Assembly (NCBI GenBank): GCA_964035545.1
Contig: OZ037769.1
Coordinates: 14,724,633 to 14,788,632 of the forward strand
Length of the DNA stretch: 64,000 nucleotides
Direction of reading: 5' to 3'
Source: Bugula neritina
Lineage: Eukaryota > Animalia > Bryozoa
Below the pieces are notes generated by a model. The model did not search any database. It saw only the letters and a list, made by a program, of their open reading frames with translations, and was not told where the DNA came from. The translations under genes and the position numbers were made by a program. Positions 1 through 64,000 of the stretch are shown piece after piece. Each line of letters opens with the position of its first letter. Within the stretch, counting starts at the first letter, position 1.

Positions 1-554
1 AATAATTTATAAGACACGTATATTAATTGCTGCTTCCCCAGAACTTTCTCATCCTCAAAGCTTTCAGCAACCAAATAGCTAGTCTTCACTTTTTGTATGT
101 TTAGTCTTAATTTTGCTATATGGTACCAATTTCATGGCTTTTTAAGCTACAATTTCCTATATTTTGAGATTTCCTAGTTTTTCTAAAGCTTTAATACTTT
201 TAATTTAGTACTTCTGTTTATTAGATGTAATATTTTCTAGAATATTTTATTATTTTATTCGGTTCAGTATAGAAATACTAAAATATCGAGATGTCTACCA
301 GTGGTGAATATAGAGTTGCCTTCTGCTGATTTTTCTAACACAAGTTAATTCTATTTATAAATCTATTAAAACATTTTGGTTTTTTAACTCACAAATTTTG
401 CATGTATTTGTCTTTAACTTCCTATAATAGGCAGTTAAACTACTCTAGTCTACATCGTAACTGCTTCATAAAGCAGCTGGTATGTACATTTATAATATTA
501 TTAATATTTTAGAGAAAGACTGGATGCTCTTCTTAACATTACCAATAGCCTTTA

Positions 555-619
555 CTGGAGTTTGAACCCATGACTTCGTGTTCACAAAGCAAAGGCTTTA
601 ACCCCTAGACCACAGCTGC
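555..619 (-). mobile_element. tRNA-derived fragment (SINE head or tRNA pseudogene)
   Basis: Reverse complement reads GCAGCTGTGGTCTAGGGGTTAAAGCC...TTTGTGAAC...CATGGGTTCAAACTCCAG, with an A-box-like TGGTCTAGGGG and a B-box-like GGTTCAAAC at tRNA spacing. Acceptor and anticodon stems pair poorly, so it is not called a functional tRNA. Confidence 0.35.
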
Positions 620-737
620 TCTCTTATATAATATTTTATCTAAGTGAATTTTAAATGTTCAATATTTAAGATCTAGAGCAAGACTTAGCATTTGAGAGCA
701 ATGACAGAGGTGAGAATCTGTAATTTTCTTTTTTAGA

Positions 738-1514
<777 letters not shown>

Positions 1515-4281
1515 CCACATAACATTGCATATTGAGATGAAACACCATCAAAACGTGAAATTTATACAATTAAAAACATTTAGCAAAGTTATATTTGTTA
1601 TACCAACCGTTTAGTGAGACACACTGAGCAGTTTAATGTATTTGGAATAACTTCTAGCCCTTTACCGTGAAGTTGTTTCAACAAGATTAAATAATTGTTT
1701 TGGTCAATGTATGAAAAACTATCTTTAAAAATGTGTTTTCAAAGCTGAACCAAACAGTTTTTAGTTATTCATTTAGCATTATAAGTGTTATTAGTAATTG
1801 TATAACTTTTATTGTTCTTATATATAATAAATTATGTTCATATACTTCAGTATTTAATCCATAATTTATATGGATTTGTGAAAAGGTGCTATGTATTCAT
1901 GATGTGTGCAATAATGCAAAAAATACCATTACATAATCTCTCCAATTTTAGTAACAAAAGTTTGCATGGTAGTTTTTAAGATTTTATGAATGATTTAACA
2001 AAAAATATGTACCTTGATATGTTAAAAAGTTACAAAAATGTGTAAATGCGCTATCGTAAAGTGCTGCATGGGAGGTGCATCACATAGTCTTTGAAGAAAC
2101 ATTAAAAGGCAGATTAAATGTTGAAGAATATATAGATCAAAATATTATTATATCTGTAAAATTTAAAGCACAAAGGACAGTTTTAAACTTCTGTAGAGTT
2201 ATAGGTTAAATGAAAGCTAATATTTGAAGTCTTGTTTATTAACTGATTTTTTTAAGCTAACCCTGGAGCAATCTTACAAATCGGATTTTGATGATGCATC
2301 TGTATAGCCTATAAAATCAGTCTAAATTCACTGCTTATAGACAGCTATATATATATAGAGCAAAAGGTCTATACAACAATAATGGCTGCATGGCATCAAA
2401 ACATACAGAGACTCGGAAACTATGTATAAACAGCTAGCTAGAGTAGGGTCCAACATTCAACATAATTACTATATTATTTTAAACTATCTATAATGCTTCT
2501 TTAATTTTATCTTCAGAAATAATAATTTTTTACATGCAGAAATTACATTCTTTTGACCTTTGATTTGCATAATCTTATGGTTTGGTAAATTTTATTTCGA
2601 TGAGCCCTTTTTGAGATGACAAACAAATTGAATTTGGGTAAAACTGATAGATTTTACTGAACTGTGAAAACTGCAGTTTTAAAAAAGATCTTTTATTGTT
2701 TATATAACTAGCAGTCAAATACCCTCAATATAATAGCTATATGTTATTGAATTTCTTAATATTTAATGCAGTTCAGGTCAATCACTGACCATAAGGATAG
2801 TTAAGGGAATAATAATTTCACAATGAAGTGAACACTGGTTAAGAAACAATTAAGCACCCTACTATAAGTCACTCAAATGCTTTCAGCCTGGGAATTTTGA
2901 TTTTCAATTGATGAAGCAGCTTTTTCTTTACTTTCTGTTGACCTCTGAACTTGTACCAACTCTAGCTGTTAAGAATGTGACTGACCAAGTGTGTTGTAGA
3001 AAACATATTTCAGCTTACAGTAGCTCAGGATCTCAAGTTGAGGAGTCAAACAAAGGTAAATATATTAAAGCTATTGTTAGCTGTATACTTTATGGTGCCC
3101 TTTGTTATGTGCGTGTGTGTCTGTGTGTGCATGTGCGTGTGAGCGTGTATATCTATTTAAACTGTAAATATTCTCTAAAATGTGTATGGATAAAATATTT
3201 TTCATGAGTGCACAACTATACTACGTTCTGTGCTTATGGAAAATAATGAGAAATATATTATCTGAAAAATTGAACAATCAAACAGTTTAGTAAATTATTA
3301 TATATACATATATATATTTTAGTTATAAGTAAAACGTACATGCATATACACATACTGAATAGGGTTTTAACATTACTGAAAGTAGCCTTATAACCATCAT
3401 TACATAGCATACAACATTTACTTGTGTACTTTAGTTTGCTTTACTGAATACACAGAGCAGTGGGTTTTACTTTTTGGAATTTAGATTTGTCTGCCCTTCT
3501 TCCCCTGTGATAAATCTAATTGTAATTTACTACAACTTGCACTACATGGTGTGTTTATAGATTGATTTCCATGGGCTGAACTATAAGTTAAAAGATATTC
3601 GTCTATCACCGGGTATGGCGAGACTCGTAAGAATACTAGTCAGTTTGTGATTAGATCTCAGGCTAAACAAATATGGAGTACGCTATGACAAATACATATA
3701 TATTATAGATATACATTTCTTTATGTTATATATGATATCTGCATCTATATATTAATGGTTCGTTTATAAACAAACTACACAAAAACGTCAACTTTAACCA
3801 TCAAAGAAATACTACAAGTTTAATAACTATAATATTTGCCTGTTATTATATTATAAAAATCAATAAAGCAAGTAGGTTGGTCATTTACTATGTTTATAAT
3901 TCATATTATTACGAGATTACATAACTATGCTGATATCTGATTTACCAAGTGATATCATAGGAATACAACTCCTACATACAAACTCTATTAGTAACACATG
4001 GAGTATTACACATGGTAGAATAACCTTAGAACTACTAGCATATCTCAGGTTATAATACATTTTGAACTAGTAAACAGATGTAAAACAGAACCATAGTGTA
4101 ACACTGTATGCCTGCATATAGTATGACATTGTTGTGTATAACCTACTCTGTAGTGTCACAATGACACAGCTAAACTAGAAGAACTGCATACAATATACTT
4201 ACATACAGGCATATCTATGGGGCTAAGATATACAAAAACTATAAATTTACGTCTAAATTGTCATTTCCTCCATAGACTACT

Positions 4282-7200
4282 CTAAAAGTCATCTTGTCTT
4301 TTGTGGCCATTAAACCCAGGAAACAGGTAAAGTTTTCTCATATGAGTGAGAGTATCCCAGACTACAACCAACTGTCCTCCACTCTCTAAATTTTTATCTA
4401 AACACAGTTTTCTAACTTTAGTCTGTACCTGAAGAATATTAGGCAAATAAACAGTAAAATTTTATTACTATTCTATACCAGATTATTCTAAATAACCAAT
4501 ACCTTCACTATAACAATACCTACACTATAACAATACCTTCACTATAACAATACCTACACTATAACAATACCTACACTATAACAATACCTTCACTATAACA
4601 ATACCTTCACTATAACAATACCTACACTATAACAATACCTTCACTATAACAATACCTACACTATAACAATACCTACACTATAACAATACCTACACTATAA
4701 CAATACCTTCACTATAACAATACCTTCACTATAACAATACCTACACTATAACAATACCTTCACTATAACAATACCTACACTATAACAATACCTACACTAT
4801 AACAATACCTTCACTATAACAATACCTACACTATAACAATACCTACACTATAACAATATCTTCACTGTAACAATATCTACACTATAACAATACCTACACT
4901 ATAACAATACCTTCACTATAACAATACCTTCACTATAACAATATAACAATACCTACACTATAACAATACCTACACTATAACAATACTTTCACTATAACAA
5001 TACCGTCACTATAACAATATAACAATACCTACACTATAACAATACCTACACTATAACAATACCTACACTATAACAATACTTTCACTATAACAATACCTAC
5101 ACTATAACAATACCTACACTATAACAATACCTTCACTATAACAATACCTTCACTATAACAATACCTTCGCTATAACAATACCTTCACTATAACAATACCT
5201 ACACTATAACAAAATTAAACTGTGAATACTCTATAACAAACTGTAAAATAATTATCAATATTTACTCCTAAAATTAGTAACGTTTGCCAACAACTAACAT
5301 TAATTTGTGCCATTTTCAATTTCATCAGTTCTCCATGCGTATAAGTGTAACAAAGTGCAATACATTCACCTGTTTAAATATGGTGTAGAGGTCATGGTGG
5401 CAGGCATGTTTATACATGGAGGATACAAGAGCTCTAACCATTAGAGATCCACACTCAGGGTGACTTTTTGATATGAATGCTACAAGCAGAATCAATCATA
5501 TAAATTATTCAACTATTAGAAATACAACTAGTTGACTAGTTATACAGTATAATATCATGAATACAGTAACTTGAATTCCATTACATGTGTGTTACTTACA
5601 CTCCATGCTAGATTTCACTACTAGCAGGTCATCATAGTTCAGTCTATTCATAGCCTCAGCATTTTTGTCTCCTGGAACTTTAGCAAGTGGAGGTGAGATA
5701 CTCTCCCCCTCCTTTTGTGATTCTCCAATATCAAACCTGTCTATACCTCTTTGGCCAAAATCACTCCTCTCTGTTAGAAACATAATAAAAAAAGATTATA
5801 TTCACTTCATATGATAAACATCAACAGTGTCAAATATGTAAGAGTTAATATAAATAATTGTGAAACTGGTTGTAAGTGAACATACTTCACCAAATACTCA
5901 ACAGTCAAGGGAACACATTCGAAAGTAACCACAAATGTTTTATAAACTGATTACCTCCACTACAAACTTCCAGTATAACAACCTTTGGTTTGCCAGCCAT
6001 TCCAGAGAAGTTCAAAGGGGTCAGAAGGTCATACACATCTGTTAGTTTAACTCGTTTCAAGTCTGTACCCAAGATGTAGTTGTTCAGCCCTCCATGAGTC
6101 ATGATAACCAACACATGACATCCCAAATCTTTGTGTTCCTCTTTTTTCACCTCAGATTTTACAGCAGACAACATCTCCTAAAACAGGAAGTGAAATATTG
6201 AAATTTGGATGGCAGAAATCCGATCTAAATTTGAAAGCTTCTTTAAAATTTATGACAACTCCTACTAGGTCTTTGAAAATTTAGCTAAACTAAAGTCACA
6301 TGAGGTGAAGAAATAACTTTTAAATCTCATTTACTTTAAACTCAATTTAATAATTTATGTTAAAGTAAAGACTTTGGCATTAATCAGTGCCAGTAAAACT
6401 ATTAATAAGCCAATTCTATTATAGAATATAAACTCATTCCTATTCTTAAGTCAAAATTAATAATAATAATAATCATGATATAACTCATTTGACTTGTTTA
6501 CTTTAAATAACATTTTATTTGAAGATGATTATTTATTAAATGGTCAACAAATGATGCTGGATTAACCCTCCAATTCAGTCTCCAGAGGCCTCAACAAAAA
6601 ACCTGGCCTTACACCTGTGAATCCTTACACCTGTAAACCCAGCCTTACACCTGTAAACCTTTACACCTGTAAACCTTTACACCTGTAAACCTTTACACCT
6701 GTAAACCTTTACACCTGTAAACCTTTACACCTGTAAATCTTTACACCTGTAAACCCTTACACCTCTAAACCCGTCCTTACACCTGCATGTAAACCCTTAT
6801 ACCAGGGGTGGGCAAATGGCGACCCACGGGCCACATCAGCCCCTCTTACTGTTTTAATCAGGCCTTCAGCCAATCACTAGCAATTCTAATATTTTCATTG
6901 GTTTTTTAATCATTCACAAAATGTGTGTACTAAGCAACACTGACCAATCATGAACGTGACTCATGAGAAGATTCTTGCCAATGTATATAGCTGTTAAAAC
7001 TAATGATCACGCTTCAGTTAGCGTAAGTATAGCAGCATTACAACTATAGTTATGTGATGTTGCTGAAACAGCAGTTAGCTTCTACACTTCACCAGTAACC
7101 AGTGAGAAATACCCTACATTAGCTAAACTGGGACTAAGAGCACTGGGCATATTTAGTTATAATTGAAGATTCGAATGCATGTTTTCTAGCATGAACCATA

Positions 7201-8289
7201 CAAAAAATAGTAATATGATCAATGAGCATCTGCAAGATTTGCTTCGAGTAGCCACACATGAACCCATTACAAGCAGTGACATTATTAATAGTGCTAATTG
7301 CTATTATGGCTACTAAAAGTGTATTTCATACTTCTCACTAATTATAGTACTATAAGTGTACCCAATAAACTTTTTGCTGCTTTTTTGCTTAGCGTAGGGC
7401 CACACTGTGCGTAATTTTGCAGGCGAAAACTTAAACCACAGGTAGAAAAGGCGTCCACTGCATGTATGCGTTGAAAAAATTATTGGAATTTGTCGCTCAG
7501 CATTTTGAACGCAAGTTCGAATCGTCTGTCGTCGCCACCTAATTGGCTGGTAGTTATTTAAAGAGCCCACTTTTCTTGATTTAGTGCTACATTCCAGTAG
7601 GTTGCATTTTATTGAAATCGAGTGCGATTTAAAAATGAAAACTCAATTTATCCAGCAGGTGTAGCCATAGCAACAAGGCGATCGGTAAAGTTAAACGCAA
7701 ATATTATTAGCTAGTAGTTTTTTGATTTCACTGATGCTACAGTGGACGCCTTTTCTACTTGTGGTTTAAATTTTTGCCTGCGGAAATGCGCACAGTGTGG
7801 CCTTAGGCTTAGTGAACTATATACAATTTGTTGGTAAATTGATAAACTGCCATATCTTTTATTCTTTATTTATACCCTCAGCTTTGAAAAAAGCAACTTA
7901 TATTTGCATTTGGTAATGCAGCATTGTATATCTTGAATTTACAGCAAACAAACCTGGCCTTTTTTACGCCTTAAATCTTGAGATCTGGCCCTATTTCAAA
8001 AACATTTGCCCATCCCTGCTTTACACCGCGTATTCTGTATACATATAGGCCTATAGAGTCTGTAAACTAACAGAGAAGTAGGTTTTTAACTTCATACGTG
8101 AACAACAACAAAACATACCTCAGCCTTCAGGTCTGTGTGTGTCACAACATCAAACTTGAGAGTTTTCAACATGGTGGACAAATTCTCTACATCCACATCT
8201 GAACCTTTCCTACACAAGTCGGGTCTCTTATCAAAGTTCATGTTGTTTATCATCAGAGCTCTTCCTCTTTTTCTAGTCATAGTAAATAC
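4282..8289 (-). CDS. Caspase (peptidase C14A) domain exons of the fusion gene
   Basis: p20: RGRALMINNMNF...CRKGSDVDVENLSTMLKTLKFDV, catalytic His in VIMTHG, GKPKVVILEVCSG at the QACxG position. p10: DDLLVVKSS...SFISKSHPECGSLMVRAL...QLVVVWDTLTHMRKLYLFPG, matching the caspase C-terminal TLxKxLYF motif. The last two exons (5479-5370, 4428-4282) are absent from the ORF track and were translated by hand. Confidence 0.92.
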
Positions 8290-11104
8290 CTGGATGGAAC
8301 AGAGAAACACTTGTTACTGGTGAACTAAACAACTGGCAAGGATAAATTAGACATTAGACATTAGACATTAAAAGTGATCACCTTGTCGGTATTTGAGAAC
8401 AGCTGTCGTATCTTCCGGTTATTGCTAGGATTCAGTGTGAGTCTTATAAACTTCATATTTTCAACTTCCGCTCTATCTGGGTACAGTTGCTCATCATCAT
8501 CAGAGAGATCACTGAGATCATCATTGGCTGTTATTGTGGAGGTCGGGAGATTTGATTGGCTACTGTTGGCAACTATATAAAGGACAAATTCATATCTCAT
8601 CATGGAATATAGGAAATGTGATATCACAATGATCGGCAAATTGGGACTCAGCTGCAATGTAGTAATATACGTTCATTACTTTACCAAATAAAGTTAAACT
8701 TTTAAAGAACATATTCTTGCACAAACTAGTAACTTGGTATTCACCAGAATTATAAGCTGATCTTCTTTGAACTCCTCGAAGACTCAGTTCACTCACAAAC
8801 TTCTCCAACTTATCAGCTTCTCTCTCAGACAATCTTTCACCTGAAATGTTGAAATACTTGAAAATATAATAAATAATTTCATCGTGCAATTTTTTTCTAG
8901 CCCTAATTATACCAAGGAATGTGGAGGATTAACTCAATTCAATTCTAAATAATGTGGTAAGTTGCAATGAAATAAAAGTTATTACACGCACTACACCATA
9001 ATGTAACCAAACATACATGGATAGAGAAGAGCACTTGGTATCTCCTCATCACCACACAGAGTAGTTGCAGATAAGTTACACAGTTTGGGCTTTGGCGTGG
9101 AATGTTTCAAGGAGCGAAGACACCACGGAGGATGGAGTACTTTCTTAGGACATGGAAGTCCTAGCAGAAGGCAGTGAGCACAGTAGCATGTAGTGACTGG
9201 TCTACTTGCTTTCCAGGTTTCTAGAACATGTCTAAGGATGTTGTTGTTGGTGGTGATGAGTCTCTCCCACATTCCGCTGATGTTGGCAGCATTAGATGAC
9301 ACGTGGAGTGACACTTTTCTAGATTTGTAGTCATGTACCAGCTGTGTGTAGATTCCATCTTGATAGACATTGGCTCCGTTTCTTCTCACTTTCATCACAG
9401 CAAACTCATCTGGAAACGATTCCAACAAACCGACCGTCATCTGGTGGTAGACATATTGTGGCAGGGCTAGACCATTGAACTGTGTCTCCACTTGAAGCAA
9501 CATGTCCTTGGGTGAGGAGTAGGAGGTGCTGTGGTAGTTTTTAGCATACTGAGGTACAATGAACCATGGCTCTTCAGACTCGCCATGTATTGGACCGTGC
9601 AGCAAACGAAATGTCTGGAGTAAGCAGACAGCAACATCTACATCCTTAGAGCTACGGAATGATGTCTCTTTTTCAATGAAATAAAAAAGAAGTGACTGCA
9701 TCATTAAACCAGTGTCAGTGAAATTACTGACAGACCTCTCAAAGTCTTGCTTCTCAAAACGTAGTTCAGTTTGTGTATAGTATGGCTGGAACTGGTCAAC
9801 TCTACTCTGCCATATGTTAGGATCATGATGATACAAGACACATAGAAGTTTGGTGATTCCTGAAATCTTGTGGAATATGTATGGCCGGAGGGAGTTGATG
9901 TCTTTATACCACAAGACTTTGCCGCAGTCATGCATGTATGTGAGGATTATGTCCAGCTGACCTGACTCAATGTGTTGAAGTTCTGTTTGTACGTACTTTA
10001 GTGTCTCATCAAAGGTACTGTACACAGAGGGAAAGGACAGCACTTTTTCATTCACTTCCTCCCAGACAAAAGGTAAAGGTTTCAAGAAATGTTGACTGCT
10101 TTGAAGAAGAGACTTCTTGATCAGGTCAAACACCTCATACTTATCATCCTTTCCCAGCTCATAAATGTCCTCACCAAGAAAGACTCCTCCGGCTGATTCA
10201 CTCAAATGTTTGATTCGAGCAAATTCTCCACCCAATGCTTCCTCTTCCCTAATCATCTCCTCACACAGTTTATTTGAAGTTTCTAGGAAGCTTTTCTGAA
10301 ACTGTTGGAATTCTGCACTCTGAAACTTATCTTTATGTGTGAAGATAAGTTTTGGTGAACCTAGAGTTGGGTTAGCCAGGTAGAGGTGAGACATGTAATC
10401 AAAGGCTAATCTTCTGACAGCTTCTCTGGGTGTTGATTCAATTGAAATCTCTTTGTATTGTTCCATGTTGACTACTATGACTGGAATGCAGTTCTGTCTC
10501 AGTGTCAGTTGATAGGTGATATGGTAGACCTCTTGGCCTCCCATATCAATGAGACGGAGTACTGTACCATCCACCTTCACCTCTTCAACATTAAACACTT
10601 TTGTTGTCTCATCGTTCACAGCATCTGGCCCTCTGTTGGTCAGAACTCTCTTTCTGTCAGCATTCTGTAATGTTTCAATTAGACTGGTCTTCCCAGCCAT
10701 TGTATTACCTAGCACAGCTATAGTAGCAAATGGTAGACTTCTACCAGCACCTTTAGCCAAGTCTGTGTAGTATTGTCTCACAGCATCCAGTCCTCTCCTA
10801 CATACTTCTAGTGGAGGAGAGGTGAGAGCATCACAATATCTAACATGCAGTGTGTGAAGTTGAGTTAGCTGTAGTATCTCAGGATCTAAGGATGTCAGGG
10901 AGTAATTAAGAGATATATCCAGTTCCTGCAGACTACTCAGTGAGTACACAGGAGATGGTAACCTGGTGAAGTTGTTGTATGATATGGTCAGTTTCTCTAA
11001 CTTCTGTAGACTCTGCATGCTAATAAATATGAAATATATATTTGAGGTTTCAAAAATGGGGTTTGCACAATAATAAATATTGAAGTTCCATAATACAATT
11101 CATA

Positions 11105-11161
<57 letters not shown>

Positions 11162-14115
11162 AGTGTGCAATGTATTGTATAAAATTTATAGCTCCATTAG
11201 GACTTATAGTCCCAATTATTTAATACAAAAGAGCAGGTAAATGATACAATACATCACTAGGTAGCAGTGGATTGACTACCATTATATTATATTTCAGTAT
11301 AACATCATAATACGTCTCAGTATAATATTATAATATATCTCAGTATAATATTATAATATACCTTAGTATAACGTTATAATATATTTCAGTATAACATCAT
11401 AATACGTCTCAGTATAATATTATAATATATCTCAGTATAATATTATAATATACCTTAGTATAACGTTATAATATATTTCAGTATAACATTATAATATATC
11501 TCAGTATAACATTATAATATAACTCAGTATAACAATCTGTGAGAGTTTCATAATTACAGTTATAAAAATGATTTTTTTGTTAGTTGTCTTCTATTAATTA
11601 ACTTCTCTAAAAAGTTACAATATACAACTCTAATATAAGTATCAATATACTATCATTTTGTAGCAAAAAAATTAATATTTAATAAACTTATTAGAGTAAT
11701 AGGTGAGAAGTTGCCGTACCCTTTCTATCTGAGTATATCTAATAGAATAGAGTGGTTGTCTTATGACATCATATTCACAGAGTCTAGTTGACTCAATAAA
11801 GATAGTGCAGATAACTTCATAATGTATAATATAATACATACCTGTTTGGTAGAATTGGAAGTTTACAGTCTCCAATGCCCAACTGTCTCAATGATAGTAA
11901 GGATGTGAATATATTGTCAGGTAGACCTTCAGATAGATTATTCCCTGGTATATCCAATACCTCAAGATTCTTCAGTGAAGATACGCTGTAACATAGCATA
12001 CAGGTGTGAAATGTTGTATATCAAAAAATACCATATGCACTTCTATAACCTCATCATATCTATAAAATATTTATAACTTATACTTATTACAGTACCATTC
12101 TACACTATAATAAAATAATATGCACCTGTTTGGTAGAGTTGACAGTTTACAGTGACTCATGTTCAACTCTCTCAATGATAGTAAGGATGTGAATATATTG
12201 TCAGGTAGACCTTCAGATAGGTTATTCCCTAATATATCCAATACCTCAAGATTCTTCAGTGAAGATATGCTGTAATATAACACATAGGTGTGAAATGTTG
12301 TATATCAAAATATACCTTATACACTTCTACATAATCATATCTATAATATATTTATAACTTATACTTATTACAGTACCATTCTACAATATGATGTAATACA
12401 CACACACCTGTTTGGTAGAGTTGGTAGTTCACAGTAATTCATGTCCAACTCTCTCAATGATAGTAAGGATGTGAATATATTGTCAGGTAGACCTTCAGAT
12501 AGGTTCTTCCCTGATATATCCAATACCTCAAGATTCTTCAGTGAAGATATGCTGTTACATAACACAAAGGTGTGAAATGTTGTAAATAAAAAATACCATA
12601 TACTTCTACCCAATCATATCAACAATATATTTATAACTTATACTTATTACAACACCATTCTACAATATAATATAACACACACACACACCTGTTTGGTAGA
12701 GTTGGTAGTTTACAGTACATCATGTCCAACTCTCTCAATGATAATAAGGATGTGAATATATTGTCAGGTAGACCTTCAGATAGGTTATTATATGATATAT
12801 TCAATACCTCAAGATTCTTCAGTGAAGATATGCTGTAATATAACACACATGCAGGTGTGACAGTATTCAACTCTATAATATAATTGTCACATATTAGTAT
12901 GTTTGAATGAGATTAACTGACATTAAATTGAATAATAAATAGAAATGCAATAAACCAGGTAAATAATACAACAGTTGTTACTAAAGCTAGTGTTATTGTG
13001 AGGGGAGATTACTCCACATTCTACTACAAGATGATATGTCACTTATTATTAAATATAGTTTTATATTATCATGCAACATTAGTATACCTGGTCCAGTCAA
13101 CATTACTGTCTACTCCAGATACCCTCAGATATGTGAGATGAGGAAACAGTTTGTTGATATTTGGAGGAATGTCATCATCCAGTCTAACATGAGTAACTGT
13201 ATGGTGTCTACTTTTATCTTTGATCTCACCTATAGTGTAGGATGTAGTCCTATTCCTCATCCACTCATCACCAGTTCCATCTATAATGGATGTGTTGAAC
13301 CACACCCTATACTTCTCTACAAAATATGCACCACTATATGAATAGTAACATGGATATCAAATAACAAAATATATGTCTCAACACTATATAAACAGTATTG
13401 AATTAATTAACTTTGCATGGTTCTGTACAGCACGCGTTATAATAATTATGTTATAATTAGTCATAGAGTAGGCTATAATATAATGTAATATAATATAATG
13501 TATAATAGAGTATGATATAAGTTAGTCTAATAGTTATAGAATATAGTATAATATAAGTCAGTATAATAGTTATATACATTATACTCAGTATATAACATTA
13601 TAAAATGAACACAAGCAATGTAATACTCAGCTGGTATCAAAACAGTGGTAGGTGCAGTAATGAAAAAAGTGAAAAAAGCCTGTGCTTCTAGATCAGAAAT
13701 GTAGCAAAAGAAGTTGTATTTTCATGAGAATTTAAACAGGATAAAATTTAAAGAATTTAAGCTATCTCAGTTTCTCCACTATTGCACCATATTTTCAGAA
13801 CATAAAAATATATAATTTCTGTAGTCACTATAGTTGCAGTATTTGTAATCACATGGTTTACTAACTTATCAGAGACTGACCTGAAGATAGAGGTGGTGGT
13901 TGAGGTGGTGGTTGAAGTGGTGGTTGAAGTGGAGGTGGAGGTTGAGGTGGCGGTGGAGGTTGAGGTGGAGGTTGAGGTTGAAATGGAGGTGGAAGTGGAG
14001 GTGGAAGTAGAGGTGGACCTGGAGGTGTAGGTTGAGGGACAGACTTGCGTTGACCCATTCTGTAGTCTCTGGGTACAGCTATACTCACATCTTTATTCTC
14101 ATCTGTAACAACCAT
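4282..14115 (-). CDS. Pro-rich-LRR-ROC-COR-caspase fusion protein (Roco-family GTPase with C-terminal peptidase C14 domain), about 1383 aa
   Basis: Coding exons (minus strand): 14115-13881, 13316-13088, 12832-12689, 12551-12408, 12269-12126, 11985-11842, 11019-9017, 8840-8745, 8572-8382, 8289-8119, 6177-5955, 5770-5600, 5479-5370, 4428-4282 (14 segments in this list, counting the four LRR cassettes separately). Every intron is GT-AG with matching phase (1,2,2,2,2,2,1,1,0,0,1,1,0). Total 4152 nt = 1384 codons ending in TAG. Domain motifs are given in the sub-features. Confidence 0.85.
4497..5210. repeat. 17-bp minisatellite (ACTATAACAATACCT[A/T]C), about 40 copies, in last intron of the fusion gene
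   Basis: Direct head-to-tail tandem units with two alternating variants and no spacers. Confidence 0.95.
6608..6790. repeat. 16-bp minisatellite (ACACCTGTAAACCTTT)
   Basis: About 10 tandem, partly degenerate copies immediately left of the hAT element. Confidence 0.9.
6803..8018 (+). mobile_element. Non-autonomous hAT (Buster/Charlie-like) DNA transposon in a caspase intron
   Basis: TIRs CAGGGGTGGGCAAATG (6803) and CATTTGCCCATCCCTG (ends 8018) match 15/16. Flanking 8-mers CCTTATAC and CTTTACAC match 6/8. The internal remnant at ~7100-7255 translates as SEKYPTLAKLGLRALGIFSYN*RFECMFSSMNHTKN...NEHLQDLLRVAT, resembling the hAT C-terminal dimerisation domain. Confidence 0.8.
7392..7808. mobile_element. 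PIF/Harbinger-type MITE nested inside the hAT element
   Basis: About 70-bp imperfect TIRs (GCGTAGGGCCACACTGTGCG...AGAAAAGGCGTCCACTG and CAGTGGACGCCTTTTCT...CGCACAGTGTGGCCTTAGGC), flanked by TTA at 7389-7391 and 7809-7811. Confidence 0.8.
9017..11019 (-). CDS. Large exon encoding last LRRs, ROC GTPase and COR domain
   Basis: LRRs (LEKLTISYNNF, LQELDISLN, LHTLHVRYC), Roco hinge LTSPPLEVCRRGLDAVRQYY, P-loop GNTMAGKTSL, switch Thr (DETTKV), G3 DMGGQE, G4 THKD, COR motifs LPFVWEEV, LTYMHDCGKVLWY, WFIVP, LPQYVYHQM, and a C-terminal CYCAHC cluster. Confidence 0.92.
11107..11158. repeat. (TA)n microsatellite
   Basis: Pure TA run. Confidence 0.95.
11281..11533. repeat. 23-bp minisatellite (CAGTATAAYATTATAATATATCT) with a 92-bp higher-order duplication
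   Basis: Variant CAGTATAACATCATAATACGTCT recurs at 11295 and 11387, a spacing of 4 x 23 bp. Confidence 0.85.
11842..11985 (-). CDS. LRR cassette exon D (144 nt, phase 2-2)
   Basis: tacag|...AG|gtatgt; encodes SVSSLKNLEVLDIPGNNLSEGLPDNIFTSLLSLRQLGIGDCKLPILPN. Confidence 0.9.
12126..12269 (-). CDS. LRR cassette exon C (144 nt, phase 2-2)
   Basis: tacag|...AG|gtgcat; encodes SISSLKNLEVLDILGNNLSEGLPDNIFTSLLSLRELNMSHCKLSTLPN. Confidence 0.9.
12408..12551 (-). CDS. LRR cassette exon B (144 nt, phase 2-2)
   Basis: aacag|...AG|gtgtgt; encodes SISSLKNLEVLDISGKNLSEGLPDNIFTSLLSLRELDMNYCELPTLPN. Confidence 0.9.
12689..12832 (-). CDS. LRR cassette exon A (144 nt, two LRRs, phase 2-2)
   Basis: tacag|C ATA TCT...CCA AAC AG|gtgtgt; encodes SISSLKNLEVLNISYNNLSEGLPDNIFTSLLSLRELDMMYCKLPTLPN. 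Confidence 0.9.
13881..14115 (-). CDS. First coding exon of the fusion gene, polyproline-rich
   Basis: ATG at 14115 lies just downstream of an acceptor (tgtttag, ~14134). Encodes MVVTDENKDVSIAVPRDYRMGQRKSV followed by a ~50-aa P/Q/L tract. Donor TCA G|gtcagt is phase 1 and in frame with exon 13316-13088. Confidence 0.7.
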
Positions 14116-15559
14116 TTTATTTAGTTTATTCCTCTAAACATGGTGAAACACTTATACAAACTACAGCTAGCATTTGCCATTTCCGTAATATATCTCCACT
14201 GATACCATGCGCCAGCGATTTAGAAAGAATGTAAAACCAAGCAAGACCTGTAATGTTAGATGGTATGCTGAGAGATTTTATAACACCAAAGTATTATTCC
14301 ATGTTTTGTTTTTCGTGCACTCACAAAGGGGTTAGTTGTTTTCATTTTGAGGTTAACCCACTTTGTGGGTGTCTTCATATTCAACCTAATTTTACCCTCT
14401 ACAGGTTCATATGTACCAAAGGGAACTTACTTTTAAGTCATATAAATTTATATAACAAACAAATTTTACTTACAGTGAATTCAAATGAAGTCAGCAGGTG
14501 AGTTTAGATACTCTTCACCATAAGCATATGTTACATAATATCCTCCATAAACTAACTTGATTATTTTCTCACTATGACTAGGAAGGGATAAGTGTAGTTA
14601 GTATTGCTACTGCAAGTAATAGTTGCTACATGATCACGTGATAGGTTACGAAAATGATAGGCTCTTTGGTATTGGCTGTTATGAATAAACATATTTACTA
14701 AAGCTCTTTAGTATTGGTTCTAGTTTATAAATAACATTTGGCAATCACTCAAAAAGAAAGTTTGTAGTCTACTAGTGAAAAATGTGAATAATAGCTTGTA
14801 ATAAAAAGCTTTGTTAGCTAATAATATGGTGTTGCTTATTATGAATAGATGAACACATACACGAAAAGAGCTTTGGTTATATTGTTGTGAATTTGTGCAT
14901 TCACTAGTTGCTAGGTATTTAAAGTAATGCAACACCGCCAAGTTAAAGTAGATTACAAAGCGTTTATGCAATTCACAAGATACAAGAGTAAAACTATACA
15001 CAAATAATAAAAGCATACTACATAATTGCAGACAGTATATGCAACCTATCTAAAGCTATGCCACTTTCCAACTGCTCGCTATCCAAGTGAGCTAGCTATT
15101 AGCTTTAATTAGTTAGTCCCCTCCTTTGTTCACAGCGTACATTCATGGGCTTTCCATGGATCGATCTCAGCGAGATCGATCTGAGATCGATACATTGAAA
15201 GCCGGTGATTGGTAGCATAGTAAGGTAGATACTGTTAGCTGCAAGTACAAATCAAAATAAAAGTCAAACTCAAACTGAAAACAGATATTGAAATAACGAA
15301 GATTAACTGTAGGTGTAACTTTAAAATCAAAGTAATAACTTATAATATATATCGACAGCTCCAAGCTGCCACCGTGACCTCCAAACCGCCCCTTAGTCAC
15401 TCCAATATCCACCCGTGATCTGCCCAGCAAATCACCTTATTCACCCAGAATACAAGGACAAGAAAACTGACTTTGCTAAACTCTCTAATAGTCCTAGCTG
15501 ATAGAAACGTTCTCAGTCAAACACTGCGACACGAATGCCTTTTGTTTCGCAGAAGAACA

Positions 15560-16040
15560 CAAGGAAAAATCCTTGACCCCTGCTGTGTACCTAAGCACTC
15601 TATCTTGCTACGCCGCTAACGACATCGGCATACTTACAGCCCACAGAGACGCTACGCATTAGGGTAACATAATACTAGCAGGAGAGCTGTCCTTTCGGTA
15701 TGCAATAGTAGCACAACTCCTTCTAGTCAGATATACATTGGGACACAACCCTTACATTTCCCCGAGCTATCGAAAGACATATCCTCAGGCTAAAGATTTT
15801 GTCTAGTGTACAGGATAGTCAATATCAAAACCGCTGGTGGACCATGGAACTTCATGGTCGTCCTCTACTGCTGCACACTGGATCGACCAATCTAAAGGGA
15901 AGAGGAGTCCCGGTGCTGAAATGTTAAGAGGATGTAATGAGGGAGATTTAAACAAAGAAGCCCAGGCTCTGGATATCCATACAGAGGTGGGTATGGAAGA
16001 TGGGTGGCTCTAGACAGGAAAGATGAACGGGTAGTTGGTA
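15560..16040 (+). mobile_element. Possible highly decayed 3-prime remnant of a non-LTR retrotransposon (RTE-like)
   Basis: GC-richer island with broken motifs in the expected order (VYLSTL, NDIG, RW, GKRS, VALDRK) but many stops and frameshifts. Weak. Confidence 0.25.
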
Positions 16041-16871
16041 TCCTTGCCGGCGCGTAGCTTATGGATCGCAAAAGAAAACATAAAACAAAAATGTAAAACA
16101 GAATAATACAGAAATACATAAAATTAAACTCACAAGAGTCACACACAAAAGTAAATAACACAATAATAATACAAATAATACAATATAAAGTATAGGCACA
16201 GAACAGAGAGATAGCCACACGAGTACAATATCTTATTTTATACTATTAGCATCCCCATATCCAGTCGCGGTGCTATAGTGACCTGCAACCTTAGTTAGGG
16301 CTCAATATTGTTTTGTATTGAATACTTCCATGTATTCGATCTTTTCCCCATTTATAATATCTCTTTACTTTCATGCATAATGTAGGCCTATTATATAGAA
16401 TAACAGCAACATTAAATAGACACACCCTTACGAGGAGGCTATACACCATGATAAAGGACATACAACTAATTACTGGAGATTATACATCATTAGCCCTAAT
16501 AGTATACTTCCACATATGATGTTTCACAACATGACTTCTAGCCTAAGGATTATAGCACTTCGCTGTTTAGCTATAAGACACTTATCACTTTCGTAACCCT
16601 ACCTTTTATGTTGAGTGACGGAGCTCTGGCTACAAGAAGTAACCAGTGAGATAACCTTCTGTACACTATGTGGCAGCTTTGGTGCAGGATTTCATCCCTC
16701 TTGTACACTAGAGTCTGTCGTAAGCAAATGTGACTGAAGAGAAGAATAATACTGGTAAGTAGGATACCAACTATCAACGTGTTATATTATTGAGACCGAG
16801 CAAAAAATCTAGAAGCTAAGAATATTTATTTATGGTTGTTGCTAATCAATCAACTAAACCATTTTTGTTTA

Positions 16872-17518
16872 TGCACTCAACCATTCAAGCACTAAACCAT
16901 TCATGCACTAAACCATTCAGTCACTAAACCATTCAAGCACTAAACCATTCATGCACTAAACCATCCATACACTCAACCATTCATGCACTAAACCACTCAT
17001 GCACTCAACCATTCATGCGCTAAACCATTCATGCACTAAACCACTCATGCACTAAACCACTCATGCACTAAACCATTCATACACTAAACCATTCATGCAC
17101 TCAACCATTCATGCACTAAACCATTCATGCACTAAACCATTCATGCACTAAACCACTCATGCACTCAACCATTCATGCACTAAACCATTCATGCACTAAA
17201 CCATTCATGCACTAAACCACTCATGCACTCAACCATTCGTGCACTCAACCATTCGTGCACTAAACCATTCATGCACTCAACCATTCATGCACTCAACCAT
17301 CCGTGCACTCAACCATTCGTGCACTAAACCATTCATGCACTAAACCACTCATGAACTAAACCACTCATGCACTAAACCACTCATGCACTAAACCACTCAT
17401 GCACTAAACCACTCATGCACTAAACCATTCATGCACTAAACCATTCATGCACTAAACCATTCATGCACTAAACCATTGAAGCACTAAACCGTTTGTGTGC
17501 ACACTAAACCATTCATGC
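16872..17518. repeat. 16-bp minisatellite (GCACTAAACCATTCAT), about 40 copies
   Basis: Direct tandem units with single-base variants and no spacers. Confidence 0.95.
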
Positions 17519-18751
17519 ATGGCATAATATAATATGTGTTGTAGCTTATGTGTAGAAAAATAAATATTTATTGTCGCAGACTGAAAGAAAATAGCAATGT
17601 GATAAAAGGTTATATTATAAGTTATAAGTTGTAAGTTACAAGTGTGAGACGCAAGTGTGGATAAGTGAAAACTGCTGAGTTTTTGTACTTGTCAAAAAAG
17701 TTAGCTATCATAAATGTGGAAGAAGCATAATACATTGCTGGCATAGCTGAGATGATATGTGAAAAGCTTTCATGTATTAGGAAAAAGCTTTCCCATCTTA
17801 TGTAAAGTCCCAACAATATGTCTAATTTAACATATTTTTATTAAATAACAAATGGATGATAAAATCTATTATAGATCAATAGTTGCTAATTTGTGTAAAT
17901 TATAAATATAAAACAATGTAGAGAAAAGCTCACATTTTAGATTTTTAAATTGCTACAGCATTTATAAGATTATTTCACTCGTATATAAGATTATATTATT
18001 GTTATATTCATATACTGAACAGAAGTTATAAAAACTATAACATGAGTAGAGAGGGCATGATCTTGAGATTCAAAAGAATTATTTTAATGGATGGCTCAAA
18101 ATATTATTTTGGTGAGTAATAAGTAACATTGTCTTTTCTTTGTATGTTGTATGTATGTTTCACTTTCTTTAGGTTGTACTATTTTGCATTCAAGGTGATA
18201 GAAAAATTACGGCATGAGTTAATTTATGGAAGAAATCAATAATATAAAGTAAATAAAAGCCCAAAATGTCTCTGCAACTCAGACAATTTTTATCTGCTAT
18301 AAAAACAGTGATAAAACATAATTATTTTATGTATATATGAGGCTGCTTACAATTAACTTTCACAAAATATTCCTATTTTAGGTTGAAGAATTTATTAATC
18401 AAACATAATATGAATTACTAAGAAATTAAAAATTCATATAAGATCGTTTTTCTAAAGTAGAAGATAGTCATCATCTAATTCAAGTTAACCAAATGTTAGC
18501 TAAATTATTTAGAGCAGACAATGTAAGCCAGTTCTTTTTGCAACTCAAAATCATCCAATATTAATCTGCTGTAAAATATGATCAACATTATCTCTTCCAT
18601 GTAAGGTTGCCTACAAATAATTTTGTAGCACATTTTTATTTTAGATAATACACTCTATTTCAACCGTCAAATAAAGTTGTTGAAAAGTATATGAGTAAAA
18701 GTTAGTGTTTGATAAATTTAAACAGATGAAATGTTAGTCAAACTAATTAAA

Positions 18752-21626
18752 TTATTTAGAGCAGACCACACAAGCTAGTTCTCTATTCTCAGTATAAGGT
18801 GGACAGTGTCCAGTTGTTTGTTCATCGCTGCAGTCCGTGAGGACAAAATAGAAATGAGATCCACCTTTATGGTCAGCTTGTTCAGTCACATAGTCTGGGT
18901 GTTCGTCTACGCACACAAATTCTGTAGGATGTGGATGTTCTCCAAGTTCTGCCATTAGGTACCCTACATTTAGCAAGCATTCATTATGTTGCTATGAAAA
19001 TAGCATTTTTATAAAGTAGAAATATAAAGTATTTCATTCATATACCTTCATATTCTTTAGTCCAGGTGTTTGGACATGTTCTTTTTGCAGGAATCATCAT
19101 GACACTTGATTTATTTTTAGCATAACATCTGGCGCAGGGAGCATTTTGTCTTGAGGCAGGACCAGGGAAAATTCCCAGACTTCCAGTCTCATACTCAACT
19201 CCTTGTAACTTTGCTGAATTTGAATGATTTGTCCCTGACACTTTGTTATATTCTGGGTTCAAAGGTAAACAGTGGTAGTTGGTTCCACCACCTGTTTTTA
19301 TTCCTCTTGGATTTGCAGCAAACCCTTTGGAAACACATTGCAAAACATTCACATTATGGAACTATTTTAATAAAAATGTGTGCATATTCTGCCAACAATT
19401 TCTTTTTTTTATTTATAGAATTTTTCCAAATAATGGAAATAATCACCTTCATAAATCTTTGAAGAATTTCCTCCACAGCTTTTCTTACCCCATCTGATAT
19501 AGGTAGCACCCAGTGCAAGGTTTGGAGTTTTGCCAGGAATTCCTTGCGACCCTTTAGCACCTGGTGGCCCAGTTTTTCCAGGTAATCCAGTTGAACCAGC
19601 AGATCCTGCATTATATAAACAGCTTCTTTAATATTAACATAACACAGATACACACAACACAGGCTTAGCTCAAGTTGATAAGTAGTTTGATAAGGTTGTT
19701 ATTAATAATATAATTTCTGCTATTGTTCAGACAGAGAGTAACATAAGAGGGATTTAAGCAAACAGTGGCAATAATGGTCAGTAATTATATTTATACCTTT
19801 CTCTCCTGGTGCTCCTGGTGCTCCTGGTGCTCCTGGTGCTCCTAGTGCTCCTGGTGCTCCTAGTGTTCCGTCTACCCCTGGGTTACCAAGTGCTCCTGGA
19901 AGACCAGTTTTTCCTGGAAGCCCTGCTTTGCCTGGTTCCCCATCTTTTCCAGGTTCACCATCATTTTCAGGTAATCCCTGGCTACCGGTTTGACCAGGAA
20001 GTCCGGGTAGACCGTCTCTTCCCGGTTGGCCATCTCTTCCATCTCTCCCAGGTGGGGCATCAACTCCTGAAACCGTGAGAAAAGTATGAGCAGAAATTTA
20101 GGTCTTGGGTTTTAAAAGTAATATCTTGCGCTCACATACTGTTTATGTCAAGCTTGCCACATATTTGGTGGAATAAACTTGCTATAATTGACAGTATAGT
20201 CAACTCTATTGTTAGTTAATAGTACATTCAGTGAAACATGTTAAACTGGTGGTACCTTGTTTTTGGATAAGTTAGCTATGCATTAGAAGAATTCTAGCTC
20301 AATGTGCTAAAATACCTCACTTATATAATGCAAGTGTGAGAACACATAAATTCCATTATGATGGAAGAATTCATATTATACAAAATCTCTTTTGTTCCAA
20401 GAATAAAATTATCACATTATGTTAATTCAACTAAAAGAAATCTATTTATTTGCTTTAAAGTTTGGACTATTTCTATTTGTTGATCTTGAAAGATGTTTTT
20501 ATCGAAGAATCCCATCTAAAAGGAAGTTCCTGATTTCATGAAGCATTGCCAACTCATCTTCATGTCGTCTTCAACAAGTGTCGGGTGATTTTTAAAGTTT
20601 TTCACCTGCTCAATAAAAGCTCAATACAATAATCCAGCCATATTATACTTGATAGAATATATACTCAGTAATATGTTGCTTTCTCACTCTCTTGAAAAAT
20701 ATATTATCATGCAATACACAGAAACATTACAGATAAAACAGATAATTAAACAGTTGACTCACCAACTATTCTTAGAATCTCAATGAGCTCAATAATGTCA
20801 GCCAGTTTGATTTCCTTTTCTTCAGAGTTTACGGAATCTGTTTTTACTCTTCCATTGAGGAGCTATAATAATCAAAATATATTACGTTTTGTATAATATG
20901 TAAGGTGTGTTAATTAATAAGCTGAAATAAAAACTAGTAACTTTCATATATTGGGCAAGTTATTTTGATAATTGTCTATCCCTTACTGGTTATAGGAGGT
21001 TTTGCAACTCTTCAAAATAGGTCAATTAATTAATTTATTAGTGCAAACTTCTAATACCATATTTCAAATTTCACTCACCACATTTACTAGAGCTGATAAA
21101 GTTTCCTTCATGGAGTTCATCTCGCTTTTGACTGAAGTTATCTCCCTCTGCTGGGAAGTAGCAAGATCCTGATACTCAGTTACCTGTTTGTGTAGTGAGT
21201 TGATTTCTTCCTGCTGTACTTCTGCAACTTCTTTGAAACTCTCACAGTTACATGCTGACGTGTCATCAGCCAGAACCTTACCAGATGCTGCTGACAAGAT
21301 GACAGCAGTGATCATCATTACTGCTACACTTTCTACAACATTTAATGCATTCTAAAAAAGTATCACTCGAATTATATATAAAACAAAATGTATATATATA
21401 TATAAACTAACTTAACTTATAGTGACTGTGAAGTAATTGCAAGCACGAGTGCTAATAATTACACCACAGGGTCAGCTGCAAACATATCTCTACAGGAATG
21501 GCATTTAATAAGTTTTAGTAGCTATTTTTTTGAACTACTACCTACAGTACATATATATAAAGATCAGATTAAAACAAGTTTTCTATGAAGTTTATACTCA
21601 CTATTCTCACCCCTTCTCATCTCCAT
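18752..21626 (-). CDS. Short-chain collagen C4-like secreted protein, copy 1 (about 432 aa)
   Basis: Seven coding exons: 21626-21602, 21332-21079, 20862-20763, 20066-19797, 19605-19447, 19324-19046, 18963-18752 (1299 nt). Signal peptide (VAVMMITAVILSAASGKVLA), CNC, heptad coiled coil, Gly-X-Y, then the C-terminal domain motifs GATYxRWG, GGGTNYxCLP, NAPCARC, MIPAKRTCPxxWTKEYEGYLMAE, FVCVD, CPPY, ELACVVCSK. Confidence 0.88.
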
Positions 21627-23585
21627 ATTTCGATCACTCTGATCAAGGGTACTGAGAGAAATGTGTGAGACTGATTAAATCCTTTTACTCATATTGATAA
21701 AACTTACCAATAGAATGCAATGTCTCAAAAGCTATCTTTTCACAGCATAAGTTTCTTACGCTTTAAATGATTGGTTCCTGTTATACATAACAATAGTCTG
21801 TTCCAATATGTTCCTTTATTAAACAGAGGCTACAGAGTTATTCATTTCATCATTTCTTTTGGTATCTTTGAGAATAATTTCAATACTTTTCTCATAATAT
21901 ATTATATAATAGGACAGTTCCATTTGTTTTATATAATATATTTTTGCTTTTATTCAATAACACAGCTGTTGATGGCTTTTGTTTTCATTTTGCAAACTGT
22001 AGGCTACATCTTGTATAACAGCAGTGTTTATTTTTTTATATTTGACAGCCCACATTAAAACATAGTACGAATTCTATGTTATAATGGTGATGTGTTATAT
22101 GCTGTTATACAAACTATCTGACGGATTGAAACAAAAGAAAGAAAACTCCATTTTTACGTAATATAATTACCCAATTCTTAGATATATATATAAACTTTGC
22201 AGTAAAGAGTTACTTTCAATAACAGTTTACAACTTGAAAATCATTATTATGATCAATCAATAGAAATAATAACAAACTCTGTGAGCAGATTCTCAATTTT
22301 TTTAGAGATAAAACCAATCAATTTAAAGAAAAAAACAGATCATGCGAAATTGAATCTAATTATTAGCCAATACCAGATGTTGTCCTTTATAGACAAGGCA
22401 ACAAAGCACTAGATTGTTTCTAACAGATTAATATTATGTGTTAATTAGAATAATTGATTCAATTTTAAACTGATTTAGTTAGAAATGCAGTCAATTTGAC
22501 TATAATATACTTACAACTCCTCTACTGCTTTCTATTCAGAACTTTGGATTTGTAGATCCGTGTAGCTCAAAAGAAGCAAGACAACTCTTTATGTGAAAAC
22601 TCCTTGACTACCACCACACAGTAGTAATATGCCCACAGCTGGTGTATTTGTATGCAAATAGCATTTTTCAAGTGACACAGCAATTGTAAAGAGCATGTCC
22701 TATAATAGTGTTCACGGTATATATTGGCTCCATAGGCTATCATAAATTAATTTAGAAAATATTATTGTAGTTTACCACTAAATGCTAGGTTGTAAACTTG
22801 TATAGTGCATTATTACATGAAGCATGAGAATGAGACAACAACTCCTAACAATTACAATCACACTAATAACTTGAGTTGGTTGAAAACTGTATATGCATGA
22901 AAAAAGATACACATTTAGTTTAAACTGCATGCACAGCCTACATAAAAAGGCATGAGCCAACATTAATTATTGAATTATCTGTCAACTAATGTTGCCATAA
23001 TTTTTATAAAATTTTAATATGAAAAGATTTTAGATGTTAGCTTTTCTTGTTTAACTTATAAAATGCGGCAGCATATAAATTCTTTTATAAGTTTACACAT
23101 AAATGCAGCTATATAACTGCATGTTTTACTAGAGTATGGACAGGGTTATAGATAGCACAGAAATTCTTCCATTACCACAAAATATTATTAGGATAATCAA
23201 ACCTTTTATTAAACTTAAACAATAAAATGCATTTGCTATTCTTGCTATGATATTTAGTTTTATATTCAGTTTTATAGTACTAATTGAATTAGGCGATTAT
23301 TAAAGACATGACACCAAAAAATAAATATTATCCATACAATTTTATTATAAAATTTCTCCATTTAGTCATAATCATGTAATATTGATCTGCTGTAAAAGGT
23401 GACTACCAATAGTTTTATCTATGTTAAGCTGCTTAACAACAATTGCATAAACAATCTTTATTTTAGACTTAATAGCTTTTTTTAAACGTTATAGATACAG
23501 TTTAAAATGTTAGAAACTCCATATAAAGTTGACATTAAATTATTAGATTTAAACATATGAAATGTTATAGTTGAATTAAATTAAG

Positions 23586-26732
<3,147 letters not shown>

Positions 26733-28685
26733 ATTTCGATCACTCTGATCAAGGGTACAGAGAGAAATGTGTGAGATTGATTAAATCTTTTGTATGTATA
26801 TTTATAAAATTGACCAATGAAATTTAATGTCTCAAAGGCTTTCTTTGCATGGCATAAGATTATTTCGCTTTACATGATTAGTTCTTCTTACAGTACATGA
26901 CAATAGTCTGTTCCAATATTTAAATTTATTGAACAAAGGCTACAGAGTTATTCTATTCATTAATTCTTTTTGTATCTTGTAGAATAATTTCAATACTTTT
27001 CCCATAATATATTATATAATAAGACAGTTCTATTTGTTTTATATAATATATTTTTGCTTTTATTCAATAAAACAGCTGTTGATAGCTTTTTTGTTTTCAT
27101 TTTGCAAACTGTAGGCTACATCTTGTGTAACAGCAGTGTTTATTTTTTTATATTTGGCAGCCCAAATAAAAACATAGTACGAATTCTATGTTATAATGGT
27201 GATGTGTTATATGCTGTTATACAAACTATCTGACGGATTGAAACAAAAGAAAGAAAGCTCCATATTTACGTAATGTATAAATTACTCAATTTTTAGATAT
27301 ATAAACTTTGCAGTAAAGAGTTACTTTTAATAACAGTTTACAACTTGAAAATCATTATTATGATCAATCAATAGAAATAATGACAAACTCTGTGAGCAGA
27401 TTCTCAATTTTTCAAGATAAAACCAATCAATTTAAAGAAAAAAACAGATCATGCGATATTGAATCTTATTATTAGCCAATACCAGATGTTGTCCTTTATA
27501 GACAAGGCAACAAAGCACTAGATTGTTTCTAACAGACTAATATTATGTGTTAATTAGAATAATTGATTCAATTTTAAACTGATTTAGTTAGAAATGCAGT
27601 CAATTTGACTATAATATACTTACAACTCCTATACTGCTCTCTATTCAGAACTTTGGATTTGTAGATCCGTGTAGCTCAAAAGAAGCAAGACAACTCTATG
27701 TGAAAACTTGTTGACTACCCTCACACAGTAGGACTATTATAAATGCACACAGGTGTGTTTGTATTCAAGTAGCATTTTTCAAGTGACGCAGCAAGTTATA
27801 AGAGCTTGTTTTATAATAGTGTTCACGCTATATATTGGCTCTATAGGCTATCATAAAATTTAGAAAATATTATTGTAGTTGTCATCTAGATGCTTGCTGG
27901 CAAACTTGTATAGTGCATTATTACATGAATCATGAGAATGAGACAACAACTCCTAACAATTACAATCACACTAAAAACTTGAGTTGGTTAAAAACTGCAT
28001 GTAAAAGAAGATACACATTTAGTTTAAACTGGATGCACAGCTTACATAAAAAGACATGAGCCGACATTAATTATTGAATTATCTGTCAACTAATGTAGCT
28101 ATAATTTCTATAAATTTTAATATATGAAAAAATTTTAGATGTTAGCTTTTCTCGTTTAACTTATAAAATGCGGCAGCACATAAATTATTTTATAAGTCTA
28201 CACATAAATACAGCTATAACTCTATGTTTCACTAGAGTATGGACAAAGTAGATAGCACAGAAATTCTTCAATTACCACAAAATATTATTAGGATAGTCAA
28301 ACCTTTTATTAAACTTAAACAATAAGAAGCATTTGCTATTCTTGCTATAATATTTAGTTTTATATTTAGTTTTGTAGTACTAATGGAATTAGGTGATTAT
28401 TAAAGACATGACACCAAAAAATAAATAGTATCCATACAATTTTATTATAAAATTTTTTCATCTACTCATCATCATGTAATATTGATCTGCTGTAAAAGGT
28501 GACTACCAATAGTTTTATCCATGTTAAGCTGCTTAACAACAATTGCATAAACAATCTTTATTTTAGACTTAATAGCTTTTTTTAAACGTTATAGATACAG
28601 TTTAAAATGTTAGAAACTCCATATAAAGTTGACATTAAATTATTAGATTTAAACATATGAAATGTTATAGTTGAATTAAATTAAA

Positions 28686-29051
28686 TTATTTAGAGCAGAC
28701 GACACAAGCTAGTTCTCTATCCTCAGTATAAGGTGGACAGTGTCCAATTGTTTGATAATCACTGCAGTCTGTGAGAACAAAAAAGAAGTGAGATCCACCT
28801 CTATGGTCAGCTTGTCCAGTCACATAGTCTGGGTGTTCATCTACGCACACAAACTCTGTAGGATGGTCATATTCTTCCCATTCTGCCATTAGATAGCCTA
28901 CACGGATATATATGTATGAATGTATATATATCTATATATACATGTATATATAGATATATATATATATTTATATTTATATTTATATTTGTATTATATATAT
29001 ATATACATATATATATGTGTGTGTGTGTGTGTATATATATATGTGTATATA

Positions 29052-29125
<74 letters not shown>

Positions 29126-31517
29126 AGAGAGAGATAAAAGCTTAAGTAGCACAGGACACAGAAACACAGAACGTACTGTATTGAATTTAGAAATTACTGA
29201 TGTTGTCTAACTGGGTGCATCATTTGCTTTCATTGTATCAAAATAAATGCATGGCAAATTCTAACTGCATAAACATAAACTGTGGGTGTCTAACACACAC
29301 TTTGAAAAATTAATGGCCTCTCTTTATAAAATAGGTAGATTAAACAAATAATACCTTCATATTCCTTAGTCCAAGTGTCTGGACATGTTCTTTTTGCAGG
29401 GATCATCATAACACTTGATTTATTTTTAGCATAGCATCTGGCGCACGGAGCATTTTGTCTTGAGGCAGGACCAGGGAAAATTCCCAGACTATCAGTAACA
29501 TATTCAACTCCTCATAACTTTGCTGAAGTTGGATGGTTTTTTCCTGAAACTTTTTTATATTCTGGATTCAAAGGTAAACACTGGTAGTTGGTTCCACCAC
29601 CTGTTTTTGCACCTCTTGAATTTGCAGCAAACCCTTTGAAAAACAGCGTTGTAAAACATTCACATTATGGAACTATTTTAATTAAAATGAGTGCATATTC
29701 TGCCAACACTTTCTTTTTTTTATTTATAGAATTTTTCCAAATAATGAAAATAATCACCTTCATAAATCTTTGAAGAATTTCCTCCACAGCTTTTCTTACC
29801 CCATCTGGTGTAGGTAGCACCCAGTGCAAGGTTTGGAGTTTTGCCAGGAATTCCTTGTGACCCTTTAGCACCTTTTTCTCCTGGTGCTCCTGGTGCTCCT
29901 GGTGCTCCTGGTGCTCCTAGTGTTCCGTCTACCCCTGGGTTACCAAGTGCTCCTGGAAGACCGGTTTTTCCTGGCAGCCCTGCTTTGCCTGGTTCCCCAT
30001 CTTTTCCAGGATTGCCATCAATTCCAGGTAGTCCCTGGCTACCAGTTTGACCAGGAAGTCCGGGTAGATCGTCTCTTCCCGGTTGACCATCTCTTCCATC
30101 TCTACCAGGTGGGGCATCAACTCCTGAAATCATGTGCAAAGTATCAGCAGAAATTTAGGTCCTGGGTTTTAAAAAAAATACCTTGTGCTCACATACTGTT
30201 TGTGTCAAGCTATAAGTCACATATTCGGTGGAATAAACTTGCCATCAACTCTATTGTTCATTGGTACAGTCAATAAAACATGTTACTGGTGGTACCTTGT
30301 TTTAGATAAGTAAGCTATGCATATTAGAGGAATTCTAGCTCAATGTGCTAAAACACCTCACTTATATACTGCAAGTGTGAGAACACATAAATTCCATTGT
30401 GACAGAAGAATTTCTTATACAAAATATCTTTTGTTCAAAGAATAAAATTATCACATTATGTTAAATCAACTAAAAGAAATATATTTAATTGCATTAAAGT
30501 TTAGACTATTTCTTTTCATTGATCTTGAAAGATGATTTATATCAAAGAATTCGATCAAAAGGAAGTTCCTGATTTCATAGAGCATTGCCAACTCAAGTTC
30601 ATCTTCTTCAACAAGTGTCGGGTGATTTTTAAAGTTTTGCAGCTGTAGTTCAATCAAATTTTAATAAAATAATTCAACCATATTATACTTGATATACTCA
30701 GTAATCAGTTGGTTTTTAACTTTCTTGAAGAATATAATATCATGCAATACTAAGAAATATTACAGATAGAACAAACATTGAACCAGTTGACTAACCAACT
30801 ATTCTTAGAATCTCAATCAGCTCATTGATGTCAGTCAGTTTGATTTCCTTTTCTTCAGGTTCTGTAGAATCTGTTTTTACTCTTCCATTGATGAGCTATA
30901 ATCAAAATTGATTATTTTTTTATCACATAAGTAGCTCATTTGGACATAATTATTATATATCCGTTACTATATGGTAAGATGTGTTGAAACTGTGCAAAAC
31001 TCGTCAATTAATTGGTGCAAAATTTTAATCACATGTTATAAATATCACTCACCACATTTACTAGAGTTGATAAAGTTTCCTTCATGGAGTTCATGTCACT
31101 TTTGACTGAAGTTATCTCCCTCTGCTGAGAAATGGCCAGATCTTGATACTCAGTTACCTGTTTGTGTAGAGAGCTGATTTCTTCCTGCTGTACTTCTGCA
31201 ACTTCTTTGAAACTCTCACAGTTACATACTGATGTGTCATCAGTCAGAACCTCACCAGATGCTGCTGACAAGATGACAGCAGTGATCATCATTGCTGCTA
31301 CACTTTCTAAAAAAAGTATTACTATTATATATATAGAATAAAATGTAATAATTACACCACAGGGTTAGCTGGGGAAACACATCTCTACAGGATTGGTATT
31401 TAATAAGTTTTAGTAGCTATTGTTTTCAACTACTACCTACAGAACATATACATATAAAAATCGGATTAGAACAATTTTTCTATAAAGTTTATACTCACTA
31501 TTCTCACCTCTTCTCAT
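28686..31517 (-). pseudogene. Short-chain collagen C4-like copy 3, disabled
   Basis: In-frame TGA at 29514-29512 where other copies have CGA or CAA. First ATG lost (second ATG at 31517), Gly->Asp in the triple helix (GRD-DLP), and a deletion fusing the two collagen exons. Confidence 0.8.
28906..29119. repeat. Compound (TA)n/(TG)n microsatellite in last intron of copy 3
   Basis: Shorter paralogue of the copy-2 tract with the same flanks. Confidence 0.95.
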
Positions 31518-33377
31518 CTCTTTATTTCGGTCACTCTGATCAAGGGTACTGAGAGAAATGTGTGAGACTGATTAAATCCTTTTACTCATGTTTATAAAAC
31601 TGATCAATAGAATGCAATGTCTCAAAAGCTATCTTTGCACAGCATAAGTTTCTTACGCTTTAAATGATTGGTTCTTGTTATACATGACAATAGTCTGTTC
31701 CAAAGTTACTTTATTGAACATAGGCTACAGAGCTATTCATTTCATTATTTCTTTTTGTTTTTTGAGAATAATCTCAATATTTTTTCTCAAAATATATTAT
31801 ATAAAAGGACAGTTCTATTTGTTTTATATAATATATTTTTTCCTTTTCTTCAATAAAACAGCTGCTGATAGCTTTCGTCTTAATTTTGCAAACTGTAGGC
31901 TACATCTTATTGTAATAACGTATTGTTTATTTCTTTACATTTATAGCAAATAGCAACCCAAAGTAAAATTTATTATGATTTCTATGTTATAATGGTGATG
32001 TGTTATAATAATAAGCTTTACAGTAAAGGGTTACGTTGAATAACAGTTGGCAACTTTAAAATCATTACTATGATCAATCAATAGAAATAATGACAAACTC
32101 TGTGAGCAGATTCTCAATTTAAAAAAAAACAAATGCAAAATTAAATGTAAATATTAGCCAATACCAGATGTTGTCTTATATAGACAAAACAACAAATCAC
32201 TTGATTGTCTCTAATAGAATAATTACTTGATTAAAATGAAGTTGAATAACTGAAAGTTTAATATTATGTGTTGGAATAATTGACTCAATTTTAAACTGAT
32301 TTAGTTATAATTGCAGTCAATTTGACTATAATATTCTTACAACTTCTATATACAGCTCTCTATTCAGAACTTTGGATTTGTGTATCCACGTATATAGTAC
32401 AACATAAGCAAGACAACTCTTTATGTGAAAACTCGTTGACTACCATCACACAACAGCACTATGCATACAGGTGTATTTGTATTCAAGTAGCATTTTGCAA
32501 GTGGCACAGCAATTGTAAAGAGCATGTCTTACAATAGTGTTAATGGTATATATAGGCTCTATATCATAAAATTTAGAAAATACTGTTGTAGTTGTCATCT
32601 AAATGCTAGCTTGTAAACTTGCTTGTATGGTGCATTATATTACTGCTTATATAGCATGAGAAGGCGACAACAACTCTTAACAATCACTATTATCCTATAA
32701 AGTGAGTTGATTAAAAACTGCAGTTATAAGTGAAGTAAGAAACACATTTAATTCAAGCTGCATGCACATCTTATACGTAAAAAGCATGAATCAAAATTTG
32801 GTGTGCCTGAATTATCCCTCAACTACTATTGCTTACTTCTGTAACTTCTCAACAAAGAATAACATTTTATGGACAGGGGCTTGTATTGTTTAACTTATAA
32901 AATGCTGCAGTGTATATGTAAACGCAGATACCGAATGTTGAATATTAACAGAATGAACAGGGTAGATAGCACAGAACTTATTCAAAATAAGCAAAAATAT
33001 TATTAAGATGACCAAAACTATTGATGAATAATAAGTAGCATCTGCTCTTCTTTGTCTGATAATATATATAATTTTATATTTAGATTTATGTTATACTATT
33101 TTTATTTGATACATGTTGAGGAAAGAACACTAAAAAGCGCGTTTTGACAGTAAAATTTCAATATGTTTCTGCAACTCGTTATCAGCCAACATTTATCTGC
33201 TGGAAAGCATGATAAACAATATTATATATTTTTGCACTATGCTGTTCACGAATAACTTTTATGAAAATATTTTTATTTTTAATAATACACTCTATTTCAA
33301 AATTTATATAAATTTGTAAAAATTTAATTAGTCTCTAATAAATTTAAGCTAATGAATTGCTAGTCAAACAAATTAAA

Positions 33378-36156
33378 TTATTTAGAGCAGACCACACAAG
33401 CTAGTTCTCTATTCTCAGTATAAGGTGGACAGTGTCCAGTTGTTTGGTAATCACTGCAGTCAGTGAGGACAAAATAGAAGTGAGATCCACCTCTATTGGT
33501 AGCTTGTCCAGTCACATAGTCTGGGTGTTCGTCTACGCACACAAATTCTGTTGGATGGTCACGGTCTTCATCCTCTGCCATTAAGTACCCTACAAAGAGA
33601 GATTATTTGTTATTGATCTCCTTCTTACTCCTAAAAGTTTAATACGCAATAAATGATTGTCCGATCTTATAGCCCTTTTATTGTTATCTATGATATGAAG
33701 ATTTTTAGACATATTCATATCAAAGTGAACCAGTTATTACATAGTGCTGAAACTAATTATGTTGGAGAAATCTAAAAAAGGTTGGGTTAAACACCACTTA
33801 TAGCAAGCATTCAGTATATGTTGCTATAAAAATAGCATCTTTATAAAGTAGAAATATATAAAGTAGTTCGATCACATACCTTCATATTCCTTTGTCCAGG
33901 TGTCTGGACATGTTCTTTTTGCAGGAATCATCATGACACTTGATTTATTTTTAGCATAGCATCTGGCGCACGGAGCATTTTGATTATGAGCAGTACCCGG
34001 GAAAATTCCCAGACTTCCAGTCTCATACTCAACTCCTCGTAACTTTGCTGAAGTTGAATGATTTGTCCCTGACACTTTGTTATATTCTGGATTTAAAGGT
34101 AAACACTGGTAGTTGGTTCCACCACCCGTTTTTATTCCTCTTGAATTTGCAGCAAACCCTTTGGAAACACATAGCAAAACGTTAATAGTACGGAACTGTT
34201 TTAAACAGAATTTCAACAAATTTTTACATTTTGTAAATAATACATTGTCTCCTTATTATAAAAGTTTCTTCAAACAACAAAAAAGCTCACCTTCATAAAT
34301 CCTTGAAGCACTTCCTCCACAGCTCTTCTTTCCCCATCTGGTATAGGTAGCACCCAGTGTGAGGTTTGGAATCTTGCCAGGAATTCCTTGGGACCCTTTA
34401 GCACCTGGTGGCCCAGTTATTCCAGGTAACCCCCTTGAACCAGCAGCTCCTGCATTGTATAAACAGCAGCTTTAATACAAAAAGGACATAGAATACAAGC
34501 TTAAGTTTGTCTTTACTAAATTTTGCTCCTTCTCAGACAGAACGTAATGTTCAGTGACTATATTTATACCTTTCTGTCCTGGTGCTCCGTCTACTCCTGG
34601 TTTACCAATTGGTCCAGGAAAGCCAGTTTTTCCTGGTTCACCAACATTTCCAGCTAGTCCCTGGCTACCAGTTTGACCAGGAAGTCCAGGTAAACCGTCT
34701 CTTCCCGGTTGGCCATCTCTTCCATCTCTCCCAGGTGGGGCATCAACTCCTGAAATCATGAGCAAAGTATAAGCAGAAAGTTAGGTCTTGGGTTTTAAGA
34801 GTAATATTTTGTGCTCACTTACTGTTTATGTCAAGCTAGTCACATATTTGGTGGAATAAACTTGCTATAGATAGTATAGTCAACTCTTTTTTTTCGCTGG
34901 AACATTCAATAAAACATGTTACTGGTGGTACTTTGTTTTGGATAAGTTAACTATGCATTAGAGGAATTCTAGCTCAATGTGCTAAAACACCTCACACACT
35001 GAAAGTATGGGAACATAAAAATTCCATTGTGATGGAAGAATCTATTATACAAAATTTCTTTTGTTCAAAGAATAAAATTATTATATTATGTTAATTCATC
35101 TAAAAGAAATCTATTTAATTGCATTAAAGTTTATAGACTATTTCTTTTTGTTGATCTTGAAAGATGATTTTATCAAATAGTTCCATCTAAAAGGAAGTTC
35201 CTGATTTCATGAAACATTTTCAACTCAACTTTATATTGCCTTCAACAAGTGTTGGTGATTTTTAAAGTTTTGCAGCTGTAGTTCATAATACAAGTTCAAT
35301 AAAATAATTCAAACAGGTTATACTTGATAGAATATATACTCAGTAATCAGTTGGTTTTTAACTTTCTTAAAGAATATAATATCATGCAATACACAGAAAC
35401 CTTAAATCTGGAACAGACATTTAAACAGTTGACTCACCAACTATTCTTAGAATCTCAATCAGCTCATCAATGTCAGTCAGTTTGATTTCCTTTTCTTCAG
35501 GTTCTGTAGAATCTGTTTTTACTCTTCCATTGATGAGCTATATTCAAAATGAATTATTTTATTATCAAATAAGTAGCTTATTTGGACATAAATATTATAT
35601 ATCCGTTACTATGGTAAGATGTGTTGAAACTGTGCAAAATTCGTCAATTAATTGGTGCAAAATTCTAATCACATGTTATAAATATCACTCACCACATTTA
35701 CTAGAGTTGATAAAGTTTCCTTCATGGAGTTCATCTCACTTTTGACTGAAGTTATCTCTCTCTGCTGAGAATTAACCAGATTTTGATACTCAGTTACTTG
35801 TTTGTGTAGAGAGCTGATTTCTTCCTGCTGTACTTCTACAGCTTCTTTGAAACTCTCACAGTTACATGCTGGCGTGTCATCTGCCAGAACCTTACCAGAT
35901 GCTGCCGACAAGATGACAGCAGTGATCATCAATACTGCCACACTTTCTGCAACATTTAATGGATGATATAAAATAAGAACTTATTGTAACCACATTTAAT
36001 AAGTTTTAGTAACTGCTGACTTCAATCATTACTTATACATCCAAACTGACTTCAGCCATTACTTACATGTCGTTTTAATAATTACTTACATTTTCAGAGT
36101 TTAAAACAATTTTTTTAAAAAATACTCACTATATTCTCACCTCTTCTCATCTCCAT
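33378..36156 (-). CDS. Short-chain collagen C4-like protein, copy 4
   Basis: Same layout with the shortest collagen exon (20 triplets). A 2-nt insertion before the usual exon-1 donor means the upstream AG|GTGAGA donor or a downstream Met must be used. Confidence 0.78.
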
Positions 36157-38057
36157 ATTTCGATCACTCTGATCAAGGGTACTGAGAGAAATGTGAGACT
36201 GATTTAATCCTTTTACTCAGGTTTATAAAACTGACCAATAGAATGCAATGTCTCAAAAGTTATTTTCGCACAGCATAAGATTCTTACGCTTTACAGGATT
36301 GGTTCTTCTTACACATAATAATAGCCTGTTCCAATGTGTTACTTCATTGAATAGAGGCTATAGAGCTATTCGATTCTTTGTTTCCTTTTGTATTCTTTTG
36401 AGAATAATGTCAATACTTTTCTCATAATATATTATATAATAGGACAGTTCCTTTTATACTATATAAATCATAATATATTTTTGCTTTTATTCAATAAAAC
36501 AGTTGTTAATAGCTCTTGTTTTCATTTTGCAAACTGTAGGCTACGTATTGTTATAGCATATTGTTTATTTCTTTACATTCGGCAGCCTAAAGTAAATTAG
36601 TATAGTATGAATTCTATGTTATAATTGCTATGTGTTATATATACTCTTATATATACAAATTATCTGCTGGGTTGAAACAAAAGAAAGAAAACTCCATAAT
36701 GTAATTACCCACTGCTTAGATATATAAACTTTGCAGCAAAGAGTTACTTCCAATAACAGTTGGCAGCTTGAAAATATTTATTATGATCAATCAATAAAAA
36801 TAATGACAAACTCTGTGAGCAGATTCTCAATTTTAAGATAAAACAACAAAATTTAAAGAAAAACAGATGCGAAACTAAATCTAATTATTAGCCAATACCA
36901 GATGTTGTCTTATATAGACAAAACAACAAATCACTAGATTGTTTCTAATAGAATAATTACTTGATTAAAATGAAGTTGAATAACTAGTAGTTTAATATTA
37001 TGTGTTAGAATAATTGACTCAATTTTAAACTGATTAAGTTATAATTGCAGTCAATTTGACTATAATATACTTACAACTTCTATACTGCTCTCTATTCAGA
37101 ACTTTGGAGTTGTGTATCCACGTATATAGCACAACATAAGCAAGACAACTCTTTATGTGGGAACTTGCTGACTACCTCCACACAGTAGTAATATGCATAC
37201 AGATGTATTTGTATTCAAGTAGCATTTTGCAAGTGTTGCAGCAATTGTAAAGAGCATGTCTTACAATAGTGTTAATGGTATATATTGGCTCTATATCAGA
37301 AAATTTAGAAAATACTGTTGTAGTTGTCATCTCAATGCTAGCTTGTGAACTTGCATGTATGGTGCATTATATCACTACTTATATAGCATGAGAAGGAGAC
37401 AATAACTCTTAACAATCACTATTATTCTATAAACTGAGTTGATTAAAAACTGCAGTTATAAGTGAAGTAAGAAACACATTTAATTCAAGCTGCATGCACA
37501 TCTTATACGTAAAAATCATGAATCAAAATTTGGTGTGCCTGAATTATCCCTCAACTACTATTACTTACTTCTGTAACTTCTTAACAAAGAATAATATGTA
37601 ATCGCAGATACTGAATGTTGAATATTAACAGAATGAACAGGGTAGATAGCACAAAACTTATTCAAAATAAGCAAAAATATTATTAAGATGACCAAAACTA
37701 TTGATGAATAATAAGTAGCATCTGCTCTTCTCTGTATGATAATATATATAATTTTACATTTAGATTTATGTTATACTATTTTTATTTGATACATGTTGAG
37801 GAAAAGACACTAAAAAGTGCGTTTTGACAGTAAAATTTCAATATGTTTCTGCAACTCGTTATCAGCCAACATTGATCTGCTGGAAAGCATGATAAACAAT
37901 ATTATATATTTTTGCACTATGCTGTTCACGAATAACTTTTATGAAAATATTTTTATTTCAAATAATACACTTTATTTCAAAATTTATATAAATTTGTAAA
38001 AATTTAATTAGTCTCAAATAAATTTAAGCTAATGAATTGCTAGTCAAACAAATTAAA

Positions 38058-40888
38058 TTATTTAGAGCAGACCACACAAGCTAGTTCTCTATTCTCAGTA
38101 TAAGGTGGACAGTGTCCAGTTGTTTGGTAATCACTGCAGTCAGTGAGGACAAAATAGAAGTGAGATCCACCTCTCTCAATAGCTTGTCCAGTCACATAGT
38201 CTGGGTGTTCGTCTACGCACACATATTCTGTTGGATGGTCATGATTTTCATTCTCTGCCATTAAGTACCCTACAAAAAGAGATTATTTGTTATTGATCCT
38301 CTCTTTACTCTTGAAAGTTTAATGCCCACTAAATGCTGGTCCAATCTATAGCCCTTTTAGTGTTATCTATGAAAAGAAGAATTTTGGATATATTCATATC
38401 AAAGTACAGCAGTTATTACATAGTCCTGAAACTAAATATGTTGGAGAAATCTAAAAATTTTTTGTTAAACACCATTTAGCAAGCATTCATTATGTTGCTA
38501 TGAAAATATAATTCATATACCTTCATATTCCTTAGTCCAGGTGTCTGGACATGTTCTTTTTGCAGGGATCATCATAACACTTGATTTATTTTTAGCATAG
38601 CATCTGGCGCACGGAGCATTTTGATCTTGAGCAGTACCCGGGAAAATTCCAAGAACTCTACTTTCATATTCAACTCCTCGTAACTTTGCTGAATTTGAAT
38701 GATTTGTCCCTGAGACTTTGTTATATTCTGGGTTCAAAGGTAAGCACTGGTAGTTGGTTCCACCACCTGTTTTTAGTCCTCTTGAATTTGCAGCAAACCC
38801 TTTGGAAACACATTGCAAAACGTTAATAGTATGGAACTGTTTTAAACAAAGTTTCAACAATTTTTTGCATTTTGTGAATAATACATTGTTTCCTTATTAT
38901 AAAGGTTTCTTCAAACAAGGAAAATACTCACCTTCATAAATCCGTGAAGAATTTCCTCCACAGTTTTTCTTACCCCATCTGGTATAGGTAGCACCCAGTG
39001 TGAGGCTTGGAATCTTGCCAGGTACTCCTTGTGACCCTTTAGCACCTGGTGGCCCAGTTATTCCAGGTAATCCCCTTGAACCAGAAGCTCCTGCATTGTA
39101 CAAAAAGCTTCTTCAATATTAACGTAATACAGAAACGCACATTACAGGCTCAACTCGAGTTGTTAAGTAGTTCTTTAAGGTTGTTGTTGATAATGTAATT
39201 TTTGCTCTTGTTCAGACAGAGAGTGACAGCAGAGGGATTTAAGCTAACAGTGGTAATAATGGTCAGTAATTATATTTATACCTTTCTCTCCTGGTGCTCC
39301 TGGTGCTCCTGGTGCTCCTGGTGCTCCTGGTGTTCCGTCTACTCCTGGGTTACCAAATTCTCCAGGAAGATCGGCTTTTCCTGGCAGCCCTGCTTTGCCA
39401 GGTTCCCCATCTTTTCCAGGATTGCCATCATTTCCAGGTAATCCCTGGCTACCAGTTTGACCAGGAAGTCCGGGTAAACCGTCTCTTCCCGGTTGACCAT
39501 CTCTTCCATCCCTACCAGGTGGAGCATCAACTCCTAAAACCATGAGCAAAGTATAAACAGAGGTTTAGGTCTTGAGTTTTGAAAGTAATATCTTCTGCTC
39601 ACATACTGTTTATGTCAAACTATAGTGACATATTTAATCACCAAATTTGGTGGAATATCATTGCTATTGACAGTATAGTCAACTCTATTGTTCATTGGTA
39701 CAGTCAATAAAATATGTTACTGGTGGTACTTTGTTTTAGATAAGTTAGCTATATGCATTAGAGGAATTCTAGCTCAATGTACTAGAATACCTCCCACCCT
39801 GCAAGTGTGAAAACACACAAATTCTATTGTGATAGAAGAATTTATTATACAATATCTCTTTTGTTCCAAGAATAAAATTATCACATTATGTTGATTCAAC
39901 CAAAAGAAATCTATTTAATTGCATTAAAGTTTAGACTATTTCTTTTCATTGATTTTGAAAGATGTTTTTATCAAAGAATTCGATCTAAAAGGAAGCTCCT
40001 GATTTTATGAAACATTTTCAACTCAACTTCATATCCTCTTCAACAAGTGTTGGTTATTTTTAAAGTTTTGTGGCTGTAGTTCAATCAAAGTTGAATAAAA
40101 TAATTCAACCATATTATACTTGATAGCATATATACTCAGTAATCAGTTGGTTTTTAACTTTCTTGAAGAATATAATATCATGTAATACTAAGAAATATAA
40201 CAGATATAGAACAAACATTGAACCAGTTGACTAACCAACTATTCTTAGAATCTCAATCAGCTCATTGATGTCAGCCAGTTTTATTTCCTTTTTTTCAGGT
40301 TCTGTAGAATCTGTTTTTACTCTTCCATTGATGAGCTATAATCAAAATTGATTATTTTTTCATCACATAAGTAGCTCATTTGGACATAATTATTATATAT
40401 CCGTTACTATGGTAAGATGTGTTGAAACTGTGCAAAACTCATCAATTAATTGGTGCAAAATTCTAATCACATGTTATAAATATCACTCACCACATTTACT
40501 AGAGTTGATAAAGTTTCCTTCATGGAGTTCATCTCACTTTTGACAGAAGTTATCTCTCTCTGCTGAGAAATGGCCAGATCTTGATACTCAGTTACTTGTT
40601 TGTGTAGAGAGCTGATTTCTTCCTGCTCCACTTCTACAATTTCTTTGAAACTCTCACAGTTACATGCTGACGTGTCTTCAGCCAGAACCTTACCAGATGT
40701 TGCTGACAAGATGACAGCAGTGATCATCAATGCTGCCACACTTTCTGCAACATTTAATAGATGATATAAATTAAAAACCACAATTAATAAGTTTTAGGAA
40801 CTGCATGCTGCCTTATATCATTACTTATACAGAGTTCAAAACAACTAACTACAAAAAAATACTCACTATTCCTATCTCTCATCTCCAT
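38058..40888 (-). CDS. Short-chain collagen C4-like protein, copy 5
   Basis: Same layout. ORFs 40467..40781, 39244..39549, 38897..39103, 38513..38860 and 38058..38261 cover the exons. Confidence 0.88.
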
Positions 40889-42145
40889 ATTTCAATAACT
40901 CTGATCAAGGGTACTGAGAGAAATGTGTGAGAATGATTAATCCTCTTTACTTGTATTTATTAAACTGACCAATGAAATTTAATTTCTCAAAGGCTGTCTT
41001 TGCACAGCATAAGATTCTTACAATTTACATGATTGGCTCTTCTTACAGTACATGACAATAGTCTGATCCAATTTGTTACTTTATGGAACAGAGGCCACAG
41101 TGTTAATCATTTCATTATATTTTCTTTGGGTATTTTTGAGAATAATTTCAATATTATTTCTCATAACATATTATATAATAAGGCAGTTCTATTTATTTTA
41201 TATAATCTATTTCTGCACATACACACGGACACATCTATTTGTATTCAAATAGCATTTCTCAAATGACGCAACAATTTAAGAGTAAATGCTATAATAGTAT
41301 CTATGGTGTATATTGGCTAGGTATCACCAAATTTAGAAAATTATTAAATTTCAATTTACCACTTAATGCTAGCTTGTAAAGTTGTATGGTGCACTAATAC
41401 TACTCATAGCACAAGAGTGAGAAAAAGGAGACAACAACTCCTAACAATCACTGCACTACTATTGTACAAAGTGTTGATTAGAAACAGTATATGGAGGAAG
41501 AAATACGTTTATTTCATGCAGCATGCACAGCTTACGTAAAAAAAGCATGAATCAAAATTTGGTGCACCTGAATTACCACTCAACTATTAGTGCTCACTTC
41601 TGTAAATTCTTAACAAAAAAAACCTTTTAGACAGGGGCTTGTATTGCTTAACTTATAAAATGCTGCAGTATATATATATAAAGGCAAATAATAAATGCTG
41701 ATCAACGGAATGAACAGGGTAGATAGCACAAAACTTATTCGAAGGCAAAATGTATTACTAAGATGGCCAAAACTATTAATGAATAATTATAATTAGTGGG
41801 ATTTTTTTTCTATGATATATATAATTTTATATTTATATTTATGTTGCACTATTTTTATTAGATGCATGATAAAAAATGACATCACAGAAACTAATTATGT
41901 CAGTAAAAGTTCAATATATATTCCTGCAACTCGTTATCAGCCAACATTGATCTGCTGTAAAACATGAGGAAAAATATTTCGATCTGAGTTAAGCTGCTTA
42001 CAATTAACTTTCATAAACAATTTTTATTTTATATTATGCAGCATATTTTTAATTTTATATATAAAGTTGTTAAACACTGAATTAAGTGAAAGTTAGTGTT
42101 TATTGAATTTAAACAAGGGATCACTGTTAGTAAAAACTAATTAAA

Positions 42146-45042
42146 TTATTTAGAGCAGACCACACAAGCTAGTTCTCTATTCTCAGTATAAGGTGGACAG
42201 TGCCCAGTTGTGTGGAGATCACTGCAGTCCGTGAGGACAAAATAGAAATGAGATCCACCTCTATGGTCAGCTTGTCCTGTCACATAGTCTGGGTGTTCGT
42301 CTACGCACACAAATTCTGTAGGATGGTCACGATCTTCATATTCTGCCATCAAGTACCCTACAAAGAGAGATTAATTGTTATTGATCTTCTCTTTACTCCT
42401 AAAAGTTTAATGCGCACTAAATGCTGGTCCGATCTATAGCCCTTTTAATGTTATCTATGAAAAGAATAATTTTAGACATATCCATATCAAAGTACACCAG
42501 TTGCTATAACATAGTGCTGAAACTAAATATACTGGAGAAATCTACATCAACTTTTCAAAGATCCAAGATTCTATTTAGAAATGTTTTGTTGAGCACCACT
42601 TGGCAAGCATTCAATTTATGTTGCTATAAAAAAAAGCATTTTTATACAGTAGAGTTATAAATATTACTTCATTCACATACCTTCATACTCTTTAGTCCAG
42701 GTGTCTGGACATGTTCTGTTTGCAGGAATCATCATAACACTTGATTTATTTTTAGCATAACATCTGGCACATGGAGCATTTTGATCATGAGTAGAACCCC
42801 GAAAAATTCCCAGACTTCCAGTCTCATACTCAACTCCTCGTAACTTTGCTGAAGTTGCATGGTCTTTTCCTGACACTTTGTTATATTCTGGATTCAAAGG
42901 TAAACACTGGTAGTTGGTTCCACCACCTGTTTTTGCACCTCTTGAATTTGCAGCAAACCCTTTGAAAAACAGCGTTGTAAAACATTCACATTATGGAACT
43001 ATTTTAATTAAAATGTGTGCATATTCTGCCAACAATTTCTTTTTCTTATTTATAGAATTTTTCCAAATAATGAAAATACTCACCTTCATAAATCTTTGAA
43101 GAATTCCCTCCACAGCTTTTCTTACCCCATCTGGTATAGGTAGCACCCAGTGCAAGGTTTGGAGTTTTGCCAGGAATTCCTTGTGACCCTTTAGCACCTG
43201 GTGGCCCAGTTATTCCAGGTAACCCCCTTAAACCAGCAGCTCCTGCATTGTATAAACATCAGCTTTGATACAAAAAGAACACAGAATACAAGCTCAACTT
43301 AGGCTCATAAGTTTGTCTTTACTAAACTTTGCTCCTTTTCAGACAGAAGGTAATGTTCAGTAGCCATATTTATACCTTTCTGTCCTGGTGCTCCTGGTGC
43401 TCCTGGTGCTCCTGGTGCTCCGTCTTCTCCTGGTTTACCAACTGATCCAGGAGGGCCAATTTTTCCTGGTTCACCATCATTTCCAGGTATTCCCGCTGCT
43501 CCCCGTGCTCCGTCTACTCCTGGTTTACCAGTAAAACCGTTTTTTCCTGGAAGCCCTGATTTGCCTGGTTCCCCATCTTTTCCAGGATTGCCATCAATTC
43601 CAGGTAGTCCCTGGCTGCCAGTTTGACCAGGAAGTCCGGGTAGACCGTCTCTTCCCGGTTGACCATCTCTTCCATCTCTACCAGGTGGGGCATCAACTCC
43701 TGAAATCATGTGCAAAGTATCAGCAGAAATTTAGGTCCTGGGTTTTAAAAAAAATACCTTGTGCTCACATACTGTTTGTGTCAAGCTAGTCACATATTTG
43801 GTGGAATAAACTTGCCATTAACAGTATAATCAACTCTATTGTTCATTGGTATAGTCAATAAAACATGTTACTGGTGGTACCTTGTTTTAGATAAGTAAGC
43901 TATGCATTAGAGGAATTCTAGCTCAATGTGCTAAAATACCTCACTTATATACTGCAAGTGTGAGATCATACAAATTCCATTGTGACAGAAGAATTTCTTA
44001 TACAAAATATCTTTTGTTCAAAGAATAAAATTATCACATTAGGTTAATTCAACTAAAAGAAATATATTTAATTGTATTAAAGTTTAGACTATTTCTTTTC
44101 ATTGATCTTGAAAGATGATTTATATCAAAGAGTTTCATCTAAAAGGAAGTTCCTGATTTCATAAAGCATTGCCAACTCATATTCATATCGTCTTCAACAA
44201 GTGTCGGGTGATTTTTAAAGTTTTGCAGCTGTAGTTCAATCAAATTTTAATAAAATAATTCAACTATATTATACTTGATATACTCAGTAATCAGTTGGTT
44301 TTTAACTTTCTTGAAGAATATAATATCATGCAATACTAAGAAATATAACAAATAAAACAAACATTGAACCAGTTGACTAACCAACTATTCTTAGAATCTC
44401 AACCAGCTCATTGATGTCAGTCAGTTTGATTTCCTTTTCTTCAGGTTCTGTAGAATCTGTTTTTACTCTTCCATTGATGAGCTATAATCAAAATTGATTA
44501 TTTTTTTATCACATAAGTAGCTCATTTGGACATAATTATTATATATCCGTTACTATGGTAAGATGTGTTGAAACTGTGCAAAACTCAACAATTACTTGGT
44601 GCAAAATTCTAATCACATGTTATAAATATCACTCACCACATTTACTAGAGTTGATAAAGTTTCCTTTATGGAGTTCATCTCACTTTTGACTGAATTTATC
44701 TCTCTCTGCTGGGAGGTGGCCAGATCTTGATACTCAGTTACTTGTTTGTGTAGAGAGCTGATTTCTTCCTGCTGTACTTCTACAACTTCTTTGAAACTCT
44801 CACAGTTACATGCTGACGTGTCATCAGCCAGAACCTTACCAGATGCTGCTGACAAGATGACAGCAGAGATCATCAATACTGCCACACTTTCTACAACATT
44901 TAATGGATGATATAAAATAAGAAATTATTGTAACTACATTTAATAAGTTTTAGTAACTGCTGACTTCAATCATTACTTTTATGTTAAGAGTTTAAAACAA
45001 CTTTTACAAAAAATACTCACTATTCTTATCTCTCATCTTCAT
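42146..45042 (-). CDS. Short-chain collagen C4-like protein, copy 6
   Basis: Same layout with the longest collagen exon (36 triplets). Start ATG AAG ATG AGA GAT AAG AAT A|gtgagt. Confidence 0.88.
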
Positions 45043-46929
45043 ATATATTTCGATCACTCTGATCAAAGGTATTGAGAGAAATGTGTGAGACTGATTAAAT
45101 ATTTTTATGCACGTTTATAAAACTGACCAATAGAATTTAATGTCTCAAAAGCTATCTTTGCACAGCATAAGTTTCTTACGCTTTTCATGATTAGTTCTTC
45201 TTATACATGACAATAGTCTGTTCTAATAGGTTACTTCATTGAACAGAGGCTACTGAGCTATTCTATTCATTATTTCTTTTTGTATTTTTGAGAATAATTT
45301 CAATACTTTTTCTCATGATATAATAGGCCAGTTTTTTTTCTTATATAATATATTTTTTGCTTTTATTCATTAAAACAGCTGCTGATAGCTTTCGTCTTAA
45401 TTTTGCAAACTGGAGGCTACATTTTATTGCAATAACATATTGTTTATTTCTTTATAATTATTTAGCAACCCAAAGTAAAATTTATTATGAATTCTATGTT
45501 ATAATTGCTATGTGTTATATACTCTTATATATACAAACCATCTGCTGGGTTGAAACAAAGGAAAGAAAACTCCATATTTATGTAATGCAATTATATCCAC
45601 TGCTATAAGTATATAAGCTTTGCAGCAAAGAGTTACTTTCAACAACAGATGCAAGCAACTTAACAACTGTTATGATCAATTAATAAGATTAATGACAAAA
45701 GCCTTAATAACTAGTCAATGTTTTTTTCTATATATGGTAAAATGCTATATAATTATAATTAAATTGCTTTGTGTTTAAGATATGATCACCATATCTTGTT
45801 TCTGCAAAGCTTCTTGTCTCTTAGCCTTGATATGTTTCCTTAAAAATACTCAAAAAATTTAACTGAGTGCTTAAGATGAAAATAATTTTGTATGCATTTG
45901 AAACATATTATTGTCCAAGCCAATAAAACTTGCCAATTAAGCACTGTTCCTCAGTTTTAATTAAGGCTTCAAGAACTAATAAATGGTCAAATGATTTCAC
46001 TTTATCATGAACAGCCAAGTACAAAATATTACAGTTGGTGCTGAAAAGAGAGAATTATGGAAAAGGATAGAGGAAGTAATTAAAGATTGAATGAAAAAGG
46101 AAGAGAATGAAAAATGACTCCAATATGACAAGACAAAAAACTGATGCAGTCAATAAAGCTATAGAAATGAGTTACATAGCAGAGGGAATACATGGAGTAA
46201 GAACTAAATATATACAAGTATGAGGGGCGTTGGTCAGGCCGGTCACTACTTTACCATTGTACTCTGTGACTAATGAGATTCTCAATTTCTAGATACAGTA
46301 ATTTGAAGAAGTACAGATGCTTTACTGTGATCTACCTTGGCACTAAACAAGAGACATCTTTTTTCACCAATAAAGCTCATACTTTCACTTTATTATAGGG
46401 TTTAGATGACTACTAACAAAATGCATATTGGGTGTTTGGCATTGCAAAGACATACTAGAAAAAGCAATGAAGATTTGACAAGGTGAGAGTAGATAATAGT
46501 TTATTATTTAAATTAAAGTTAAATATTGTACGAGGCAAGTGAAAAAAATATTTAGAACATTACAATTATCAATAAAAAATCTCTCCTGCAAACGAGACTT
46601 ACTATATGGTGAATAAAATGAATTAGATCAAATTGCATAACATTGCAGAGTCATCTAATAAAGGACTCCAAAATTTATAAACAGTATTGTAAGAATTGAA
46701 CATCAATTATAACTTAGTGATAAGACAGACGGAGAAAATGGCCGTCTAGAGCGAACTTTCACAACTCGGCGAGCCGACAGCATTTGAACCGGAATCCGCA
46801 ACTCGGAGATCAACCGGCTATCGTGGTGGGCGGAGCTTGCAGAGATGGAACAGAGTCTAAGAGCAGAAGAGAGGGTAAGATTATGACAATACCACCACGG
46901 AATGGGGAAGGTCGCTGCCCGGCAGCATC

Positions 46930-49900
46930 TCAATCTGTCTGTTCGTCCTCGCCATCACTACCCAGGAGTCCGGCGTATTTATTAGCATCCGAGAAATCTT
47001 TACATTCAGATTCTTTATAGACTGGCATTTCTTCCAGTGAGGTTGGGAGTTGTCTTTCTCTTCTCTCCTTCTGCGGCTTACTTACTGCTCGATCACTTCC
47101 TGCAAGCAAAGTCCCGACAGGAAATACATTTAATTCTGTCCATCAAATATCTACACAATTTCATATAATAAAGGAAAATTATTTCTCATCATTTGTAGCT
47201 TAGCGCAAATATTTATTGTGAAATTTAATAATTAGACGTGATATAAAGAAGTTGAATCAAGTTCAATATAGTAACTGAATGTGTTTTGGCTGTTCAACTG
47301 TGAGACAATCAAGGGTAGGTTTGGATGCTGACACTGAACTATAAGAAACTGCAAGACAAGACACTCTAAGTGAGACTACATACTGATGTGTGGTGCGCCT
47401 TGCTTCCAGGAATTGGGTCGGGGGGCGTCTTGGTGCTCCTGTCTCTTATCCGAGTACGAGTCTACAGATATAGAGGACAGACAACTCTTACACAACAACA
47501 TCAAGAGAGGAAAACCGCTGACTGTAGACTACAAACAGGTATAAAACTTATAAGGTCGAGAAGTTCTCTTCAAATGAGGCTAAATAGACTACTTGCAAAT
47601 CAACTAGACTGCAAGTATGAACCGATAGATAAACAAGAGATGGTGAGAGTTTTATTAGCAACATTTCCTCTTTGACATAAGTCCAACAGAGAGGGTGGCT
47701 TCCCTTCATTACAGGACACAGGTGAAGGTCATTTCTTACCTCTACTGGCTACTTCCTCTCTCTCCTTTCTCAGGCGCTCCTCTATCTCCCTCTCTCGGGC
47801 CGCAGTGTCCACTGGCTTGGCGCTACCGAATATGTTGGCTGTCTTCTTCGGTTGCTCGGGTCGGCTGTCTGAGGAGTTCTGATTGGCAGATTTGTCACCT
47901 TCACTGCTATTGGACGGCTCACCGCCAACATTGTATACCTGACGGCACAAATAATATGTTATGAGAAGACAAGATAAGGAGAAACTGTATTGAGGTTATA
48001 TACAATATCTTAGAGTTCTCAGGATAAGCACAGAAGGGGTATCACAGGAGACTCACCCGCCGCTCCACGTTGGTTCTGATATCGCGGGAGGCAAAGGAAG
48101 ATCCGGAGTCCCTGGGACCTCTCCCGTCCCTCGAGCCTCGCGTGTCCTGCTGACTCTTTAGTCGCTCTTCAATTTCCCTCTCCTTGGCAGCAGTGTCCAC
48201 GGGCTTTGCTGAACCTGCAGTGCAGTTTCAACAGCAACTGGTTACGCTAATACTACTAGCACCAGTACTACTACTAGCACTACTACTACTTCTACTAGTA
48301 GTAGTAGTAGTAGTACTGGTACTAGAAGTACCACTACTAGTAGTACTACTACTACTAGTACTACTACTATTACTGCTACTAATACTACTACTATTAATAC
48401 TACTACTATTACTACTACTAATACTGCTACTACTACTACTACTACTAATACTGCTACTACTACTACTAACAGTCAACAAACCGAATATGGAAGACTTGGG
48501 AGGGTCGGATGAAGACGACACTGTGTTGTCACTGTCTACGGGTTTACTTCTGGGAGCAAGCTGAAGTCTGGCCCTTTCTTTAGGGGGCTCCGAGCTGGCG
48601 TTTCTGTCGTCATATCTGCGACAAGAAATACAGCAATGAGAGAGCAGTCAACCACAGCAAGAGCAGCTAGGAGTGTTATACTGACAGAGCATACCGTGCA
48701 GATGGAGGTCCATCTCGTCTTCCATAACCAAAGTCTCTGTTGTCATGACCTCTCCTGGAACCGTAATCGTTTCTATCATCATGCCCTCTCCTACTGCCAT
48801 ATCCACCCCTGTCATCATTCCCCCATCTATCATCGTATCCTCTCCTGCCGAAATCCTCTCGGTCATCATGACCTCGCCGGGAGCCGTAACCACTGCTACT
48901 ACTGTCAGCCGAGCTCCTAAGAATACACATCATAAGGAATTTCCAGAAAGAAACTAGAGGCATGTACAATTCAATAAGAGCTGCAGCTACTAGGCATGGT
49001 GGTGAGTGATTAGGATAGAGTCATCCACCTACAGTTAGCACACCGGCCATTGTTGGCTAATAGTGGCATATATATTCAACTACTCTAGCCCATAACAGCA
49101 CTACATGGGCACGCAATCAACACGTACATGTCTTCCAGTGAAAACGCCAAAATATCCCAAACTAAAATAAATGTCCGAGATATGAGGCGTGAAAAGGAGA
49201 TATTTTGCTAAGCATATTTTCATTTATTTTGAGAAGATTCAAATTGCGTTGAAAGTTGCACCTTTTCCCAGCAACAATAAGTAATTCTGAAAAAAATATT
49301 ATGGATAAAGCCATTAATAACTTGTGCAAGACACACCCACCGCTGCATTGCAGATATTTACTATCTAACTGATGACAATTCACACGACCAAATAGCATTA
49401 CGCCTAGAGAAGAACTTCAAGCATTGCACAATCTCACCACTAGATCAACAGGTGAAGTAGAAGTCACAAAGCTCACCTGGGAGGTCCTCTAGACCAGCTG
49501 CTGGCAGTGTCAGCCTCGCTGCCGCCACCGTACCTGTCCCTAGGAGCACCGAATCCACCATCTCTTTCGTCATATCCTCTCCTTCCACCATATCGGCCGC
49601 CGTCACGATCACCGTGGCGACCTACAGCACAACAACATAATAGAACACATAGCAAGTCATTTGGTGAACTGAACCCAGCATGGGTACAGTTTCAATGATA
49701 GGGGCACATCACGATAGTATATTATAAGTAGTAGATACTAGATATAGATGCAGATATTGCATAAATAGTTTAGTATTCAATCAACAGGAATCTAATATAA
49801 CAAACACTGGTTTGAGTTGAAAATAGAATTTAACTCTTTTGGCAATCTATAAAGCAATAAATGCTAATCAAAAACTTTAGTGAGGCATTACTAGTATCTT

Positions 49901-51496
49901 TCCATGCTGACTGGGCATAGAATTACAGCATTAAGAGAATTAAAAAACAAAAAAAATTGTCTAAATATGAATCAACAGAAGTAAATATGTTACAGAGGAA
50001 AGCAAATTTAAAAAAATGATAGGTATAGGCTAAAAAAACTATCAAATAATTTTATGCGCATAATATATTTTCTTTTTATAGTTACAAATTCAATGGAAGG
50101 TAAGAGAAAAACAGTAACACCATGTTAATAGTTGAAAATTATATTATATAAATAGTAATAATCCATCAAAAGTTTTAAGCCATAATACTATAATAATTAC
50201 ATCATCATAATTAAAGCTTATTGGCTTACAACTAAGACAATAAATATACTGGTAAGAGCATTGTATTTGAGTTGATAATGTTACATAAACCCTTACAACT
50301 ATGACTAGTACTTTCATATTAATAAACTGAAACTGCCAGACATATTTTATAGAATACAACTCCAATGATTGCTCGGTCTATCACTGTAACTAACAGTGAC
50401 TCAAGAATTACTTACCACAGATAAAGGTAAATTCATTTGTGGTATATAAATAAGTTTTGAAATAGGAGCAATTACAACGATAATGATTTAACACCATAAT
50501 GAATTTGCCACTCAATACCCCGAGTCAGTCTAACTACAGTCTATGTTTAATGAGTAATGATTGAGTCTGATAAACTGTTACTACTTAATGCTATTGTGAT
50601 TATGATGACTTTTATGATTACTCATGTAAGAAAATTCGGCAGCCTAAGGCTAATGGTCATGAGCAATGATGTGAGACTTGGTATCAAATTTAAAGGGTTA
50701 AGGTTTTATGAGTATGACTATGACCATCACTTAGTCTTATGATATTGAATTTGATAACAATAACTTTAACTTAAGTTAGACTATCTTCATCTCATCACTT
50801 TCGAGGTGCATCACTAAAGTAGAAAAGTGGCTAGGGAGTTAGACTATATAACTCACCATATCCAGAATCAAATGAAGGCTTATTAGCTGCCGCACTTCCT
50901 CGCCAGTCATCGTCCGCATCTCCTTCTCCACTGATTTGGCTATTCCCTGAGCGGCCTTCACGATCTCCACCATACCCACCGCCAAAACCATCTCTACTAT
51001 TGGATTGTGTAGCCAAGTCTACCTTTATCTTTCTGGCCATTAAAGTTTGACCTGTGCATTTGAGAGCGTCTATTAATGAATTTTTGTCGTCGAATTCTAC
51101 ATAACCAAACCCTTTCATACGTCCGTTTTCACGTACCAATCGGACGTTATTAACTCGTAGATCTTTGAAAAAATTCTCCAAAGCATCTTCGTCTACGTCG
51201 TACGATAGATTTCCAACATAGGCTTTGTATGGAGGCACGTCGGGTATCTGTGATAAATCAATTTCTTGTCTAGCAGCTCTCGGAGCTGTAGGGAGCGCAA
51301 TTCGCTCGGTGGGTCCAAGAAAATCATCATCCTCGTCAGGATCTTCCATTGCATCAGCCCATGATGTCTGAGATTTGAATGTTACCACTGTTTTGCCATC
51401 GGGAGCATTAGAATTTCCTGCACTGAGAAAATCACTCAAATTCAAGGTTTGTCCTTTTTTCTTTTTGCCTTTTTTAGAAGCCGCGGTGGCTGCCAT
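46930..51496 (-). CDS. EIF4B: Eukaryotic translation initiation factor 4B
   Basis: Exons 51496-50857, 49621-49477, 48916-48695, 48615-48482, 48214-48057, 47938-47740, 47461-47384, 47099-46930, all phase-consistent. N-terminal KKGKKKKGQTLNLSDFL, SWAD, LPTAPRAAR; RRM (PPYKAYVGNLSY, KGFGYVEF); DRYG-like region; IFGSAKPVDTAA; C-terminal NKYAGLLGSDGEDE. Confidence 0.95.
48248..48470. repeat. (CTA)n/(TAG)n trinucleotide tract in an eIF4B intron
   Basis: Lies between the donor at 48481 and the acceptor at 48215. Confidence 0.9.
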
Positions 51497-51745
51497 GTTG
51501 GTGTTGAATTAAAAAATGACGTCCTTACACGAGAACAGCGTGGGAATTATATCCGGGCTACTTAATAAAAGCCTGTCATAAAACAAATAAATGCCTATTA
51601 GATGCAGACTCGCACAAAGGCGATATATCGGACTAGATTCAAGCGCCTTTAATTGGTCTAAAGGTCCCTGTTTATTCCAATAGCAGAACGTTGCAAATCA
51701 CTGCTGCAAAAGGCACGAAACTGTATTTGTTGTAGTAGAACAGGT
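51497..51745. promoter_or_regulatory. Putative bidirectional promoter between eIF4B and the CCDC177-like gene
   Basis: Head-to-head arrangement with local CpG enrichment, a TGACGT site (~51517) and ATTGG (~51652). A plus-strand donor CAG|GTTAGT (~51743) and a mini-exon at 51811-51831 suggest 5-prime UTR exons of the rightward gene. Confidence 0.4.
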
Positions 51746-51929
51746 TAGTTTTGAATCATTTCATGAATGACTGTATGGATAAACTAATGTCTGTTAACAT
51801 TTACTTTCAGATTACCGCACCAAAAATTTAGGTAGGTATATCAATATGTAATTGTTGTTGTTTAAACTGCGTTAAAATTATAAGCAACCTGCACTAACAA
51901 AGCTAATGTTATAAGATTAACTTTAAGTA

Positions 51930-52330
51930 TAACTTATAATCATAATGATAACATTAACATATTCATAATCATAATGATAATCATAATCATAATGATAATG
52001 ATAAAGTTAAACTGATAACATAAACTCAGTCTCAACATTAACTGGTATAGATACTGATAGTCATGACCATGACATTGACAATATGAACACTGAAAGTGAA
52101 TGTGAAACTGAAACTATATCAAAATGAAGACGTCAAGGATATTACCACCATTGTGATTGTAGGCCTAATTCACTAATTCAAATTGTGATTTTCATTTGCA
52201 TTTCAGTATGAGTATCTATATCGGTTAATTTTGAGCCTGAGTTTATGTTATCAGTATCAGTTTATCATTATGGTTATGAATATCATAAGTATCAGATTTA
52301 AATTATCATCAGTATCACTAGTCTTACTCT
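51930..52330. mobile_element. MITE-like inverted repeat with degenerate hexamer arms
   Basis: ACTGATAACATAAACTCAGTCTCAACATTAACTGGTATAGATACT (52011-52055) is the near reverse complement of 52211-52255. Outer ends are approximate. Confidence 0.55.
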
Positions 52331-53410
52331 TAGTTATACTGTTCCTCATAGTGATGGTGACTATGAGTATGACTGACTTTCAGTATTAATTTGACTCACA
52401 ATAACAATCCCATATAATTATATGATATATAATCTAATGATACAATTATGATAAATATAATATTGATTATAATATGTATTCTAATTGGTATTATAACATT
52501 GTTAATAACAGAATAAATATATATTATTATATAAATGTCAGTATCAGTATTAATAAACTGCAAATTAATGGTAATATTATATAAATATATAATGCTATAT
52601 AATAGTTAATAATATATAATTATAATAATAACTAGTCTGTTTGAGATAAAATAATTATTCTAATTTATTTATATTATAATAATTGTTGAAGTTATAATAA
52701 TATTATTTAATTTTAAGTTTGAAATTAGTTATATTATTATTCAATTATTTTTCATTTTAATTTATTAATATTCCTTACTTTTCATAATATTGATGTGTGT
52801 ATTTGGAAAATATGTTTATAAAATGCTATTAAATAATAAACCTCAAATTTTTCATTAGTACTTACTTCTCCAATATGTTTTACTGTGTTTAGAATATTTA
52901 TTCCTTGTGTGACAGTTTTATTATTTTTAATTTTTAATTCTGCTTTTGTTTAGTCAATTGTTATTTTTACGTCTAATACTACCTGTATGTCACAAGTAGT
53001 TTACGATATTTGAGTTTATAGGCTATTTTTATACAGTTTGTCTTGAGTTATACTCTCTACTGAAAAGTATAATGACATTGATCTCTCAGACTGACTAAAC
53101 CTTGAGACTAATAAAATACTGTTTTTACTTATATTCTAATTTTATAGAATTCTTAAGAGATTTACACCCATAGGCCTAGTGTAGTAGCTAAACATAATTT
53201 CTTTTTTGAATATCCATACCTAAAACCACATTTACTACTTGGCTACATCATTTACGCCAGCTAATTTTTCCTGCTATTATCATATATCTCTCCAATTTTT
53301 CTGACTATTTTTGTCACTTACTTCTACAGTAAGTGGCAGTAAGTATTTTTGTCACTTACTTCTACAGTAAGTGACAGTAATTATTTTTGTCACTTCTGCA
53401 GAGTTCAAGT

Positions 53411-56400
53411 ATGAAGTTGGAGAACAAACCAGCTGCCTTGCCGGAACTCAATCTCTACAACTTTGAAGAGGAGGACTTTGCCGACAGTAAATATGTGCTG
53501 ACTAGCCCTAGATCTCTGGAAGCTTGTGACATGCTGAATGTGAAGGTAGGTTGAGAGAACGCCCTCTGTCTGTTTGTGTGGCGACTGGGATTTTCAGGCT
53601 ATAGCTGTTATGAAATTCATTATCTCTGGAAACAGCGGCATTACTTCATACATGTGATACACCCTGTTTCCTTCACCATTGTTGTGTTTGCACATGTTTA
53701 TACAAAAAAAAGCGTTTGTGAAATTCCAACATATTAGTTTGCTTTTATTTATAAAGCTAATGGCAAAGGTTTGATTTGTTCTGCTTAGTGATGCTAATAA
53801 TTATCCTCAGAATTCATTTCTATAATAATTCGATTTAATAATTACTAGTTTTACCTACTGGAAGTTGTATTTCAGCCCCTAGAGTTGATATACAAGCCAC
53901 TCTCCGACTATCAAGATGAGATGAGGAGAAGAGGGCTGACTTTTCAACATGCATATGACGAATACGACAAATTTGAGAAAAGCCGGCAACGTTAGTATCT
54001 ATTACTTCTGTTTGGCAATGTATTGGTATAGCAGGTCATTGCTCAAGTTAATGCATGCGTGTTCTTGAATTAATCGTTTTATATACAGTTGCAGTTCACT
54101 CTAATAGGGAATGTTGCAATTTAAAACTTGAATTGAATGAAAAATTGTAGAGTAAAACACTTAGGTTTAGTCTTACTGATTTTGCTGCCAACTTTAGAAT
54201 TTGATTTTTGAAAGTTGTAGTCTATATATATTATATCTTGCGTTACACATTATAATATTATATTTAATGAATAAAATACCAATAAATAATTTGCATCATC
54301 AATTTGAATCTACTATAAGCCTTATATTATACCTTGCCTAGTAGTACTGTATATAATCTAACTTATGCTGAGCTAAGCTTCATGTTGTATGATTTAACTG
54401 GTCTTGTAGGAAAGTTGAGGGAATGTAGGGATTATCGAGATAAAATGATAAGAGACAACATTTTCAAGAATAGCCCTGACCCCGCTGCCGAGTATGACAT
54501 CATGCTGCCGACAGATGACGGTCTCTACGAAGTAGAGGACTCTCACCGGGTTACTGCTAGTCAGAGTCTGTTCACTACTCCTTACTCTAGTGAGGAGGTC
54601 TTCCATACCCAGCCCCAACCTTCTAGCACCTGGCGTGCCTCTAAGGCTACTAAAGCTGGTTAGTTGAAAATTCAAATTGTTTCTTTTTACTTTGTTTTTT
54701 TAGTACATATTAGCAAATTAGGACATATATAGTTAAAGTTGGCTCAAAGTTCATGAAGACTTACTATATGGGGTAATTTTATGCGCTAATTCTAACTATG
54801 CATAGAAAAAATGCTGGGAGGGAGGCCATTAAAGCTCAATTTTACTATCTATGAGCTAAATATATAATGTATCTGAAACCTGATGAAAATCCTCACAGTC
54901 TGTGTATCCCAATTTACTAAAAACTTTGGAGAAAACATAGACAATCAAGCGCAATTAGAAAAAAAAAACCATTGATTATTTAGTTGTAATATTTCTAGTT
55001 TAGGGCAAAAACCCATATACATTAGCAGTTAGATAACACCAAAAACTTGATTGTATGTCCAATGACCCAGTTTCAATCGACTTCAAAATAGGCTTTTGCT
55101 TTCTAAATGGCAGGAGTGTTTGGTGTAGCAGTGTGGCTTGTAGTTGTAGTTTAGTTTGGTTAAATGCATCACCCTAGTATGCATGTGTGTAGTATTTGTT
55201 GATGCATAGGAGATGTTGACAGCTGCCTCTATCTCTACTTTGTTTACAAACTGCAGAAGTGTAGGCCTGGCAACTAATTGCCCCTCTATCTCTTCACCCA
55301 CAAACTACACTCATATTTGAGAGCCACTAATCAATCACTTATCATTATGATTTGTTTGCTCTCCATTCAGCATAAACACTTATCAACTATGCACTGTCAG
55401 CTTAGAGTGTTTATAAATTGACAGCACTATTATTCTATTTTGTTTGCTCTGGAACAGTTTTGAAATCTTGAAAAGAATTAAAAACTATGGGAAGTTCATG
55501 AGAAAGTTTAACCTGAATTCTTTACTCTTAGGCACTCTTTTCAATTCATGAGCGTGGCTCAGGCTAATCGGTATTGATATAACCCATCAGTTTTACAGTT
55601 TTTCTTATTAAAATAGTATGTTATTTCATGAATTAGAACTTAATAACCTTAAATGATGACGCATAAATGTGTGTAGTACAGCATTGATTTACCTAGAGTC
55701 TGTTGAATAATTTATTAGCATAGTAGTATAATTTTATTCTCTTTTTTTTTTAAATATAAATTATTCAAATATCGTGAGTCCAGTCTGCTTCAGGCCCGTG
55801 CTATCTTGCATGCCAAATGTAAATTTTGATTACTAGTTCAATCAGTTAATTAGCTTGAAAATATTCACATTGTAGATGAATTAAAATAAATTCATTGTGT
55901 ATCGTGTTCATATCAAATGACAAGCCTTTGTGACTACTAAATAGAGGAAATGTGTGTAAACAATTATATTGTAGCCTAACGCCTGGTTGCCATAGCGACA
56001 GTGTATCGCTACTCTACACTCCTTACTTGGCCTTGTGCCAAGTAGATGCTAGCATCACTATGTTATTAGTAAATTGATGCTATTGTTTACTAACCTTCAA
56101 ATTAAATGTTTAACTTGATATTAAAATGCAAATGGACTGTTTCGGTTTATTTGATGTGCACCGAGAAATGATACACTTGTTTGCTACACGTGGGCCCATT
56201 TACTGGTGTTTGTAGCTCGCCTACAAATCAATGCATCTATGCTGTCCTATAATATAATTATAGTATGTGTTATTTGTATGGATGAATTGGTTAGAAACAT
56301 TACAATACAGCAAATTAATTTTTTGTCATTTTTCTTGGATGATTTCCTTGTATATTTCATATGCATGTATAATCTTATTCAAGCTATCATTACACCTCTA

Positions 56401-57541
56401 TATAATAAAACATACTAGCGTTTTACCAGTTGGTTAGTTTCATGAGCAACTCTTGACTAGTATTTTAATAGATTACACTTCTAATGATCTTATTTTACTG
56501 ATAAGATAAAAAATTAATATGACTTTGATTACTTTTCCACATTGTTTTGCCACCTTTTGTTGCAATATAATTAAAAGTAAATAGTGGTCAGTAAATATGG
56601 AATTACTATTTACATATTTCATGTCCTGATCAATAGATGAAATTGAGTTTTAATTTCTCAAACGCTGGAATGTAGTTCAGCATCTCCTCAGCGTATGCTC
56701 TCACGTGTCATGCCATTTCATACTCATTATTGGATGCAATATTCATGTATCTGAAGGGGGTTTCTCCCCTCCTATTATAATGAGACATACAGAGTAATGA
56801 GACATACATGATGTTCTGTCTAAAATATTACATCTATTCTAGTCTTCGTTTTTAAATGACGAATTATTATAGCAAATTGAATGCTTTTATATAGAATTTC
56901 ATTTCTTTGCGTATTGCTATTTTTTGAAAATAACTTAGCCTGTAATACTGTGTATTATTCCAACTTTCAGTCTGATTCTATCAACTCCTGTTTATTTACT
57001 TCTATTTTATACTTCAGCTACTCTTTTGTAGATAATACACATCTACAGAGCAATGGGAGAGAGGAGAACGGGTGGCGTGCACATCCCCCCTTCTCGGAGC
57101 GGCATCTGAGCAAGCACCGGCATAGAACCAAGTCTAGACACATAGATGACCTTGAACCTAGCCATGAAATTTTAGCATCAGGTGAAAATCTTGACCTTTC
57201 AACTCAAAAGCATTCATTAGAATTAACACATTTTGTATAAAGGCAAATTTATGTTCTCAAGTAAACTTGTTTAAAGTTATACTTTATCATGAATTGGTGC
57301 AAGCAATATTGTCTTTAGTACAATTAAAAGTAATTCACTGTTTAGGACTAGGAAACGGTCAAGAGCTGCGGAATAACAGTAATAATGTGGAGACGACTCC
57401 TGGTTCAGTTAGACAACCTTTTAAAAGTCGCTTTATGCTGGAGAATTATGGGCAGACTTTCTGCGGTGATTCAGAGAACAGGAAGGAGATGACGAGCTCA
57501 CTTCCTCTCCACCGAGGTGGGCGTGGTTTATATATATTAGA

Positions 57542-57619
<78 letters not shown>

Positions 57620-60600
57620 TAGAGATGTATATTAGGCAGATTGGCAACGTTTGTTTAGAATATCCATTCAAATTTTCTGATATATTCTAGATGATCCATA
57701 CCAAAGTGCTTACAAGTATCACAGAAGATCTTACACAACAGACGGGTTAGTTGGGGGTGGGGGTCTAAATAGGACGTCCACCCCGTACGACAACTCTGTA
57801 CCCACCAGAACCCAGGCTATGGACAGATCTTTCACCAGCATCAGTGACATCCCTCTGAGTAGCCCTAGAGATGAGCCACGTGCCCGCAGGTTGGTGTTTG
57901 GAAGTATATCTGGGGGTTTGGGCAGTTTTTGTGCTGATGGAATTTTTACTCTTTTACTTTATATGAGCTCTTTTTTGTTTTTATTCGATGTACTGTTTCA
58001 AACTGTTATTGCGGCGGTGGTGGTGGTATACTTTATTCCACTATTACCTGTTATTAGAAAAGTTTTGTCAGGGTATCATCTTTTCAGGAAGCTTTGTCTT
58101 GTTAATATTTACCTGCTAACAATTTTTTGTTAATTTTTATATCTTATGAATACAACTTAGTATAGTTTAGAAATAGATGTCATATAGTTTACAGATTACA
58201 GTAGTCTAGCTGAAAAATGGTTTAGATATAGTTTAGATATAACTTCAAATTAATTTACAAGTAGTTTAGATAGTAGTTTAGTTTAGGTATATAGTTTAGA
58301 ATTAGTAGTGAAGTTACCTACTTTGTCTAGAGTCTCTGCTTTTTCTGTTACTCTCTGTTACTCTTAACTGAACTGTTTCTTGCCTTTCCAGGCAGAGAAC
58401 CTCCTCAGCGTACACAACTCTGGAGAGAGAAACCGCGGCCCTTAGAAATGTGTACGTAGTTTATTGTTAAGTCCTTCAACTATGTCATAGGGCTTCGTAC
58501 ACAAATTATTTACTGACTATATTTACACCACTATCTTTCAACATGTCCGTTTAGGTCACTTTATTTTTAGCCTGAACTTGTCCTAAGATTGTGAGCAGTT
58601 CGGGGGGAGGGGGGTTGCGGAATTTTGGCTGTTTGTGTAAATTGGTCAACCCGTATTCAAATCCTACAGTTAGAACTCATACTAAGTAGAAATTATTCAA
58701 CTCATAGAAAGTTTCTGTCGTGTAAATCTTCTTTGTAGTTGTGTTCTCTCACTCTTGCTGAGTAATTTGGATATAGATATGTAACATACCTTCACAATAT
58801 ATACTTGTACATATAGGCTACTCTGTATTATTAGTCAATTTTCTGACAGCTCATTTCAAGGTTGTTTGCTGTTTTTTTTTGTAAAATAATGACAAATCTA
58901 TGTTTGGTACGCTGTTGAGACGTCCCCTACTTTGCTATCTGATTGCATAGCCTCAGTTAGAGTTGAGTAAACACTGATACGCTGTTACGCTTCATTGGTT
59001 TGCACTGAGTAACCCTGTACTCTGCCTCAATCCTATTCCTCTAGTGGAAAATGTTTGGAAACAATTCACTTGAAACAGTAATTATCTTCTCAGCTTAACC
59101 TGTGCAGTCTAGGGACAGGCTATGCTAGAACATCCTTGTTAAATTGTAAGTTTTATTTTACTGGCTGGCCCCCTGCAACACCTACACCCCCTGGAACCCA
59201 CTGCACCCCCTTGCACCCTTCTCCTAGTTTTTATATCCATCTCTTACTGACAGCAACAATGGTCAATCTCAAGTGTAGGACTGGAAATGCTTTATTTCAT
59301 GGAAGCCATCTTTTGGTTGATTTGAATTAAAATGTTTGTTCATGAAATATTTGTTGCATAATTAATAAGATTTCTATTTTACACTTGCTTTCTTTATAGT
59401 TGAGAATACGAGAAACTAATTACTGCTTCTAATCAAAGTTTTTCATTGCATATATAATTTTAGATGAAAATCCAATTGAGCATTAGAAGTGCATATAATA
59501 CAAGTATATAATATTGTATTACACTTACAATTGAGCAATACATTTAATAAATATTTGTGCTATACTATACAATAGCAAATTAATACATTTAAAGAAATCT
59601 TCACCACAACTACACCAATGGCGCTATCCCAGCCATTTCCTGTGTAAAATGTTCATGGCAGCCTCTCTTTGGACACCAGTTTTATTATTTACTTCCTGTT
59701 TTAAGATGTTTAACTTACCAAAAACTACTAGTTTTGGCAGTAGAACATTTGTGGTCATATTTCTATAGGCTAACAGTTGTAGCAAGTTAAATCAATGTTT
59801 AGAGTTTACTTTAATATGCAAACTTTAGCATGCTGACTTTAGTATGCTGACTTTAGTGTGCTGTGTGTATGCAGGTTGTCGGCAGCTGGTGAGGACAACA
59901 TGACCCGTAGCCTGAGTCTTACAGATCTTGTCCAGCCTAGAGAGAGGTACAGGCAGCGTCCCTCAACCAGGAGACCTTATTGTCAGAACAGAGGCTATTT
60001 GTCTGACGATGACTACTATAGTCCTCAGCACACAGATCAGGTTAGTTTACTGGTGATTGTGACTTCATTTTCTAGAAACTTCTTTGTAGAAATATACAGG
60101 GATATGTGCTCTCTCTAATAACCATTCGCCGGGTTGAGGTAATATTTTTTGCTATGGCGGAGATTTATATAAAATAAACTGTTTTATTTTTCATTGCATT
60201 TAGCATGGAAAGACAAATCCCAACATAGTTTCAACACATTCATATTAAGTGACTAGTTACTAACCACATCTCAAGTTGGACTGTGAAGTACCAACTACTA
60301 ACTGTAGTGAATGTTATCAATCAGTAAACTAAGCTAAATAACTTGTTACTTCCTATAGACTAACAGTCTAACTAACAATGCAATGTTAGTCAACCGTTTT
60401 TTAAATATAAATTAATTCAATATGTTGGAGTTGTCTATTCAAATAGACAAGGCATAGGTAATGGTGTGTTCTATAATCTTAGTTCCACAGTTCGCTGCTC
60501 GTAATGACTTTATATGAGAATAACTAGGTCATTAGAATAACTAGGTCACATGACTCCACAACCACTTCCTGTCTTAGACAAGGTCTATCATCTGCTGTAT

Positions 60601-62005
60601 TGTTAGATGGATGAGGTTTTAACTCGAGCCTTGGAACGACGTCAGAGAGAGATTGAGAATGACTTACTAAACGAGCAGCTGGAATATGAGCAGCAAGTTG
60701 AGGACCTGAGGCTGAGTCTGCAGGACACTGGTCTACAGGCTAACGTAAGTGTCGCCTCTGACCTCTGACCTTTGATTGGCGGGTGTGGATATTCTATTGC
60801 CTTATCATTGTGTGCTGTTTGAAAGCATAAACTAAGTATTTTATGGGAAGTGTGTTGCAAAGAGTCAGTTTTTCTGCATTTGCTCCGTTCCTGCTGATTC
60901 TCAGAGTGAAGTTGTAAGGATTAAAGCATTGTGTTTCAGTCTGTTATAGTGTTTGTATTATATTTGCAATATATGAAGGAAAACGTAGAACTATTGCTGT
61001 TGAAAAGTGATGAAAAAGGAAAAAGCCAAATTCCATCAACCCAGTCTCATACTGTGTTACATGTGCTTCTCCTATTAGCCACCAGTGTGCTTGTGTAAAA
61101 GTTGATTTGTGTTGTGTATGCATTAGTACTTCTGTTTTTTTTTCTTGCTTTTTATTCACCAATTTTCGGATGTAGTTCTCATGCACACTTTTCTCTAGTT
61201 TGTCTTCCGCCAGGAAGTTTCACCTTGTCACTATTCTACTTGTTCCTTCCTTATAGTCGGATACAATCAACACACCTGTTCATCTTGTAGCGACACAGCA
61301 GGAGTATCTGGCGTCGCTCTCCCAGAGGATATTCCTCTCACCGCTCACGTCACTATTCCGCAGATCACCATGAGTTGTCTCCACGTTTACCTGCAAATCA
61401 CTATTTACCTCAGGGATACGAATATGCAGATGAGACTCTGGCTGATAGAACTCAGAGAGAGAGAAGGAGAGAGCTTGCCCGGGAGCAGGCGGGTCAGTAT
61501 TCACTTGTGTTTACAGTAGCAGATGTCATCATCATCGGATACTGAAATGTGACTTTTGATGGTTTCTATGCAAATAAATCGAAGGCTTTAAAGGAAAATA
61601 AACATCAGTTTATTGTAAATATTTGCTGCAAATAAACTTTGTTTTCTTAATTTTATTTCCACAGTTTCAATGTTAACTATTCAGAGACATGACTAGTATA
61701 CTTACATACCTTGTAGTACATGTCCACCTTGTAGTGCATGTCCACAATTATCAATTTTATTGGATTGAATTGGAATCATTCCATTTTTTAATTAAATTTT
61801 GTGCTTAAAATATGTAAGACAGCCTGCTTTTGGGTATAGGTGTATGTAAAAGTAAGTATCAAAGTGTAAGTATGTAAGTGCGACCAGCTGGACTCTCACA
61901 CAAGTTGTTGTCTTGTTTCCAGTTAGAGAGTTGGAATCGGCTCGAGTCAAATCTAAAAAGTGTCGTCTGCATTCAGAAAGAGTTCGCAAAGCTTTCCGGG
62001 AAGCT
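53411..62005 (+). CDS. CCDC177: CCDC177-like coiled-coil protein, 3-prime incomplete (continues beyond window)
   Basis: Exons 53411-53545, 53876-53990, 54410-54658, 57032-57181, 57346-57516, 57691-57889, ~58391-58450, 59875-60040, 60607-60744, 61291-~61492, 61923-~62005. The N-terminus LNLYNFEEEDFADSKYVLTSPRSLEACDMLNVKPLELI...RQRKLRECR matches my recollection of the CCDC177 motif YVLTSPRSLEAC. Later exons are less certain. Confidence 0.72.
57546..57612. repeat. (TA)n microsatellite
   Basis: Pure TA run in an intron. Confidence 0.95.
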
Positions 62006-62611
62006 GTGAGTATGAACGAATCGAAATGGAGAGCCACTGAATTAGCCAATGAGACTGAGAATGGGGTGGGTTTAAATACTTGAAAGTTATTCAGCATTTT
62101 ACCTTTCATTTCCTTACAATAGAGGGGTTTCAAACATCCCTCTAGAGGAATTTGTATTTTAAAGTTGTCTCCCCCTACAGGTATTGGGGGCAGTCTCCAT
62201 AATATATAGAAGGCCCATAAAATAAGTAGAAATGTAAGGTTTGAGTGAAGACTACTACTAGTATAAGTTTCATTTTTTCTGAGATTAATATTTTGGCAAA
62301 AGTACACATATGAGCAGTTTCAAAAAAATTTTAAAAAATTTTGTTAATGATAAATGGCACAAAAACAAAACTTCAAAGCATATTTGTGGTTTTGGTTATT
62401 GAGCAAATCTGAAGCTGGCAGCTGTCATTATTATTTGCTTTGCTGACTGTAACCAGTCTGTTTAGAGCTGCTAACCTTTCAACTCTTAGAACAATAATAA
62501 CATGCTCGTAGACTATATAGCTGCTAAACACTGTATAACTATATATATGTTTTAAAAGCATTTGTTTACATGGCATGCCTGCAAGTCAATGAATATATTT
62601 AGAGAACAGTA

Positions 62612-64000
62612 AAAAGAAGCATATAAATTTCAGAATAGTTTCTTTTTTTCTGAGATAAATATTTTGGAAATGTCCCACAATTCAACATTTAAATAAAGTC
62701 GGTAAAAGAATTGTTCACAGTGTATTCTTGCAAGCTGGTTTGCGTTTGTTCTGGCATGCCATTTTACAGTGGTCTAGTTAACTAGGTCAAAGTTCATTGA
62801 GGTGGAATTGTTTTATTAACCTCGTGTGTTGATAAAATACTATCATTGGATAAGCAACTTCACAGTCTGATTAAATATCTGCGATACCTGCCTAGTAGAC
62901 GATCCAAACTTAAAAAAATAATATACTAAATCCTTGTATTACATGTATGGATAAAAAATAATGCAACAAATTGGCTAAAGCATGTTCAAGTAATGTGAAA
63001 AACTCGAAATATAAATGAGTCAAACTAGAGCTAGTCAAGTGTGTGGTGTTTTTGGCCGATTTATATGTGCTGTTTAATCAGCTTGTTATGTAGTGATGTA
63101 ATCCTATATAATGTAATTTAAGTTAGACAGCTAAAGTTGGACAGTTCTCATCGTGCACTTTCTTGAACAAGCAGTTATGTAATATAGAAAGACAGCTACT
63201 CAACAGAGAGCTTCAAGCAAACAAAATTCTTGCAACGAGGTTGATTGAATACAAAACAGCTGCTGTTATTCTTATAGCAGCATGCATTGTATAAGAGATA
63301 GCTTGATGGTTCACATAGTTTACATCAATGAACTCAATAATTATTAAGCTATTCCAGCTCAGTGGTTTACATACAGTGACATACCACTGAAAATTATTAG
63401 AAACCACAGAAAAGATATAAAGGAGAGAATGCTGGCACAAAGGAAGTATAGCAATGTGGTCAAATATATGGCTGAAAACTGACTTAGAGATAAATAAGTA
63501 CAAAATGGACATAATATAGCTAAATCAGCAAAGCCAAATGATTTGATATAAAAAGTATTATCTGGGAATTTAGTGAAACTTTGTAGCATTATTTAAAACT
63601 CCACCTTTGAGCAAGACCCGTATGGAGTAAAGCCAATCTTAAATTCATTAGTGTCATAAGAATGCAGTCATTATGACATAGTTCGTTCTTTCTATACTTT
63701 ACAGCTGGTACTAAATGTACATTTCAACTCTTTTTTGGAAACAAGCCAAGTTGCTTTGGCTGAAAAGTGCTTTTTTGATGATTTTTTTTCTGCAATGCAG
63801 CAGTATATAATTTACAATGCTCCAAAAACATTTCTGTATTAGGAATGTTGGTATACCAACAGCTTGCAAGAATAATTATTTATTGAAAATACACTGTGAA
63901 ATTTTTTTACAGACTTAATTTAAACGTTGAATTGTGGGACATTTCCAAAATATTTATCTCAGAAAAAAAGAAACTATTCTGAAATTTATATGCTTCTTTT
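62612..64000. mobile_element. Long-inverted-repeat element (probable DNA transposon or foldback), right arm cut by the window edge
   Basis: 62612-62730 (AAAAGAAGCATATAAATTTCAGAATAGTTTCTTTTTTTCTGAGATAAATATTTTGGAAATGTCCCACAATTCAAC...) is the near-perfect reverse complement of 63883-64000. Confidence 0.7.

Follow-up and report, generated by a model that had tools for sequence, protein, structure and literature searches.

An LRR-Roc-COR-caspase gene of the bryozoan Bugula neritina and the large family to which it belongs

Described Roco proteins and caspase platforms

The known animal platforms for cell death and inflammasome signalling gather caspases by means of STAND ATPases and death-fold adaptors. 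Roc-COR is the module that is mutated in LRRK2 Parkinson's disease. LRRK1 and LRRK2 unite within a single chain LRRs, a Roc-COR switch with a G4 motif of the THxD type and, at the C-terminus, an enzymatic effector, and MFHAS1/MASL1, the group-1 Roco proteins and the C. tepidum Roco (6hlu, 3dpu, 3dpt) have N-terminal LRRs directly before Roc-COR. DAPK1, a group-3 Roco, is likewise a Roc-COR protein tied to cell death; it combines an N-terminal kinase with ankyrin repeats and a death domain and is devoid of LRRs and of a protease (PMC6337361). Bacterial proteins of conflict systems with the order LRR-Roc(AP-GTPase)-COR-caspase have been described by Kaur, Iyer, Burroughs and Aravind (2021, eLife; PMC8195603). 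Their LRRs are N-terminal and evolve fast, Roc-COR is the switch, and the C-terminal effector varies and may be a caspase; a single bacterial genome may carry several LRR-Roc-COR-effector paralogues, and the proteins are assigned to counter-invader systems (PMC8195603).

Here we describe a gene in a stretch of 64,000 nucleotides from Bugula neritina (the window; contig OZ037769.1, positions 14,724,633 to 14,788,632). The locus is a real spliced animal gene, which encodes LRRs, Roc-COR and a caspase-type protease in a single chain. Its domain order, and the idea behind it, are common to the bacterial proteins; those are prokaryotic and intron-less with caspase-superfamily domains, whereas the protease of the window gene is a C14A caspase of the usual animal type, made up of p20 and p10. 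The fold match to the C. tepidum Roco extends over about 650 columns, at 13-16% identity in structural alignments. MFHAS1/MASL1 and the group-1 Roco proteins end after COR, while the window protein runs on through an acidic linker into the caspase. That caspase stands where LRRK1 and LRRK2 have a kinase plus WD40, the ankyrin and armadillo repeats of the two kinases are missing, and the family numbers at least 66 copies as opposed to one or two. With the apoptosome (Apaf-1, caspase-9) and the inflammasomes (NLRC4 or NLRP, ASC, caspase-1) the window protein presumably shares a principle, in which sensor repeats and a nucleotide switch are combined with induced proximity. Those platforms use a STAND ATPase, whereas here the NTPase is Roc, a Ras-like GTPase accompanied by COR; also unlike them, the caspase is covalently attached, no CARD, DED or PYD was found, and the S1 pocket is non-canonical.

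Gene model, relatives and splicing

The gene reads from 14115 to 4282 on the minus strand and comprises 14 exons:

E1, 14115-13881, minus strand: putative start codon and Pro-rich N-terminus with PPxQ repeats; the least certain exon
E2, 13316-13088, minus strand: family-specific N-terminal exon before the LRR array, with AG/GT boundaries, phase 1
E3, 12832-12689, minus strand: 144-nt LRR cassette exon
E4, 12551-12408, minus strand: 144-nt LRR cassette exon
E5, 12269-12126, minus strand: 144-nt LRR cassette exon
E6, 11985-11842, minus strand: 144-nt LRR cassette exon
E7, 11019-9017, minus strand: 2003 nt; the last ~3 LRRs, Roc, COR-A, COR-B and a Cys/His-rich tail
E8, 8840-8745, minus strand: linker exon 1, devoid of Met; 31 full codons, phase 1 to 1
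E9, 8572-8382, minus strand: linker exon 2; acidic SDLSDDDE..YPD motif, and ..KIRQLFSNTDK directly before p20
E10, 8289-8119, minus strand: start of the caspase p20
E11, 6177-5955, minus strand: remainder of p20 with the catalytic His and Cys
E12, 5770-5600, minus strand: intersubunit linker and start of p10
E13, 5479-5370, minus strand: p10 core
E14, 4428-4282, minus strand: end of p10 (..MRKLYLFPGF..), phase 0, with the lone stop TAG at 4284-4282

Recomputed exon by exon, the model keeps one frame over 4152 nt (1383 codons plus the stop); every intron is GT..AG, there are no in-frame stops, and no split codon forms one. The original prediction had drawn the same unbroken frame of 1383 aa from 14115 to the TAG at 4282, and its junctions 9017>8840>8572>8289, as well as its donor CCA T/GTATGT at 9017 with a following intron of 176 nt, are reproduced exactly. 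For E1 there is an ATG at 14115 with in-frame stops 5' of it and a GT donor beyond 13881; the exon is of low complexity (a tandem repeat of 12/18/30 nt) and RNA-type coverage falls on other exons, so that the start codon and the assignment of E1 are putative and the least certain part of the model. The four cassette exons E3-E6 each run from phase 2 to phase 2 and encode 48 aa, that is, two LRRs. All have AG/GT boundaries and an AGC (Ser) split codon, they match LRR_4, LRR_8 and LRR_1 in Pfam, and the exon together with its intron makes up a 281-nt tandem unit present in 3.6 copies with 88% matches.

The product is predicted to be a cytosolic protein of 1383 aa, which would consist of a Pro-rich N-terminus, the E2 part, about 11 LRRs (eight of them on the four duplicated 144-nt cassette exons), Roc, COR-A/COR-B, the Cys/His-rich tail, an acidic linker of ~95 aa and a C14A caspase domain (p20 and p10) that would lack a CARD or DED. 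Domain and structure searches were run exon by exon along the model, and Pfam gave no match on E1, E2, E8, E9, E12, E14 or the Cys/His tail of E7. A high-copy element lies in intron 10; it is not an intact tRNA gene, since ARAGORN finds 0 tRNA in the window.

The closest annotated relatives are from another bryozoan, Watersipora subatra, in which XP_067947674.1 (1419 aa) and XP_067948342.1 (1413 aa) unite LRRs, an E7-like region and Peptidase_C14 in one chain; about ten further Watersipora models show this architecture. LRR, Roc, COR and Peptidase_C14 are likewise combined in C3XQ16 / XP_002614028.1 of Branchiostoma floridae and in related proteins from B. belcheri and B. lanceolatum; in this genus Roc, COR-B and C14 occur together in about a dozen models, some of which also have COR-A. 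NCBI names the relatives from both genera 'MFHAS1 homolog'. They are 29-38% identical to E7 and, unlike the window gene, keep Gln283 (QACSG or QACGG). Watersipora shares a homologous linker and p10 (E9, E13, E14) with the window gene, E9 being homologous to the interdomain linker of the one-chain models, and in some Branchiostoma models a Death or GT4 glycosyltransferase domain is also present. The literature searched yielded no paper on an animal Roco-caspase family and no characterised animal member, with an earlier mention in work on the amphioxus immune repertoire being possible. Animal Roco-caspases are thus already present in databases, unremarked, and the novelty is smaller than originally claimed: the RefSeq models of Watersipora and Branchiostoma share the architecture, and a bacterial form of it is described (PMC8195603).

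Splicing was followed in three sequencing runs (X2, X3 and X5), taken as RNA-type by guess, from which contigs were placed on the window. Their depth lies on the exons checked and is zero or near zero in introns 7 and 8 and across much of intron 10. Contig joints connect 8119 to 6177 (X2, X3 and X5), 5955 to 5770 (X5, shorter side 94 nt) and 5600 to 5479 (X2 and X3), and the intron between E9 and E10 appears in RNA-type contigs as a skip of 92 nt. As for the junctions that lead from Roc-COR into the caspase, 9017>8840 is found as a GT-AG joint in one contig of X5, the shorter side of which measures only 27 nt, while 8745>8572 is absent from the contig joints listed for the three runs. The depth of E8 is zero in X2 and X3 and 5.5 in X5. 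A contig of X3 has a 51-nt loose end at 9016 that exactly matches the sequence past the E8-type acceptor of the paralogues L011, L014 and L019, and E7>E8 splicing is therefore seen in paralogues too.

These findings bear on the alternative that there are two genes, an MFHAS1-like LRR-Roc-COR gene ending at 8991 and a short-prodomain caspase gene starting from a Met in E9 or E10, with the fusion as an artefact or rare read-through. The frame of E7 does reach a stop only 8 codons beyond the donor, E9 (..ENMKF..) and E10 (VFTMTRK) offer in-frame Met codons, and the scant depth of E8 and the short side of the single 9017>8840 contig point the same way. However, the donor codon of E7 is identical in 30 of 30 paralogues (as GTATGT, GTACGT, GTGAGT or GTAAGT), whereas the sequence beyond it diverges, and the read-through tail varies in sequence and in length, with stops 4-45 codons on. 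E8, which has no Met, is 93 nt long in 7 paralogues and 96 nt here, a difference of exactly 3 nt; it stays open, keeps AG/GT and has a phase that fits the E7 donor only. E9 is 191 nt long, stop-free and flanked by AG/GT in each of the 14 aligned paralogues, and for E9, E10 and E11 the frame is open and AG/GT present in 7-14 paralogues. Since as many as 30 paralogues share the donor, the phases and the exon order, and RNA-type contigs carry several of the joints, the gene model is more than chance. A contig linking a paralogue's E7 to its own E8, the one-chain RefSeq models in two other genera and the homology of E9 to the internal linker of those models likewise speak against two genes, and we consider that arrangement very improbable. 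The claim that there is no separate caspase gene and that one polypeptide is made is thus borne out by the RNA-type contig joints, the conserved donor and linkers and the RefSeq one-chain models. An isoform that retains intron 7 and ends at the stop at 8991 may also be compatible with the contigs.

Most of the placed contigs are 95-99% alike to the window and therefore come from paralogues. This lack of identity, together with the nil depth of E8 in two runs, could mean that the window copy is a silent or decaying member and that the paralogues alone are functional. Against such decay, all 14 exons are open with canonical splice sites and intact motifs, a few short contigs (e.g. 5632-5714 and 10722-10786) are identical to exons of the window copy, and the ROC-COR exon is stop-free in 61 of the 66 scored copies of the family. 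A silent window copy is very unlikely in our judgement, and its expression is probable.

The Roc-COR switch and the caspase domain

The Roc domain is recognised by Pfam PF08477 (30.7 bits against a cut-off of 27) at aa 100-190 of E7, and the Roc regions of C. tepidum Roco, M. barkeri Roco2, LRRK1 and LRRK2 are the PDB sequence matches to this exon. It contains three motifs of the nucleotide site:

P-loop GNTMAGKT, 10686..10709, minus strand: aa 104-111 of E7
Switch II DMGGQ, 10533..10547, minus strand: aa 158-162 of E7
G4 motif THKD, 10329..10340, minus strand: aa 227-230 of E7

Among 45 family sequences G104 of the P-loop is invariant, and G109 and K110 of the P-loop, D158, G160 and G161 of switch II and T227, H228 and D230 of G4 are conserved at 90% or more; the LRRK2 counterpart of G4 is THLD. 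Judged by sequence, the GTP-binding motifs of Roc (P-loop GxxxxGK[ST], DxxG and [NT][KH]xD) appear intact.

The COR assignment rests on a fold match, because Pfam COR-A scores 14.1 bits on E7, below its threshold of 35.3. A single-sequence PDB search with E7 aligned the LRR and Roc parts only, and COR emerged from profile and fold searches. The AlphaFold2 model of E7 (pLDDT 88.9, pTM 0.88) was matched by Foldseek to LRRK1 (8e05, E 1e-22), to the C. tepidum LRR-Roc-COR structure 6hlu (E 2e-20), to LRRK2 (TM 0.55-0.61 on the query) and to the isolated COR domain 3dpt (E 6e-10, TM 0.63-0.65 on the target). The family profile of E7 aligns to LRRK2 residues 1246-1599, a range that extends into COR-A. 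The model thus indicates that E7 holds a COR domain directly after Roc. Prediction of a two-copy complex of the COR region (aa 300-667) scored 0.00, which is no answer and evidence neither way. Neither the exons nor the full-length relatives gave a match to NACHT or NB-ARC, and the NTPase is Roc; an NLR-type receptor is ruled out by the absence of a STAND domain.

Peptidase_C14 (PF00656) matches E10 with 36.6 bits and E11 with 38.2 bits (cut-off 21.4), and the nearest PDB relatives of the caspase exons are CED-3 and caspases 3, 6, 7 and 8, which rules out a metacaspase or paracaspase. E10 aligns to ancestral caspase-3/6/7 and to caspase-7 (CRKGSDVD vs TRNGTDKD), and E11 to CED-3 (..VQACRG) and caspase-8, -6 and -3. 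The residues expected in a caspase active site align as follows:

8209-8211, minus strand: Arg27 of E10, aligned with the p20 Arg of the R-x-G-x-D motif
6094-6096, minus strand: catalytic His in THGG, aligned with SHG of CED-3
5968-5970, minus strand: Glu at the Gln283 position, EVCSG instead of QACRG
5962-5964, minus strand: catalytic Cys of EVCSG, aligned with the Cys of CED-3 QACRG
5463-5465, minus strand: Ser at the Arg341 position, ISKSHP in E13 vs VSWRHP in caspase-1

The p20 Arg matched by Arg27 of E10 is Arg179 in caspase-1 numbering. E13 aligns to the p10 chain of human caspase-1 with a weak E of 0.03, Trp340 being replaced by Lys and Arg341 by Ser; it is 46-48% identical to the Watersipora p10 region, where the alignment of model P0045 puts an Arg at the Arg341 position, and E14 is 40-45% identical to the C-termini of the Watersipora models P0028 and P0045. 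Pfam found no CARD or DED prodomain at E <=1 on E8, E9 and the last 160 aa of E7, and none at E <=0.1 on E1, E2 and E12. By homology the domain is best classed as a C14A caspase with p20, p10 and the His-Cys pair. The original prediction had spoken of a complete caspase, which holds for the fold and for the catalytic His and Cys and fails at the S1 pocket.

Arg179, Gln283 and Arg341 form the P1-Asp pocket of caspases. Two of these three residues are replaced here and the Arg179 equivalent is kept; because of the exchanges of Gln283 for Glu and Arg341 for Ser, classical Asp-specific cleavage or autoprocessing is not to be assumed, and the domain is probably a protease that has no classical strict P1-Asp preference. 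The same two losses and the Lys at Trp340 could instead indicate an inactive pseudo-caspase, truly fused and acting in regulation or scaffolding like c-FLIP by heterodimerising with conventional caspases; possible partners exist, as the genome holds 34 Gln-type motifs, of which 32 lack linkage to scored ROC-COR exons. Pseudo-enzymes usually lose catalytic residues. Here the His, the Cys, THG and CSG are kept in 9 of 9 paralogues aligned across E11 (as EVCSG or ETCSG) and in the His-type copy L018, and the change at residue 283 is patterned by subfamily: among 36 Roco-linked copies that match the motif pattern it is Glu in 22, His in 12 and Gln in 2. Such patterned replacement makes a change of specificity likelier than decay, and we regard an inactive domain as unlikely.

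The gene family and its proposed role

The window gene is not a one-off but a member of a large lineage-specific family. Where the original prediction left the paralogues to be counted, at least 66 intact copies of the ROC-COR exon are found, with 162 candidates in the genome; they sit in arrays on contigs C1 and C6. Linkage to the protease was read from genome coordinates: among the matches listed, at least 50 of the 66 ROC-COR exons have a Peptidase_C14 match on the same strand 0.7-8 kb downstream, and motif matches add further pairs. E2 occurs in 56 copies in the genome, and those compared precede ROC-COR exons of the same strand by 1.5-7 kb. Chimeric mis-assembly is ruled out, as the same order and spacing recur at dozens of loci. 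The distance between E2 and E7 varies among paralogues, and this variation and the tandem LRR cassettes are sensor-like traits.

What we say of function is inferred, from the sensing of a ligand through GTP gating and dimerisation to the activity and specificity of the protease and its biological role. The variable LRR array would sense a ligand or perturbation, upon which the nucleotide state and conformation of Roc-COR would shift; COR-mediated dimerisation or oligomerisation would then pair two caspase domains and activate them by proximity, so that no separate STAND platform or death-fold adaptor would be needed. The substrates cleaved as output would bring about signalling or cell death, whether in immunity or in colony allorecognition. 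An adaptor-free, GTP-gated analogue of an inflammasome would fit the GTP motifs, the COR fold, the His and Cys and the missing CARD and DED. The explanation we favour, with somewhat better than even confidence in the whole of it, is a single LRR-Roc-COR-caspase gene of an expanded family, whose product may be dimerised through COR and may serve as an immune or allorecognition protease with a non-classical P1 preference.

A true fusion with an active protease might serve another purpose, namely developmental or physiological death in the colony (e.g. cyclic polypide regression) or stress signalling, with no sensing of non-self. Bryozoan zooids undergo recurrent mass cell death, and in vertebrates the Roco proteins DAPK1 and LRRK2 function not as pattern receptors but in stress, autophagy and trafficking; no ligand is known for the family. 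However, the presence of at least 66 to about 160 copies in tandem arrays, the variation in LRR cassettes and LRR number and the swapped protease subtypes are typical of genes of conflict and recognition, and the bacterial counterparts are counter-invader systems (PMC8195603). We hold a developmental or stress role to be improbable; the immune role that we prefer for the Roco-caspase family is argued by analogy to NLRs and other receptor families that have expanded.

A wider proposal, which we advance only tentatively and consider doubtful as a whole, is that Roco-caspases may constitute a third class of intracellular animal death or immune platform next to the STAND-based apoptosome and inflammasomes, in which a Roc-COR switch of LRRK2 type gates an attached caspase, and may make up a main expanded receptor repertoire of bryozoans (about 100 or more genes), diversified by duplication of LRR cassettes and by swapping of non-Asp protease subtypes with altered S1 pockets (Glu or His at Gln283, Ser at Arg341). 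The patterned replacement of S1 residues is a natural experiment in the evolution of caspase specificity. If the proposed mechanism is true, proteolysis would be a natural read-out of the control that Roc-COR nucleotide cycling exerts over an attached effector, and animals would have a second, adaptor-free way of coupling sensing to proteolysis, parallel to the bacterial conflict systems. The family would then point to a large set of as yet unexplored recognition genes in a colonial phylum about whose immunity and allorecognition hardly anything is known.

Gene structure and splicing of the ROC-COR exon

The window is AT-rich eukaryotic DNA (GC 28-43%), and its Roco-caspase gene, rebuilt exon by exon on the minus strand from 14115 to 4282, consists of 14 exons (E1-E14, E1 and its start codon being putative), each intron being GT..AG, with a reading frame of 4152 nt (1383 codons plus TAG) that contains no stop in exons or split codons. 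The coordinates of the original prediction are exact (donor CCA T|GTATGT at 9017, a 176-nt intron, acceptors at 8840, 8572 and 8289), and the single frame it followed across all junctions was borne out by the rebuild. Database searches were run exon by exon. In Pfam the 2-kb exon E7 scores for LRRs and Roc, the 144-nt cassette exons for LRRs, and E10 and E11 for Peptidase_C14; no CARD or DED was found in these per-exon searches. The four LRR cassettes are all 144 nt and in phase 2-2, so that the reading frame would survive the gain or loss of a cassette.

Features of the Roco-caspase gene (window positions)
11836-12847: LRR cassette exons with their introns, a 281-nt tandem array (3.6 copies, 88% matches)
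11280-11534: 23/92-nt repeat, intron 6
11107-11159: (TA)27 run, intron 6
11019-9017, minus strand: E7, ROC-COR
8840-8745, minus strand: E8, linker
8572-8382, minus strand: E9, linker
8289-8119, minus strand: E10, caspase
7434-7821: repeat element, intron 10
6609-6771: minisatellite, intron 10 (16-nt unit, 10 copies)
6177-5955, minus strand: E11, caspase
5770-5600, minus strand: E12, caspase
5479-5370, minus strand: E13, caspase
4492-5212: minisatellite, last intron (17-nt unit, 42 copies, 90% matches)

That the ROC-COR exon is spliced to the caspase in a one-chain gene is very likely, on four independent lines: RNA, the donor, the linker exons and other genomes. In the sequencing runs X2, X3 and X5, whose RNA label is a guess, the exons checked have coverage and introns 7 and 8, like much of intron 10, have none or almost none. 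The GT-AG joint 9017>8840 occurs in one X5 contig (shorter side 27 nt), 8119>6177 in contigs of all three runs, and 5955>5770 and 5600>5479 in RNA-type contigs; these contigs also skip 92 nt where the E9/E10 intron lies. No 8745>8572 joint is listed among the contigs of the RNA-type runs, and E8 of the window's copy has zero depth in X2 and X3. Most RNA-type contigs placed on the gene are 95-99% alike and therefore come from paralogues. An X3 loose end of 51 nt at 9016 matches, without mismatch, the sequence right after the E8-type acceptor of three paralogous loci (L011, L014 and L019), and so marks where a sister gene's E7 is spliced to its E8.

The E7 donor lies at the identical codon in 30 of 30 paralogues (GTATGT, GTACGT, GTGAGT or GTAAGT); downstream of it the paralogues all diverge, and a read-through frame ends after 4-45 codons. 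E8 has no Met, and its entry phase (1) is one that the E7 donor alone provides; E8 measures 96 nt in the window and 93 nt in seven paralogues, with AG/GT kept. E9 (191 nt) is open in 14 of 14 aligned paralogues and is homologous to the internal linker of one-chain models from Watersipora subatra. By these features E8 and E9 behave like coding exons unable to start a protein. Among gene models made independently by others, two predicted Watersipora proteins, XP_067947674.1 (1419 aa) and XP_067948342.1 (1413 aa), combine in one chain LRRs, a stretch with 29-32% identity to E7 and a complete Peptidase_C14 domain, as do about ten more models of that species; one-chain LRR-Roc-COR-caspase models of Branchiostoma floridae, B. 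belcheri and B. lanceolatum are present in RefSeq or UniProt. The RNA joints, conserved donor, linker exons and these models together support the single polypeptide originally proposed.

The element in the 1.9-kb intron 10 is covered by contigs to a depth of 15,000-44,000, in X14, a DNA-like run, as well as in the RNA-type X2; it is a high-copy repeat, apparently transcribed, in which ARAGORN found no tRNA.

The Roc-COR switch and its family in the genome

A PDB search with the single E7 sequence returns Roc regions from C. tepidum Roco, M. barkeri Roco2, LRRK1 and LRRK2, and the family profile (45 sequences) aligns with LRRK2 over residues 1246-1599. The AlphaFold2 model of E7 (pLDDT 88.9, pTM 0.88) resembles dimeric LRRK1 (E 1e-22), the C. 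tepidum LRR-Roc-COR crystal (2e-20), many LRRK2 structures and the isolated COR domain 3dpt (E 6e-10). The GTP motifs GNTMAGKT (P-loop), DMGGQ and THKD are conserved across the alignment. The tail after COR-B (9018-9200, minus strand; E7 aa ~606-667), on which Pfam has no match, contains invariant C613 and C616, nearly invariant H615 and P624 and further conserved Cys among the 45 sequences (YCxHC...C...PC), and may be a small module that binds metal, situated between COR and the linker.

The paralogue count called for by the original prediction came to at least 66 ROC-COR copies: the 216-Mb genome yields 162 candidates, of which 66 were scored as matches (64-89% identity), 61 of these without a stop, with arrays at 33.8-35.1 Mb of contig C1 and 2.5-6.3 Mb of C6. 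At least 50 of the 66 are followed on the same strand by a Peptidase_C14 match no more than 8 kb away, in most cases at 0.7-2.3 kb, a lower bound since the Peptidase_C14 matches listed are incomplete and omit even the window's own caspase. The N-terminal exon E2 has 56 genome copies, and those compared sit 1.5-7 kb upstream of ROC-COR exons, a spread that implies differing numbers of LRR cassettes among paralogues.

Downstream of ROC-COR exons with about 81% identity to the window's, the caspase exons share only 41-46% identity with the window's own; a similar switch is therefore combined with protease modules of distinct subtypes. This contrast fits either swapping of protease subtypes or gene conversion homogenising the switch exon. 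It is seen at L009, L011, L014, L016-L018, L021, L022 and L028 (C1 33.8-34.6 Mb and 3.54 Mb), with ROC-COR at 76-84% and caspase exons at 41-46%; the caspase motif of L018 is FHACSG.

The caspase and its S1 pocket

The best alignments of E10 and E11 are to CED-3, the ancestral caspase-3/6/7 and caspases 7 and 8, which identifies an animal C14A caspase rather than a meta-, para- or orthocaspase. The claim of a full p20+p10 caspase holds for the catalytic His (THG) and Cys, both present here and kept in paralogues, but not for the S1 pocket, which is non-canonical by alignment (caspase-1 numbering): Arg179 has its equivalent, the Gln283 position is Glu (EVCSG), and VSWRHP of the caspase-1 p10 aligns with ISKSHP, replacing Trp340 by Lys and Arg341 by Ser. 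The Watersipora relatives retain Gln283, and the alignment of one of them, P0045, puts Arg at the Arg341 position.

Across the genome the motif KPK-x4-[E/Q/H]-x-C-x-G is found 31 times with Glu, 34 times with Gln and, counting genuine matches, 13 times with His; reversed-pattern controls give 0-1 matches. Among motifs no more than 8 kb downstream of a scored ROC-COR exon, 22 carry Glu, 12 His and 2 Gln, and for 32 of the 34 Gln-type motifs there is no such linkage. The residue at this position thus tracks linkage to Roc-COR, and a P1-Asp-binding residue has largely been replaced in the Roco-linked caspases of this genome. Because the catalytic pair is retained, the replacement points to a change of specificity, not decay. 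The acidic SDLSDDDE directly before p20 could be a candidate processing site, speculatively so given this pocket.

A different long caspase fusion, P0158 (Logan contig, 1028 aa), has ankyrin repeats together with a RING-type zinc finger (PF13920) and Peptidase_C14; its identity to the Watersipora caspase domain is 30%.

Precedents and proposed role

Reviews divide Roco proteins into three groups, LRR-Roc-COR only, kinase-bearing and DAPK1, with a protease in none (PMC6337361), and Roco fusions with TIR and Death domains are known from Aplysia (PMC9334734). In the literature library searched, no publication describing or testing an animal Roco-caspase family was found. The claim of novelty is nevertheless overstated: a caspase can be the C-terminal effector of bacterial LRR-AP-GTPase-COR proteins (Kaur et al. 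2021, PMC8195603), and the one-chain Watersipora and Branchiostoma models were already in databases as 'MFHAS1 homolog', 'SHOC-2' or 'uncharacterized'. The Roco-caspase is real and forms an expanded family, but it is not confined to this locus, and a prokaryotic counterpart has been described. Among the B. belcheri Roco-caspase models, P0165, P0173 and P0174 have extra Death (PF00531) and GT4 glycosyltransferase (PF00534, PF13692, PF20706) domains; GT4 is an effector in bacterial AP-GTPase systems (PMC8195603).

We propose, as the original prediction did, that the variable LRR cassettes would act as sensor, Roc as switch, COR as dimeriser and the caspase as a proximity-activated protease needing no adaptor domain, the same logic as in the bacterial proteins of Kaur et al. 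For the adaptor-free, GTP-gated device first suggested, the parts line up and no adaptor domain was found; that it probably works in this way we infer from the order of the parts, and the whole statement, mechanism included, is held with moderate confidence. A family so large, arrayed and modular argues for a role in recognition or conflict, that is, in immunity, or in allorecognition in a colonial animal, rather than in housekeeping death.

Follow-up and report, generated by a model that had tools for sequence, protein, structure and literature searches.

A tandem array of near-identical LRR exons in the window analyzed here (64,000 nucleotides of Bugula neritina DNA) raises the question of whether a gene that also encodes a caspase carries a diversified recognition surface and, if so, whether that diversity lies in the germline, in splicing, or in somatic change of the DNA. 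The original prediction had proposed a recognition repertoire wired to a caspase output. Our best explanation, to which we assign a probability of roughly 0.7, is that tandem LRR units have been pooled and diversified in a germline family of LRR-Roc-COR-caspase genes.

Tandem Repeats Finder reports one array here, at 11836–12847 (period 281, 3.6 copies, 88% matches, score 1563). A script locates four near-identical cassette exons on the minus strand, all exactly 144 nt long and bounded by AG and GT, which recur at periods of 281, 282 and 284 nt, so that the predicted layout of four phase 2-2 exons with a period of 281–284 is exact. In each cassette exon the first base completes a codon and the last two (AG) begin another that is finished in the following exon, and the flanking introns are thus all in phase 2. 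The upstream exon (ending ...ACC AG/gt at 13088) and the downstream exon (starting ag/C ATG... at 11018) also use phase 2, which is therefore the phase of every joint from the upstream exon through the cassettes to the downstream one. The features of the gene are listed below in coordinates of the whole window; each cassette exon spans 144 nt, encodes two LRRs and has phase 2-2:

13088..13316, minus strand: upstream exon opening the LRR arm, ending in phase 2 (...IPPNINKLFPHLTYLRVSGVDSNVDWT); RNA contigs show a joint at 13088 and a loose end at 13316
12689..12832, minus strand: cassette exon 1, ISSLKNLEVLNISYNNLSEGLPDNIFTSLLSLRELDMMYCKLPTLPN; LRR_1 27.7 bits, LRR_8 28.0 bits; RNA joint 12832/13088
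12552..12688, minus strand: intron between cassettes 1 and 2, 137 nt
12408..12551, minus strand: cassette exon 2, DISGK / ELDMNYCE variant; LRR profile; RNA joint 12269/12408
12270..12407, minus strand: intron between cassettes 2 and 3, 138 nt, removed by splicing in an RNA contig
12126..12269, minus strand: cassette exon 3, DILGN / ELNMSHCK variant; LRR profile; RNA joints at both ends
11986..12125, minus strand: intron between cassettes 3 and 4, 140 nt
11842..11985, minus strand: cassette exon 4, the most divergent of the four (DIPGN / QLGIGDCK); LRR profile
11019..11841, minus strand: intron after the last cassette, 823 nt, holding (TA)27 and a 23-nt tandem repeat
8991..11018, minus strand: large exon with the last ~3 LRRs, the Roc GTPase and a COR-like region, starting in phase 2 (ag/C ATG CAG...)
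8092..8310, minus strand: N-terminal part of the caspase domain (PF00656, E 5.1e-09)
5905..6174, minus strand: exon carrying the catalytic His (THG) and Cys (EVCSGG) of the caspase (PF00656, E 1.6e-09)

The first inter-cassette intron (12552..12688) is homologous over its full length to the other two and to those in the array at C5:17.307 Mb, which are 127–132 nt long, and the RNA folds of these short introns are mildly more stable than shuffles (z −0.6 to −2.7), their sequences being too similar for covariation. The 823-nt intron has a 'type B' 5′ end that is common to paralogues, with RNA depth close to zero over 11165–11768, and the 3′ splice donor of the large exon lies near 9015, within the open frame 8991–11018.

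The translations agree with the predicted composition of the cassettes: all four share SSLKNLEVL and NLSEGLPDNIFTSLLSLR without any change, and the variation falls in the strings NISYN/DISGK/DILGN/DIPGN and ELDMMYCK/ELDMNYCE/ELNMSHCK/QLGIGDCK. Where about four synonymous differences had been anticipated, we count exactly four (one each at codons 16 and 30 and two at codon 42), against 13 codons with amino acid changes. The 48-residue cassette carries LEVLxIxxNxL at residues 7–17 and LRELxMxxCxL at residues 32–42, with an LxxLxLxxN/CxL segment every 24 residues. In domain and homology searches, which were run exon by exon, the four cassettes score 23.8, 27.7, 27.3 and 20.9 bits against LRR_1, all above the Pfam cutoff of 20.6, and cassette 1 reaches 28.0 bits against LRR_8 (cutoff 27). 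The best solved relative is RSU1 (7lt8, E 1e-12), and VLR modules are also among the solved sequences that match the cassette profile (2o6q, E 6e-10). In the protein database, the closest relatives are JGI metagenome proteins (60–86% identity), and the best named homologue is MFHAS1 of Watersipora subatra (33% identity). A 20-kb contig, L041, shows a single 144-nt cassette before its end and is too short for unit counts. We note that an AF2 model of a single cassette, built on a 49-sequence alignment, is of low confidence (mean pLDDT 64.8, pTM 0.38), which suffices for placing the strands, at residues 9–11 and 34–36 in agreement with standard LRR geometry, but not for a surface map.

Outside the cassettes, the open frame 8991–11018 contains a Roc domain (PF08477, 30.7 bits against a cutoff of 27) with the P-loop GNTMAGKTS. 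The same frame gives no match to COR (PF16095) at E ≤ 0.01, and its homologues P0032 and P0034 (38–42% identity over 98–99% of the query) do carry PF16095. As predicted, a caspase belongs to the same gene as the LRR arm and Roc-COR, as seen from the PF00656 matches and from its recurrence beside paralogues (see below). The gene thus has an LRR-Roc-COR-caspase order, in which the cassettes form part of the sensor arm, with the COR region and the activities of the domains being predictions from sequence. Furthermore, neither a signal peptide nor a membrane segment was found in the N-terminal exons read, and the first open frame is proline-rich, so that the protein looks cytosolic.

This gene is a member of a large family. 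A search of the organism's own genome returned 234 cassette candidates (40 were scored, all at least 92% identical), 162 Roc-COR exon candidates (66 scored), and 132 caspase-exon matches. Among the Roc-COR candidates scored (66 of 162), 28 of the 29 closest paralogues have a caspase exon 1.2–5 kb downstream on the same strand. Of the ten paralogues retrieved, nine keep the upstream exon, conserved at 83–90%, directly ahead of their cassettes, and in these ten, where the same upstream and final exons bracket the arrays, complete arrays hold 2, 2, 3, 4, 4, 4, 5, 8, 9 and 9 cassettes. Every intact cassette, whether among the 66 from the initial 30 loci or the 51 from ten 10-kb loci, has AG/GT ends and sits in a complete gene between flanking exons that are conserved. 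Two recent duplicates, at C1:34.23 and C1:34.30 Mb, match unit by unit (exons 98–100%, introns 96–99%), except that the latter holds one extra f/g-type unit. Because the exons are multiples of three and the introns are in phase 2, unequal crossing-over adds or removes two LRRs while keeping both frame and solenoid register. The cassette is a frame-neutral symmetric module, the number of which has changed repeatedly during the evolution of the family.

The original prediction also held that variation is focused on the x-positions of the LxxLxLxxN/CxL segment, and proposed site-wise dN/dS analysis, which we performed on 84 unique cassettes. Seven codons (11, 14, 34, 36, 38, 39 and 41) stand out, all at x-positions of LxxLxLxxNxL (x5 and x8 of LRR-A, and x3, x5, x7, x8 and x10 of LRR-B), on or just after the two β-strands. 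Their nonsynonymous change per site runs at 3.3–7.5-fold the synonymous rate, with Poisson P between 1e-6 and 8e-26, the local ω is 3.1 compared to 0.63 at the other codons, and a single position carries up to 15 different residues. Since synonymous sites of the cassettes evolve more slowly than adjacent introns, and this depressed dS may account for part of the high dN/dS, we also give intron and Roc-COR yardsticks: dN at the seven codons (0.59–0.61, compared to their own dS of 0.20–0.22) exceeds the cassette dS of 0.07–0.08, the within-array intron divergence of 0.09–0.17, and the mean Roc-COR dS of 0.32. This supports diversifying selection on the seven codons, with the others conserved, and the seven are likely binding-face residues, as judged from their place in the repeat. 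The expected concave positions E8, V9 and R33 are invariant, and the variation thus covers only part of the concave face.

Cassette dS is about the same within genes (0.074) as between genes (0.083), whereas the Roc-COR exons of the same genes have a mean dS of 0.32 (range 0.03–0.49), which cassette dS does not track. This pattern indicates either exchange between genes or constraint at the nucleotide level, and the nearly uniform scaffold, synonymous sites included, is probably upheld by gene conversion or unequal exchange together with purifying selection.

Taking these observations together, we propose the following scheme. The four exons are tandem copies of one exon-plus-intron unit with two 24-residue LRRs each, and would jointly make up the central, expandable stretch of the LRR arm in a cytosolic LRR-Roc-COR-caspase protein. 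Unequal crossing-over between symmetric units would change this arm by two LRRs in frame, repeatedly across the family, while the cassettes of different genes would behave as one pool, in which the scaffold is homogenized and seven codons are driven apart. The expected outcome is a germline repertoire of more than 100 receptors that differ in LRR surface and arm length. Ligand binding on the concave face might then release the Roc-COR switch and so activate the fused caspase. Germline diversification of a receptor family is supported by the comparison of its gene copies, and the architecture and evolutionary pattern suggest a one-chain sensor, switch and executioner that may serve in immunity or cell death.

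A rather unlikely alternative is that the combinatorics lie within the individual, with one gene producing LRR arms of varied length and surface through alternatively spliced cassettes. Phase 2-2 symmetry leaves every skip in frame, and the LRR exons of Ectocarpus ROCOs are reported to be spliced in this way (PMC11378527). The RNA data that bear on this are short Logan contigs accepted at a likeness of at least 90%, so that transcripts of paralogues were also placed on the array. Exact joints with GT..AG ends on the minus strand occur in RNA-like contigs at 12269/12408, 12832/13088 and 11019/12126, and skip-like joints connect the final exon to cassette 3 (cassette 4 missing) and cassette 3 to the upstream exon (cassettes 1 and 2 missing). 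However, the contigs with such joints (records 22 and 32) show ~10 mismatches per 140 nt on the neighbouring exon (~93% identity), and thus look like transcripts of paralogues whose cassettes map best to the array. The non-collinear joint from 12832 to 12126, which might also be taken as a sign of combinatorial splicing, cannot result from linear splicing of this gene, and the 12269/12408 joint splices cassette 3 directly to the neighbouring cassette 2. Isoforms cannot be phased from such short contigs and, as many of those mapped to the array derive from paralogues, expression is not assignable to an individual copy. The prediction that a repertoire arises by gain and loss of units or by splicing is thus supported in its first part (2 to 9 units, and duplicates one unit apart) but not in its second. 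A DNA run, X14, was considered as a source of copy-number or allele variation and set aside, as its array joints look like repeat collapses and it may be the assembly's own sample.

A shared pool in which cassettes are near-identical apart from hypervariable codons on the binding face, and a synonymous divergence decoupled from that of the genes, would also be expected if cassettes were rearranged or converted somatically, as in lamprey VLRs, to give cell-specific receptors. We consider this hardly credible, as all 51 cassettes in the ten 10-kb loci are complete AG/GT exons in intact genes with the same flanking exons, an arrangement unlike that of an incomplete germline VLR gene with spliceless donor cassettes; the diversity is already encoded in the germline assembly, and no result points to somatic change. 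It is also unlikely that this is an ordinary adaptor-type LRR protein, in which an unconstrained surface and concerted evolution mimic positive selection. In favour of this reading are RSU1 as the best solved relative and MFHAS1 as the best named homologue, a cassette dS that is depressed relative to introns and Roc-COR and inflates dN/dS, and the inflation by recombination between cassettes of homoplasy counts taken from a single tree. However, neutral sites should not reach a dN of ~0.6, above both intron divergence and mean Roc-COR dS, nor should one position carry as many as 15 residues, and more than 100 clustered intact copies of variable repeat number are atypical for housekeeping adaptors. 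Finally, the same device could have another task, sensing self and non-self in colony fusion and rejection, or genome conflict, rather than pathogens. Bryozoans are colonial, and allo-incompatibility tied to cell death is discussed for them in the introduction of PMC8195603. A fast-evolving polymorphic receptor with a caspase would fit such a role, which we nevertheless regard as quite improbable for a protein that looks cytosolic. The animal allorecognition receptors known to us are surface proteins.

Plants (NLRs) and some invertebrates (NLR and TLR expansions) have large germline families of intracellular LRR receptors that evolve fast. LRR-ROCO receptors assembled from cassettes have, to our knowledge, been described only in brown algae. 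The germline family proposed here resembles plant NLR and R-gene LRRs in its clustering, in diversifying selection at xxLxLxx, in repeat-number change by unequal crossing-over and gene conversion, and in the presence of a nucleotide-dependent switch between sensor and output. It differs in that its switch is a Roc-COR GTPase rather than an NB-ARC STAND ATPase, in its fused caspase output, and in its uniform LRR cassette exons. The brown-alga precedent cited in the original prediction is real: LRR-ROCO genes of Ectocarpus and Saccharina have 72-bp (PMC11378527), phase-2 LRR exons under positive selection and are candidate immune receptors (PMC3341825, PMC11378527). With these, the Bugula gene shares the LRR-Roc-COR order, tandem symmetric phase-2 LRR exons, and variation in exon number among paralogues, as seen in its two to nine cassettes per gene, as well as selected sites, with seven at 3.3–7.5 times the synonymous rate. 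In contrast, its exon is 144 nt long and encodes two LRRs rather than 72 bp and one, so that the one-LRR-per-exon organization does not hold; furthermore, its host is an animal, its protein runs on into a caspase, and its family is much larger. As its nearest named relative is an animal MFHAS1, the cassette organization likely arose independently of that in brown algae.

The parallel to lamprey VLRs drawn in the original prediction, which extends to hagfish, holds for the near-identical LRR modules and for the concentration of variable residues on concave-face positions, but not for the mechanism: VLRs are assembled somatically from an incomplete gene and spliceless donors, whereas the Bugula cassettes are ordinary spliced exons in complete germline genes, the proteins of which look cytosolic. 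MFHAS1/MASL1 and RSU1, cytosolic LRR proteins of the Ras group, have the same LRR subtype (RSU1 7lt8), and MFHAS1 also has the LRR-Roc-COR order, but in vertebrates their genes are single-copy and show no cassette arrays, no hypervariable sites and no caspase. In arthropod Dscam1, tandem arrays likewise consist of duplicated exons that fit the same frame and code for alternative forms of a single structural module; these are mutually exclusive, with one exon of each cluster chosen per transcript, whereas adjacent Bugula cassettes are spliced together, as in the contig joining cassettes 3 and 2, and all would be needed for the solenoid. In a literature search, the only match to the organism was the B. 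neritina genome note (PMC11480708), and no paper on ROCO-caspase or cassette LRR genes in bryozoans was found.

Thus, an animal appears to hold an NLR-like arsenal built on a Roc-COR switch in one chain with a caspase, the modular exons of which make sensor length and surface easy to alter. Should this function be confirmed, it would represent a third route by which recognition is coupled to cell death in eukaryotes, a striking convergence with brown algae that extends to phase-2 exons in multiples of 72 nt, and a compact system for studying how an LRR arm signals to an output in Roco GTPases, to which the Parkinson's protein LRRK2 belongs. It is also conceivable, although we consider it a long shot, that the pool is used combinatorially within the individual, through regulated skipping or exchange among the more than 100 loci, giving cells or zooids with different receptors and an anticipatory repertoire; this would place such a repertoire in a lophotrochozoan, on a Roco GTPase rather than an NLR or immunoglobulin. 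Room for such use is left by modules that keep the frame, by the good mixing of cassettes between genes and by the skip-like RNA joints.

Four tandem exons of 144 nt, the cassettes, are recovered on the minus strand with exact lengths, AG and GT flanks and a common phase, and the original prediction's observation of this array holds in every detail. Tandem Repeats Finder returns a single array at 11836-12847 (period 281, 3.6 copies, 88% matches), with inter-cassette introns that are 137, 138 and 140 nt long. Every cassette opens on the third base of one codon and closes on bases one and two (AG) of another, which places all cassette junctions in phase 2.

Features of the window gene (window positions)
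13088-13316, minus strand: upstream exon, ending ...ACC AG/gt, phase 2 like the cassettes
12689-12832, minus strand: cassette exon 1, 144 nt, AG before, GT after
12408-12551, minus strand: cassette exon 2, 144 nt, AG before, GT after
12126-12269, minus strand: cassette exon 3, 144 nt, AG before, GT after
11842-11985, minus strand: cassette exon 4, 144 nt, AG before, GT after
8991-11018, minus strand: downstream large exon, starting at 11018 (ag/C ATG CAG, phase 2 like the cassettes); open frame with about three further LRRs, a Roc GTPase and a long COR-like region (Roc-COR exon)
8092-8310, minus strand, as the cassettes: caspase piece (PF00656)
5905-6174, minus strand: caspase piece, catalytic exon (PF00656)

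The translations give the same strings as first read: the scaffold SSLKNLEVL...NLSEGLPDNIFTSLLSLR is unchanged in all four cassettes, each of which exceeds the Pfam LRR_1 cut-off, and the synonymous changes, put at about four beforehand, number exactly four, with replacements at 13 codons. Roc in the large exon scores above the PF08477 cut-off (P-loop GNTMAGKTS). All searches of the window gene were run exon by exon; for the Roc-COR exon, the top match with a name is an MFHAS1 homologue from the bryozoan Watersipora (33% identity), and the closer relatives are unnamed metagenome proteins.

In RNA-like contigs, depth is high on exons and near zero in the 823-nt intron that separates cassette 4 from the Roc-COR exon, joints with GT..AG ends fall exactly at 12269/12408, 12832/13088 and 11019/12126, and loose ends connect 13316 with an upstream exon rich in GAGG (proline-coding) and ~9015 with the following downstream exon. 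The cassettes are therefore genuinely spliced, as exons of a family of LRR-Roc-COR-caspase transcripts. A proline-rich open frame at 13861-14115 on the minus strand (PPPLPPPFQPQPPPQ...), made of 12-, 18- and 30-nt repeats and with no evident signal peptide, is probably the N-terminal exon of the window gene, because the letters past the loose end at 13316 resemble it.

Variation was analyzed in 65, later 84, unique cassettes, most codons of which are nearly invariant, third positions included. As the original prediction had it for the LxxLxLxxN/CxL segment, change is concentrated at variable x-positions, namely codons 11, 14, 34, 36, 38, 39 and 41 of the 48-residue cassette, where codon parsimony on the cassette tree counts nonsynonymous changes per site at 3.3-7.5 times the synonymous rate of 2.6 changes per site (Poisson P from 1e-6 to 8e-26, all passing Bonferroni correction). 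Positions 14, 38 and 39 hold 12-15 different residues, and positions 11, 34, 36 and 41 hold 5-9. The site-wise dN/dS analysis proposed at the outset, run here on cassettes, gives an omega of 3.1 for the seven codons relative to their own synonymous changes, compared with 0.63 for the other 40, and a preset class of sites (x2, x3, x5, x7 and x8 of xxLxLxx in both repeats) has a pairwise dN/dS of 2.36, compared with 0.77 for the rest. The seven codons correspond to x5 and x8 in repeat one and to x3, x5, x7, x8 and x10 in repeat two; in standard LRR geometry these positions lie on and just past the beta-strand lining the concave face. A low-confidence AF2 model of one cassette has strands at residues 9-11 and 34-36, and the cassette profile aligns repeat-for-repeat to RSU1 (E 1e-12) and matches VLR modules too. 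Diversifying change stays within seven codons, all in the LRR consensus segment.

Since cassette synonymous sites might themselves be constrained or homogenized, three further yardsticks were used. Within arrays, introns mismatch at 9-17% of aligned sites, and nucleotide differences reach 29-37% in the seven codons vs 2.4-6% in the rest of the exon (12.3, 33.3 and 4.3%, respectively, in the window array). Roc-COR dS between eleven genes averages 0.32 (range 0.03-0.49). Cassette dS, 0.083 for cassettes of different genes and 0.074 for those of one gene, does not track Roc-COR divergence. At 0.59-0.61, dN at the seven codons exceeds cassette dS by a factor of ~7-8, local dS by 2.8, intron divergence by 3.5-6 and Roc-COR dS by 1.9. 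It is thus higher than every neutral yardstick used, which makes neutral drift of the surface combined with concerted evolution an unlikely account. Cassettes of different loci nevertheless act like one well-mixed pool with a uniform scaffold, which needs either that genes swap sequence by gene conversion or unequal crossing-over, the exon shuffling originally proposed, or that constraint at the nucleotide level is strong; either would account for the pool.

Skip-like joints are present among the RNA contigs, as a repertoire made by alternative splicing would have it: some would leave out cassette 4, others cassettes 1 and 2, and one puts cassette 3 ahead of cassette 1. However, contigs with such joints that reach the neighboring exon carry ~10 mismatches in 140 nt, and linear splicing cannot make the reversed order; these are therefore paralogue transcripts placed on the window array rather than exon skipping by the window gene, and a splicing repertoire appears rather improbable. 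The VLR and Dscam mechanisms both fail their defining tests for this gene family, and somatic assembly of cassettes, given the VLR result, is extremely improbable.

Cassette number does vary between genes. We fetched 10 kb upstream of each of ten paralogous Roc-COR exons, and in nine, 144-nt cassettes follow one another without a break, each with AG/GT and an open frame, from an upstream-exon homologue (83-90% identity) to the final exon; the tenth has at least five, its upstream exon lying beyond the fetched stretch. The ten complete arrays, including the window gene, hold 2, 2, 3, 4 (window), 4, 4, 5, 8, 9 and 9 cassettes, the closest paralogue (89% identity) having 2 and the next closest (87%) 9. 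Genes at 34.23 and 34.30 Mb of chromosome-level piece C1 are recent duplicates (Roc-COR dS 0.031) whose units match one-to-one (exons 98-100%, introns 96-99%), except that an f/g pair in one faces three f/g-type units in the other. This is a gain or loss of one unit, as predicted from unequal crossing-over, and it bears out the expectation that units can be added or lost without frameshift. The window-array introns are homologous over their full length to those of an array at C5:17.307 Mb, and 5' and 3' intron ends are kept across loci on C1 and C5; the duplicating unit is therefore exon plus intron. The symmetric two-LRR exon-intron unit has been tandemly duplicated and lost.

With one cassette as query, the species' own genome returned 234 candidates; identity was 92% or more for each of the 40 scored, most of them in a cluster on C1 (33.85-34.97 Mb) and on C5. 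For the Roc-COR exon there are 162 candidates; nearly all of the 66 scored are intact, in a closer group (76-89% identity; C1, C5 and C3) and a distant one (64-67%, mostly C6). The caspase catalytic exon has 132 matches and, in 28 of the 29 closest Roc-COR paralogues (match positions compared by eye), lies 1.2-5 kb downstream on the same strand, in keeping with the predicted caspase output. More than 100 genes have the common LRR-Roc-COR-caspase layout.

The window's catalytic exon has THG ... EVCSGG, the usual caspase pentapeptide being QACxG. Two highly dissimilar caspase exon types occur among the closest paralogues (85-93% vs 41-46% identical to the window's), suggesting that output domains were exchanged or diverged inside this subfamily. 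A second large cluster, of at least 35 Roc-COR exons at C6:2.5-6.3 Mb, constitutes a subfamily of its own, with 64-67% identity to the window's exon; a single in-frame stop, perhaps the sign of an intron or of a pseudogene, interrupts several of its caspase-exon matches. On a host-derived contig (JGI metagenome 3300002729, 20,290 nt) there is a Roc-COR exon with 83% DNA identity to that of the window and, ~320 nt upstream of it, one 144-nt cassette with AG/GT; another sample or lineage therefore also has the family.

Among known systems, the LRR-ROCO genes of brown algae come closest: their LRR exons are 72 bp long and in phase 2, and exon shuffling, positive selection and alternative splicing are reported for them (PMC3341825, PMC11378527); the bryozoan module differs in its 144 nt, two 72-nt repeats fused, in its animal host and in the attached caspase. 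Plant NLR LRRs have the same selection pattern, and our literature search found no paper on such LRR-Roc-COR-caspase cassette genes in bryozoans. From gene architecture and the pattern of evolution, we infer that the variable stripe of the LRR arm would bind diverse ligands, that Roc-COR, as the switch, would relay binding to the fused caspase, and that the family may act in immunity or regulated cell death; a role in allorecognition is very unlikely.

The first 40-50 nt of the introns after cassettes (40 genomic cassette loci; window 11792-11841) are of two conserved types common to C1 and C5 loci. One reads 'gtgtgtattatattatagtgtagaatgatactgtaata...'; the other, '...acattatgaagttatctgcactatctttattgag', follows the last cassette in the window gene and is also found within the array at C1:34.23 Mb. 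Both may be splicing signals, conversion tracts or relics. The 823-nt intron contains (TA)27 at 11107-11159 and a 23-nt tandem repeat at 11280-11534 (11 copies, 92-nt higher-order unit, 96% matches), and its repeat is probably dispersed in the genome, because contig depth of X14, a DNA run perhaps from the assembly's own sample, is very high over these repeats.
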